DNA of 64,000 bases, taken from positions 30,628,001 to 30,692,000 of the forward strand of contig JBNRSN020000015.1 of NCBI GenBank assembly GCA_051313645.2, in the 5' to 3' direction. Both the position numbers and the translations under genes were made by a program. Under the pieces are notes generated by a model. The model did not search any database, had not been told where the DNA came from, and saw nothing but the letters and a program-made list of their open reading frames with translations. Origin of the DNA: Centroscyllium fabricii (lineage: Eukaryota). Numbering within the stretch: the first letter of the stretch is position 1; each line of letters begins with the position of its first letter. Positions 1 to 64,000 of this stretch are shown here, one piece after another.

Positions 1-478
1 GGTAATTGTCCATCTGCGACTGAGAGCACAGAATGCTCTGGAAGCTGCCAAAGTGTGAATGTGTATGTAAACCCATGTGAGGGCACTCCGGCAGCTTAAG
101 TTAATTTGTTAAATAAAATTTGATGTTGGTAGGGTGGGGGGTGTTGTGGGGAAATGAAATTATTCTAAGGCCAACTGTCATGTTAAAAGATCTCATCTGC
201 CAAGGAATTTATTGGGTTACTCTGTGCACTATTTTTGACAAAGAATCAAAATTGTAAATTGTAACTGTTCATTCTTGTTCAAGCAGCAGTCTAATATATT
301 ATGTGATGATTATGAATAAAATTTGAAAGAATTATTGCATTAGCAGGTTTGTACTACATCCAAAAACCATAAAGAACTGAAATATTTCATGACCCCCAGC
401 ACAAGTTGTGATAAAAGACACATTTGATGTGTACCAATCCCTCAATGGTGCTGGTTATAGCTAACATTATGTTTTCAG

Positions 479-499
479 ACTTGCCTGTTATTTGTGAAG
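479..499 (+). other. Candidate 21-nt host microexon (phase 1-1, ~DLPVICE)
   Basis: Branch-like CTAAC at 461, GTTTTCAG acceptor, AAG|GTGGGT donor, length divisible by 3; no homology evidence. Confidence 0.25.
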
Positions 500-1174
500 G
501 TGGGTGATGGACTAAAAGTGCAGGTTACCCAAAAGTCACAGTGTGTGACATTAATACCCCGCACAACTTACAATCTAGCGCGGGTTGGAGCAGGAGAAAA
601 CCACTTCGAATCGCACATAAATCTTGCTATTTAAGAAAAACCCTCCATGATAAGACTATGTCCTGATGTTTCAGTTCTCTGCATGCATCAATTCTATGGA
701 TGAATATTGCAAAGCATTCTGCTTTGATCAGGCACTGCATGAAAAGTTTGACAAACCTTTCCTCTAACAAGCTGACAACTGGCGAATTGGAAACAGGAGC
801 AGCAATCGGTTCTCCACTTGTTTGCTAGAGTGAGCAGTTACAGGAACAGAACACAGGGAGAGGGGATGGTGAGTGGAAAGCTAGCATGAGCAGTACCACC
901 AGCACCAGAAATGCATCTCCTGACTGACCATCATATAGTCTATTAATGGTGGTCATTAGAAGAAGATTGTTCTGAGTTCTCCGCTTGGGATCAAGGTGCA
1001 GTTGCAGGCAGTAACAGTTGAGGAATGGGGGTTGGGGGAGTGTGGTGCAGTGTGAACTTATAATGTAGTGCTTCACTTATATTAACTCAAAATTTAAAGT
1101 TCCAGAAGAGTTTTGGCTGGTGTGACTTTCCTGTCCTGTTAAATATAGTTGCTTGCATTCACAGTGGCTTCACT

Positions 1175-2603
1175 GGCCTGGAATTTGCGGTCCGGATGAC
1201 AGCGAACGCATGCAGAAATCCTGAAGTTGCGGTTTGTCATTCACTGCTCCGAGACAGGCTGTGCTGTGCCCTCCCCCCCCCCCCACCCCACGGAGCCAAC
1301 AATCAGTGTAATCACTCAAATCAGGGAAACTGATGAAAACTTCAGCTCTTCTGCAGTAATTACACTGTTAAACTTCGGTGTAACTGGGATTATAACAGTG
1401 CATGGCTGATGCAGTATAATGTGGATAAATGTGAGGTTATCCACTTTGGTGGCAAAAACAGGAAGGCAGATTATTATCTGAATGGCAATAGATTGGGAGA
1501 AGGTGAAGTGCAACGAGATCTGGGTGTCCTTGTGCACCAGTCGCTGAAGGTAAGCATGCAGGTGCAGCAGGCGGTTAAGAAGGCAAATGATATGTTGGCT
1601 TTCATAGCGAGGATTCGAGTCCAGGAACAAGGATGTCTTGCTGCAGTTGTGCAGGGCCTTGGTGAGACCACATCTTGAGTATTGTGTGCAGTTTTGGTCG
1701 CCTTATCTGAGGAAGGATGTTCTTGCCATGGAGGGAGTGCAGCGAAGATTCACCAGATACCTGGGATGACGTATGAGGAGAGATTAGGTCGATTTGGCTT
1801 GTATTCGCTGGAGTTTAGAAGAATGAGAGGGGTTCTCATCGAAAGTTATAAAATTCTAACGGGACTAGACAGACTAGATGCAGGAAGGATGTTCCCGATG
1901 GCCGGCGAGTCCAGAACCAGGGGTCACAGTCTAAGGATAAGCCTTTAGGACGGAGATGAGGAGGAATTTCTTCACCCAGAGAGTGGTGAACCTGTGGAAT
2001 TCTCTACCACAGAAGGAAGTTGAGGCTAATTCATTAAATATATTCAAGAAGGAGCTAGATATATTTCTTAAGGCTAAAGGGATATGGGGAGAAAGCAGGG
2101 ACAGGCTACTGAATTTGGATGAGCAGCCATGATCTCATTGAATGGCGGAGCAGGCTCGAAGGGCCGAATGGCCTACTCCTGCTCCTATCTTCTATGTTTC
2201 TATGTTTCTAAACAATGGTTATGGGCCTGAAATAACAAATTTTAATTTTGAGAGTGTGAAATTTATTCATTTTAATAAAAGTTTGTTCATTTTTATGACA
2301 TTTGCTTTTCAACCATTCGAGAACCCCAATCTTTGTCTTGCTCTCTCTAACATTTTTAAAACGCTAGATTTTAAGAGTTTACCTGGTTTCCTGTCTGAAC
2401 ATTCTGCGTTTTGATTATCTGCTTAGGTAGCTTGTTGACAGCACAGCAGCTCGCACAAGGGGATCCCCACTAAACTCCATTGATTTGAATTTAATGTCAG
2501 AAAACCCAAACTTCTCGACACAGAGATCGCGAGATCTTTGTGCAAAGCGTACTTGGGGGCCAGCAGAGGATGCCTTCGCTTTGCTGACTGCACATTCCGG
2601 GCC
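1175..2603. mobile_element. Non-autonomous PIF/Harbinger-type MITE, interrupted by a CR1
   Basis: TIRs GGCCTGGAATTTGCGGTC / GACTGCACATTCCGGGCC; 3-bp flanks ACT/ATT; terminus type shared with 4670 and 56140. Confidence 0.7.
1401..2210 (+). mobile_element. 5'-truncated CR1 LINE (RT C-terminus and 3' UTR), frameshifted
   Basis: YNVDKCEVIHFG...QRDLGVLVH...LYSLEFRR motifs; TTCTATGT tail; near-TSD AACAGTG/AACAATG. Confidence 0.93.
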
Positions 2604-2813
2604 ATTATTTTCATGTGCCAGTCTTTTATAAACATTATTAAAATAGCTTGCAACACTTATGTAAAAAGGAAAAGATTAGCAAAAGTAAATGTGGATCCCG
2701 TACAGGCTGAGATAGGATAAATTATAATGGGGAATAAGGAAATGGCAGAGAAATTAAACAAGTACTTTGTGTCTGTCTTCACGGAAGAAGACGCAAAAAA
2801 CTTCCTGGAAATA

Positions 2814-2929
2814 TTCAATTCAATTCAATTCAATTCAAGTTTTATTGTCATTGCAGAGTACTAGTACAATACAACGAGACGAAAACTCGCCGCTCCCGAG
2901 AGTAGTGCAAATAATTTACATGCAATTGC
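2814..2929 (-). mobile_element. Very short 5'-truncated Rex1/Babar LINE (3' UTR only)
   Basis: Near-identical to the 3' end of the Rex1 at 14965-15090, including the (TTCAA)n tail; ATA duplicated on both sides. Confidence 0.85.
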
Positions 2930-3644
2930 ATAGTGGACAACCAAGAGAATGAGGAACTGAAAGATATTAGTAAAAAAGTAGTACAGGTACTGGAGAAATT
3001 AATGGGACTGAAAGCTGATAAATCACCCGGACCTGATGGCCTACATCCTAGGGTTTTGAAAGGGTTAGCTATAGAGATAGTGGATGCATTGATTGTCATT
3101 TTCCAAAATTCCATAGATTCTAGAATGGTTCCTGCGGATTGTAAGGCAGCAAATGTAACCCCACTATTTAAGAAAGGAGGGAGAGAGAAAATGGGGAGCT
3201 ACAGACCAGTTAGCCTGACATCAGTAGTCGGAAAATGCTAGAATCTATTTATTAAGGACGTGGTAACAGGGCACTTAGAAAATAATAAGATTGGGCAGAG
3301 TCAACATGGATTTATGGAAGAAAAATTGGATTTGACAAGAGTTTTTTGTGTTTGTAACTAGCAAAATAGATAAGGGGACACCAGTGGATGTGGTGTATTT
3401 GGATTTTCAGAAGGCATTCAATAAGGTGCCACACAAGAGGTTATTAAACAAAGTTAAACCTCATGGGATTGGGGGTAATATACTAGCATGGATTGGTTAA
3501 TGGACAGAAAACAGAGAGTAGGAATAAACAGATCATTTTCGGGTTGGCAGGCTGTAACTAGTGGGGTACCGGAAGGATCAGTGCTTGGGCCTCAGCTATT
3601 AACAATCCACGTCAATGGTTTGGATGAGGGCACCAAATGTAATA

Positions 3645-4117
3645 CAGGTTGTGCACCGAAAATCCGTGTCCCGAATAGCCGGCAGCTTCAGTCTGCCGGC
3701 ACAAATTGGCCAGACTGCACTGCGCATGCGCAAGATGGCCGCCGCCATCGTGGCGGGTATTTTGAATGATCTGCGCATGCGTCGCCGGACGGTTAGCGCA
3801 TGCGCAGATAATTCAATACGGCCGCCGGTTATTTTCCCGACAGCTGAGCCCCGTGACTGAGGCGGACAGTCACTAGGCAACAGCTGTCAGCCTGAGTCCG
3901 GCTCGGCGGCAGCAGCAACCCGAAAGGCGATGGAGAGGGAACGCGGACCCGTGCCCGATCTGCGCTTGCGCGCGCCAGCCAGTCCCAATGTTGTGCGCAT
4001 GCGCGCGGCCATTTTGAATGGTGCGCATGCGCAGTGTCCAACCTCGTTCTCACGGTTTTTTCTGTTTCCCGGCACGGGCCTGGTCCCGCCCGTGGCGGAT
4101 TAATGGTGCACAACCTG
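3645..4117. mobile_element. Tc1/mariner (pogo/Tigger-like) MITE
   Basis: TIRs CAGGTTGTGCACC..AATCCG / CGGATT..GGTGCACAACCTG; TA TSD; removing it restores CR1 'KCNISKF'. Confidence 0.9.
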
Positions 4118-4669
4118 TATATCCAAATTTGCTGGTGATACAAAGCTGGGTGGGAATGCAAGTTGTGAGGAGGATGCAAAGAGGCTTCAAGGGGATATAG
4201 ACAGGCTAAGTGAGTGGGCAAGCACATGGCAAATGGAATATAATGTGGAGAAATGTGAAGTTATCCACTTTGGTAGGAAAAATAGAAAAGCAGAGTTTTT
4301 AAATGGTGAGAGATTGGGAAATGTTGGTGTTCAGAGGGACCTGGGTGTCCTTGTACACAAATCACTGAAAGTTAACATGCAGGTACAGCGAGCAATTAGG
4401 AAAGCAAATGGTATGTTGGCCTTTATTACAAGAGGATTTGAGTATAAAAAGTAAAGATGTCTTCCTGCAATTATATAGGGCCCTGGAGAGGCCACACCTG
4501 AAGCATTGTGTACAGTTTTGGTCTCCTTACCTAAGGAAGAATACTTGCCACAGAGGGAGTGCAACAAAGGTTCACTGGACTGGTTCCTGGGATGGGGGGA
4601 TTGTTCTATGAGGAGAGATTGAGTAGACTAGGCCTACATTCTCTAGAGTTTAGAAGAATGAGAGATGAT

Positions 4670-5410
4670 GGTCCAGAAATTAGGGCCGCAACGTGCGAGT
4701 ACGGACGGTGTACTCAGCGTGCGGCCCTCAGAAGTGCTGGTTCGGTGCATACACCGAGCATGCGCACAGAACCAGTACTTCCGATGCCGGGTCTGGAGGG
4801 GTCAGGAGCCGGAGTGCGTTGGCCTGCGTAGTAGGAGGTGCGCAGTGCAATTCCGATTTTTTTTCCAAGTTTTTTATCAGGCTACGTATCGGGAAGGTTA
4901 CGGATGGAAATATCAGCCGTAACGACCCCTTTTCATCAGGTAAGTCTTTATTTTATTCAATTTAAGTATTTTTTTCACAGGTTTTTTATTTTTAAACAAT
5001 TTAAACAAAGGTAAGTAGTTTTTAAGCCCATTTGAAATATTTTTTTATTTTTTTTATTTTTTGTTTAAAATAGCTAATTTGTTAGTGATATTAATGTTAA
5101 AAAATGTGTTTTTAAAAAATTTATTTTAATGTTTAGTGCGTTTTTGGGGCTCTTGTTTTTCATAACTTTGACAGATCTGTCTGTCAAAGTTATGAATGGA
5201 GCATTCTTTGCTGTGATTGGCTCCCCGCGGACCACGTGGTCCTGCGCGGAGCCTCGCACGGTCTCCGCTGAGTTGCCTTAGCGCGGCGCGTGGGGCTTGG
5301 AACTGGACCTGGAATCGGGAGTTCAAATCCCAGAAGAGGAGAAAATTCTATGCGCTCCGTAAGTGTGGGTTGGAGGCTTGCACTCGCAGGAAGCCCCGAA
5401 TTTCTGGGCC
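4670..5410. mobile_element. Non-autonomous PIF/Harbinger-type MITE
   Basis: TIRs GGTCCAGAAATT / AATTTCTGGGCC; interrupts CR1 'RRMRDD|LIETY'; TSD degenerate (GAT/AAA). Confidence 0.8.
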
Positions 5411-5905
5411 AAACTCATTGAAACATACACAATTCTTACAGGGCTTGACAGGGTAGATGCAGGGAGGATGTTTCCTTTGGCTGGGCAGTCTAGAACCAGG
5501 GGTCACAGTCTCAGAATAAGGGGTCGGCCATTTAGGACTGAAATGAGGAGAAATTTCTTCACTCAGTGAGGGTGATGAATCTTTGGAATTCTCTACCCCA
5601 AAGGGCTGTGGAGGCTCAGTTGTTGAGTATATTAAAGACAGAGATCGATAGATTTTTGAATATTAAGGGTATCAAGGGATATGGGGATAGTGCAGGAAAG
5701 TGGAGTTGAGATAGAAGATTAGCTATGATCTTGAGGGGCCAAATGACCGACTACTGGTCCTATTTCTTATCTTGTGTTCTTTTGTTGCTTGCTTTAATAA
5801 GTAGTTACGTACAGAGTTACCATTTTTATTTTTGATTTGAGCACTTAACCCGTGAAAATTTTTAGTTGCTGTTATTATCAATGACAATAAACTAGTGTGT
5901 TAGGC

Positions 5906-6300
5906 ATAGAAACATAGAGCAGGAGTAGGCCATTCGGCCCTTCGAGCCTGCTCCGCCATTCAATGAGATCATGGCCGATCATCCAAACCCATTACCCCGC
6001 CCCTGCCCTCTCCCCATATCCCTTGATCCCTATCGAGCCTCCATCAACACATATCCCACCCTATCCCCGTAACCCCACCTATTTAATCCCCCTAACACTA
6101 AGGGTCAATTTATCCTGGCCAATCAACCTAACCCACACATCTTTGGACTGTGGGAGGAAACCGGAGCACCCGGAGGAAACCCACGCAGACACGGGGAGAA
6201 TGTGCAAACTCCACACAGATAGTACCCGAGGCTGGATTTGAACCCGGGTCTCCAGTGCTGTGAGACAGCAGTGCTATCCACTGTGCCACCGTGCCGCCCC
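5906..6300 (-). mobile_element. V-SINE (HE1-like) with a short CR1 3' fragment at its tail
   Basis: tRNA-like head, V-domain (TGGGAGGAAACCGGAGCACCCGGAGGAAACCCACGCAGACACGGGGAGAA); CR1-type tail at 5906-6030. Confidence 0.88.
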
Positions 6301-6870
6301 ATACCGTGCATGTATAAAAAGTGATGGGGTTAGATGTTGGTTAAAAGTCATGGTGGGTTAGGTAGGGGCCATCTAGTTAAATAATTTCTGTATATAATGT
6401 ACGTTGATGCACTTTTTAGAGCATGTCTGTTTGCTTCGTTGTTGCTTGCTCTAATGCAGGGCAAACTGTGGTCAGTGGCGTTTTATACAGTGCAGTTAAA
6501 TGGCAGGAGGAAAAAGTTGATCTGGGCTGTGACACTGTCGTGTCAGTTGCAAGCTCGGATGGCTCGAGAGGCTGAAGTCTGGTGTATTATTGCTGGGCAG
6601 GATTCCAGTTTTCACTTGACTTTGTTCTAGAGAACGGGACCTAATCGCACTTTTACTTACTTCCTGAGCGACAGTGCATTATACTTTCCTCTCTGGAAAC
6701 TCGAGGCCACTTGTCAGTGAAATTCGGTCTCAAAATATGTCTACTGTTTCCTGCATTTTATTTACAAGCAAGTTATTTTGTGCTTTTTGGGGTTCCACTC
6801 GGCTGAGCTTCTTGGTGGTTGTGGTGGTATTTCTAAAATGCACTTATGGTGGTTGCTGGAGATTTAAAGG

Positions 6871-8329
6871 TCATAGAATCATAGAAGATAGGAGCAGGAG
6901 TAGGCCATTCAGCCCTTCGAGCCTGCTCCGCCATTCAATGAGATCATGGCTGATCTTTAGCAAGCTAGTACCCCGTCCCTGCCTTTTCTCCGTAACCTTT
7001 AATCCCTTTAGCTTGAAGAAATATATCCAATTCCCTCTTGAATATGTTTAATGAACTGGCCTCCACCGCCCTCTGTGGCAGGGAATTCCACAGGCCCACC
7101 ACTCTCTGAGTGAAGAAATTCTTCCTCATGTCTGTCCTAAATGGTTTACCCCTTATCCTTAGACTGTGGCCCCTGGTTCTGGACTCACCCGCCATTGGAA
7201 ACATTCTCTCTGAATCTAACCTGTCCAGACCTTTCAGAATTTTATACGTCTCAATGAGATCGTCTCTCAATCTTCTAAACTCCAGCGAGTACAAGCCCAG
7301 ACTATATAATCTCTCCTCGTAGGTCATTCCTGCCATTCCAGGAATCAGCCTGGTGAAACGCCGCTGCACTCCTTCCATGGCAAGAACATCCTTCCTCAGG
7401 CGAGGCGACCAGAACTGTACACAATACTCGAGGTGTGGTCTCACCAGTGCCTTGTACAGCTGCAGTAAGGTATCCTTATTCCTATACTCGAACCCTCTTG
7501 ATATGAAGGCCAACATACCATTTGCCTTCCTAACCGCCTGCTGCACCTGCGTGCTCGCCTTCAGCGACTGGTGCACAAGAACACCCAGGTCTCTCTGCAC
7601 CTCCCCATCTCCCAATCTATTGCCATTTAAGTAGTAATCTACCCTCCTGTTTTTGCCCCCAAAGTGGATAACCTCACATTTATCCACATTATAGTGCATC
7701 TGCCATCTATCTGCCCAGTCCCCCAACTTATCCAAATCGCCCTGTAACTTCCTGACACCCTCTTCAGAGCCTGCCCCCCCTCCTAGTTTGGTGTCATCCG
7801 CGAATTTGGAGATATTACATTCAATTCCCTGATCCAGATCATTAATATATATTGTAAACAGCTGGGGTCCCAGGACAGACCCCTGCGGTACCCCACTAGT
7901 CACCGGCTGCCACTCAGAAAATGAGCCGTTAATTCCAACTCTCTGTTTTCTGTCTGCCAACCAGTTCTCTATCCACATCAAAACTTTGCCCCCAATCCCA
8001 TGAGCCTTAATTTTACATGCTACTCTTTTATGTGGAACCTTATCGAAGGCTTTCTGGAAGTCAAGGTACACCACATCTACTGGCTCTCCCCCATCTATTT
8101 TCCGAGTTACTTCCTCAAAGAATTCCAATAGATTAGTTAAACATGATTTGCCTTTTGTAAATCCATGTTGACTCTGTCCGATCTCATCCCTAATTGTCAA
8201 ATGCTCCGCTATTACATCCTTGATAATGGACTCTAACATTTTGCCCACTACTGATGTAAGGCTTACTGGTCTATAATTCCCTGTTTACTGGTCTATAATT
8301 CCCTGACTTACTGGTCTATAATTCCCTGT
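6871..8329 (-). mobile_element. Young 5'-truncated CR1 LINE
   Basis: Uninterrupted RT frame plus 3' UTR and TTCTATGA tail; triplicated 5' junction. Confidence 0.95.
6965..8281 (-). CDS. CR1 ORF2 reverse transcriptase domain (partial, open frame)
   Basis: 427-aa ORF with QHGF, YLDFQKAFDKV, GVPQGSVLGP, KFADDTK, WNSLP; frame extends upstream to GNYRPVSL. Confidence 0.92.
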   Translation of the reverse strand, partial: GNYRPVSLTSVVGKMLESIIKDVIAEHLTIRDEIGQSQHGFTKGKSCLTNLLEFFEEVTRKIDGGEPVDVVYLDFQKAFDKVPHKRVACKIKAHGIGGKVLMWIENWLADRKQRVGINGSFSEWQPVTSGVPQGSVLGPQLFTIYINDLDQGIECNISKFADDTKLGGGAGSEEGVRKLQGDLDKLGDWADRWQMHYNVDKCEVIHFGGKNRRVDYYLNGNRLGDGEVQRDLGVLVHQSLKASTQVQQAVRKANGMLAFISRGFEYRNKDTLLQLYKALVRPHLEYCVQFWSPRLRKDVLAMEGVQRRFTRLIPGMAGMTYEERLYSLGLYSLEFRRLRDDLIETYKILKGLDRLDSERMFPMAGESRTRGHSLRIRGKPFRTDMRKNFFTQRVVGLWNSLPQRAVEASSLNIFKRELDIFLQAKGIKGYGEKAGTGY

Positions 8330-8335
8330 ACAGTA

Positions 8336-8670
8336 CAGGAAATCTTTTTTATCTGGCACTGACAGGACTGGCGTGATGCCGGTTTATCAAAAAGTCTGGA
8401 TTACAGAGAGGTATAGTTAAAAAGTACAAGAGCACCGCACACAACAACAAATCCAAGCGTCCCCGTTGCTTAGCAACAGGTGCAGGAACCCCGGCCAGAA
8501 GATCAGGCGACCCTGTTGCTTAGCAACAGGTGCAGGAACCCCAGTTACACGGCCACAGATCCAGGAATGGTCACTAATGTGAAGTAAAACTTACCTGAAC
8601 CTACTCCTGAATTTTGCCGGTTAACACAGATTTCTGGTTATTTAGGTGCCGGCAAATTGAGATTTTCCTG
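8336..8670. mobile_element. Tc1/mariner (pogo-like) MITE with an internal ~50-bp duplication
   Basis: CAGGAAATCT ... AGATTTTCCTG termini; TA on the left, CA on the right; two copies of GTTGCTTAGCAACAGGTGCAGGAACCCC. Confidence 0.6.
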
Positions 8671-8935
8671 CAGTAGATGTGAGGTTGTATGTGCTCACTG
8701 CAGCATGTTTATAGAGCTCTTGGATGAGAGAACAGTCAAGAAAGTGGGCCTTTCATTGTCGGAGGAGACACACTTTGGGCGAAGGAGGGTGGGTTTTGCC
8801 AAGTTGCAACTTAAATCCCGCTAGCCCAATGTATGACACATATTCCACAAATGAGGGTGATGGGAGAACTCTAGAGTGACGGTCACGAATGATATTTATT
8901 ATATGACGTGGCCTATGCTATTTCTAACAATTGTA

Positions 8936-9279
8936 CAGATTGAACACCATTAATCCGGCAGGGTCGGAACCAGCACCCTAACGGATTCTTGAAAATGCCG
9001 ACTGATTGAAGCCACGGCGGCGCATGCGCACAGCATTCAAAATGGCCGGCGCGAAATTTTGAATGGTCTGCACACGCGCCGCCGAATGGCGAGCGCATGC
9101 GCAGAGCATTTTGAATGATCTGCGCATGCGCTCGCCATTCAGCGGCGCATGAGCAGATCATTCGCCGAAGCAGCAATCGCGGCGGCCATTTTGCACATGC
9201 GCGGGGCAGTCGGGTCAATTTATGCCAGACGACTGAAGCTGCCGGCTTAACGGTTTCCAGATTAATGGTCTTCAACCTG
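8936..9279. mobile_element. Tc1/mariner MITE related to 3645-4117
   Basis: TIRs CAGATTGAACACCATTAATCCGG / CCAGATTAATGGTCTTCAACCTG; TA TSD; shared TGCGCATGCGCA-rich body. Confidence 0.88.
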
Positions 9280-9981
9280 TACTGGGCTTCCAGTAGAAAA
9301 ATTAAATAGTAATTCCCCCCACCCACCCAAAAAAGTCAACTGCAGCTTCTTTGTGGAAATTCTGTAATTGTGATCTATCAACCTACGATGATACTGCTGT
9401 ATCTTTTGTTGCCTTTTTATAGAAGTGTTATTTCCGTATAAAGATTTATTTTATTTATTGAACTGATACAAAATTGATATTTTGTCATTCTCCCAGTTAA
9501 GAAATGAGAAAAATGTTAGGACTCATAGTAACCCCATTGCACTCACTTTAATTAGTGCAATTACTTTTCTGCAACTTAATGCATTTAAAAGAACAAGGGG
9601 GCACCTTGAATTCTCAGTCGTGCCGCTTTGGCCCAATGTCAGCAGACAGAGCAGATCTATACTGCCTGTTCAAACTGCTCTCCAGCAGATCTCTCTGCTT
9701 TCTTAACTGCAGTCTAGGCGAACACTTCAGTGCAGTACTGACTGCTGCACTGTCAGTGGTGCCATCTTTGAGATGAGACACTAAACCAAGGTCCCATCTA
9801 CCCTCTCAGGTGGACGTCAAAGATCCCGTAGCACTATTTTGAAGAAGAGCAGGGGAGTTCTTCCATCATTATTAAAACAGATTATCTTGTCATTATCCCA
9901 TTGCTGTTTGTGGGAGCTTGCTGTGCGCAGATTGGCTGCCGGGTTTCCTACATTACAATAGTGATTACACTTCAAAAGTAC

Positions 9982-10303
9982 TGTGGGGAACCAAAGGTAT
10001 CCCACTTTTAAATTATAAAGAATTGGAGGGAAACAGCAGAGCACACTTCAACAAGTCTTTATTCGACAACATCCAATGTAGAACTGAGAGCTAAATGCGC
10101 AAAACAGCAGGAAACCATGTGATCCATGATTGGCAGCGCTATTAGCCTATTAGGGTCTGTGACTGTTGATTCCATAGACCACTGGGGCAACGGGGGCGGA
10201 ACCAACTTACCAAAAGAGGATTATGCCTTAAAGGGAGGCCGGTGTGTCTCTGGCTTCTGCCTTAAAGGGAGACCGGAGTGCCTCTCTGGGTAGTTACGCT
10301 ACA
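9982..10303 (-). repeat. 3' LTR (322 bp)
   Basis: Direct repeat of 14240-14413 plus 17711-17855; AATAAA on the - strand. Confidence 0.93.
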
Positions 10304-13300
10304 CACACGCCCCTGCAGAATCCTCAAACACGTGGTATGTCAACCTCCGAGGAGGGACGATGAGGCGGCCTGAACGGGTGCGATAAGCCGCCTGTGTAGG
10401 AGGCGAGACAGGAGGGCCGTCAACTGGACTGGGAGACCGCGGTGCCGCAGGGGCCGGAGGAGGCGAGGTTGGAGGCAAGGTGGGAAGAGGAGCCGCACCC
10501 GTGGGCGAAAAACCTAAGGGGCCACCCGGGGGCTCGCTGGTGAAAAAGACGGGCTCCTGATTAGGGGCGGGGAAATGATGCTCCTGTGAGGTGGGGTCCA
10601 TATGAGCCAGTTTAAGGCGGTCGATGGACACACAGTCCTGTCGGCCCCCAACCTCAAGGAGGAAAGACTTGTCCCCAGCCTCCCAACACCTGAAAAGGGC
10701 CAGTGTAAGGTGCCTGTAAAGGTGATCTGTGACGCACAAAGACAAATTGAGCCCTGTGGAGCTCGGTAGGAACATGAGACGACTGAGCACCATGCCGAGA
10801 GGTGGGCACAGGGAGGAAACAAAGCGCAGCATCATTGTGCCGGGCGAGTTGTTCCCTGACGGACCAGCGTTCGGTGGTGGAGAAAAATTCCCCAGGGATG
10901 CGTAGGGGCTGTCCAAAAACGAGTTCAGCAGACGAAGTGCCGAGGTCGTCCTTGGGGGCCGACCGCAAGCCAAGCAAGACCCAAGGGAGCCTGTCTAGCC
11001 AATTGGCATCGACCAGGCTAGCTCGGAGTGAGGCCTTGAAGGCGCGGTGAAAGCGTTCGGAAATGCCGTTGGCCTGCAGGTGATACGCAGTGGTGCGGTG
11101 CACCTGCGTGCCCAAGCTGGTGGCAACTGCATTCCAGAGCTGGGAAGTGAATTGCGGGCCCCTGTCGGAAGTAATGTCCGACGGTATGCCAATGCGGGCC
11201 ACCCAAGAAAAAATAAAGGCGCGTGCGACGTCGGCTGCCATGGTGGAAGCGAGAGGGACAACCTCTGCCCACCTCGTGGTGCGGTCTACGACAGTAAGGA
11301 GATGGGTGAAACCCTGCGACGGGGGCAATGGGCCGACCAGGTCAACATGGACACAGGAACATTTTGTACGGGGGCCTTAGTATGTTGATGAACCTTGGCG
11401 CATTGGCAGTCCTGACAAGTGTTGGTCCAGTCTTGCACGTCCTTATGCAAACCAGGCCAGACAAATTTGGCCGACATGAGCTTCTGAGAAGCTCGCCTTC
11501 CAGGGTGCGAGAGGCCGTGGACCAAATCAAAAATCCGTCTACGCCAGGAGGCGGGTACTAAGGGCCTAGGTGTGGGGACGGACACGTCACACAAAAGGGT
11601 CGTGCCCGCGGAGTGAAAATGAACATCAGCCAACTTGAGGCTGGTGGACGTGGAACGAAGAGCTTGTAGTTCCGTGTCCAGTCGCTGGGCATGTGCCATT
11701 TCGGCATAATCCACACCCACGTGTACTGCCTGTAGGGAAGGACGCGAGAGGCAGTCTGTCACAACATCCTTGCCGGACACGTGGTGGATATCAGTTGTGA
11801 ACTCAGAAATTAAGTTCAAGTGACGCTGTTGGCGTCCGGACCAAGGCTCTGCGACCTTGGACATAGCGAAAGTGAGGGGTTTGTGGTCTACATAGGCTGT
11901 AAAAGGACGACCCTCTGAGAGAAAACGAAAATGGTGCACAGCGAGAAAAGGAGCTAGCAGTTCCCTATCGAACATACTATATGAGAGCTTGCTTTTCCTC
12001 AGTTATCGGCTAAAAAAGGCTAGGGGCTGCCAGCCACCGTCAACCCACTGCTGCTGAATGGCGCCTATTGCATAATCTGAGGCATCCGTCATGAGCGACA
12101 GTGGGGCGTCCGGGACGGGGTGTACCAGCAGGGTGGCCTCAGACAGGGCCGACTTGGCCAGGCGAAAAGCCTGGGCCATATCGGCTGACCGCTGTAGGAC
12201 ATCATTTCCGGTCTTACCCCTAGTAGCTTCGTAAAGGGGTCGCATGATGGAGGCTGCCCGGGGAATGGATCTGTGGTAAAAATTAACCATTCCCAGAAAT
12301 TCCTGGAGAGACTTAACTGTCTTAGGCTGGGCAAGTCCGTAACAGCCTGCACCTTGAAGCGCAAGGGAATAGCTCCCGCTGGGGAGATATGATGTCCCAG
12401 AAAGTCGATTTCAGGGAGGCCGAATTGGCATTTTATAGGGTTGACAATTAGGCCATGCTGGGCCAATCTCTGAAAACGAGAGCGCAGGTGTACCACATGT
12501 TGAGACTCGCTCGTGCTTGCAATCAAAATATCGTCAAGATATACAAGCAAATAGTCCAAGTCTCTCCGGACAGAGTCCATCAACCGCTGAAAAGCCTGCG
12601 CTGCATTCTTCAATCGGAAAGGGCATGCGTAAAAACTCGTACAGTCCAAATGGTGTAATTACAGCTGTCTTTTGGATGTCATCCGGGTGGACTGGGACCT
12701 GGTGGTACCCTCGGACGAGGTCGACCTTTGGAAAAAATGGTGGTGCCTGCGAAACGGGCGGAAAAGTCTTGAATATGGGGTACTGAGTACCTGTCTGGTG
12801 TGGTAGCCTCATTGAGGCGCCGGTAGTCCCCACACGGTCGCCAGCCTCCTCCCGGCTTGGGAACAATATGGAGCGGGGATGACCACGGGCTTTTGGAAGG
12901 CCTGATGATGCCTAACTTTTGCATAGCTGAAAATTCTTGTTTGGCTACGGCCAACTTGGTAGGGTCGAGGCGTCTGGCTCGAGTGAAGACCGGTGGGCCG
13001 GTAGTTGAAATATGGTGTAGAACGCCATGTTTGGTCGCCCCGTCGGAGAAATTTGGTTGTGTAATGGTAGGGAATTCGGCCAGCAGGCGTGTGTACTTGT
13101 CGTTGAGCGGCGGAGAGCAGGAGCTCACGAGAGGGCCATCGCTTCTGACAGGGGAGCGAGGTGAATGTAGATGCATCCATCAGGCGCTTGCCGCGGACGT
13201 CGACTAACAGGCCGTGTGCACAGAGGAAGTCCGCTCCCAATAATGGGTGTGCAACATTGGCGATGACAAAGTCCCAGGTAAAGCGTTGTTCGCAACATAA

Positions 13301-14225
13301 TTTCTGCCCGCCTCTTGCCGAACGTGGCGATGGACACGCCGTTGACTGCGATGAGGGGTGGGCCCGTGTGGCCAGACCGTCGATCGGCACGCGTAGCCGG
13401 CAAAATGCTAAGCTGGGCCCCAGTGTCGCAGAGAAATTTTTGATTTGACAAAGAGTTGGTAATGTAAAGTAGGCGACCGACTGTGCCTATGGCATTAGCA
13501 GCAGCTGGTCCCTGGTGACGTTGCTGTTTGGAAGAGTGTGGCTTAGGTTGGCTCCCCATGTTGTCGAAGGCACAAGGTGGTCGACAGCGGTTGGCCTTCG
13601 TGCCGAAGCGCGTGTGATAAAAACAGCTCCGGCTGTGGTTGGGGGCTTCGCGGTGGCGCACGTGGAGGGCACGCATAGACATACCCGGTCCGCTGCGGCT
13701 GCCAGTTCTGCATAGTCATTGCTGCCGCTGCGGCTGCCAGTTCTGCATAGTCATTGCTATTAACATTCGCTAACGCAGATTGCACGGGCTGGGGCAGTAG
13801 GCTGAGGAAGAGTGCCCGGAATAAAGGGCAACCTCTGTGATCGCCCAACAGGGCGAGCATACGGTTCATCAACCGCGTGGGCGTAGAGTCGCCTAGCATC
13901 GGGAGTTCTAGTAGTTGCCGGGCCCGAACGGCCTCAGGTAGGTCGTGGGCCTGCAGTAAACGTCTTTTAAGTGCAGCGTACCTGGCGGCGGGTCCCGCAG
14001 GAGGTCCACGATGTCAGCGGCAATGTGGCTCGGCAGGGCCGCAACGACGAGAAAATATCGATCCTCATCCTCAGCAATGTGCTTGATTCTGAACTGTGCC
14101 TCCGTGTTGAGAAACCAGGTTGCTGCCTGGTGCTCCCAAAAGGTTGGGAGGCTTGCATTCGATGGCCGTTCTTGTTGCCTGGCCGCGGGGCACGCGTTCT
14201 GGGCAGCTGAATCTTCATCTGCCAT
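10304..14225 (-). pseudogene. Frameshifted gag-pol
   Basis: gag LPTFW..WF..EAQF; PR FLCDTGA; [13 protein letters not shown] and YLDDILI; RH TDASDYAIGA; IN HGLSHPG..C..C and TSDRGPQF. Confidence 0.92.
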
Positions 14226-14237
14226 TCGGGGTCACCA
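14226..14237 (-). promoter_or_regulatory. Primer binding site, tRNA-Trp type
   Basis: TGGTGACCCCGA located 2 nt inside the 5' LTR boundary. Confidence 0.85.
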
Positions 14238-14413
14238 ATTGTGGGGAACCAAAGGTTTCCCACTTTTAAATTATAAAGAATTGGAGGGAAACAGCAGAGC
14301 ACACTTCAACAAGTCTTTATTCGACAACATCAACGTAGAACTGAGAGCTAAAGGCGCGAAACGGCAGGAAACCATGTGATCCATGAGTGGCAGCGCTATT
14401 AGCCTGTTAGGGT

Positions 14414-17400
14414 TGTAAGGGGTGGACGCTGCGTGATTTTATACACGCGACTTGGGGTCCTATTGCCTTGCTCTAGCCACCGGCCAGGCCTCGCGCAATA
14501 ATCCTCCCCCGTGAGCGGTTCGACCCGCTCGCCCTTACGATTCTCTACGCTGGACTTAGATGCAGGAAAGAGTGATGCAGAAACTGGACTCGTTGCAAAC
14601 TTGGCTTGAGTAGGAGTTCAAAAATAGATCTTTATTATAGTAGATCACAGGTTTACACATCTCAACCATGGGACACACACGTCCAGTATCAAAGTAATAT
14701 CCAAATATAAACATTTATAGATAAATATACCCGACACACGCAATTATCTTATAAAATGGGGAACACACAACACATCGAAAAGGGGGCCAACACTCTATCA
14801 ATTGCCCTTTAACCACCCTCCCCTCTATCGCCTAATTATGTCCAGGTGTGTAGGATCGGGGAACATGCTCACCACTCGGTTAAACTCGGGGTTCTGCTAC
14901 GAAGTTCGCGTCTCTTCGCTGCTTGGCTGGTCGTCACGTGGCTGTGGAAGATTCGGGAGCCCACTTCAATTCAATTCAATTCAAGTTTTATTGTCATTGC
15001 AGAGTACTAGTACAATACAACGAGACGAAGACTCGACTCTCCCGAGAGTAGTGCAAACAAAATAAATAAATTACATGAAAATTGCATACAGTAAAGTTCA
15101 TTATCAGGCGTGCAGGTACCGGAGTTTCTTTTTAGAGTTCAGGAGGCTGACAGCCCTGGGGAAGAAGCTGTTCTGAAATCTAGTCGTGCGGGTGCAAATT
15201 GCTCTGTAGCGTCTCCCGGAGGGCAGAGGGGCGAACAGACTGTGGCTGGGGTGTGTGGGGTCTTTAATAATGTTCATAGACCTCCGTAAGCAGCGTTTGA
15301 GGTAGATGCTTTCCATTGACGGTAGCTGTGTACCGGTAATTCGTTGGGCAGTTTTGACTACCCGCTGCAGGGTTTTCCGGTCCGAGATAGTGCAATTACC
15401 ATACCAGACAGTGATGCAGCTTGTCAGTATGCTTTCTATTGTGCAGCGGTAGAAGTTGGAGAGGATGCCGGATGACAGCCTGGCTTTCTTCAGCTTCCTA
15501 AGGAAGTACAGGCGCTGTTGGGCCTTCTTAACCAGCGAGGAGGTGTTTAGTGACCAGGAGAGATCTTCCGAGATGTGGACCCCGAGGAACTTGAAGCTGG
15601 ACACCCTTTCCACCTCAGCCCCTTGGATGAAGATGGGGGTGTGTCTTCTGCTTCCAGTCCTCCGGAAGTCCACTATGATCTCCTTGGTTTTCTTGGTGTT
15701 CAGTGCCAGGTTGTTGTCGGCACACCAACCCACAAGGCGCTGGATCTCATCCCTGTAGGCTGACTCGTCGTTGTTGGTGATCTGGCCAACCACCGTGGTG
15801 TCATCCGCGAACTTGATGATCGTGTTGGAGCCATGGACAGCCGCACAGTCGTGAGTGAAGAGGGAGTAGAGGAGGGGGCTGAGCACACAACCTTGTGGGG
15901 CCCCCGTGTTCAGGGTAAGGGGGGGGAGGTGAGGTTGCCTAACTTCACAGACTGTGGTCTGTTGGTTAGGAAGTCCAGGGTCCAGTTGCAGAGGGAGGTG
16001 TTCAGGCCGAGGGTGAGGAGTTTGGTAGACAATTTGCTGGGGACGATGGTGTTGAATGCTGAGCTGTAGTCAATAAACAGCATTCTGATATATGTATCTT
16101 TGCTATCCAGGTGGTTTAGTGCAGAGTGAAGAGCCGTAGTGATAGCATCCTCTGTAGATCTGTTCCCACGGTAGGCAAACTGGTATTGGTCCAGGGTGGC
16201 GGAGATGCTGGCTTTGATGTGGGCCAGGACCAGCCGCTCGAAACACTTCATGATAATGGGTGTAAGTGCAACAGGGCGGTAGTCGTTCAGGCACATCACG
16301 GCCGTTTTCTTGGGCACAGGGATGATGGTGGCGGTTTTGAAGCAGGTAGGGACAGCTGCCTTCGCCTTGTTTACGTCTCCCTCTTGGCGGCGGCTGGGTC
16401 TGCTCGGGCTGGCCCCGGGCGGGTGTCTCAAGGCTTTCTACCTCTCAACACCGAACCGCTGTCTTCCTGGCTGAACCGGGCCCTGTGGTGAGCCGGTCCT
16501 ACCCTCTAAAGCCGATCTGCAACTGGCTGCCTTTCCTGCCGTTTGTCCGAACTATGGGTTCCGTGCCCAATTCTCCAGTGCCTCGTTTAGCTTCTTTGAG
16601 GCTACCCCACTCTCTCAAGACAGTTCTTCCAACCTCTGTTAAATAGCTCTACGAGCTTCTGGTAACTGGCTCTACGAGGGCCTCCAGCACCTTCTGCACT
16701 GTACCTCGGTGCTAGCAACCCACTACCTCTTCTGCGATGGTCACCGCTCAGGCCCAGCTTTACTGTCCTGCGTTCTCCAGTAACTGCTCTTTGCCTAGAG
16801 CAGCACCGTGCCTCGGACGAGGAGAGAAGCTGCACCCTCGCCCACCCTGCACTCGGAGATTGAAACGGGAGCCTCCGAAGAGAGCCCACCAGAGTCACCG
16901 AGCGAGTCGAGTCCCTAGGGTGTGCCTAGGGTAACCCAAAAGCAACTACCTTCCAAGTGTGTTCCTTCAAGAGAGCCCTCCAAGAGTTCCCTCACTGTGC
17001 GAAGAGAAGAGAAGAGTTCCAAGCAAGAGAGCTTTCCAAGAGACTTTCTGTACCAAATGTCTTTTGAGTTATAGTAAGTTACTGTGGGCTTATGTCCCGC
17101 CCAAATCGTTGAATGCTTTGTGCTATTAAACGGTACTAATGTCTCCTTTGTTTAGCCAACCTGTTCGGGATGGCCCGAGAACAGCCTTAACTGCTTGTAA
17201 AAGCGTTTCTATTGTCTGGAAATTATGCAAATGGTCTACCGATGGTGTTGCTGTACAAATCCTGAGTCTGACCATCTGGGTCAGTCAATCGATCTCTGGC
17301 AGTATCGTATTTATTCATTAAAAGATGCTTCTTTAATGTTGGGCTAAACGGGTCCGACAATCGGTTCTGGGGGGGGCTTGTTAGTTCTTTACAAACAAGT

Positions 17401-17706
17401 GTTATTCCTCAGCGCCTCTATGTCTGGGCGCTGGCTGGGTTTCGCGGGCTTTTGCAGGGCTTATGTATTTTCAGGAAAACTATGCATAATGTTTTGTCTT
17501 AGTGGCAGCTAAGTGTATTCCGATGTCTCGAGAGTTCTGGTCGGCTTGTCACGGGGTCTAGCGGCCATCTTTGGGGCCCCTTTCTTTTCTTTTCCTTTCA
17601 ACAAGCCGCAGCCTCTCTGCTCTGTAACCATTTTGTTCAATAAAATGTCCAATTTAAACCGGCTGTCTCCTGTCGTTTCTGAATCGTTAAAATTGCGACC
17701 TTTACA
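14414..17706 (-). mobile_element. ~1.9-kb solo LTR of an unidentified LTR element/ERV, interrupted by Rex1
   Basis: TGTAAGGG...CCTTTACA termini; exact 4-bp TSD GGGT (14410-14413, 17707-17710), single copy in the sister LTR; no recognisable protein; orientation tentative. Confidence 0.72.
14965..16360 (-). mobile_element. 5'-truncated Rex1/Babar LINE
   Basis: [51 protein letters not shown]; one frameshift in a G-run near 15920; (TTGAA)n tail. Confidence 0.93.
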
Positions 17707-19264
17707 GGGTCCGTGACTGTTGATTCCATAGACCAATGGAGCAACGGGGGCGGAGTCAACTTACCAAGAGGATTCTGTCTTAAAGGGAGGCCGGTGTGTC
17801 TCTGGCTTCTGCCTTAAAGGGAGACCGGAGTGCCTCTCTGGGTAGTTACGCTACAATACTTCATGGTCTAAAGGGATTTGGGACATCCTGACATCATGAA
17901 CAGCGCTATATAAATGCAAATGTTCCACTCCCTCACTCACTCTCACACACCTTCTCTCCTTTACATCATGTTCTGCTCACTGTTGATGGCCTGCGAGTGA
18001 CATTTCTGGTTAGAGCAGTGCTAACAAGATGGATGGCTCTTTCCTATCAATAAAAACTTGAAGGTAGTTCAGCAATTTAAAAATGTGGCTTTGCAATTGT
18101 TCTGCAGTGTGGTGTGCCTGACTCCATCGAAGTGCGTTTTTAGGGTTCTATTGATGCAGCACAAATACTTGTCCAGCTAAGTCCTTTGGGGAAAAAAAAC
18201 TATTAAATCATGGCAGAAGTTCAGTCTGTGGGACGTACTGTGTAATCAGATACTAAATGTAGAAGATAACCCAAGACTGGATCACAAGAGTTTTTACAGT
18301 ATAGATTAATTTTTAGTGTTCAACTCCTATTGAAAATACAATTTTTATATAGTTTAAAGAACCAGATCTGAATCATTCAAAAAGAATTTAACCATGACAC
18401 GAGAACCCGCATCTCCCGATTATAAACTCAAAAATCTTCCTTGTTTTTTGAAAAAGAATTATTTTGACTACATAGAGCTCTGAATATAGTTAATGACTCA
18501 TGCAATCTTCCAATGGCTTATCAAAGATTCCCAGACATTTTTTACATGGTTGACATGCTTGCTGGCTGCATCGTCCATGACTGCTAGAATTCCCAAACAC
18601 CCATAATTAGGAATGAAGGACCAAGGAGTAATTGTGAAGTGATTGATATGGTGCGTTGCCATGGGAATACACAAACACACACTATAATAGATCATGGTGA
18701 CCGCCTTCTCTCATTACAAAGGATTCCCTCTTATCAGTTCTCTATGTTCCGACCACCGCGGCAGCTACCAAAGTTGACCATATGGATTATGTTATAGGGT
18801 TGAGCGTTCAGGGGATTTTGACGTGCAGTCTGACACCAGACAGTCTCAGATGATAACCCCTCGAGTTTTGGGAACAGCTTGACTTCACAAGTAATGATCA
18901 CAGAACCTGGCTTGCGCTTGCGATCGCTGCAAAAAGCAAATTGACTAATGATCTGTAAATGGTGTCATTAGATAATTAAATGAATGCTGGCCTTTTTTGA
19001 TTGATTAATGAAGTCAAAGTCATAACTGTTTTGCAAAGTAAAACTTGACATCATGGAAAACATTGCTTTAAAAAAAATAAAAATCTTTGTACGTTCTCTG
19101 TTGCAGTTTGTTGCAAAGCTGACGCTGTCATGATGGGACATTTTGCCATTTAAGGTGGAAGGTCATCTGGGCTATTTCCTATTAAAGTATTAATTTTCTC
19201 ATCTGTGGATCTCCATATCTCACACACCATCCCTGGCAGAGAACTAGATTGAGGGGTTATAACA

Positions 19265-19716
19265 ACAGAAAATGCTGGAAAAACTCAGCAGGCCAGGCAA
19301 CATCTGTAGAGAGAAATATAGAGTCGACGTTTTGGGTTAGGACCCTTTGTCAAGACTAAAGTGAGGAAATGAAACAGGTAGGAAGGCCGGGGGAGCTGAG
19401 AGGGACAAAAGGGAAGAGAAAACAAAAGAGAAGGGAGAGCCAAAGAGAAAAGACATTAAAGGGTATTCAAAATGAGACGAGATGCTGATGGGAAAACAAA
19501 AGAGAAGAGAGAGTACTTTTGTTTTTCCATCAGCATCTCATCTCATTTTGAATACCTTTTAATGTCTTTTCTCGTTGGCTCTCTTCTCTTTTGTTTTCTC
19601 TTCCATTTTGTTCCCTCCCAGCTCCCTCGGCCTTCCTACCTGTTTCATTCCCTTGCTTTAGTCTTAACAAAGGGTCTGAACCCAAAACGTCAACTCTATA
19701 TTTCTCTCCGTGAGAT
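19265..19716. repeat. Fold-back (inverted) pair of Penelope-like terminal repeats
   Basis: ~200-bp arms (about 19301-19503 and 19517-19716) with a short spacer; same terminal sequence as 43196-43280 and 56060-56140. Confidence 0.82.
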
Positions 19717-21089
19717 GGTGGGTATGATGCACTGGGTGAAGATAGGCGAGTGAGATTTAACAAACCTGCAGGTGAGAGGTCTTCCTCTGATTTGGTAAAA
19801 TTGAGGTTGGATAAAGCAATATTGTCGTGGGAGCCCTGTGGTTTTGAGCACGGGGGGCGGGGGTTATGGTTCCTGAGCTCTGGCAGCACTCTGAGTAAAG
19901 GGGTCCTGAGTTGGCACTGTTACAGTGGAGCCTGGTGTTTGAAAGAACTAGGGTAAAGATCCTGAGGTTTGGCAAAATTTGGAATGGGGTGATCTTGGAG
20001 ATAAGTAGCATTGTGGGGTGGGGGCGGTGGAAACGGTCGAGTGGGAAGAATCCTTGAGTTTGATGGCATTGGGAAAGTATTCCTGGAGTTGACAGTACTC
20101 TGGGTGGGAGGGGGCAGTCTTTGGATTTGTTCCTTTTTGGACTAACGTGAAAAAGCAACCAAATGAATACATAAAGAAGGAACGAGCTTGCATATATGGA
20201 CTCTGAACAAAGACAGCATTGCCGCAATTAAAAATACCTTAACATTTGAACCAGAAATTCTAATTTCTGACTGACTTTATCAACAACGTTAATAAAAAGC
20301 ATCCAAGAAGAAGGACTTGCAAATATATTCAGGACCCTGACGTGTAGCTGTACTCTTAGCTCACCCAATGAACTGCCATATTCCTGGCCAGCACCAGGCT
20401 TTATGTTTAAGCACTTCCTGCATGTTTAGTATGATCGTGAAAACACAGAAAGCGAGTAAAAAGCCTAAAGCCTATTCCGAGCTGGCAGGAAAGGATCAGG
20501 TCGAAGGTAAGAAGCGGGAAAGACCATCTTGAAAAATGGGGTGGGGTGTGGAAGAAAGGACTGCTTACAACAGCAGGGGGAGGCATTTGACAACAGGACA
20601 ATTTTAAAAGATCTGAGGCTGGTGGCCCTGTGAGGATTCATTTAGAAGTAATGCGTAAGTGTGTTTAAGCATGAAAGGCAGGCGTGACAAAGTGTGACAG
20701 AAAATCAATTTGATACTTGGAGAACGTGTGTGTTAAAATGTGTACATGATGAAAGATCAGCTGAGGTGATTCAGTTAAATTGATTGCTACATGACATTTA
20801 CAAAAAAATCTGAGAAGCCATTGCTTAATAGCATTCCTCCTCATATCAATCAAATAGGGAAACTTTGTATCATGGACTATGGAGAAAAACCTACTTGTGT
20901 GCTAAATCAGTCAACTCATTCATCCTTCAGTGCTTGTCTTTTGACATCGCTTGGATTATTTTCCATGTACCACTCCATTATTTATTTTATGCTAAACATA
21001 ACTATTGGGACAGAAACTGCAGCCACAAAAAAGTGTGCAAGTCAGTTGCCACTTGTAAGCTTCAATGGGCACATGCCATGGGTTGTTAT

Positions 21090-21500
21090 AGACTAGTTGC
21101 ATAGACTCGGCTTGTATTCCCTGAGTATATTAGATTAAGGGGTGACCTGATTGAGGTGTTAAGACGATTAAAGTTGATAGAAGCTATTTCCTTTGGTGGG
21201 GGATTCCAGAACCAGGGGCATAACCTTAAAATTAGAGCTAAATCATTCAGGGGTGATGTCGGAAGTGCTTCTTCACACAAAGGGTAGTGGAAATCTGGTA
21301 CACTCTCCCCCATAAAGCTGTTGAGGCTGGGTTTAATTGAAAATTTCAAAACAGGGATTGATAGATTTTTGTTAGGTAAGTGCATTAAGGGATATGGAAC
21401 CAAAATGGGTAGATGGAGTTAAGATACATGGAGCAGCCATGGTCTAATCGAATGGCTGAGCAGGCTCGAGGGGTTCGATGACCTACTCCTGTTCCTATAT
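21090..21500 (+). mobile_element. Old CR1 3' fragment
   Basis: Decayed RL.LYSL..RLRGDLIEV..FFTQRVV coding remnant and CR1 tail. Confidence 0.85.
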
Positions 21501-21586
21501 TGTCCCATCACATCCGATCTTGAGTTTGATAAATACATTGACTGCAGTATTTGATATTTTGCAGAAGAACTAAGATGGAGAATTCC

Positions 21587-21680
21587 CCTGATGGTTAGTG
21601 GGTAAATGCACTGCCTAGTGAAGTGCAGAGCCATGCACACCTGGATACTCCGAGGTTCAATTTCCAGTCGCTGCTGATTT
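21587..21680 (+). mobile_element. Ancient tRNA-derived SINE head (LF-SINE-like, tentative)
   Basis: A-box-like TGGTTAGTGG, GAGCCAT, B-box-like GGTTCAATTTCC; resembles 50768-50870. Confidence 0.4.
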
Positions 21681-21689
21681 TTTTTAACT

Positions 21690-22375
21690 CCCCATTTTCA
21701 GATATGATGCATGACATCTGCGCTGGTCATTAAATGCCATCCAGCCTTTACTCAAGTTTTCTCCCATTTATTTAAATTCTATTCCAGTCAGTCTGACGTT
21801 GATGAGTAGGATTCACATTGGTTGCACAATGAGGGGATGAAAGGCCTTCTATAGAGGTAGTTAAGGAAGTTTTCTGTGCAAGCCTGCAAAGCAACGTGGG
21901 GGCGGGGGGGGCGGAGAGCCACCAACACTAAAATTGGACTTCCCTATCTCCCTGTGGCCTTGCTGTGAGGCCAAAGGTGATGGATTCCCCAGCTTTGTTG
22001 CAGAGTGCATCAGATGCCTGATGAGTGCAGGTCCATACTACAGCCTGGCTCATATTATCCCCTGAGATGAGCCTGTGCCATATGGAGTGCGACAGTCATC
22101 TTGGTAGCCACAGAGAGAGCAATGCAGGCAGGTGGGTTTGGCAGCGGGTCCTCCTGCAGATGGCGCTGGAGCTGCCCTATTGCCTTGTTTGGTGAAGCGC
22201 ACTCTTCTTGTGCACATCTCTTCATTAAGGCCATCATATAAGGTGCGTTGCCTGTATATTTCATGGGGCGGGTGATATCCGGTGGGTTGCATCCTCCTTC
22301 AGTGCTGCCTGACTCTCCTTTACTCCAAGTGTCTGCTGCTGCTCCTCCATGATCATGGCATACAAGGGTTCCCAA
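21690..22375 (-). pseudogene. Decayed PIF/Harbinger transposase fragment
   Basis: IYRQRTLY..LNEEMCTRRVRFTK / LQEDPLP..ALSVATKMTVAL / GTGSSQG, collinear with the copy at 37000-38000. Confidence 0.72.
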
Positions 22376-23154
22376 GAAGCCTTCACTGTTTGAGGTGACA
22401 GTCTACTGGTCGTCTCAGGCTGTCAGATGCAGTGAGAAGCAAGTCCTGGTCTGTGTTGGCAGCATGGCCAAAAAAAAAATTGCTGCCCAAAGTTTCTCCC
22501 AGCTGCAGAAGTTCTCCACACTGTTCAGGCGTAGAAAGCCCTCATTTCCACCAGTCTCCGCTGATGCTGGCAGTGTTCACATTGTACAGTTCTCAGCCTA
22601 AGTTACTCGAAGTGCATTGCAAGTGTACCAGCAGGAAACTCGAGGTCGCAATGCCACTGGCCCTCATTATCATATTTAAATGAGGGCAACTGGACTTGCC
22701 AGGCGGGTCGTGGGAAGGGCCATAAACCATGAGGGAATTTGGGGGAGCCACTTGGTAGCGGAAATCAAGTGGAAAAGGCTTTTGACTTCCTGCCGCAAGG
22801 TTATTTACCCCAACTAAGCAACGGAAATACGACGAAAGAAACAAAGGAGCTCACCCACAGCATAAATGCGACAAGGCAGTAAATGTAACAAGATGAAAAT
22901 TCTAGTGAGGGAACCAGAGAACTTCAGTTTTTGGTGTTAGCTTTTTTTTAAATTTGAACTAACTTCAGTATAAAAGTATAATTTTCATTGCTGCATGTGC
23001 TTACAAGCATGTTTATTAGCTTTGCCAATAATTTTGAAGTGACGATGCCCCTTTTAAGTACTGATAAAAGATGAGAGTTTGTTTTAATATTAATATGCAG
23101 TACATCCGGGGTTTGGAAACTGAGGCTAAATCACAATTTGGCAAAAGCCAATTA

Positions 23155-23970
23155 AGAGGTTTTGAGTACAGGAATAGGGAGGTCTTGCTGCAGTTGTACA
23201 GGGCCTTGGTGAGACCAAGCCTTGAGTACTGTGTGCAGTTTTGGTCTCCTTATCTAAGGAAGGACGTTCTTGCCATGGAGGGAGTGCAGAGGAGATTCAC
23301 CAGGCTGATACCTGGGATGGCAGGATTGACGTATGGGGAGAGACTGGGTAGACTGGGTTTGTACTCTCTGGAGTTTAGAAGATTGAGAGGGGATCTCATC
23401 GAAACGTATAAAATTCGAACTGGTCTGGACAGACTTGATGCAGGAAGAATGTTCCCGATGGTAGGAGAGTCCAGAACCAGGGGCCATAGTCTGAGGATAA
23501 GGGGTGACTCATTTAGGACAGAGATGAGGAGGAATTTCTTCACCCAGAGGGTGGTGGGGCTGTGGAATTTGCTGCCCCAGAGAGCTGTGGAAGCTACTAC
23601 TTTGAATAATTTTAAAACAGAGATAGACAGTTTCCTGGAAGTAAAGGGAATTAGGGGTTATGGTGAGCGGGGAGGTAAGTGGACGTGAGGATAGGTTCAG
23701 ATCGGCCATGTGATCTCCTGGACCAGTTTTCGATCACCTAGATGGGTCGGAGAGGAATTTCCCAGATTTTTTCTCCCAAATTGGCTACTGGGTTTTTTAT
23801 CTGGTTTTTCGCCTCTCCCAGGTGATCACATGGGTTTGGGTGGGGTGGAGAGTTAAAATAAAATTGAGGTTAGGATCAGATCAGCCATGATCTTGTTGAA
23901 TGGCGGAGCAGGCTCGAGGGGCCGATTGGCCTACTCCTGCTCCTATTTCTTATGTTCTTATGTTCTTATG
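23155..23970 (+). mobile_element. 5'-truncated CR1 with an extended 3' UTR
   Basis: Open RT C-terminal frame ending at 23688; (TTCTTATG)n tail. Confidence 0.93.
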
Positions 23971-24640
23971 ACTGGAGTTTAATTTGGTTAAAAAGAACAG
24001 CTGAATTCCAAGTGGTTTTATTAATAATATTAGTTGGAAATTTGTTTTTTTAGTGTTGGGCTATTTTAAGGAATTTGTCCATTAGTCTTTGTCCTGATAC
24101 AAAATCAAGAGGTCCTTTACAGCTATGGGAAAAAACTGTGTTATATTTGCAGGCATTGGAACAGTGTGACACCATACTCACGGGACTATGTTTAATTACC
24201 ATAACGCTTTGGAAGCAGCTAAAACAAGACCAGACGCCACTGAGACCCAAAAGAGTGGAGAAACACATGAAAAGAACCACACAGCAACTCCACGCACTAT
24301 AAACCCTACGCCGCAGGATTTGTTAAACATATGTATCTTTCAGACAGTGTATTCTTTGATTATTTTTTTGTGTGTTCCTAGCTGAGCTGTGTCGTTCGGC
24401 AGCTAAGACAGGTTCACCTGCTGTGTGCTTCTTCAGACATCATGGCAATCTCGTGTTAGTCTGTAATTTATTTTCCTAGTTCACATCAGAGGTAGAAAGA
24501 GCTGCAGTAAAGCAATATATCTCAGCAACAGCAATGACAGCTTGTATTTATATGGCCACTAATGTAGGCGCTTCATGAGAGCATTATTGGACCAAACGAT
24601 ACACTGAGCCAAAGAAGGAGATATTTGAAGAGGTAACTAA

Positions 24641-27600
24641 TAAGAGGGCTTTAAATCTAATTAGTGGGGGGGAGGTTTCTAGAGAGCAAATAAATAAAAT
24701 GACACTAGAGAAGGTAATGGACATAGGTAACAACGGGGCAATTAAAAGACAGAGTGTGTCAGGAAAGGAAAGAATGTATGGAGATAAAGGTAAAGTTGAA
24801 AAAAGGGAAAAAGCAGGAATGAAGTGTCAGACATATTTGAAAGTCCTTTATTTGAATGCACGTAGTATTCGTAATAAAATGGACGAGTTGACGGCACAAA
24901 TAGTTACATATGGGTATGATCTTGTGGCAATTACGGAGACATGGCTACAGGGTGACCAGGACTGGGAATTAAACATACAAGGGTATTTAACGATTAGGAG
25001 GGACAGGCGGGAAGGAAGGGGAGGTGGGGTGGCTATGTTAGTAAGGCAAGGTATCACGGCAATACAGCGGAATGATATTGGTTCAGAGCATCAAGATGGT
25101 GAAACAGTTTGGGTGGAAATAAGAAATAATAAAGGGAAAAAAACACCAGTGGGCGTAGTCTATAGGCCTCCAGACAGTTGTAACACAGTTGGTCGGAGTA
25201 TAAATCAGGAAATAGTTGGGGCTTGTAATAAGGGAACAGCTATAATTATGGGAGATTTTAACTTTCATATTGACTGGACTAATCAAGTTGGACAGGGCAG
25301 CCTTGAGGAAGAGTTCATTGAGTGTATTAGGGATGGGTTCCTTGAACAGTACGTAACTGAACCGACCAGGGGGCAAGCAATCTTGGATCTGGTCCTATGT
25401 AATGAGACAGGATTAATTAAAAATGTCCTAGTAAAGGATCCCCTTGGAAAGAGTGACCATAACATGGTCGAATTCCAAATTCAATTAGAGGGTGAGAGGG
25501 TTGGATCTCAAACAAGGGTACTGAGCTTAAATAAAGGAGACTATGATGGTATGAGAGCAGAATTGATTAAGGTGGACTGGGGAAACAGATTAAAGGGTAA
25601 GACGGTACATGATCAGTGGTGTGTATTCAAGGAGTTATTTTATAACTTTCAAGATAAATATATTCCACTGAGGAAAAAGGGGTGTAAAAGTAAAAACAAC
25701 TATCCGTGGCTAAGTAAAGTAATAAAGGAGAGTATCCGACTAAAAACAAGGTTATATAAGGTAGCTAAATCTAGTGGGAAGATAGAAGATAGGGAAGCTT
25801 TTAAATGTCAGCAAAAGATAACAAAAAGATTGATTAGGAAAGGGAAGATAGATTATGAAAGTAAATTAGCAAAAAATATAAAAACAGATAGCAAGATTTT
25901 CTATAGTTACATAAAAAGAAAAAGGGTGGCTAAAGTAAATGTTGGTCCTTTAGAGGATGAGACCGGGAAATTAATGGTAGGAGACATGGAGATGGCAAAA
26001 GCGCTGAACAAATATTTTCTATCCGTCTTTACAGTAGAGGACACTCAAAATATCCCATCATTGGATAAACAGGTGGCTCTAGGGGGGGAGGAGCTAATTA
26101 CGTTTAAAGTAACTAAGGAGGTGGTACTTGGGAAAATTATGGGACTTAAGGAGGATAAATCTCCTGGACCTGATGGCTTACATCCTAGGGTCTTGAAGGA
26201 AGTGCGGTAGGGATTGTGGATGCGTTGGTAATAATTTTTCAAAACTCACTGGACTCGGCAAAGGTTCCGGCAGATTGGAAAACTGCTAACGTAACGCCCT
26301 TATTTAAAAAGGGTAATAGACAGAAGGCTGGAAATTATAGACCAGTTAGCCTAACATCTGTGGTTGGCAAAATGTTAGAATCTATTATTAAGGAAACAGT
26401 AACAGGGCATTTGGATAAACACCATTTAATTGGACAAAGTCAGCATGGTTTTACAAAGGGGAAGTCATGTTTGACAAATTTGCTAGAGTTCTTTGAGGAC
26501 ATAACATATAGGGTGGATAAAGGGGAACCAGTGGATGTGGTGTATTTGGACTTCCAAAAGGCATTTGACAAGGTGCCCCACAGAAGATTATTACTCAAGA
26601 TAAAAAATCACGGGGTTGGGGGTAATATTCTGGCATGGGTGGAGGATTGGCTTTCTAACAGAAAACAGAGTTGGGATAAATGGTTCGTTCTCAGACTGGC
26701 AGTCAGTCACTAGTGGTGTTCCGCAAGGGTCGGTGCTGGGACCCCAACTCTTTACAATCTATATTAACGATTTGGAAGAAGGGACCAAGTGCAACATATC
26801 AAAGTTTGCGGATGACACAAAGATGGGAGGGAGGGTGATGAATGAGGAGGACATTAAAAACCTGCAAAAGGACATAGATAGGCTAAGTGAGTGGGCAGAG
26901 ATTTGGCAGATGGAGTATTATACTGGAAAATGTGAAGTTATGCACTTTGGCAGGAAAAATAATAGAGCGAGTTATTATCTAAATGGAAAGGAACTGGAAA
27001 GTACTTCAGTGCAAAGGGATCTGGGGGTCCTGGTGCAGGGGACACAAAGTTAATATGCAGGTGCAGCAGGTGGTAAGGAAGGCCAACGGAATGTTGGCTT
27101 TTATTGCTAAGGGGATTGAGTATAAAAGCAGGGAGGTCTTGCTGCAGTTGTACAGGGTATTGGTGAGACCACACCTGGAATAGTGCGTGCAGTTCTGGTG
27201 TCCCTATTTAAGAAAGGACATACTTGCTCTCGAGGCAGTGCAGAGAAGGTTCACTAGGTTAATTCCGGGGATGAGGGGGCTAACATATGACGAGAGGCTG
27301 AGTAGATTGGGCCTCTACTCATTGGAGTTCAGAAGAATGAGAGGCGATCTTATTGAAATATATAAGATTGTGAGAGGGCTTGATCGGGTGGATGCGGTGA
27401 GGATGTTCCCAATGGTGGGTGAGACTAGGACTAGGGGGCATAATCTTAAAATAAGGGGCTCCCATTTCAAAACTGAGATGAGGGGGAACTTCTTTACTCA
27501 GAGGGTGGTGCGGCTGTGGAATTTGCTGCCCCAGAGAGCTGTAGAAGCTACTACGTTGAATAAATTTAAAACTGAGATAGACAGTTTCCTGGAATTGAAG

Positions 27601-27920
27601 GGAATTAGGGGTTATGGTGAACGGGCTGGTAAGTGGACGTGAGGCTAGGTTCAGATCGGCCATGTGATCTCCTGGACCAGTTTTCGATCGCCTAGATGGG
27701 TCGGAGAGGAATTTTCCTGATTTTTTTTTCTCCAAAATTGGCTACTGTTTTTTTAAAATCTGGTTTATCACCTCTCCCAGGTGATCACATTGGTCTGGGT
27801 GGGGTGGAGAGTAAAAATAAAATTGAGGTTAGGATCAGATCAGCCATGATCTTGTTGAATGGCGGAGCAGGCTCGAGGGGCCGATTGGCCTACTCCTGCT
27901 CCTATTTCTTATGTTCTTAT
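24641..27920 (+). mobile_element. Long CR1 LINE with a complete but disabled ORF2
   Basis: 8-bp TSD GTAACTAA (24633-24640, 27921-27928); APE and RT domains; 3' UTR. Confidence 0.95.
24699..27642 (+). pseudogene. CR1 ORF2 (APE endonuclease + RT) with frameshifts and a stop
   Basis: YLNARSI, AITETWL, GGGV, YRPP, MGDFN, LDLVL, SDH; RT YLDFQKAFDKV and KFADDTK; breaks near 26205, 26665, 27045 and TAG at 27181. Confidence 0.93.
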
Positions 27921-28722
27921 GTAACTAAAAGCTTGGTCAAAGAGCTGGTTTTTAAGGCGGGTCTTCAAGGAGAAAAGAGAGGCGGAGAGGTTTAGGAAGG
28001 GATTTCCAGAGTTTAGGACCCAGAGGGCTGAAGGCACAGCTGCTAATGAAGGAAGTGGGGGATGCATAACAGGCCAGAGTTGGAGGAATGCAGAGTTCTT
28101 GGAGAGTTGTAGGGCTAGAGGAGGTTATAGAGAGGGTCATTAGAGGGACATGAGGATGTGAATTTAAAATTTGAAGCATTGGTGGACAGGGTTGTTTGGT
28201 GAGCAGGACTTGGTATGTGTGAAGCTACAGGCAACAAAGCGTTTAATGAGCTCAATTTGATGGAGGGTGGACGATGGGAGGCTGGCCGGCCAGGAGAACA
28301 TTGGTTAGGAGTCTGGAGGTAACCAAAGCACGGATGAAGATTACAGCAGCAGATTGGCTGAGGCAGGGATGGAGACGAGCGATGTTATAGAGATGGAAGT
28401 AGGCAGTTTATGTGATGAGAGGATTTGGGGTTGGAAACTCAGCTTGGGGTCAAGTGGGACACCAAAGTTGTGAACAGTCTGGTTCGGCCTGAGGCCGTGG
28501 CTGGGGTTGGGACAGAATTGTTGGCAAGGGTATGGAGTTAGTGTGGGGGGTGGAACCGAAGACAGTGGCTTCGGTCTTCCCTATGTTTAACTGGAGGAAA
28601 ATATGACTCATCAGGCATGGATGTTGGACAAGCAGTCTGACAAGGCCGAGCCAGTGTGTGTCATGTCCATTATCTTACCGCTTCTAGAATGAAATGTCTT
28701 AGTTATGGTTAGAACTTCATTG

Positions 28723-29352
28723 TAAGTGGGATTTCAGTGTAAAGGCCCTGTCACACCTAGACGTTTTAGCCACAGTATGCAAATTTGGCTAAAACGCTGG
28801 GTTACGTCGGATACGTTATGGGTACGTTATGCATATGTTAAGAGCACGCTGGCATACGCTGGCCATAAGTTGCATAAGTCGTTGTACTTCGAGTAAGTCG
28901 AGAAATTTTGAGCATGCACAAAATTTCTCGACGTATCTTGCCTATGATTCACACGTTCCGCATACGCTGGCCATACGTTGTAGGCACGTTAGGTGATTGT
29001 TGACACACGTCGACACACGTTACTTGTAAGTTAGTCATAAGTCAAAAGACGTCGAGATAATTTCTAAGCGTACCCGGAACTTATTTCTAACCTATGAGTA
29101 ACGTGCTTTGAACCTATGTGTAACGTATCTCCAACGCATATCGACGACCACAGAACTTACTGAACGTGTTTGCTACCGTATAAAACGTTATGCATACGTT
29201 ATGCATACGTCCAACTCGTTATGAATACGCTATTAAACGCCCAAAGTTCAGCGTAACCCAGCGTTTTAGCCAAATTTGCATACTGTGGCTAAAACGTCTA
29301 GGTGTGACAGGGCCTTAAGTGGGATTTCAGTGTAAGTGGGATTTCAGTGTAA
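28723..29352 (+). repeat. Three tandem copies of the 17-bp unit TAAGTGGGATTTCAGTG, split by a MITE
   Basis: One copy to the left of the MITE and two to the right, all identical. Confidence 0.9.
28743..29315. mobile_element. Young PIF/Harbinger MITE (573 bp)
   Basis: Perfect 64-bp TIRs starting AGGCCCTGTCACAC; TAA TSD. Confidence 0.93.
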
Positions 29353-29554
29353 CTTGTGGACAGAAAATGATGGAAAATAAAGTAATGTGCTTTTAATATG
29401 GAGAGCTTACTTTACAAAAACACAGTGCCAGTCAAGCAAGCTACACTTCGGGAGAAATTGCAAAAGACAATACTTAACAATACAAATCAGAATTTAAAGA
29501 TGCTCTGCCTTAAAGTGGTAATTTTTCAATAGTAAAAGAATTCAGTGGTAAAGA

Positions 29555-29850
29555 CAGAACTTGCATTTATATGGCACCGTTCATGTCCTCAAGATGTCCC
29601 AATGCACTTCATAGGCAATTAATTACTTTTGAATAGGAGTCATGGTTGTTTATGTAGGCAAATATGGCAGCCAATTTGCACACAGCAAGGTCCCACAAAC
29701 AACAAGCCGATAAATGATCAGTTTTGGTGGTGTTGGCTTAACGATAAATCTTGACTGGCGATCTTCCCAACTTGTTTTCGAATAATGTCACGGGGTCTTT
29801 TAAATTCACCTGAACAGGCAGGCGTGGCTTCGATCTAGCGTCCCATCCGA
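29555..29850 (-). mobile_element. DeuSINE-like SINE, degenerate
   Basis: CTTGCATTTATATGGCACC tail and Deu-domain remnants. Confidence 0.7.
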
Positions 29851-31177
29851 TAAACGCTACTCACCCAGTGGGGCTACTGGGCTTAAAATTGCTGGAAAGA
29901 TCATTGCAGTTATTTATGGTTCAATTATTGGTTGCAATATCTTTAACTTGAGACATAAATTCCTTTAAAGAGTCATCTCACTATCACTTTTTTTAAAGTA
30001 TTTATATTCTCCTCACCCTTCCTATTTCCCTGTGTCGCACACCCATTCTTGTTGAGAGTGTGAGTAGGTAATCTGCTCCCAGATCTATGCTGGCGCTACT
30101 TTGAAACCAGCTGCTGGGAGGGAGACAAAAGAAGCCTGTGGTGCCACTGCCTTTGATTTTGCACCGCAGTTGGCCTCTGCTCAGTACTACCCTATAGTGT
30201 CACTGCTTGAGATCAGGCACTCCAGTGTGGAGTGATGGGCGGGAGCCGTGGGACAGCACGTTACAGCTGCCCTGCCCTTTGAGTCATAAATCTGCAACTT
30301 ATAAAATATACTGCGTTAGTCACAGTGGTGTCAACCCGTAATGATCAGTTTATTTTTTATGATCGAATTTATTGCTCGTTCAACACTCTGGCTGAGAGTT
30401 TCCACTTTGGGCACAATCAGCAATCTGGGTGCAAATTGCACTAGTTTGAAGAAGTGTGGGTTTTTTTTGTTCAAGTTTCCTTAAACTCATTTGCATGTTG
30501 CCGAATGTAAAATCTGCCATGAACCAGCACTATCAGGCAGTGTTTTAGAATGTCATTAAGAACAAATTTTGCATTCAAAAATATTCCTTGATATATTTAA
30601 GAATGGTAACCTTTTTATTAATACAGCTGAAAATGGGTTTATCACAAAAAAATAAGCATTTTTAATCAGTGTCTGGTCCACCACCTGTGAGTAACTTGAT
30701 ATTAAATAACTGAAAATGTCTTTAAAATAACTATACGGAACCATTAACTAGTCACATTGGTGTACAATAGACAGTTCCTTATTAATTAACTTTTTTAAAG
30801 CTTTTAAAACATGCCTATTGGGGTCGTTGCGCTTAATAAAAAAAAAGCTTAATTTTAAGAACCTCCTCATAGAACTGGTGCAATTAGCTGAAACTCACAA
30901 CGGAGATTAATTTGACCTGGGGGCATGGACAGTTTTGCGGGCGGGGCCGGCTTCTAGTGTGATGTTTTTTCAACTAGCGCAAAAGATCGCAGAAACTCGA
31001 TTTGCGCTGGACATAATTTTCGCTTGAAATTCTTCTATCTTTGTGCTGGTTTGGTCAATTTGTGCGAATTGCGCTATACCAGCTCAGCCTTGAAGAAACT
31101 CCTGCCCTCCAGCATAGACCGTATGTTTCCGACTTAGTTGTGAATCAATGAAGCTCATAACAGACAGCAAACACTAA

Positions 31178-31350
31178 GGGGGGCAATGTTCGACTAACCG
31201 CTGACCTGTGAAGCCAGCGGTGCAAGTTGGGCACCAGTTATAGAAACCGCCCAATTGTTCCTTTCCATTGATTTGAAATAGGGTGGTTGCTATAATGGGC
31301 GCCCAACCTGCGACGCCAGTTTTACAACCTGGCAGTAAGTTTAAAATCAG
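31178..31350. repeat. Old palindromic MITE remnant
   Basis: TGCAAGTTGGGCACCAGTTATAGAAACCGCCC mirrored by GGGTGGTTGCTATAATGGGCGCCCAACCTGCG. Confidence 0.6.
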
Positions 31351-31518
31351 CATTTGAAAGAGAGAGTGTGAGTTAACATCTTAGATGGGCCCCGTCATCA
31401 GGATTCTGAAATGTTAACCTGTCTTTCTCTTTCAGATGTTGACGGACTGGCTGTGTAATTCCTGAATTTTCTGTTTTTATTTTAGATTTGCAGATTATTA
31501 TTTTTTTCATCCCTACAG

Positions 31519-31602
31519 GTACTGATATTTCACTGATTTTTGCAAGACGGCATAGTTTTAACCTTTGCCAGGGAAATAATTTAAAGAAGGCAAAAAAAGA
31601 TG
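31519..31602 (+). other. Candidate 84-nt host exon
   Basis: T-rich tract with CCCTACAG acceptor; ATG|GTAAAT donor; one open frame (phase 1-1). Confidence 0.25.
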
Positions 31603-32839
31603 GTAAATTGCTCCAACGTGAGAGTTATGCTTCGGACGACCCATCAGCACTGAATGAGTGAGTCAGAACATTTGAATTTTACAGCAGGCCGTGGAGCTAT
31701 GTGCCTTAATACCAACTGATGACTATCCTCTACCAAGATTCCAGAGGGGCCGAATCATCTTAAATCTACAAGTCTTGTACTTCCTGACTGCAGAACAAGC
31801 ACGAACTGTTTTGTTAAATCTTCTGTGAGTAACTTTTACCACACAAACAGTAATTAAACTGTGGTAGAATTCTCTGCTGCACTCTGGTGTGACATAACTA
31901 AAGTAACCCATGGCTACCGGGTGCACGACTCATGGATCCGACGGGACAAAACACACTCAATAGCTTTGTTGCTGATGTGTCTCGGTCGGTTCACTCGTGT
32001 AAATATGGTATCACCACTGGTAACTTGAGGCTGCCACAGTGTAGCCTTAATTATATTGCTGCAGTCCTTCCCCCAGCCCCATCCTCTGACAGAAATGCTC
32101 AGGTATGTAGCCGATCGGTCACAGCAGCATTTAGTATTTTTTTCCAGACTGGGAAATAAAGTCAAGAATCTTTAATCGGGCTGTTTCTGCCTCTCATTAG
32201 GACACTTGCTGGAGCCAGTGCACCCTACGCTGAGAAATAATTGTTAACATCCTATCCATACCTTCGATATGCTGATGTGTTAATATTTAAGACCATTTCC
32301 AGACTGCAACATAAACATGTCTCATTGACTTGACCCAACTGATCACAGGAGATGGGACCGCTGTCCTCAAATGACTCGAGGGAGGTATTTTCAGCCATTG
32401 ATTCAGAAATGTGGAGAACAATGTGATGCTTTCACAGTGATTGTATCCAGATCAGTTTGTGATATAACACTAAAGGGCTGTGTAAGTGTTATGTAATCAG
32501 TACACGAAAATGCTGAATCACACTCCATTAATAATTCTTCCAGTTTTTGTTTGAGGGAAGGGGGGGGGGATTTAAATCTTACCAGAGTTTGCATTTGTTC
32601 TTGTATTATTTTTAAATTTATAAAAGGGACAGAGAGTGTTACCACAAGTCAAACGATATCATTTGTAATGAACTTGCTGGCTTCCAGACAGAAATTCCAT
32701 TCACCCAGTGTTGTCCACTCTCTAAACAGACAGCAAAATTTGTCCCACAAAAGCTGCATTTCTTCCTTCCCCACCGACATCCATTTTAAATAACAACAGA
32801 AAATTCTGAAGATCTACAGCGGATCAGGCAGTTTCTTCA

Positions 32840-33605
32840 GTTTCCTAGCCACTGACTCTATCCCTCTCCCTAGCTACTGTCCGAGGCTGAACCAGACTGT
32901 TTGCAACCTTGATGTCGTATTTGACCATGAGATGAGCTTCCGATCACTTATCTGCTCCATCACCAAGACTGCCTACTCCCACCTCTAACATCACTCGACT
33001 TCAACCCTGCCCCAGCTCATCTGCTGCTGAATCCCTCATCCATGTCTTTGTTATGTCTAGACTTGACTATTTCAACACTCTCCTGGCCAGTTTCCTATCT
33101 TCCACTATCCATAACCTTGAGCTCATCCAAAACTCTATCCTAACTCGCAACAAGTCCTATACACCCATCACCACTGTGCTCCCTGACCTACATTGGCTCC
33201 CGGTCCGGCAATACTACAATTTAAAAGTTCTCATCCTTGTTTTCAAATCCCTCCGTGGTCTCGTCCCTCCCTATCTCTGTAACCTCCTCCAGCCCTACAA
33301 CTGTCAGAGATCTCTGCGTTTCTCCAATTCTGGCCTCTTGCACATCCCTGAATTTAATCACCCCATCATTGGCAGCGTGCCTTCAGCTGCCTAGGCGCTA
33401 AGCTCAGGAATTCCCTCCCTAATCTTCTCTACCTCACCCTCCTCCTTTAAGACGCTCCTTAAAACCTGCCTCTGACCAAACTTTTGGTCATCTTTCCTAA
33501 TATCTCCTTATGTGACTCGATGTCAAATTTTGTTTGCTGACTCTCCTGTGAAGCGCTTTGGGATGTTTTACTACATTAAAGGTGCTATATAAATACAAGA
33601 TGTTG
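32840..33605 (+). mobile_element. L2 LINE 3' fragment
   Basis: SRLDYFNTLL..LELIQN..LHWLPV..LILVFKSL; ...GGTGCTATATAAATACAAG tail. Confidence 0.9.
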
Positions 33606-33622
33606 TCTGGAAGAGGATGACC

Positions 33623-33658
33623 GATTAATATTTCAGGTATAGCCTTTCATCAGAACCG
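33623..33658 (-). ncRNA. Minimal type-I hammerhead ribozyme motif (Penelope-derived)
   Basis: GGTT-CTGATGA-AAGGCTATACCT-GAAA-TATT-AATC: both core boxes intact, palindromic helix III. Confidence 0.55.
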
Positions 33659-34164
33659 GCGGCGCACAGTCAGGCTGGAGAAGCCCCTCATATAGCACAC
33701 AGCCAAATGAAGGAAGAACAGGTGGAGCTGAGCAGCAGGGATTTGGTAACTACTTTCACAAAGGCAGTGCATGGGTTTAATGGGTAAAGAGGTTTAAAGA
33801 GGTGTTTTCAGTGTATATAGTGATAGGGCTGTGCCACCTTCTGAACGAAGATCTACAAACAAGATCAGTGTTCAAATCAAGTCCAATGCATTCATTTTAT
33901 CGATTGTTTGGTATGTGAATGTTGTCAGCATGATGCTCCCTAGCAATGCCTGATACTGTTGAGCCTGGCTGGTTCTGTTTGCTTTTGAACACATCTATTA
34001 TCACGCACATAAATGCTTGATGGACCAGATGCAGCATTGCCTTGAAAGACAGCTGTCTTATCCATTCCTACTAGACATGCCCCTGCTGCTAAACACTCCC
34101 TCAGCATGTTGTCTAGTCTGTGAGCAGCAATGAGATCTGTGAATCCCTTCCTGTGTTGTCTTGC

Positions 34165-34275
34165 AGCATGGGAAAGGGCAGGGGAGTGGGATTAACTGGA
34201 TTGCTATTCGAAAGAACTGGCACAGTTTGATGGGCCAAATGGCCTCTTTCTGTGCTGTACTATTCTATGATTTTA
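34165..34275 (+). mobile_element. CR1 3' tail fragment
   Basis: GATGGGCCAAATGGCCTC..TGTGCTGTA..TTCTATGAT. Confidence 0.7.
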
Positions 34276-34894
34276 TACTGCATATTTAATGTAAGGTTAC
34301 GGCTGTTTATATGAAAACTTAAATGGATTCTTTTCTACTAGAGGAATTCTTTTCTAAAATCAAAATTTAACATGCTTCTGCCAAACAATACTCCCCCCGT
34401 ACCCAAAACCAACACCACAGGCCACAACCATCACACCATACAAACTGACTTTACATTCAATTCAACCCCCAGCAAAAGCTTTCCCGACCGCTTTAAACCC
34501 TAATGAGCCCAGTTCTTCATGTTGTCTTCTCCATAGAACAACATTGGCTTCTAGCCCTCCAATGACAACACTTAATCCAGTGTAGGATACAATCCTCATT
34601 GGTTCCTTCATTGTTACTTGTGTTTCAGTACAGTTTCTAACCATGCTCCTTGAAATGGGTGATGGACAATTCTACAACACCGAAATTTGATAATGCTCCT
34701 CCTTTTGATGAGTTCAAACTAGGACTGGTAAAACAGCAACTCTCAAAGCAGGCAGCTTAGTGTACCGCAGGAGGACGGATTGTACGGCAAGTGTACAATG
34801 GCTGTAAGTGAGGAGATAGCTTGAGTAACAATGCTGCCCAATAACTGCCTGGAGGCCTTGTAACTGTCAGTCAAACCATGGACGTAAGATTAAG

Positions 34895-35010
34895 GAAGAA
34901 CTTGCATTTATATCGCACCTTTGACATCTTTGGGATATCACAGCATGCTTCACAGCCAATAAAGTACTTTTGAAGTGTAGCTACTATTGTAATGTAGGGA
35001 ATCTGAATGT
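34895..35010 (-). mobile_element. DeuSINE 3' fragment
   Basis: GAACTTGCATTTATATCGCACC..AAGTACTTTTGAAGTGTAG. Confidence 0.7.
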
Positions 35011-35080
35011 CTTTATCTTGGCAGACAGTATTTTCTGGTACATGGCTCATAAACACCTACCAAGGCTCAGTCATTTAGAG

Positions 35081-35892
35081 CAGGGGTCCCCAACCTTTTT
35101 GGCTCCGCGGCCCATTTTGAGGTTCGCAATTTTTTCGCGGGGGGGGGGGGGTGTGCTGGCGGGGGTGGGGGGGGGAGGAGTCAAGTTCAAGCAATCAAGC
35201 AGCATAACAAAACGCAATACTGTTCCAGCTCCAGCCTACTGAAATACAATCTCTTCACTCTCATTGAAGAGGTTCGGGTTCCAATAAGCAGCATGACCCT
35301 TCTCTCAAAATGCTTTTTACCAGTATTTGGCACAAAGGAAACACTAAAGTTTAGTGTTTCCTTTGTGCCAAATGCTGGCAAAAAGCATTTTGAGAGAAGG
35401 GTCATGCCGCCCACCGGAACCCGAACCTCCCCAATGAGAGCGAAGAGACTGCACCCCAGCAGGCTGGAGCTGGAACAGCACCGCGCCCCGTCATGCCGCC
35501 TGACCGCCCGAACCCGACACCCCCGCCCTGCCGCCAGCCCCCCCGCCCCGCCGCCAGCCCCCCACCCCCCCCGGCAGCACCCCGCCCCCCCCCCCGCCAG
35601 CCAGCAACACACACACTTCGTAAGGCCTACGTCTGTGCCTCGAACGCCCCCCTCCTCACCGCTTACGTCGTGACGTAAGGTCGTAAGCGGTGAAAAAAAA
35701 GGCGTTCGAGGCACAGACGCAAGCCCTACGTCTGTGCCTTGTTAAACGGCTTCCGTCTGTGCATCGTTAAATGAGGCACAGACGGAAACAAGCGGTCCAG
35801 GTCCAAAAAAAAGCGTTATTTTAAAGGAGGAAGCGCAAATCGTTCCGCGGCCCGGTAAAATTGTCCCGCGGACCGGCGGTTGGGGACCACTG
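35081..35892. mobile_element. hAT (Charlie-type) MITE
   Basis: TIRs CAGGGGTCCCCAACC / GGTTGGGGACCACTG; exact 8-bp TSD ATTTAGAG. Confidence 0.95.
35180..35518. repeat. Palindrome with 169-bp arms around a single base (35349)
   Basis: Gap-free arm alignment with 32 substitutions, all transitions. Confidence 0.92.
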
Positions 35893-36505
35893 ATTTAGAG
35901 CGCAAAACACTTCTGATTTAAAATGTCACCTATGTTGGTGGCATTTTCGAATTAGTCTGAATAGTAAATCTTCACGTGTTTGCAGTTGGTCTCATATTTT
36001 CTGATCATAAATCTCACATCCAGCATTTCCCCACTTTCGATAGCACTGCTTACACCATTGGTTGAAGGTTTTTATGATTTACAGTGTTTCATATGATGGG
36101 GGTCTGTTTTACATGAGGCAGTACTGGGTCCCACTCCCAATACTGTTTCAAGTAGGATACAAAATGTCCTGACTTTTTTTCTTCTAGCTCCTTTTCCTGC
36201 TGTCACCTTCCTCCTGCCCTTCCCCCCACAACATGTGGGGCGATTCCCACTGGAGGCGGGTTCAGTTTGGGTGGTTTTGAAACCCGCCTCTACTGATAAT
36301 TTTCAAAAAATTGCAATTTTCTCTAATTTGGCCACTTGATTTCAGAGGGGTGGGATGTCTTTGGTCAATTAGTGTTTAGGGACTGAAACTCGCCTCTGCA
36401 GACATCACCTTTCCAGCCTGATTTTATGGCTTCTTGCTGCCTTGGATCATTCCACAGGATTTCTGCCTATGCTGCACCACCTACAACATATTCTGAGAAA
36501 CCACT

Positions 36506-36690
36506 ATGTCCAATTCCAAGGAAAGGGCCTCCCCGATGCTCTCGGATGAAGTGCTGCAAATGTTGTTGGAGGGGGTGATAACTAGCAGGGAGTTGCTCTT
36601 CCACTTATCTGGGAGGAAGAAGCCTCCCAAAGAAACCAAGGCTGTACAGCTGACAAGAGATATAACCTCCAGATCTGTGTGCCGATTGGG
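36506..36690 (+). pseudogene. Harbinger Myb/SANT-like DNA-binding protein N-terminus
   Basis: KERASPMLSDEVLQMLLEGV..SRELLF..GRKKP resembles the NAIF1-like MSANT domain. Confidence 0.6.
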
Positions 36691-36929
36691 TGAATGTTTC
36701 TGTGTATTGATGAAATGCCATCCCTGTTGGAAAGTATTAAAATTATTTGATGCCAAAATGTTGGCGTTATGGCATCTGTTCTTTCGCCTTAGGCAGCTCC
36801 ACAGTGCGGGCTCCGCCACACTTGCGATGTCAGGTTGGTGGCCTGAGTGAAAGGAGGCCAGACAGTCATGTCCATTGTCAATGATCTCTTAGGATGGAGC
36901 CAAGGACATGTACCAACTTGGGCAACCTA

Positions 36930-38140
36930 TATGCAAATCTGGCCAGGATCAGTTTATCCCTTGCATCCCGGGCAGCCATGTGCTTGCGTGCTGCTGCTGC
37001 TACTGGTCGATTCAGTGGCGCTCTGACATCCTGCTCCTCCTCCTCCAGACTCTACTTCTCCCCCTCCTCCTCATCTGAGGAGGGCTGGAACTGAGCCACT
37101 TGCTCATCAGGAAGCTATAAGCCATGACGCTGTGCGATGTTGTGCAGTGCACAGCAAACCACGACCATTCTGGAGACCCTGTATGGTGTGTACAGCAGGG
37201 CTCCACCTGATCGGTCAAGGCAACGGAAGCGCATCTTCAACAACCCAATGGTTTGCTTGATGATGGACCTGGTCAAAGTGTGGCTGGCATTGTAGCACTC
37301 TTCAGCCTCATTAGCTAGCCTCCTGATTGGAGTCATTAGTCACTTCTTCAGGGAGTAGCCTTTGTCACCGTTACCATCCGTTAAGTTGGTTTGGCGGATT
37401 GAAGAGCGGAGGAACACAACAGTTCCACAGGATGAAAGAGTCATGGCAACTACCACAGAACTTGGCACAAACATGCAAAAACTCCCTGTGGTTACACACC
37501 AGCTGTACGTTGAGGGAGTGGAAGCCCTTTTGGTTGACAAAGATAGTTGGGTTGTGATGGGGTGCCCTAAGGGCCACATGTGTGCAGTCTATGACGCCCT
37601 GTACCAATGGCATGCCTGCCATATTTGCAAAGCCAACCGAACGGGCGGTTATACTTGCTTGATCCCTTGAGAACTGGATGTATTTGTGGGCCTTGGCAAA
37701 AAGGGCATCGGTAACCTGCGTGATTCAACTGTGGGCTGCCGACTGGAAGATGCCACTGATGTCTTCTGATGATCCCTGGAAGGAGCCTGAGGCAAAGAAG
37801 TTGAGTGCGGTGGTGACTTGACAGCCACTGGGAAGGGGTGTCCACCCGTTCCTCTGGGCACCAGGTCTTGCAGCAGTCCGCAGATCTCTCGGCCAACCTC
37901 TTGCGAAAGTCTCTGCCTCCTTTGGCACTGCTGCTCACTCATGTTGCGGTAGCTCATCCTCTGTCTGTAAACCCGAGTCGGGGTATCTCCTGCGGCGAGG
38001 TGCTGCTATCCGCTGGTGCCTTCTGCCCTGTGCAGCATCTTGCAGCTAAGCAGGAGGTTGCAGTTCCTGCTGATGTTGCTCCTGAGCTGCCTGGTTCTGC
38101 TGCTGCCGTGGATGCTCCTCATCCAAATCTGAGGTCCATG
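36930..38140 (-). pseudogene. Harbinger (HARBI1-family) DDE transposase, frameshifted
   Basis: [73 protein letters not shown]. Confidence 0.92.
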
Positions 38141-39046
38141 GTGAAAGAAAATGAATGGTTTCCATGCTGCTTGCAGATGCCTCCATTGGGGAAGTGCTCA
38201 TTGCAAGCGAGGAGAGGGTCTTCCAAGGAGGTCCCACAGTTGATAGATTCAAGCTGCAGCACCTCCATCTTTGGAAGGCCTGCTAAAAGTGCTCAAAGAC
38301 CTTTTAAAGCAAAGATCTGCCACCTCCAACCAATCCCGATGAAATAAATGATGTCTTGTTGGACCTGTAGCTGTGAGGAGACCACCCACGAGTCAACTCG
38401 CCAAGTTTAGCTGGCGTGGTTTAGGAGGGTCATGGAACACGCCGAAATGGTCAAAAAATCATCAGGGCCTCTCAAAATAGGCTTAGAGGGCCCTTAACGG
38501 CATTTAAGCCTCTTAACAAGCTCTCTAGCCAGCTGGAGGCAGGACCTTTCCTGCCTTTCCCGCCTCCAAACCCGCCTCCTCGGACGTCAGAAAACCGCTC
38601 CCATATAGTGTAAAGTCTGCTCCCCTTAATTTAAAGTCTCAATTCAAATTATTTAATAATTCAATTTCTTTACCACTAACTTGCTTAATTCAAATGATTG
38701 AATAATTCATTTTTTTACTGCAAAAAAACCCAACTTGAAATGATCAGAAGTAGACAGTGCGGTGGTAAGACTTAGACTGCGCACCTCAGCTATTCCAGTC
38801 CCAGCTCAAGACAAGGTGCCGGCTCTTGTACAAGGGGCTCAAACTGCTTCTGTTCTGCTAACTCCCTCAGCTTATTATTCCAGTTTAGAGAGCAGCACAT
38901 TGCCCAGCCTAACATGTAGCCACTCTATCCCCCCTCACTCTGCACAGAATGAAACTACTTTTATAGCACGAGGAAGCCGAGCACTCAATGAAATGCCCAG
39001 ATTTACAAGCAGGACCTGAGGGGAGAAGACTGCAATCTCTTCTCAA

Positions 39047-39230
39047 ATGAATCCTTGCAAACCGCATGCTTGTCTCCTGGAAGCACACTTCTATTGGTTT
39101 TCTTTGATGCTAATGGAGGTTTTCCTGTTGCTTCTGCAATGCTGGGTTTTAAGCCGTAGAGCAGCACTAAGGATGTTATTGAGCGTTACTATTGCTTTTT
39201 TGTTTTGCCAGAGCTTTTGTGGCCATCGAG
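39047..39230 (+). CDS. Candidate host first coding exon encoding a signal-peptide-like N-terminus
   Basis: Non-repeat DNA; in-frame ATGs at 39047, 39113 and 39173; hydrophobic MLLSVTIAFLFCQSFCGHR; GAG|GTGAGG donor in phase 1. Confidence 0.35.
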
Positions 39231-40175
39231 GTGAGGGATGTCAGTGCTGCGGAATGTCAAACAGTCGCAATTTTTCTAAGGCAGTTTCTGTATTGCACAG
39301 GGTTGGTTTTGCAAAAGTGGAATATCTTGTGGTTCTAAGACTTGATCCGTCGGATTGCACGCTAGGGAGCGTGTCACAATGCGCTAATACAGCTATAAAC
39401 TTTGAAGAAGTCATAAGAAAATAACAAAGAAAAATTTGCATTTAGATAGCGCCTTTCAGGCTGTCCCAAAGCGCTTTACGGCCAATTAAGTCCTTTTTTG
39501 AAGTGTTGTCACCAGTTTCAAAGTGTTTGATAAATGTCATCTTAACCTTGAGATGTGCCATTGCCTTGAATTACAGCCCTATTTTATTTTTGTTATGATG
39601 AATCGAAATGCTTTCTAGGAAAATAAATTTGGAAGGTTGGGAGATACCTGAGCTAGTAAACTTTGCATCGGATTGAAATTAGTTGAGGCTTTATTTCACT
39701 GTCAGAATCTGGAAAATATCTAACTATTTGTGTTGTAATTAGATGAATATCTTTGCAGATCAGACAGAGAAATCTGAGAATTATAGGAGACCAGTAGGAT
39801 ATGGAATTAAATTATAGCAGCTATTAATAAGGTCAAGGAGACTGCATACGAACAAGCAATGTCCTGTGCTGTAACTTGAGGTGCCAGTGTTATAAATGAT
39901 GTGGTTGTGTATTCCACATAGTTATACTGTAGGTTTGCTTTGGTTAATAGCAGAGATCAGAGTAAGAATTGAATATGATTAATGAAGCTAGAATCCTGAA
40001 CTGTCTGCTTCTGCTGAAGTGTTTTACACTCAATCTATCCACCCATCATCCCTCCCTCCCTCCTTCCAGTAAGCATCCACCATATTTCTAGTCTCCTTTA
40101 ATTCTCAGAGATGCAACACCTGCCCTTTTACCTCTTCCTTTTACCACTGTCCAGGGCCCCAAACACTCTTTCCAG

Positions 40176-40505
40176 GTGAAACAGCGATTTACTTGTACTT
40201 CTTGTAATTTGGTATACTATATTCGCTGCTCACGATGCGATCTCCTGTACAATGGGGAGACCAAACACAGATTGGGTGACTGCTTTGCGGAACACCTCCG
40301 TTCAGTCTGTAAGGGTGACCCCGAGCTTCCGGTTGCCTGTCACTTTAATTCTCCACTCCACTCCCACTCTGACCTCTCCGTCCTCAGTCTCTTACACTGT
40401 TCCAACAAAGCTCAACGTAAGCTCAAAGAATTGCACCTCATCTTTCAATTGGACACTTTACAGCCTTCTGGACTTAGCATCGAGTTCAACAATTTCAGAC
40501 CATAA
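40176..40505 (+). pseudogene. Penelope GIY-YIG endonuclease domain
   Basis: FTCTS.NLVYYIRCSRC.LLY.GET..RL..FAEH...PVACHFN...E..LIF.L.TL.P.GL. Confidence 0.88.
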
Positions 40506-40751
40506 CCTCTGCCCCTATTTTTTTTATATGGCAGCTGCTGATGATTCTGCCATTCCCATTTACACCTCTTCTAGACTCATCTTTTGTTTCTTTACTTGTC
40601 CCATTATATCTCCTTTTGCCTTGCACCATCATCCCTTTTGTCTTTTAATCTCTCCTGCCTTCCATCCTATCACAGACCTTCCCTTTTGTTCTTTCCTCCC
40701 CTCCCCCCTTTCCCTGCCTCTGTACTTGCTTAAAATCTGTTACATCTCTAA

Positions 40752-43195
40752 CGGTGGCATAGTGGTTAGCACTGTTGCCTCACAGCACCAGGGGCTCGGG
40801 TTCAAATCCAGCCTCAGCTGACTATCTGTGTGGAGTTTGCACATTCTCCCCATGTCTGCGTGGGTTTCCTCCGGGTGCTCCGGTTTCCTCCCACAGTCCA
40901 AAAATGTGCAGATTAGGTTGATTGGCCATGATAAATTGACCCTTAGTGTTAGGGGGATTAAATATGTGGGGGTTGCGGGGATAAGAGGAAGATCTGCATC
41001 AGAGCAGTGGGAGGCCTTCAGAGGGAAGGTCGGGAAGATACAGGAGGAACATGTTCCTGCAAAAATCAAGGGCGGGGGAGGTAAACAAAGGGAACCTTGG
41101 ATGTCTAGGGATATATGTAAATTAATGAAGAAAAAAAGGGGGGCCTTCAATGAATATAAACGGCTAAAAACTGAGGAGGCGCTAGGGGAGTATAAGAAGT
41201 ATAGGGGGGAATTAAAGAAGGAGATAAGAAAAGCCAAGAGGGGTCATGAGATTGCAATGGCCGGCAAAATCAAGGATAACCCTAAGGCATTTTACAGTTA
41301 TATAAAAAACAAAAAGATCACGAGGGAAAGAGTGGGGCCCATTAAGGACGATAGCGGAAAGTTGTGCGTCGAGCCCGAGGCGGTGGGGGAGGTACTAAAC
41401 GAATTTTTCTCTTCAGTATTCACAAGAGAGAGGGATGGAACCGACATCGTAATCGGACAGAGTGTAGGGGGGGTAATTGAGGATATTACCATTACAAGGG
41501 AAGAAGTACTAGAAATCTTGGGAAGCTTAAAGGTAGACAAATCACCAGGGCCGGACGCGATGTTCCCCAGGCTGCTGTTCGAGGCCAGGGAAGAGCTTGC
41601 GGGCCCCCTGTCTCAAATTTTCAGGTCCTCTCTCGCGTCAGGGGATGTACCCGAGGACTGGAGAACGGCTAATGTAGTACCCCTGTTTAAAAAGGGTAGT
41701 AGGGACAAACCGGGTAACTATAGGCCAATCAGTCTTACATCTGTAGTGGGGAAAGTAATGGAAAAAATTCTGAGGGACAAAATCAGTCTGCAATTGGAAA
41801 AGCAGGGTCTGATAAGGGATAGTCAACATGGCTTCGTCAAAGGTAAGTCGTGCCTAACTAATCTGTTGGAATTCTTTGAAGAGGTAACAAAGAGGGTGGA
41901 TGAAGGGAGTACTGTTGACGTGGTGTATATGGACTTCAGCAAGGCTTTTGATAAAGTCCCACATAGGAGACTAATAACAAAGGTTAAAGCACATGGGATA
42001 CAGGGCAACTTGGCACAGTGGATTCAAAATTGGCTGGGGGATAGGAGACAAAGGGTAATGGTAGAGGGCTGCTTCTGTGACTGGAAACCAGTAACCAGCG
42101 GTGTCCCCCAAGGATCGGTTTTGGGACCCTTACTGTTTCTAGTATACATCAATGATTTGGACATGGGAGTAGGGGGTACGATCAGCAAATTTGCTGATGA
42201 TACGAAAATTGGAAGGGTGGTAAATAACGATGAAGATAGTAAAAGGCTCCAGGAAGATATAAATGTAATGGTTAGTTGGGCAGAAAAATGGCAAATGGAG
42301 TTCAACCCAGAGAAATGCGAGGTCATACAATTCGCCAGACCAAATGGGGTAAGGGAATATACCATGAACAAAAAAACGTTAGGTAGGACCGAGGAACAGA
42401 GGGACCTTGGGGTACAGGTGCACAGCTCCCTGAAGGTTGCTGGACACGTAAACAAGGTGGTTAAAAAGGCATACGGAATTCTGGCCTTTATTAACCAGGG
42501 CATAGTATACAAAAGTAGGGAGGTAATGTTAAACTTGTATAACACGCTGGTGAGACCTCAGCTGGAGTACTGTGTGCAGTTCTGGTCACCGCACTTCAGG
42601 AAGGATGTGGTTGCCCTGGAGAGGGTGCAGAGAAGGTTTACCAGGATGATACCTGGTCTGGGGGACCTATGCTACGAGGAAAGGCTGGACAGGCTGGGGT
42701 TGTTTGCCTTGGAGAAGAGAAGATTGAGGGGTGACATGATTGAGGTGTACAGGATCATGAGAGGACACGATAGGGTGGATAAAGGGGCATTGTTTCCCTT
42801 GGTGGGAGAGTCAAGTACTAGGGGACATAGATTCAAGATTAGGGGGGGGAGGTTTAGAGGGGAGGTAAGGAGAAATTTCTTTACTCAGAGGGTGGTGGAA
42901 GTGTGGAACTCCCTGCCTGTAAGGGTGGTGGAGGCAGAAACCATCGCAACATTTAAAAAATATTTGGACCAGCACATGAAGGACCGTAACATACAGGGTT
43001 ATGGGCCAGGTGCGGGCAAATGGGGTTAGTATAGTGAGGAGTTTCCTGGGCCGGTGCGGACTGGATGGGCCGAATGGCCTTTATCCGCACTGTAAAGTTT
43101 CTATGATTCTATGATTCTATGATGTGTCGGTGCAGGCTCGATGGGCCGAAATGGCCTCTATCTGCACTGTAGAGATTCTATTATTCTATGATTCT
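40752..43195 (+). mobile_element. V-SINE (HE1-like) split by CR1 (parts 40752-40985 and 43122-43195)
   Basis: Collinear with the intact copy at 49147-49462. Confidence 0.9.
40986..43121 (+). mobile_element. Young 5'-truncated CR1 with an uninterrupted ORF2 frame (~680 aa, stop at 43029)
   Basis: KSPGPD, YRPISLTS, YMDFSKAFDKV, KFADDTK, WNSLP; (TTCTATGA)n tail. Confidence 0.95.
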
Positions 43196-43959
43196 TTCCA
43201 GTTCTGACGAAAGGTCATTGACCCAAAACGTTAACTCTGTTTCTCTCTCCACAGATGCTGCTTGACCTGCTGAGTATTTCCAGCATTTTCTGCTTTTATT
43301 GCACCATATTTCAAAGTGTCCAAATTATGTTTTTTACATATGATGCTGGTTTCTTCTAACCTGGAGCTGGAAATTGACAATAACCTGGCATATTTTTGAT
43401 CCCTCCCCTTCTTTACCTCTTTTCTGTCACCTCATTTTGCTTTTCTTTTAAATTTTTCTGAGTCACTTTAATGATACTGTATTTAAACTGAAGCTCTCAG
43501 TGTTCGATGTCTTGTTTTGCACACTTTGTACAAAAATAATAAACTGCAGGACAACAGAGTATTAAAGTTTAACTCATTTATTTAGTAATAGGTCTGATGA
43601 TCTTACTCAGCCAGCACCACTGGGGAAGTGTAGATTTAGGACCCCTGTTCCGGATCTTTCCAAACAGTAGCTATCCTTGCAGATGCCTGCAGGCTAATGA
43701 CAATTCAGCATGTGATCACATGTGAATATAATAGGTATTCCTTACAGATGCTGGTGGGCCAATGATAAATCAATATGCAAATATTACATCCCCTTTCTTT
43801 TAAAGGAAAATGTTATGTATTACTTTTAAACCTTTCTTCCACATAATGTTCTCAGTAGCATAAACATATAAGTAAACTCAGTATTTAACTAATACTGAAA
43901 ACAGTTCAACATTTCTATGTACAGTTTTAGGGCAGCGATTCGCCTACACCCTTTGGCAG

Positions 43960-46900
43960 TTCACAAGTCAAGGATAACTCTGGGCTTGACCTCTCATCCC
44001 GACCTTGTGTGATATGCTCCTGAATCAGTCAACAGTTCAGGTTCAGGTTTAGGTTCAGGTATGTATGATGTGTTTTGTGTATTGCTCTGTTCATCACACT
44101 CTGTTGAGCTGATCCCCTCATCAGAATGACGGTGTTGTTCCTTGGTGTTTAGGAGGTGCCTGCGATTGCGGCGATACACCTGTCCTTCTGGGGTGCGGAC
44201 ATGATACGATCGCTCAATGTCAGCTGGCTGGATGACGACTGCTGGCTTCCAGTAGTCATGCTCCTGGATTCTGATGGATTCTCCATTGTGCAGCGGTGAC
44301 AGTAGTCCAGCTGACCTGTCATAGTATCTCTTTTGGTGTTGCTGTCGATGTACATGTTTTACATGCACTTGCTTGCAGCTGACAACCTCTGGCTGTAGCT
44401 GCTGGTTGGTGCTTGGAAGGATTGAGCGAAGTCTGCAGCTCATCAACAGCTGTGCTTGCAACTTGAAATTGTCAACCGGCGTGTTGCGGTACTCACGGAG
44501 ACTGATGTATGGGTCCCTTTTGTCCACTTTGGCTTTGTCCATGAGAGTTTTTGCAATCTGGACAGCTTTTTCAGCAAGGCCATTACTTTGAGGGTAATGG
44601 GGGCTTGATGTGACATGTGTGAAATCCCATGCCTTGGCAAATGACTCGAACTCTTTTGACTTGTATTGGGGGCCATTGTCTGAGATTAAAGTCTCTACTA
44701 TGCCATGCCTGGCAAAGGCTGCCTTTAGCTTGTGGATCACAGTTGCAGATGTGGTGCTGTGAAGCTTGTCCAGTTTGAAAAATCTACTGTAGTAATCAAC
44801 AGTCACTATGTAGTCCTCGTTGTTCCATGTGAACAGATCCGTTGCCGTGACCTGCCAGGGCTGTCTGGGATACGGTGAGGTATCATGGGCTCTTTGACAT
44901 TTGATGGGCGGCGTTCATGACAAATGGAACATTTTCCGACAATGTCCTCAATGTGTTTGCACATTCCGGGCCAAAACATAATGTCACGTGCTCTTTGTTT
45001 GCATTTTTCCATGCCCATATGTCCAGCATGAATTTTTGTCAACATCTCTTCACTGCGACTGGTAGGGATGATGATTTTCTCCCCTTTGAAGACGATTCCG
45101 TTGATTTGTGACAGTTCGTCTCTGTGGTTCCAGAATTCAGATATGTTTTGAGGGCATTTCCTCCTTTCCTCAGGCCATCCTTTTTGTATGACTTTGCTCA
45201 ACAGTGTGAGTTGTGCATCTTTCTCTGTTTCTGCTCGGATCTCCTTCAGTTTTGAGTCACTCACAGGTAAGCTGTTGTACACCTTGTGCACCTGCACATC
45301 CATGCCTTCACTGAGGCTGCTGTCCTGGTAGCTAAGAGATTTTCTGGAAAGTGTGGCTGCGACAGAAATGTCTTTGCCTGGACGGTGGAAGATTGTGAAG
45401 TCGTACTTCTGTAGCTGAAGGATCATGCTCTGTAGCCTTGGTAGGGCTACAGCTAGTGGTTTCCTCATAATTGACTCGAGGATCTTGTGGTCGGATTCCA
45501 CAATGACTTGTCGGCCATAGACGTACTGGTGGAAACGCTTACATCCAAACAGAATTGCATTTAGCTCTTTTTCGATTTGAGCATAGTTGATTTCACTGTC
45601 TGAGAGAGATCTGGAAACGTAGCTGATAGGCTTTCCTTCTTGCAGTAATACTGTGCCTAGTCCATACTTTGATGCGTCCACTTGTAGTCTGAGCTCTTTG
45701 TTGGGGTCAAAGCAGGCAAGAACTGGCCCTGGTTCTCTGGTGACTAGGTCTTTCATTTTCTGAAATGCTGTGTCATGTTGTTTGTCCCACAGGAACTCAT
45801 TGGATTGTTTGAGCAACTGACGCATGGGTGCGTTGATTTCAGAGAGGCTCGGGGCAAACTTGGCTAAGTGGTTAACCATGCCTCATACTGTCTCTAGCTC
45901 TGCACGGTTCTTCGGTGGCTCCATCTTTTTGATGGCGGAGATTTCTCTGGATCCGGCTTAATGCCATCAGTTGAGAGGCGATGCCTGAAATAACTGATCT
46001 CGGTGCCTCCGATTATGCTTTTCTTGGGGTTGAGCCAGATACCTTTCGCTGGTGATCTTTGTAGCATCGCACGAAGGTTCCTGTCATGTTCCTCTCTGTT
46101 CCTGCCATAAATGAGGATGTCCTCTATGATTGCGACTACTCCATCAAGGCCTTCATAGGTTTCGTCGATCTTCCGCTGGAATTCATCCTGAGCTGAGATA
46201 AGACCAAAATGGTAAACGCAGAAATCGGTAGCGTCCAAATGGTATGTTTAACGTTGTTAGTTTAGATGACTCTTCCATAAGCTTGATAGTCCAGTATCCT
46301 GATCGTGCATCCATTACACTGAAGTAACGTGCTCCCACTAGCTTGGGTGTGATGTCATCTACCGTTGGTAGAGGGTAGTGAGGACGTTTGATAGCCTTCT
46401 TCAAATCTCTGGGGTCGAGACAGACTCTGAGCTTGCCTGTACATGGTTTCTCGACCACTACTAATGTGTTGACCCACTCTGTCGGTTCTGTTTTCCGGAC
46501 GATGATTTCTGTATTCTCCATGCTCTGCAGCTCCTCCTTCAGGTGGCTGTGTAGAGCAAGGGGTATCCTTCTCGGTGGGCAAACCACAGGGGTTGCTGCT
46601 GGGTCAAGGTGAATAGTGCATTCACCTGGGAATAGTCTGATTCCCTTGAAAACGTCAGTAAACTCCTCCATGACTGTCTGCTTCTCAACTGGTGCTGTCA
46701 ATAATAGCACTAGCTTGACGAGGTCCATGTCTAAACATACATTTAGACCTAGCACTGGAGGTGCTCGAGTGTCAACAATGTAAAAGTCCAACATCATGTT
46801 GCTTTCGTTGTACTTGCATTTCATCGCACATGTGCCTTTTACAATGAGCTGTTCGCCCCCATAGCTGGTCAGTCTGCGTGAGGTGGGCTGTAGCTCACAT

Positions 46901-48602
46901 TCATCCTTCAAGCTGTGATACTCACTCAGAGGAATTACATTAACTTGAGCTCCAGTGTCTAGTTTAAACCTAGGCTCTGTGCCCTGTTTTCCTACCTCAC
47001 TATCTGCGAAAGCTTGTTCAGTCTCTGAAATCTGTTTTTTCTGTGACACAGAATCGGTAAACAGTTCCTTTGCATTTGGCTCTCTATCTGACATTTGGCT
47101 GTCACTCACTGTGTGTACTGCTTTCCTAAAAACAGTCCTGCACACTTAAGCAAAATGGTTCAGTTTACCACATTTAGCACATTGCCTTCCTCTGGCAAGG
47201 CAATTCTCATTTTCCCGATGCGCCTTGTTTCCGCAATGTCCACAGTATCTGAATCGTTTTATGTCTGTGTCATCCATTTTTGGAACTCTCTCTGAGCTTT
47301 CTGTTTTGAAACACGCTCTCTGGGCGGTGTTCTTTGGTGTGTATCTATTAACTGCGTGCACTTACTGTTCACGCAAGCTCTTGGGCTATCTCGTGTGATC
47401 TAGCTATGTCCATAGCTTTGTCCAGCGTTAGCCCGGACCCAACATTCAAAAGTTTCTCTCTCACTTTAGCTGAATGTATTTCAAATACGATGCGGTCTCT
47501 GACCATCTCGTCCTCGTCTGCATTTGCACAGTCTTTTACCAGCAGTTTTAACTCAGTCATGAACGGTTCAAATGACTCACTACCTCCTTGTACTTTCTCC
47601 TGCAACTTGTACCTAGCAAATATCGTATTTGTCTTGGGCATCACGTATAGTTCAAAATGATCAAATAATTTTTTCAGTACCTTTGCTTCATCCATGGTGA
47701 GAGACCATGGGGCAGAAATTGGTTGGCTTGCGCCAGCCGTTAGCACCCAAAGAGGGCTGCTAATGGGGCGCAAGGCACCAAGCTCCTGGTCTGGCACCTC
47801 CAGTGATATTCAGCGGGGTGCTGGCGGCAGTGGAAGCTGGTAGCGCATCGTGGCGCCGCGCGCAGTGCCTCGCTCACGCCCCAGCTGCGAACTTCAGTCG
47901 CGCCCCCTGACTTAGTGCCGGACACTGTCTGTGACAGGGTCAGGGGACACAGTTGCAGCCAGGCCAGCGCTATTTAAAGGGGAGGTGCCGGGCACCCATT
48001 TAACTTGCTGGCCGCCTGCCAGCACCTGCCCCCTCTTCCATCACCGATGCCCCCCTGGGGAGTGCTGGCTGTGCTCCGTGCATCCGGCACTTCCCTCGAG
48101 TGCTGGGCTCCTTTGCCGGCATTCCGATCCCCAGCGGTCCAACGGAGCTCCAGGCCGCGCCGCGCTAGGCCACTCCCCTTTAAAAATGGGAGGGAGGCCT
48201 GCAGTACCGTGGCGCGGCATGCAGCAGAGCGTGGCACAGCGACACACAGTGGCCTGAACTTCAGTTGTTGCGCACAAGGGACGAGGTGGGGCACTTGCAG
48301 TAGCACCCCACCTCCTACTTGGGGCGCTAAAACCTAATTTACGACGGAACGGCGCTAACTTTTTTGAGGCGCTACTTTTCGAGGTTAGCGCCCCAAACGG
48401 GCCGCAACCCAATGTGTTGAAAATATCTTTCCCTTTTTCTCCGACCCATAGGAGTAGATAGCTGCATCTTTCTTCTTCCCCTTTTCTTTGGAGAGGACCA
48501 GTGAACATCAACTTCATGTGTTATTTGAACTTGCACCATTCTCCAGGTAAATTCAAAGATTCCCAATTTATTCTCAGTAAAGAAGCTCCAACGATGTCCA
48601 TT
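43960..48602 (-). pseudogene. Frameshifted gag-pol
   Basis: Two CCHC knuckles; PR KLDTGAQVN; RT LRVCLDPRDL and MDARSGYW; RH VDASKYGLG; IN HAGHMG..C..C and SDNGPQY. Confidence 0.92.
47709..48413. mobile_element. Harbinger-type MITE inserted in gag, right TIR clipped
   Basis: Starts GGGGCAGAAATTGGTTGG; interrupts DIFNT|WSLT; related sequence begins at 57077. Confidence 0.72.
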
Positions 48603-49146
48603 TTCAATCCCTTATTCTGACACCATGTCTTGTTTTGCACACTTTATACTAAAATATTAAACTGCAGGACAACGGAGTATTAAAGTTTAACTCATTTATT
48701 TAGCAATAGGTCTGATGATCTTACTCAGCCAACACCACTGGGCAAACTGTGGCTTTAGGACCCCTGTTCTGGATCTTTCCAAACAGTAGCTGTCCTTGCA
48801 GATGCCTGCAGGCCAATGACAATTCAGCATGTAATCACGTGAATATAATAGGTATTCCTTACAGATGCCGGCGGGCCAATGATAAATTAATATGCAAATA
48901 TTACATTCGGGAATGAATCCATATCCACCTTTCGCATCCAGTGTTAACAAGCATTTCATATGCTGGCATAGCATCAGTTGGGTGTTACAGGTCTTTCTGA
49001 TCTGTCCCCAAAATGTGTCTTAACTCCAACCTCAGAAGAGCATTCCCTACTTGCATCAGTGTGATGTGCGCAGGGAAATGGGATGAAAATCTTCACATTG
49101 TAAAGTGGACCATATTAAAGAGAGACCCCAGAGTATCTTTTATGTC

Positions 49147-49462
49147 GGCACGGTGGCATAGTGGTTAGCACTGTTGCCTCACAGCGCCAGGGGCATGGGT
49201 TCAAATCCGGCCTCGGATACTATCTGTGTGGAAGTTTGCACATTCTCCCCGTGTCTGCGTGGGCTTCCTCCGGGTGCTCCGGTTTCCTCCCACAGTCCAA
49301 AGATGTGCGGGTTAGGTTGATTGGCCAGGATAAATTGACTCTTAGTGTTAGGGGGATTAAATATGTGGGGTTATGGGGATAGGGTGGGATATGTGTCGGT
49401 GCGGTGCAGGCTCGATGGGCCGAAATGGCCTCTATCTGCACTGTAGGGATTCTATGATTCTA
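49147..49462 (+). mobile_element. Full-length V-SINE (HE1-like)
   Basis: A box TGGCATAGTGG, B box GGTTCAAATCC, V-domain, CR1-derived ATTCTATG tail. Confidence 0.92.
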
Positions 49463-49493
49463 TTGCTGGATCTGTTTTTAATTGACACAGCAG

Positions 49494-49915
49494 GTGTCAA
49501 CTGTGGCTCAGTTGGTAGCAGTCTCGCCTCTTGAGTCAGAAGGTTGTGGAATCAAGTCACATTCCAGAGACTTGAACACAATCCAGGCAGCCACTCCAGT
49601 GCAGTACTGAGGGAGTGCTGCTCTGTCGGAGATGCCGTCTTTTAGATGAGACATTAACCCAAGGTCCTGTCTGCACTCTCAGGTGGACGTAAAAGATCCC
49701 ATGGCACTATTTGAAGAAGAGCAGGGGAGTTCTCCCTGGTGTCCTGGCCAATATTTATTCCTCAACCAATATCACACAAAAACAATTATCTGGTCATTTT
49801 CTTATTCCTACGTTACAGCAGTGACTACACTTCAAAAGTACTTCATTGGCTGTAAAGCGCTTTGGGGCGTCCTGAGGTCATGAAAGGCACTATATAAATG
49901 CAAATTCTTCTTTAA
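49494..49915 (+). mobile_element. Near full-length DeuSINE (SacSINE1-like)
   Basis: A box TGGCTCAGTTGG, Deu-domain, L2-type tail. Confidence 0.9.
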
Positions 49916-50767
49916 TTGTTCTTTGCGAGCGGTATGAAAGCAAAATGTGGAAATTGCTGTGCTGAAGTGTTCATTGTGCTTGCACAAAATAAATAGAATG
50001 ATTCAGAAGCACTCAGTCTTTAGTTAGCTTAACTGCAGTGCTTCCCTGCTGGTGCATAATACTTAGCCAGGCTGATGCTCTGTCTGATAGAAAAAGGAGA
50101 GGAAGTGATTCAGAACACTGCCAGGACTGTTTCAGTAACCGGTCAGAAAGGTTCTAAACACAGTGAATTGTGAGTGCGGCCCTTATGCTTGTGTTTGGGC
50201 TTGTGTCTACTCAGAACTGGGATGACCTACACATTTTGGGGAAAAAAATGGGTAAACACGAGATTAGTCAAATATCACGGAAGTCTAATTTACTTAAAAT
50301 AAAGATCCGGATAACTTTGTTTAGGTGTTAAGCCTCCCTGAGTGTAGAATTTCATTTTGTAGGTTCTGGGCAAATGTTTAATTTCTTCACTGTTACATTC
50401 CAGCTCAACACATCATCCTTGGTATAAAACATGAGGTATTTATATGGTCAGAAATTTCATAAGACCTTATTAGAGTGACTTAATTGGGAGTCTGTACAAT
50501 GACGAGTCTGTGCCTTGTAACAGAACAAAGTCTTAAAAAAACACAGCAAGAGATCAATGTAAGCTTTACATGACTACAGAGAAGCTATTGGTGCCAGAGT
50601 CACTCCAGTTTTCCCCTTTTCCTACTGCAACATGGCGAGATGCTTTAGAACAGAGAGATGCTGGCTCATGTCTAGCCTGATCTGCTAGTTTAATGACTGA
50701 CTGTAACAAACCATTCCGCTGCCAAATGAGGAGTTTTTCCATTATTCAAAAGAGTTTCAAGAACTGG

Positions 50768-50954
50768 CCTCCCCAATTGTTCAGTGTATAAATGGACCAG
50801 GTATTGTGGTGCTGAGCCATACATGACCAAAAAAAGGCCCCAGATAAAACCCTGCTTTGTGTTGCATTAGCTGACCTTAGTTGGGTGGTTGCGGGAATGT
50901 GATGGTTGATCTCAGTGTCCTTGACCTAAAGGCAAGGAAAATGAGCCAGGGTTC
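50768..50954 (+). mobile_element. Ancient SINE remnant (LF-SINE-like, tentative), target of the Gypsy insertion
   Basis: Similar to 21587-21680; appears to continue after 55880. Confidence 0.4.
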
Positions 50955-51291
50955 TGACGTATCGTCAATCAAACACGAAAGACGAGTAGTTACCCAAACT
51001 ACAAGCTTTTATTCACTTACAATGGAGCTAGTCTCCTGTCAAGTTCAAGGCAAGAATGAGCGGGGGCAGGGCGGCCCTTACCTATATGGTCCCACCTTAG
51101 GGGAGGAGTTAGAGGTGTGGCTGACCTGGCCTTGCACACAATGTACAGAGTTGAAGGTGAACACATCCATATATATATATATACACTGGTAATTACGGTT
51201 ACCACGTTCACCCCTTCTTTAAAACAAGTCCGGCGGGATGAACGAGAGAAGAAGAAGAAAAAAAGAATTTTAATATGTCCGTTAGACACAA

Positions 51292-54200
51292 TCAGCAGTG
51301 CGCTATTAGTCTCTCTGGCGGTCGCGTCTGCCTCGAGTACTGCCGGGGTGCCGGTAACGGTGGTGGTGCCGGTTGCAGGGCCGGGATCGGGCTCTCCGCC
51401 AACGGTGCCGGCGGTGCGGTGTCTGATCCCGGGTCGTTGATCGGTGGTGTTGAGGACCCCGGTGTGTGTATGTATGGGGGCCAGTATTCGGTGGGTGGTG
51501 GCTGTTCGGGCTGAGGCTCGACCGGGGGTTCTGCCCTAGTGCTCCCGGCGGGCGCCAGGTCCCTGATCGAGACTGTGTCCTCGCTCCAGTCCGGGAATGT
51601 CACGTAAGCATACTGCGGGTTGGCGTGGAGCACGTGCACCCGTTCCACCAGGGGTCTGTCTTGTGGCCGCGGACGTGTTTCCTAAGCAACACCGGCCCCT
51701 GCGCTGTGAGCCACAGCGGGAGTGCTGTCCCCGAAGTCAATTTCCTGGGGAAGGAAAATAACAGGTCGTGAGGTGTTGAATTAGTAGCGGTACACAACAG
51801 AGAGTGGATGGCATGGAGCGCGTCTGGGAGGACCTCCTGCCAACGGGAAACTGGAAGGCCTCTGGACTTCAGGCCCAGGTTGACCGCCTTCCAGATGGTC
51901 CCGTTCTCCCTTTGAACCTGGCCGTTCCCCCGGGGGTTGTAACTGGTCGTTCTGCTTGAGGCAACCCCTTTCTGAAGCAGAAACTGACGCAGCTCGTCGC
52001 TCATGAACGACGACCCCCGGTCGCTATGGATGTAGCTGGGGAGACCGAAAATGGCGAACAGCGTGGTGCAGTGTTTGATCACCGTTGCACTCGTCATGTC
52101 TGGGCAGGGGAAGGCGAAGGGGAAGCGTGAGAACTCGTCTATGACCGTGAGGAAATACGAGTTGTGGTCAGTGGAGGGGAGGGGGCCTTTGAAGTCCACG
52201 CTCAGGCGTTCAAAGGGGCGGGTGGCCTTGATGATGTGCACCGTGTCTGGCCTGTAAAATGGGGTTTGTACTCGGCACAGACAGGGCACTCTTTGGTCAT
52301 AGCCTTTATCTCCATGATGGAGTAGGGGAGGCTACGGGATTTGACGAAGTGGGCAAGTCTGGTGACACCTGGGTGGCAGAGGCGATCGTGGAGGGCCTTC
52401 AGCCGGTCAAGCTGGGCGCTGGCGCATGTTCCCCTGGACAGTGCGTCTGGGGGTTCATTGAGTTTGCCTGGACGGTAAAGAATGTCGTACTCGTAAGTCG
52501 AGAGCTCGATCCGCCACCGCAGGATCTTATTCTTGATTTTACCCCGTTGTTTATTATTAAACATAAACGCCACCGACCGTTGGTGAGTGAGCAGGGTAAA
52601 ACGCTTACCGGCCAGGTAATGACGCCAGTAGCGCACTGCCTCCACGATGGCCTGGGCCTCCTTTTCCACTGCTGAGTGGCGAGTTTCGGGTCCCTGTAGG
52701 GTCCGGGAGAAAAACGCTACGGGCCTGCCTGCCTGGTTCAGGGTGGCGGCAAGGGCGAAGTCCGAAGCGTCACTCTCCACCTGGAAAGGGATGGACTCAT
52801 CAACGGCATGCATGGTCACCTTGATGATGTCTTCCTTAATCCGAGCGAATGCCGTTTGGGCTTCTTCCGAGAGGGGGAAGACGTCGGCCTTGTGTAGTGG
52901 TCTGGCCTTATCCGCGTACTGGGGGACCCATTGCGCGTAATAAGAAAAGAACCCTAGACATCTCCTCAGGGCTTTGGGGTTGTGAGGTAAGGGCACCTCT
53001 TGCAAGGGGCGCATACGCTGTGGGTCAGGGCCGAGGACCCCGTTTTCCACCGCGTATCCGAGGATAGCGAGCCGATCCGTACTAAAGACACACTTGTCTT
53101 TATTGTACGTGAGATCCAGCCGTTTCGCCGTGTGCAGGAATTTGGCGAGGTTGGCATCGTGGTCCTGCTGGTCATGGCCGCAGATGGTCACGTTGTCCAG
53201 GTAGGGGAAGGTGGCCTGCAACCCGTTCTGGTCAACCATATGGTCCATCTCCCTCTGGAACACCGACACTCCGTTGGTCACGCCGAAGGGGACCCGGAGG
53301 AAGTGGTAGAGCCGGCCGTTCGCCTCGAAGGCGGTGTAATGGCGGTCGGATTTCCGGATGTGGAGTTGGTGATACGCCGACTTAAGGTCGATTGTGGAAA
53401 AGACCTTGCACTGGCCGATTTGGTTTACCATATCCGAGATGCGGGGGAGGGGGTAGGCATCGAGCCCGGTGCAGCGGTTAATCGTCTGGCTATAGTCAAT
53501 GACCATGCGCAGTTTCTCGCCCGTCTTAACCACCACGACCTGGGCCCGCCAAGGGCTGGTGCTGGCCTCAATGATCCCTTCTTGCAGCATACGCCCGACT
53601 TACGACCTGATAAACGCCCGGTCCCCTGCACTGTAACGCCGACTTTTAGTAGGAATGGGCTTGCATTTGGGGTCGAGATTGGCGAACAGTGAGGGGGTTG
53701 TCGACTTTTAATGTGGACAGGCCGCAAGTCGAGCTCCGCTTTAAGTAGGGATTGTCCTGGCTACTGACGGTGAGGGGTCCAGGGTTCCACCGAAATCCAT
53801 CGTCACGCTCTTCAGGTGGCACTGGAAATCCAGTCCCAGTAAGACTGGGGCGCACAACTGCTGGAGGATGTACAACTTAAAGTTGCGGTAAATGCAGTCC
53901 CTGATCGTGAGCGTGTTGCTGCAGTAGCCGGTGATGTCCGCCGTGTGGGACTTTGAGGCAAGGGAGATTTGGTAGGGCGTGGGCTGGGTCCGCAGTGCGT
54001 AGCGCCGCACTGTGTCGGGATGTATAAAGCTCTCTGTGCTACCGGTGTCGAACTGTCAGTTAGTGACGTGCCCGTCCACCTCAATCCCCATCATGGAGTT
54101 GGACAAGGTGTGCGGCCTAGCCTGATCGACAGTGGTTGAGGCCGAGGTGGATGTGTGTGAGTGGGGGCCCTCCACTAGCTGGGGCCCCGGCCGGGGCAGT

Positions 54201-55603
54201 TGGCAAGATGGCCGCTCGTAAGATGGCGGCGCTGGCAATGCGCTCGAGTCCGGCTGCTGTGGGCAAGATGGCGGCGCCCGTGGTTCGCACACGGCCGACC
54301 ACGGTGGATAAGATGGCGGTACCCGTGGTTCACACGCGGCGGACCGCGGTGGACAAGATGGCGGCGCCCGTGGTTCGCACGTGACCGACCGCGGTGGACA
54401 AGATGGCGGTGCCGGGGGTCGCACATGGCCGACCGTTGAGGATAAGATGGCGGTGCCCATGGTTCGCACGCGGCAGACTGCGGTGGACAAGATGGCGGCG
54501 CCGGGGGGTACGCACATGGCCGACTGCTGAGGATAAGATGGCGGCACCCGTGGTTCTCACGCGGCGGACCGCGGTGGAAGAGATGGCGGTGCCGGGGAGT
54601 CGCACATGGCCGACCGCTGAGGATAAGATGGCGGCACCAGGGGGCCGCATATGGCCGGCCGCTGTCGCGTTTGGAGTGGCGGCGCCCGTGCTGCGCGTGC
54701 GGCCGGCCTCCGCCGTACAGTTAAGGGGGACTGAGGCGCCTGCGATTTACCCCCGTCTGACCGCTGCTGGGTCGCGCTGCAACACCGTACCTTGGGCCAT
54801 GGAGTGGCATCGCTGTTTTCACAGGCCGCGCTGTTGGGGCTGGAGATGGAGGCTGGGCTGGACTTGCACACCTTCGCGTAGTGCCCCTTCTTCGCGCACC
54901 GCTCGCAGGTCGCGTTCCTCGCGGGGCACTGCGCCCGCGGGTGCTTCCCTTGGCTGCAGAAGTAACATCTGTGCCCCGCTGGTGTCTTCGCAGCTGCCGC
55001 TGCCATCGTGGGGGTCTCGGCCTGTCGCGGTGTCGCCCAGGGGTCAGGGGTATCGTGTGGGCCATGGTTTCCGTACGCCGCCAGCTTTCGGAGCGCTCCG
55101 TCCACCGCATTTGAAAGAGTTATTGCGGACTCGAGCGACAGTGTGTCCTGCTCCAGCAGCCGCTGGCGGGCCTGGCTGGACCTGAGTCCAGCCACATATG
55201 CATCCCGTATTAGGAGGTTCGCTTCTTCCTCCGCCGTCCTTGGCTGGCAGTCGCAGGCCCGTGCGAGGGCTTGAAGCGTTAGTAAGAACTGTTCATTGGA
55301 CTCACCGAGTCATTGTCGTCTGGTCGCCAGAACATGCCTGGCATAGACCGACTGGGCCGGGCGCATGTAGCAGTCCTTTAGTTTCTTCACCGCTTCCCCG
55401 TACGTCTTGAGGCCGCGGATAGAGGAATACACCCGGCCGCTGATCCGTGATGAGAGTACCTGGAGTTTGTCCTCATCTCTTGTAGCCTTTACGGCCTTCA
55501 TGTAGGCCTCGACCAGGCCGAACCAGTGTTCGAAGTTGTTAGCAGAATCGGGTGCCTGAGGATTGATATCGAGGCGATCCGGTTTCACTGCGTTACTCTC
55601 CAT
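51292..55603 (-). pseudogene. gag-pol with a stop and frameshifts
   Basis: gag YARHVLATRRQ, two CCHC; PR FDTGSTESFI; RT RMVIDYSQTIN and YLDNVTI; RH ESDASD; IN HDRLCHPG..C..C and HSDRGSSF. Confidence 0.93.
54205..54650. repeat. 45-bp coding minisatellite (~10 units) between gag and protease
   Basis: (A)AGATGGCGG recurs at 54220, 54265, 54310, 54355, 54400, 54444, 54489, 54535, 54580 and 54625. Confidence 0.92.
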
Positions 55604-56035
55604 GTTTTAAATTTAAGTGAATAAAATTGACGTATCGTCAATCAAACACGAAAGACGAGTAGTTTCCCAAACTACAGGCTTTTATTCACTTACAATGGAG
55701 CTAGTCTCCTGTCGAGTTCAAGGCGAGAATGAGCGGGGGCAGGACGGTCCTCACCTATATGCTCCCACCTGAGGGGAGGAGTTAGAGGTGTGGCTGACCT
55801 GGCCTTGCACACAATGTACAGAGTTGAAGGTGAACACATCCATATATATGTACACTGGTAATTACGGTTCCCACAGGTTCCCACTTGTACCTCTGTCGGA
55901 AAGTCTACTTATGCAATGTTTAAGGACCAGATTGACACAAAAGATCCCAAGGCACTATTTCTGAGAAGAGTTGGGGAATTCTCGCCGGTGTCCTGGCCAT
56001 TATTTATCCCTCAACCAATATCTAAAAACAGATTC

Positions 56036-57075
56036 AAAAAGAAAATACTGCAGATGCTGGAATTCTGAGATAAAAACAGAAAATGCTGGAGATGCTCAGC
56101 AGGTCAGGCAGCATCTGTGGAGAGAGAAACAGAGTTAATGGCCCAGAAATTGCAGTCTGCGCATATCGGGTTTAAGCTCTGGTGCGAGCGCACCAGAGCT
56201 TAAACCCGCAGGAAGCAGCCGGTGGGGGGGTCGCTGCTTCCTGCGAGGTCCAGCGCAGGAAGCAGTGAACTACGGGATCATCCAGTCTTTCCGATGTTTT
56301 TAAAAAGTTTTTCTACGGACCAAGAGCAGAAAATTCAACGCTGGAAAATAGGAGTCGTAAACACCTGTTTTTATCTGGTAAGTGTGTATTTTATTGATTT
56401 GAATTGTTTTTTCAGGTTTTTAATTGTTGATAACTTTAAAGACAGGTAAGTATTTTTTTAGACCTGTTGGAAGTGGAAAAAAAATTCTGCAAATTTTTAT
56501 TTTTTCTTTAAAATAGGTTATTTGTGTTAGTTGGGGTAATGTTTAAAAAATGTGTTTGTAAAATTTTATTTTTGTGTTTAGATGTCTTTTGGGAATCTCT
56601 CTTTTCAAAACTCGCACAGATTTCTCTTGTGGAAGTTTTGAACGGAGAATTGCTTCCACTGATTGGCTCCCTGCCAATCATGTGGTCTCAAAATCCACCT
56701 CGCACTAATTACGCCCTTCAGATGCCCATGAAACTCGCATGGAGCTCTGACAGGCTGGGCTAACGGTAATTTCTCAGTGCAAAAAAGCAAAACTGAATAT
56801 GGGCAATTAAAGTGCGTTAAGTAGGTACTGCACCCGCACAAAGGCTCCACTGCAATTTCTGGGCCAATGTTTCAGGTCGATGACCATTCGGCAGAACTGG
56901 GAAAAAAGCAGGAAATGGAACAGATTTTTAAGCAAGTGTAGGGGCTGGGAAAGGGGGGAGGGGATGAAAGAACAAAAAGGAAGGTCTGTAATAGGATAGA
57001 AGGCAGGAGGGTTTAAGAGACATTAAGAGATATTCAAGGCAAAAGGGGATGGTAATGGGGACAGGTTAAGAAACC
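56036..57075 (-). mobile_element. Penelope-like terminal repeat split by a MITE
   Basis: CAGAAAATGCTGGA..GCATCTGTGGAGAGAGAAACAGAGTTAA|TGTTTCAGGTCGATGACC; a further copy lies at 57705-57805. Confidence 0.8.
56140..56865. mobile_element. Non-autonomous PIF/Harbinger-type MITE
   Basis: Perfect 17-bp TIR GGCCCAGAAATTGCAGT; exact TSD AAT. Confidence 0.9.
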
Positions 57076-57076
57076 A

Positions 57077-57700
57077 GGGGGGAAGATTCGGTTGGTTGCA
57101 CCTCCTGTTAGCGCCTTAGGAGGGCGCTAATGGGGGTGCAAAGCAACTAGCGTCCGGGAGCGGTGAGTTTAGTGCCACTCGGGAAATTGACTAGGCATTT
57201 TGTGGTGGCGCTAAGCACTACCACCACGATCTCCTGCGCTGGCAGATGGTGACATTATTGGAGTGCGCAGCGCCCCAGTAGCGCCCCGGATCGGATATTG
57301 AGTGGCGCCCCCTGCCTTACCGCCTGCCGCTAGCAACGACAGGTTGAACGGAGTGTTCTGCAGTCAGAAAGGGACTGGGGGAGCGCTATTTAAAGGTGAC
57401 TGCTTCCTGCCTTTTTGTGTTGGTGACATTTATGCACCGTGCATTCTGAGAGAGTGAGAGAGAGACTTCTTGAGAGATTCAACACTGTGAAGGAGTTTTG
57501 GGTACTGAGCAGTACTTTGCAGGTTCATTTTGATTTGCCCTTCCTTGTATCGACTTTGAAGAGAATGTGGGGGCTGCACTCTCAGCTCTTTCCCTGGCTC
57601 TCTCCATTGTTCTTCCCAGCAGATTTGATGTACCTGTCTCTCCAGGCCAATATTCAAGGCTGCAATGAGCAGGATGTGGATAGAGAGCAAGATCAAGCCT
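57077..57700 (+). mobile_element. Harbinger left-end fragment, possibly with a Myb/SANT remnant
   Basis: Start resembles the 47709 element; weak RER..RF...LKRMW motif. Confidence 0.5.
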
Positions 57701-57827
57701 TAAGTTAAAACCAGAAAATGCAGGAGAAACTCAGCAGGCCAAGCAGCATCTGTGAAGAGAGAAACAGTTAACGTTTCAGGTCGATGACCATTCGCCAAAA
57801 CTCTCCTTTAAGAATTGGACATTGCCA

Positions 57828-58411
57828 CAGAGTCACAGAGTTATACAGCACAGAAAGAGGCCCTTCTGCCCATCGTGTCCACACCGGCCATCAAGCCCTA
57901 TCTAATCTAATCCCATTTTCCAGCACTTGGTCTGTAGCCTTTCAAGTGGTCATCTAAATGCTTCTTGAATGTTGTGATAGTTCCTGCCTCTACCACCCTT
58001 TCAGGCAGTGAGTTCCAGATTCCAACCACCCTCTGTGTGAAAAAGTTCTTCCTCAAATCCCCTCTAAACCTCCCGCCCCTGACCTTGAAACTATGCCCTC
58101 TGGTTATTGACCCCTCTACCAAGGGAAAAAGTTCCTTTCTATCTACCCTATCTATGCACCTCATAATTTTGTACACCTCAATCACGTCCCCCCTCAGCCT
58201 TCTCTGCTTCAAGAAAAACAACCCCAGCCTGTCCAGTTTCTCTTCATAGCTGATACGCTCTAGCCCAGGTAACATCCTGGTGAATCTCCTCTGCACCCTC
58301 TCCAAAGCAATCACATCCTTCCTATAGTGTGGCGACCAGTACGGCACACGGTATTCCAGCTGTGGCCTTACTAGCATTTTGTACAGCTCTATCATAACCT
58401 CCCTGCACTTA
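57828..58411 (-). mobile_element. CR1 3' fragment, cut by Gypsy element B
   Basis: LYKMLVRPQLEY..WSPHYRKD..WNSLPERVV. Confidence 0.92.
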
Positions 58412-61400
58412 TGAGATGCCTCAAATCAAAGACGGCAGCGAGTTCTTAAATAAGTAGCTTTTATTCACAAGGAACTGAACCGTGTCCCCGATGAGCCTGC
58501 CCGGAATGAGAGATAAGTGGGTGGCGCATTCTCCTTTATACTAGTACCCAGAGGCGGGGTCAGCCGGTACAGGTCCTTACAGAAAGGTACAAATGTTAAC
58601 AGATATATAACAAACACACTAAACAAAACTATATACAATAACCGTACAGTGTGAACCACCCCAAAAGGTTCATCATATTCACCCCTTCCTTAAAAACAAG
58701 TCCCGCGGGGCGAATATCAGCACTGTGTTATAAGTCTTTGTGGAGGTTTAACAGTCTGATCAGATCGGCGAGGCAGTGTCGGTTCTGGCGAAGAAGCGGG
58801 GGTAGTCGTAATCGGAAAAGACGCTGACGGGGCTCCCGACGTGAACAGAGACTCCACCGGTGGAAGAGGTACCTCAGGCACAGGAAGATCTGGTGGAGGT
58901 GTAGCAGCCGCCGGAAGAGTAGGCTGAGCAACATGATGAGCTCCGTCGTGCATTGGGAGTGACGAGGGCCCCGATGTAGTGTGCGCAGGTGAATGAAAAG
59001 ACGGCTCCTGTTGTGAAAATGTGACCTGGGAGGGCAAGGGCTCCGCCAACGACTCAGAGTGAACGTCTCCAGTGGGTGCAAGGTCTCTAATGGAGACGGT
59101 ATTCTCACGCCTGTCTGGGTACGCCACGTAGGCATACTGAGAGTTGGCATGCAGCAGGCTCACACGTTCGACAAGAGGGTCCGTCTTGTGTCCACGGACA
59201 GCCTTCTAAGCAAAACCGGCCCCGGGTTGGTAAGCCACGTCGGCAGAGACGTGCCCGAAGTCGATTTCCTAGGGAAAGAGAAGAGTTTCTCGTGAGGTGT
59301 GCAACCGGTGGCTGTGCACAAGAGGGAGCGGGTAGCGTGGAGTGCATCCTGGAGGACCTCCTGCCAATGGGAGGTTGGAAGGCCTTTGGATCGAAGGGCC
59401 AGGGTGATGGCCTTCCAGATGGTCCCATTATAACGTTCTACCTGACCGTTCCCCCGGGGGTTGTAACTGGTCGTTCTGCTCGAGGCAACCCCCATCACGA
59501 GCAGAAAATGACGCAGTTCATCACTCATAAATGAGGACCCCTGGTCGCTGTGTATGAAGCCGGGAAGGCCGAAAATGGCGAATAGCGTGATAAAATACTT
59601 TATCACTGTTGCACTCGTCATATCTGGGCATGGGAATGCAAAAGGGAAACGGGAGAACTCGTCGACCGCAGTGAGAATGTACGAGTTACGGTTGGTAGAG
59701 GGGAGGGGACCTTTGAAGTCCACACTCAGGCGCTCGAATGGGCGGGTGGCCTTGATGAGGTGCGCCCTGTCAGGCCTGTAAAACTGGGGCTTGCACTCAG
59801 CACAGACAGGGCACTCCTGCGTCATCGCCTTGATCTCCGCAATGGAATAAGGGAGATTGCGTGATTTGACGAAGTGAGCGAGCCTGGTGACCCCCGGGTG
59901 GCAGAGATTACCGTGGAGGGTACTCAGACTACCCGACTGCGCGCTGGCACACATTCCTCGGGACAGGGCGTCAGGGGGATCGTCAAGCTTCCCTGGCCGG
60001 TACAGAATGTCGTACTCAAAAGCGGAGAGTTCGATCCGCCACCTGAGGATCTTGTCATTCTTGATTTTACCCCTCTGTTTATGGTGGAACATAAATGCTG
60101 GTCAGTAAGAAGGGTAAATCGTTTACCGGCCAAATAGTGGCGCCGGTGGCGCACTGTTTCCACGATTGCTTGGGCCTCCTTTTCCACTGAAGAGTGGCGG
60201 ACTTCAGGGCCCTGCAGGGTACAGGAGAAGAAAGCGACGGGCCTGCCTGCCTGGTTAAGGGTGGCGGCCAGGGCGAAGTCTGAGGCGTCGCTTTCGACCT
60301 GGAAAGGGAGAGACTCATCAATGGCGTGCATGGGTGCCTTGATCATGTCTTGCTTGATATGCGAAAAAGCAATTTGGGCCTCTAACGGGAGCGGGAAGGA
60401 GGTAGCCCTGAGGAGAGGCCGGGCCTTATCAGCATAATGGGGAACCCATTGTGCATAGTAAGAGAAAAACCCCAGGCATCTCCTCAAAGCTTTGGGGGAG
60501 TGCGGTAGGGGCAGCTCCTGAAGGGGGCGCATACGTTCGGGGTCGGGGCCGAGGACCCCGTTCTCAACCACGTAGCCGAGGATAGCCAACCGGTTAGTGT
60601 TGAGAACGCACTTATCCTCATTGTAAGTGAGGTTCAGACGCTGGGCCGTACGGAGAAACCTGTCCAAATTGGCATCATGATCTTGCTGGTCATGGCCGCA
60701 GATCGTGACATTGTCCAAATACGGGAATGTGGCCTGTAAATCATACTGGTCAACCATTCGGTCCATCTCTCGTTGGAAGACCGAAACTCCATTGGTAACC
60801 CCAAAGGGGACCCGGAGGAAGTGAAAAAGGTGCCCATTTGCCTCGAAGGCAGTGTATTTACGGTCCTCAGCTCTGATGGGGAGCTGGTGATAGGCCGACA
60901 AGGTTGATGGTGGAGAAGACCTTATACTGGGCAATCTGATTGACCATGTCATTGATTCTAGGAAGCGGATAAGCATTGAGCCCAGTGTAGCGGTTAATAG
61001 TCTGGCTATAGTCGATGACCATGCGCTGTTTGTCTCCAGACTTCACCACCACCACCTGGGCCCGCCACGGGCTGTTACTGGCCTCGATGATGCCCTCCCG
61101 CAACAACCGAGCAACCTCTGCTTTGATAAAGGTGCGGTCTCCCGCGCTGTATCGCCGACTCTTGGTTGCAATGGGCTTGCAGTCAGGGTCAAGTTTGGCG
61201 AACAGCGAGGGGGGGTCTATCTTCAAGGTAGACAGACCGCAAGAGGAGTGTGGTTGTGAGGCAGGGCAGTCGCGGCTGCTGACCGTGAGAGGAGGCAGGG
61301 GACCGCCGTACGCCATCGTCACGCTCTGCAGATTGCACTGGAAGTCCAGGCCAAGTAACACGGGCGCAGAGCTGTGGGAGGACGTACAGTTGAAAGTTGC

Positions 61401-62850
61401 GGTATGTCGTCCCCTTCACGGTAATAGTGACTGTACAGCAGCCGATGACGTCCACAGTCTGGGACTCGGAGGCGAGGGACATTTTACGATGTGTGGGCCT
61501 AACCCTGAGGGAATAACGGCGCACCGTATCAGGGTGTATGAAGCTCTCCGTACTCCCAGTATCGAACAGACATCGGGTGAGGTGCCCCTCTACCCGGATG
61601 GGCATCATCGATGACATGAGAGACTGATTGATGGCCGTAGAGGCAAGTGGGGTGTGCGCGCTGGGGCCCTTGTGTAATGCAGGGTCCGCGAGCGATGGCG
61701 GCGCCCGTGATTCGCACGCGGTGGTCCGCGGTGGCGTTTTGGGCCGTTGGGAGGACCGCTGGGTGGGTTGCTGAGAAAGCCGTTGGGAGGACCGACGGGC
61801 TCGTGGCGCACAAGCGCCAGAATGCTGAATTGCCCTGGAGTTGCCTGTTGCTGCTGCCAGGATCATTGGAGTTTATCCAGGGCTGCCTGTTGCTGCTGCT
61901 GCCTGCGTCGGTAAGCTTGCCTTAAACAAAGATGGCGGCACCCTGGGCTGGGGCGGGGCCGCTGCTGCCAGGAGGCGAGTTGATCAAAGCTGGCGGCGCC
62001 CTGTGCTGGGACGCTGCCGCTGCTGCCAGGATACCCGACGGCGCCCGCGTTTTGCACCGAATCGGCGAGGAAGAAGGTGCCCACGCCCCCAAAGATGGCG
62101 GAGCGTGGGAAACGAGCGAGAAAGAAGATGCCCGCGCCCCCAAAGATGGCGGAGCGTGGGAAACGATGTTGGCAGGCCGCATCTGAGGCAAGGTAGGTGG
62201 CAATCGTTCAGAGAGCCGCTGTTGGGGGGCGCTAGGTACCTGAGGCCACTCTGTGGCGTGGACATCGCAGGCCGCTGCCGTTTTCCGTGCTGATTCCAGG
62301 GCCGATCGGCAGACCTTTGCAAAATGGCCCTTCTTGCCACATTTGGAGCAGGAAGATGCCTTCGCTGGGCAGGAGTTTCGTGGATGGCGTTTCTGGCCGC
62401 AAAAGAAGCATTTTGGAGGCGCTGGCTGTCCAGATGGTGCCGTGGCCGTCACGGTCACCGTCGCGGGCATCGAACGCGAGTCCCAAGACCCAGGGGAAAC
62501 CGTGTGGGAGCCGTGCCCTGTGTACGAATCTAGGCTCTGGAGTGCCCCATCCACCGCGTTGGAAAGCTTCACCGCCTCATTTAGGGATAAATTATCCTGC
62601 AGACGGGTGCGGGCTGGGGCCGATCTGATGCCTGCCACGTAGGCATCGCGGACGAGGAGGTCCATGTGCTCCTGGGTGTTAACGGACGCATCCGCAGCGC
62701 AGAACGAGAGCTTGAAGAGCCTCCAGGTACTCCTCATTCGACTCACCATGCTGTTGCCGCCTCGTGGCGAGTAGATGGCGAGCATAGACTGCGTTGACTG
62801 GCTGGAGATATCGAGCCTTCAGTAGCTCCATCGCTGCATTGTATTCCGTG
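58412..62850 (-). mobile_element. Gypsy element B (same family as A): 3' LTR 58412-58677, decayed pol and gag; 5' part displaced by element C
   Basis: High protein similarity to A (FDTGSTESF, YLDNVTI, HSDQGSSF); gag broken at TEYNAAMELLK. Confidence 0.93.
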
Positions 62851-64000
62851 TGTGGTAACCCTTTTATGTAATTGTTTTACCACTGTATTATTGTGCCAAT
62901 AATGGGCTGTGCAGATGTAAGGCACAGCCCAGTAACCTGTGTAATACTGTTGGGAGCCAGGTCAGCCGCACCTCTAACTCCTCCCCCAGGTGAGGCCCTT
63001 TATAGGTGGAAACTGACCGAGGCTCCTCATTCCTGTACAGAAGTTTGTTCCGGAGGGTAGCTCCAATCTTAGCGACTAAAAGCCTTTAGTTACGGTAACT
63101 ACTCGTCAACTCTTTTAATCGAAGGTATTGACGATACGTCAATTTTAATCGCTAAATATTTTTTAATGGAGAGCAGCGCAGTTAAACCTGAGAAGCTGGA
63201 CATCAGTCCCCAGGACCTGGCCGCTGCTACCACGTTAGAACACTGGTTCGGCCTCCTGAAGGCCTACATGGACGCCGCCAAGGCTACATCGGACAGGAAC
63301 AAATTGCAGGTCCTCCGGTCGAGGATCTCCAGCAGGGTATTCTCCCTCATCAGAAACGCCTCAACCTACACAGCGGCTGTGCTGCAACTAAGAAAATGCT
63401 ACGAGCGCCCGGTCCATTCGGTCTACGCCCGACATGTGCTTGCAACCAGATCTCCGCTACCGGGTGAGACCAATGAGCAGTTCGAGCAAGCGCTCCAGGC
63501 CCTGGTACGGGTCTGTGGCTGCCAAGCCAGAACAGCTGAAGAGGAGGCGAATCTCCTCGTTCGGGACGCTTACGTTACAGGACTAAGGTGTGTGGAAGCC
63601 CGCCAGCGGCTACTGGAGAGAGACACTCTGTCCCTCGAGGAGGCGTTTAAGATAGCCAACTCAGTAGAGGGGGCCCGAAACAAACTACAGGCGTACAGCG
63701 GCACTAACCCGCAAGCCTACGACATATGGGCCGCGCCACAACGGGCCCAGGCCTGGGCAGCACGACAACGGGCCGAGACCCCCACGATGGCTGCGACAGC
63801 CACAAAAGATAAGCGCTGCTACTTCTGCAGCCACGGACTGCACCCAAGAGCGAGATGCCCAGCCAGGACAGCGACCTGCGAGAGGTGCGCTACGAAAGGA
63901 CACTACGCTAAAGCCTGCAGATCAGCTCCAGCAGCGCCTAACCCCAGGTACAACAGTGCAGCCTGTGAGAGCACCGACAGACACCAGGTAAGCTGCAATA
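62851..64000 (+). mobile_element. Gypsy element C (same family), 5' LTR 62851-63141, running off the window
   Basis: LTR starts TGTGGTAACC and ends GACGATACGTCA, like A; inserted antisense in the gag of B. Confidence 0.92.
63166..64000 (+). CDS. Intact Gag N-terminus of element C (open to the window end; absent from the ORF track)
   Basis: MESSAVKPEKLDISPQ..YARHVLATR..CYFCSHGLHPRARC..CERCATKGHYAKAC, no stop on manual translation. Confidence 0.9.
   Translation, partial: MESSAVKPEKLDISPQDLAAATTLEHWFGLLKAYMDAAKATSDRNKLQVLRSRISSRVFSLIRNASTYTAAVLQLRKCYERPVHSVYARHVLATRSPLPGETNEQFEQALQALVRVCGCQARTAEEEANLLVRDAYVTGLRCVEARQRLLERDTLSLEEAFKIANSVEGARNKLQAYSGTNPQAYDIWAAPQRAQAWAARQRAETPTMAATATKDKRCYFCSHGLHPRARCPARTATCERCATKGHYAKACRSAPAAPNPRYNSAACESTDRHQVSCN

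Follow-up and report, generated by a model that had tools for sequence, protein, structure and literature searches.

The window analyzed here is a stretch of 64,000 nucleotides of the Centroscyllium fabricii genome (contig JBNRSN020000015.1, positions 30,628,001 to 30,692,000). It contains a hAT-type transposable element bounded by an exact 8-bp target-site duplication, and the element carries a large palindrome whose arms differ from each other almost only by A-to-G exchanges. The features of the locus are listed in Table 1.

Table 1. Features of the hAT-type element and its palindrome (positions in the window)
Feature	Position	Strand	Remarks
Left 8-bp target-site duplication	35073..35080	+	identical to 35893-35900
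Non-autonomous hAT element (MITE, 812 bp), assigned from sequence	35081..35892	-	autonomous partner's transposase on minus strand
Terminal inverted repeat and subterminal sequence, transposase 3' end	35081..35138	.	no A>G in waves B and E
G-rich minisatellite tract, variable length	35139..35179	+	present already in unedited sister elements
Left arm: ancestral unedited 3' subterminal sequence	35180..35348	+	A at 30/33 sites in L151 (3 gaps), 33/33 in L237, 32/33 in L247
Right arm: inverted copy with 31 A>G on minus strand	35350..35518	-	33/59 A changed in family majority
C-rich tract (inverted G tract) and stump of the edited left arm of hairpin 2	35519..35620	+	
Hairpin 3, from 5' subterminal repeats	35630..35719	-	left arm T>C on plus (A>G on minus); T run in sister elements
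5' subterminal sequence and terminal inverted repeat	35720..35892	.	A untouched in wave B; in wave E, untouched beyond the first few bases
Right 8-bp target-site duplication	35893..35900	+	identical to 35073-35080

The two arms align without gaps around a centre at position 35349 and are identical at 137 of 169 positions; when the centre was shifted by up to 2 bases, each alignment gave at most 43 matches. Thirty-one of the differences are A in the left arm and G in the reverse-complemented right arm, and one is T/C. If the four classes of transitions are equally likely, the probability of 31 out of 32 differences falling into one class is 2e-17. The differences become denser outward, from 2 in the inner 58 bases to 16 in the outer 41. 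Most of the A/G differences are outside CpG (9 of 31 in CpG). A hairpin of the minus strand is predicted to stay wholly paired through G:U wobbles, with a folding energy of -605 kcal/mol, compared to -486 kcal/mol predicted for the plus-strand hairpin, which contains A:C loops. The other fold-back of the window (19309-19708), which served as a control, has mixed differences: 7 of the plus type, 5 of the minus type and 8 others. The initial annotation had described the gapless arms with their one-directional differences, the outward density, the changes outside CpG, the paired minus-strand hairpin, the mixed divergence of the other fold-back and the hAT-type host element, and our measurements agree with it on these points. 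The G-rich and C-rich tracts that flank the arms are genuine parts of the element in many copies.

Judging from its sequence, the element is a MITE that arose by internal deletion from an autonomous hAT element of 3.2-4.0 kb with a ZBED5/Buster-like transposase. Both ends were present at 28 of 30 loci, and the 8-bp target-site duplications of these elements were exact in 24 and had one mismatch in 4. Longer relatives continue into a transposase gene on the minus strand; ten of the 14 long elements that were fetched had both ends, exact duplications and a length of 3.2-4.0 kb, and the short terminal inverted repeats are common to the MITE and its autonomous partner. The transposase open reading frames (ORFs) are 625-626 amino acids long, and their best atlas match was ZBED5-like, at 0.99, with hAT dimerisation clusters also matched at 0.95. 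A Pfam scan of the transposase gave only a sub-threshold zinc finger, so that the protein is unnamed by Pfam, and a PDB search with it returned no match. hAT transposons of this type (ZBED5/FAM200-like) go by the names Buster and Charlie. Since the palindrome sequence lies downstream of the transposase stop codon, minus-strand A>G corresponds to A>G in the orientation of the transposase mRNA. Sequence depth at the termini (35081-35136 and 35837-35892) was approximately 10 times that of the interior, and loose ends at the termini belong to relatives that are more abundant and combine these ends with different interiors. Other mobile elements, retroelement-like by eye, are inserted in four of the loci (L008, L060, L161 and L200), and a 560-aa pol-like frame (L154:49-1728) lies beside locus L154.

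In a search of the same genome, all 40 copies that were scored shared the asymmetric palindrome, with 96-100% identity along most or the whole of its length. These copies lie in both orientations on many contigs and are a subset of 2056 first-look candidates; the candidate numbers obtained (2056, 1371 and 199) are loose first-look figures and not genome-wide counts of subfamilies. The family-majority palindrome has 33 A/G differences and one T/C, and the window departs from the majority at 4 places. The pattern had been described as an event of this single copy; instead, the asymmetry is common to the family, with one ancestral origin followed by amplification. Contigs from four public short-read runs of two studies, of which the best-matching may be from the assembly's own sample, also cover both arms, and A>G and T>C account for most of the differences in them; among the runs listed for the element, none was of RNA. 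A sequencing or consensus artefact was rejected, since all 40 copies are alike, subfamilies inherit the pattern in both orientations and short-read contigs span both arms.

The direction of the change was determined from relatives of the element. In a transposase-bearing element, L151/L154, a single arm is joined directly to the 3' flank of the gene, with A at 30 of 33 sites and gaps at the remaining three, and its other end consists of plain T-run repeats. Sister elements were searched for with a query containing these ancestral 5' repeats, which retrieved 24 further loci. Part or all of the arm is present at 21 of them, and its inverted partner at none. Site observations at the sister loci gave A in 336 out of 338 cases and T in 191 out of 191. 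It thus follows from the informative sites of inversion-free sisters that A is the ancestral state, contrary to the earlier hint in favor of G, and that APOBEC is excluded; this is the polarising comparison with other copies that the initial annotation had proposed. In addition, hairpin 3 is present as a perfect unedited hairpin at three sister loci (L238, L244 and L248), indicating that inversion came first and mutation later. No match to the perfect A/T form of hairpin 1 was obtained with the one exact two-piece pattern and one outer-motif pair used.

Of the three candidates put forward initially, two thus fall away. Deamination by AID/APOBEC of C on an exposed minus strand of the left arm, with G ancestral, had in its favor that the window alone cannot separate the two directions and that the contexts of the G state look GG-rich. 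However, A is ancestral in the non-palindromic relatives, so that G>A is not the derived change. An artefact is contradicted by the inheritance of the pattern by subfamilies in both orientations and by its presence in independent runs. Together, we regard these two readings as having next to no chance of being correct, and the third candidate, ADAR-edited RNA written back into DNA, as the best reading.

Autonomous elements that bear the hairpins contain the left arm, the right arm, a second hairpin (hairpin 2) and a third, direct copy of the arm. The founder wave of changes is on the minus strand and changed 31 of 56 A in the right arm, 17 of 42 in the third copy and 3 of 11 and 13 of 28 in the two arms of hairpin 2. 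Over these four arms there are 65 A>G vs. 3 other changes; in the left arm, 0 of 42 A were changed. The ORF, compared between the old and the new lineage, has 35 mixed changes in 1985 columns. When the founder edits were undone and the minus strand was folded in silico, the right arm was predicted to pair with the third copy (167-168 of 170 bases) and not with the left arm. The plus-strand fold instead placed the right arm, upon its completion, on the left arm, with 165 of 170 bases predicted to be paired. These folds suggest that the one-arm pattern arose because the right arm was paired with the third copy, which was also edited and was later deleted, while the left arm was an unpaired bystander. 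The outward rise in density would then reflect the position of the right arm in the larger hairpin formed with the third copy. The lone T/C difference coincides with an A>G edit in the third copy, from which it was probably copied across. Fold-back synthesis with misinsertion of G was considered as a cause of the one-arm pattern, but edits are also present in the third copy and in both arms of hairpin 2, and this explanation was dropped.

Several later waves of change were distinguished on top of the founder wave. Classification of 108 distinct elements yielded 50 of the main type, 27 of wave B, 2 of wave D and 29 of wave C. Waves B and D affect both arms on the plus strand and wave C affects both arms on the minus strand. 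Compared with the main type, wave B has 69 changes, all of them A>G on the plus strand, and wave C has 39 T>C, plus 27 A>G of a conversion-like kind. Since B and C depart from the same parent type in opposite directions, and the root cannot sit on both branches, the polarity follows without a root. A further wave, E, found by a search with an unedited right end, is a small subfamily (6 copies seen) descended from the type of the window, and 48 of its 49 changes are A>G. Waves B and E each have private edits, and their parents differ by flanking markers. At the same time, every right-arm edit of E falls within those of B and D; some of the plus-strand waves may therefore depend on one another, and wave D may represent a second round that acted on an E-like template. 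We conclude that there were at least three editing events, and probably five. No singleton hyper-edited copies were seen among the 108 classed elements, which are best matches to a few queries.

The changes are confined to stems. In wave E, 48 of 99 sites were changed in hairpin 1 vs. 3 of 83 outside (p = 1e-12), and in wave B, 51 of 81 vs. 4 of 142 outside. In wave C, the corresponding figures were 38 of 64 vs. 3 of 592 in the spacer and ORF, with 12 of 125 in the 5' hairpin region, and T>C is found at both ends of the autonomous element across an unedited ORF. The stub of the third copy has 0 of 23 sites edited in wave B, the mirror image of the founder wave, as the left arm is predicted to pair with the right arm first in the plus strand. 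An inverted repeat of approximately 30 bp near the transposase start (L155/L156, L158-L167) is unedited and longer neighbouring hairpins are edited, which fits a length threshold for editing. We also examined 28 other inverted pairs in 556 kb of flanks, and the 25 most skewed of these, the fold-back at 19309-19708 among them, had no such bias. One locus (L222) resembles wave D with a denser hairpin 1, and some autonomous copies (L107, L108, L111, L116, L118 and L119) have G changes in hairpin 2; these patterns may be either more waves or conversion. The G-rich minisatellite (35139-35179; 35519-35600) has almost no A, and its unit is similar to what A>G change would make of the end of hairpin 2. 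The tract may be a relic of an older wave, though it is present already in unedited sister elements.

Conversion between the arms was separated from site-wise change. In main-type copies, patches of G in the left arm occupy 321 of 1650 sites opposite C vs. 4 of 1300 elsewhere, and 24 of the 50 copies have at least 4 converted left-arm sites. Since the patches sit opposite C, new editing was rejected as their cause in favor of arm-to-arm conversion, and conversion-prone sites were excluded when the contexts of B and D were counted. Conversely, in 33 of 33 copies of waves B, D and E that were scored, A>G stands beside a retained T that conversion would have changed, indicating that these waves are site-wise change. 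Patch conversion runs in both directions (for example, L026, L029, L035, L059, L069 and L070), and the differently marked arms are a ready assay for conversion within hairpins.

We next compared the changes with the signature of ADAR. Across the waves, the changes are A>G only, on one strand per event, and are restricted to long paired stems with both arms affected. In the founder wave, the fraction of edited A depended on the 5' neighbor: U, 23/32; A, 24/51; C, 11/30; G, 6/24 (chi2 p = 0.003). This order is that of ADAR, and the level of founder editing is near the 50-60% ceiling given together with that order in PMC3113232. In wave E, only 2 of 19 sites with a 5' G were edited (p = 2e-4). 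No 5'-neighbor bias was detected in waves B, C and D (chi2 p = 0.85, 0.92 and 0.96); pooling of the founder with B, C and D gave p = 0.055, while the value for the founder and E combined (p = 2e-5) comes from a pooling chosen after the data were seen. The neighbor-context check suggested initially thus shows the expected avoidance of 5' G in the founder and E, and no such avoidance in B, C and D. A preference for 3' G was not significant in any wave tested; Xenopus ADAR1 is reported to have no 3' preference (PMC3113232). Two arms exceed the in vitro ceiling at approximately 70% (B right, 28/41; C left, 30/42), which would need more than one round or conversion. In the left arm of wave E, A opposite C was changed at 28 of 33 sites vs. 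5 of 26 for A opposite U (p = 7e-7), and part of this preference could be conversion. Hot sites are shared by waves on opposite strands (E vs. the third copy, p = 0.002; D vs. C, p = 8e-5). Each paired strand has a zone of approximately 20 unedited bases at its 3' end, which speaks against ADAR.

Some of these properties would also be produced if ADAR acted on DNA itself, the RNA of one arm annealing to the displaced sense DNA of the other arm, dA being converted to dI and replication fixing G with no reverse transcription. Such editing would likewise be strand-specific and require inverted repeats. Nevertheless, dense dI in DNA should be repaired, edits on one strand in both arms would need two hybrids, and which copy was spared (the left arm in the founder wave, the third copy in wave B) follows intramolecular folding. 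DNA/RNA hybrids are substrates of ADARs, which deaminate dA in them most readily at dA-C mismatches and in their usual context, but hybrids react approximately 20-fold slower than RNA duplexes and all-DNA duplexes are unreactive (PMC5389660), which points to RNA. We consider direct editing of DNA improbable, though it is the foremost of the alternatives to RNA. Extruded single-strand DNA hairpins of the element, attacked by some adenine deaminase, would explain stem confinement and strand purity with no RNA step. This is the least plausible of the remaining mechanisms, for the same inactivity of ADAR on all-DNA duplexes (PMC5389660) applies and the 25 most skewed of the other fold-backs in the flanks lack the bias. 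We know of no adenine deaminase acting on extruded single-strand DNA hairpins.

An error-prone polymerase presents a different case. Pol eta has a WA motif that would also fit the 5' U/A bias, and the inversions and deletions show that gap repair is active in the family. Pol iota prefers G over A opposite T (PMC10779026), so insertion of G opposite T by Pol iota or eta during gap filling (in excision repair or template switching) could belong to the process that also makes the inversions. Yet the changes skip unpaired sequence and resume in distant stems, and they favor A:C sites. They are accompanied by almost no other errors (69/69 and 48/49), while Pol iota is inaccurate at G and C too. Finally, the perfect unedited inverted forms at L238, L244 and L248 place mutation after inversion. 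We therefore view misincorporation as quite unlikely, somewhat more so than direct editing of DNA.

The reading that we prefer, and hold to be likely on the basis of sequence comparisons, is that ADAR-edited RNA was written back into DNA at least three and probably five times, followed by amplification by the transposase. The comparisons show that the ancestor carried a single arm, with A at the variable sites, downstream of the stop codon of the transposase. An inverted triplication then produced the left arm, the right arm and the third copy. The right arm, the third copy and both arms of hairpin 2 acquired A>G on the transposase-sense strand; the ORF and the left arm were spared. The third copy was deleted and the MITE was amplified by the transposase with 8-bp duplications. 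Later subfamilies took further waves of A>G on either strand, in both arms and almost only in stems, with patches also copied between arms. The enzyme would be ADAR acting on folded RNA, which may have been the mRNA of the element itself or a host transcript reading through it from either side. Edited forms may survive better, as mismatched arms would destabilise cruciforms.

Cut-and-paste elements have no RNA step of their own. The return to DNA may have occurred by LINE/Penelope-type retroposition of a read-through transcript or, alternatively, by RNA- or cDNA-templated repair or conversion, perhaps at an excision break; the observations agree with each of these routes. The edits of one wave span most of the MITE, and those of C lie at both ends of the element, which suits a read-through RNA covering the element, with a single event not being implied. 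A search with one flank of one wave-E copy revealed no second near-identical place that would mark a founder retrocopy. Several returns to DNA within approximately 2% ORF divergence is a high rate, and counts against the write-back reading. A bolder version, in which this hAT lineage repeatedly passes through RNA, the excision break being repaired from the element's own ADAR-edited transcript, is a speculative proposal that we would not expect to hold. If true, transcript-templated excision repair would make RNA edits heritable, defuse fresh palindromes and drive subterminal sequence toward G- and C-rich tracts, and it would constitute natural germline RNA-templated repair with a built-in barcode. 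With an intact transposase, parent hairpins and hot and cold sites at hand, the long-standing question of germline write-back of RNA edits, and of its route, becomes testable. The process is also a possible mechanism for the G/C-skewed interiors of vertebrate MITEs, and such asymmetries are a warning, since they mislead repeat dating and polarisation.

In their short terminal inverted repeats, 8-bp duplications, 625-aa transposase and internal deletion derivatives, the elements described here resemble Buster/Charlie hATs and their MITEs; unlike in those, the subterminal regions have been repeatedly rebuilt by inversion and then hypermutated by A>G. Inverted repeats in transcripts are known ADAR substrates, as in the hyper-edited fold-back RNAs of transposons in, e.g., C. 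elegans, where, in the accessible parts of the reports, the edits are described in RNA and not as changes fixed in the DNA of the element (PMC7084138, PMC4317174). The scars left by APOBEC DNA editing of LTR retrotransposons (Knisbacher and Levanon, PMC4866542) are likewise clustered, of one type, strand-biased, fixed in mobile elements and inherited by subfamilies, but they are G>A on single-stranded cDNA, whereas here the changes are A>G, in stems and in a DNA transposon. In that study, the DNA transposons of 80 genomes were the negative control and gave only weak, unbiased clusters (PMC4866542). Cut-and-paste transposons serve as a negative control for editing scars since they lack reverse transcription, and one lineage here has such scars. 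A literature search over titles and the openings of abstracts found no printed case of such scars in DNA transposons. The closest parallel is provided by avian retroviruses, whose proviral DNA has retained A-to-G hypermutation by ADAR (Felder 1994; Hajjar and Linial 1995, as cited in PMC12925331). There too, approximately half of the adenosines of an inverted repeat became G on one strand and ended in DNA. Retroviruses, however, reverse-transcribe naturally, while the carrier here is a cut-and-paste transposon without an RNA step, and the edits here are germline changes that recurred over several rounds, affected both strands and spread to many copies by amplification. This case adds a complete series within one genome, from ancestors without edits through perfect intermediates to several edited descendants, alongside an intact transposase.
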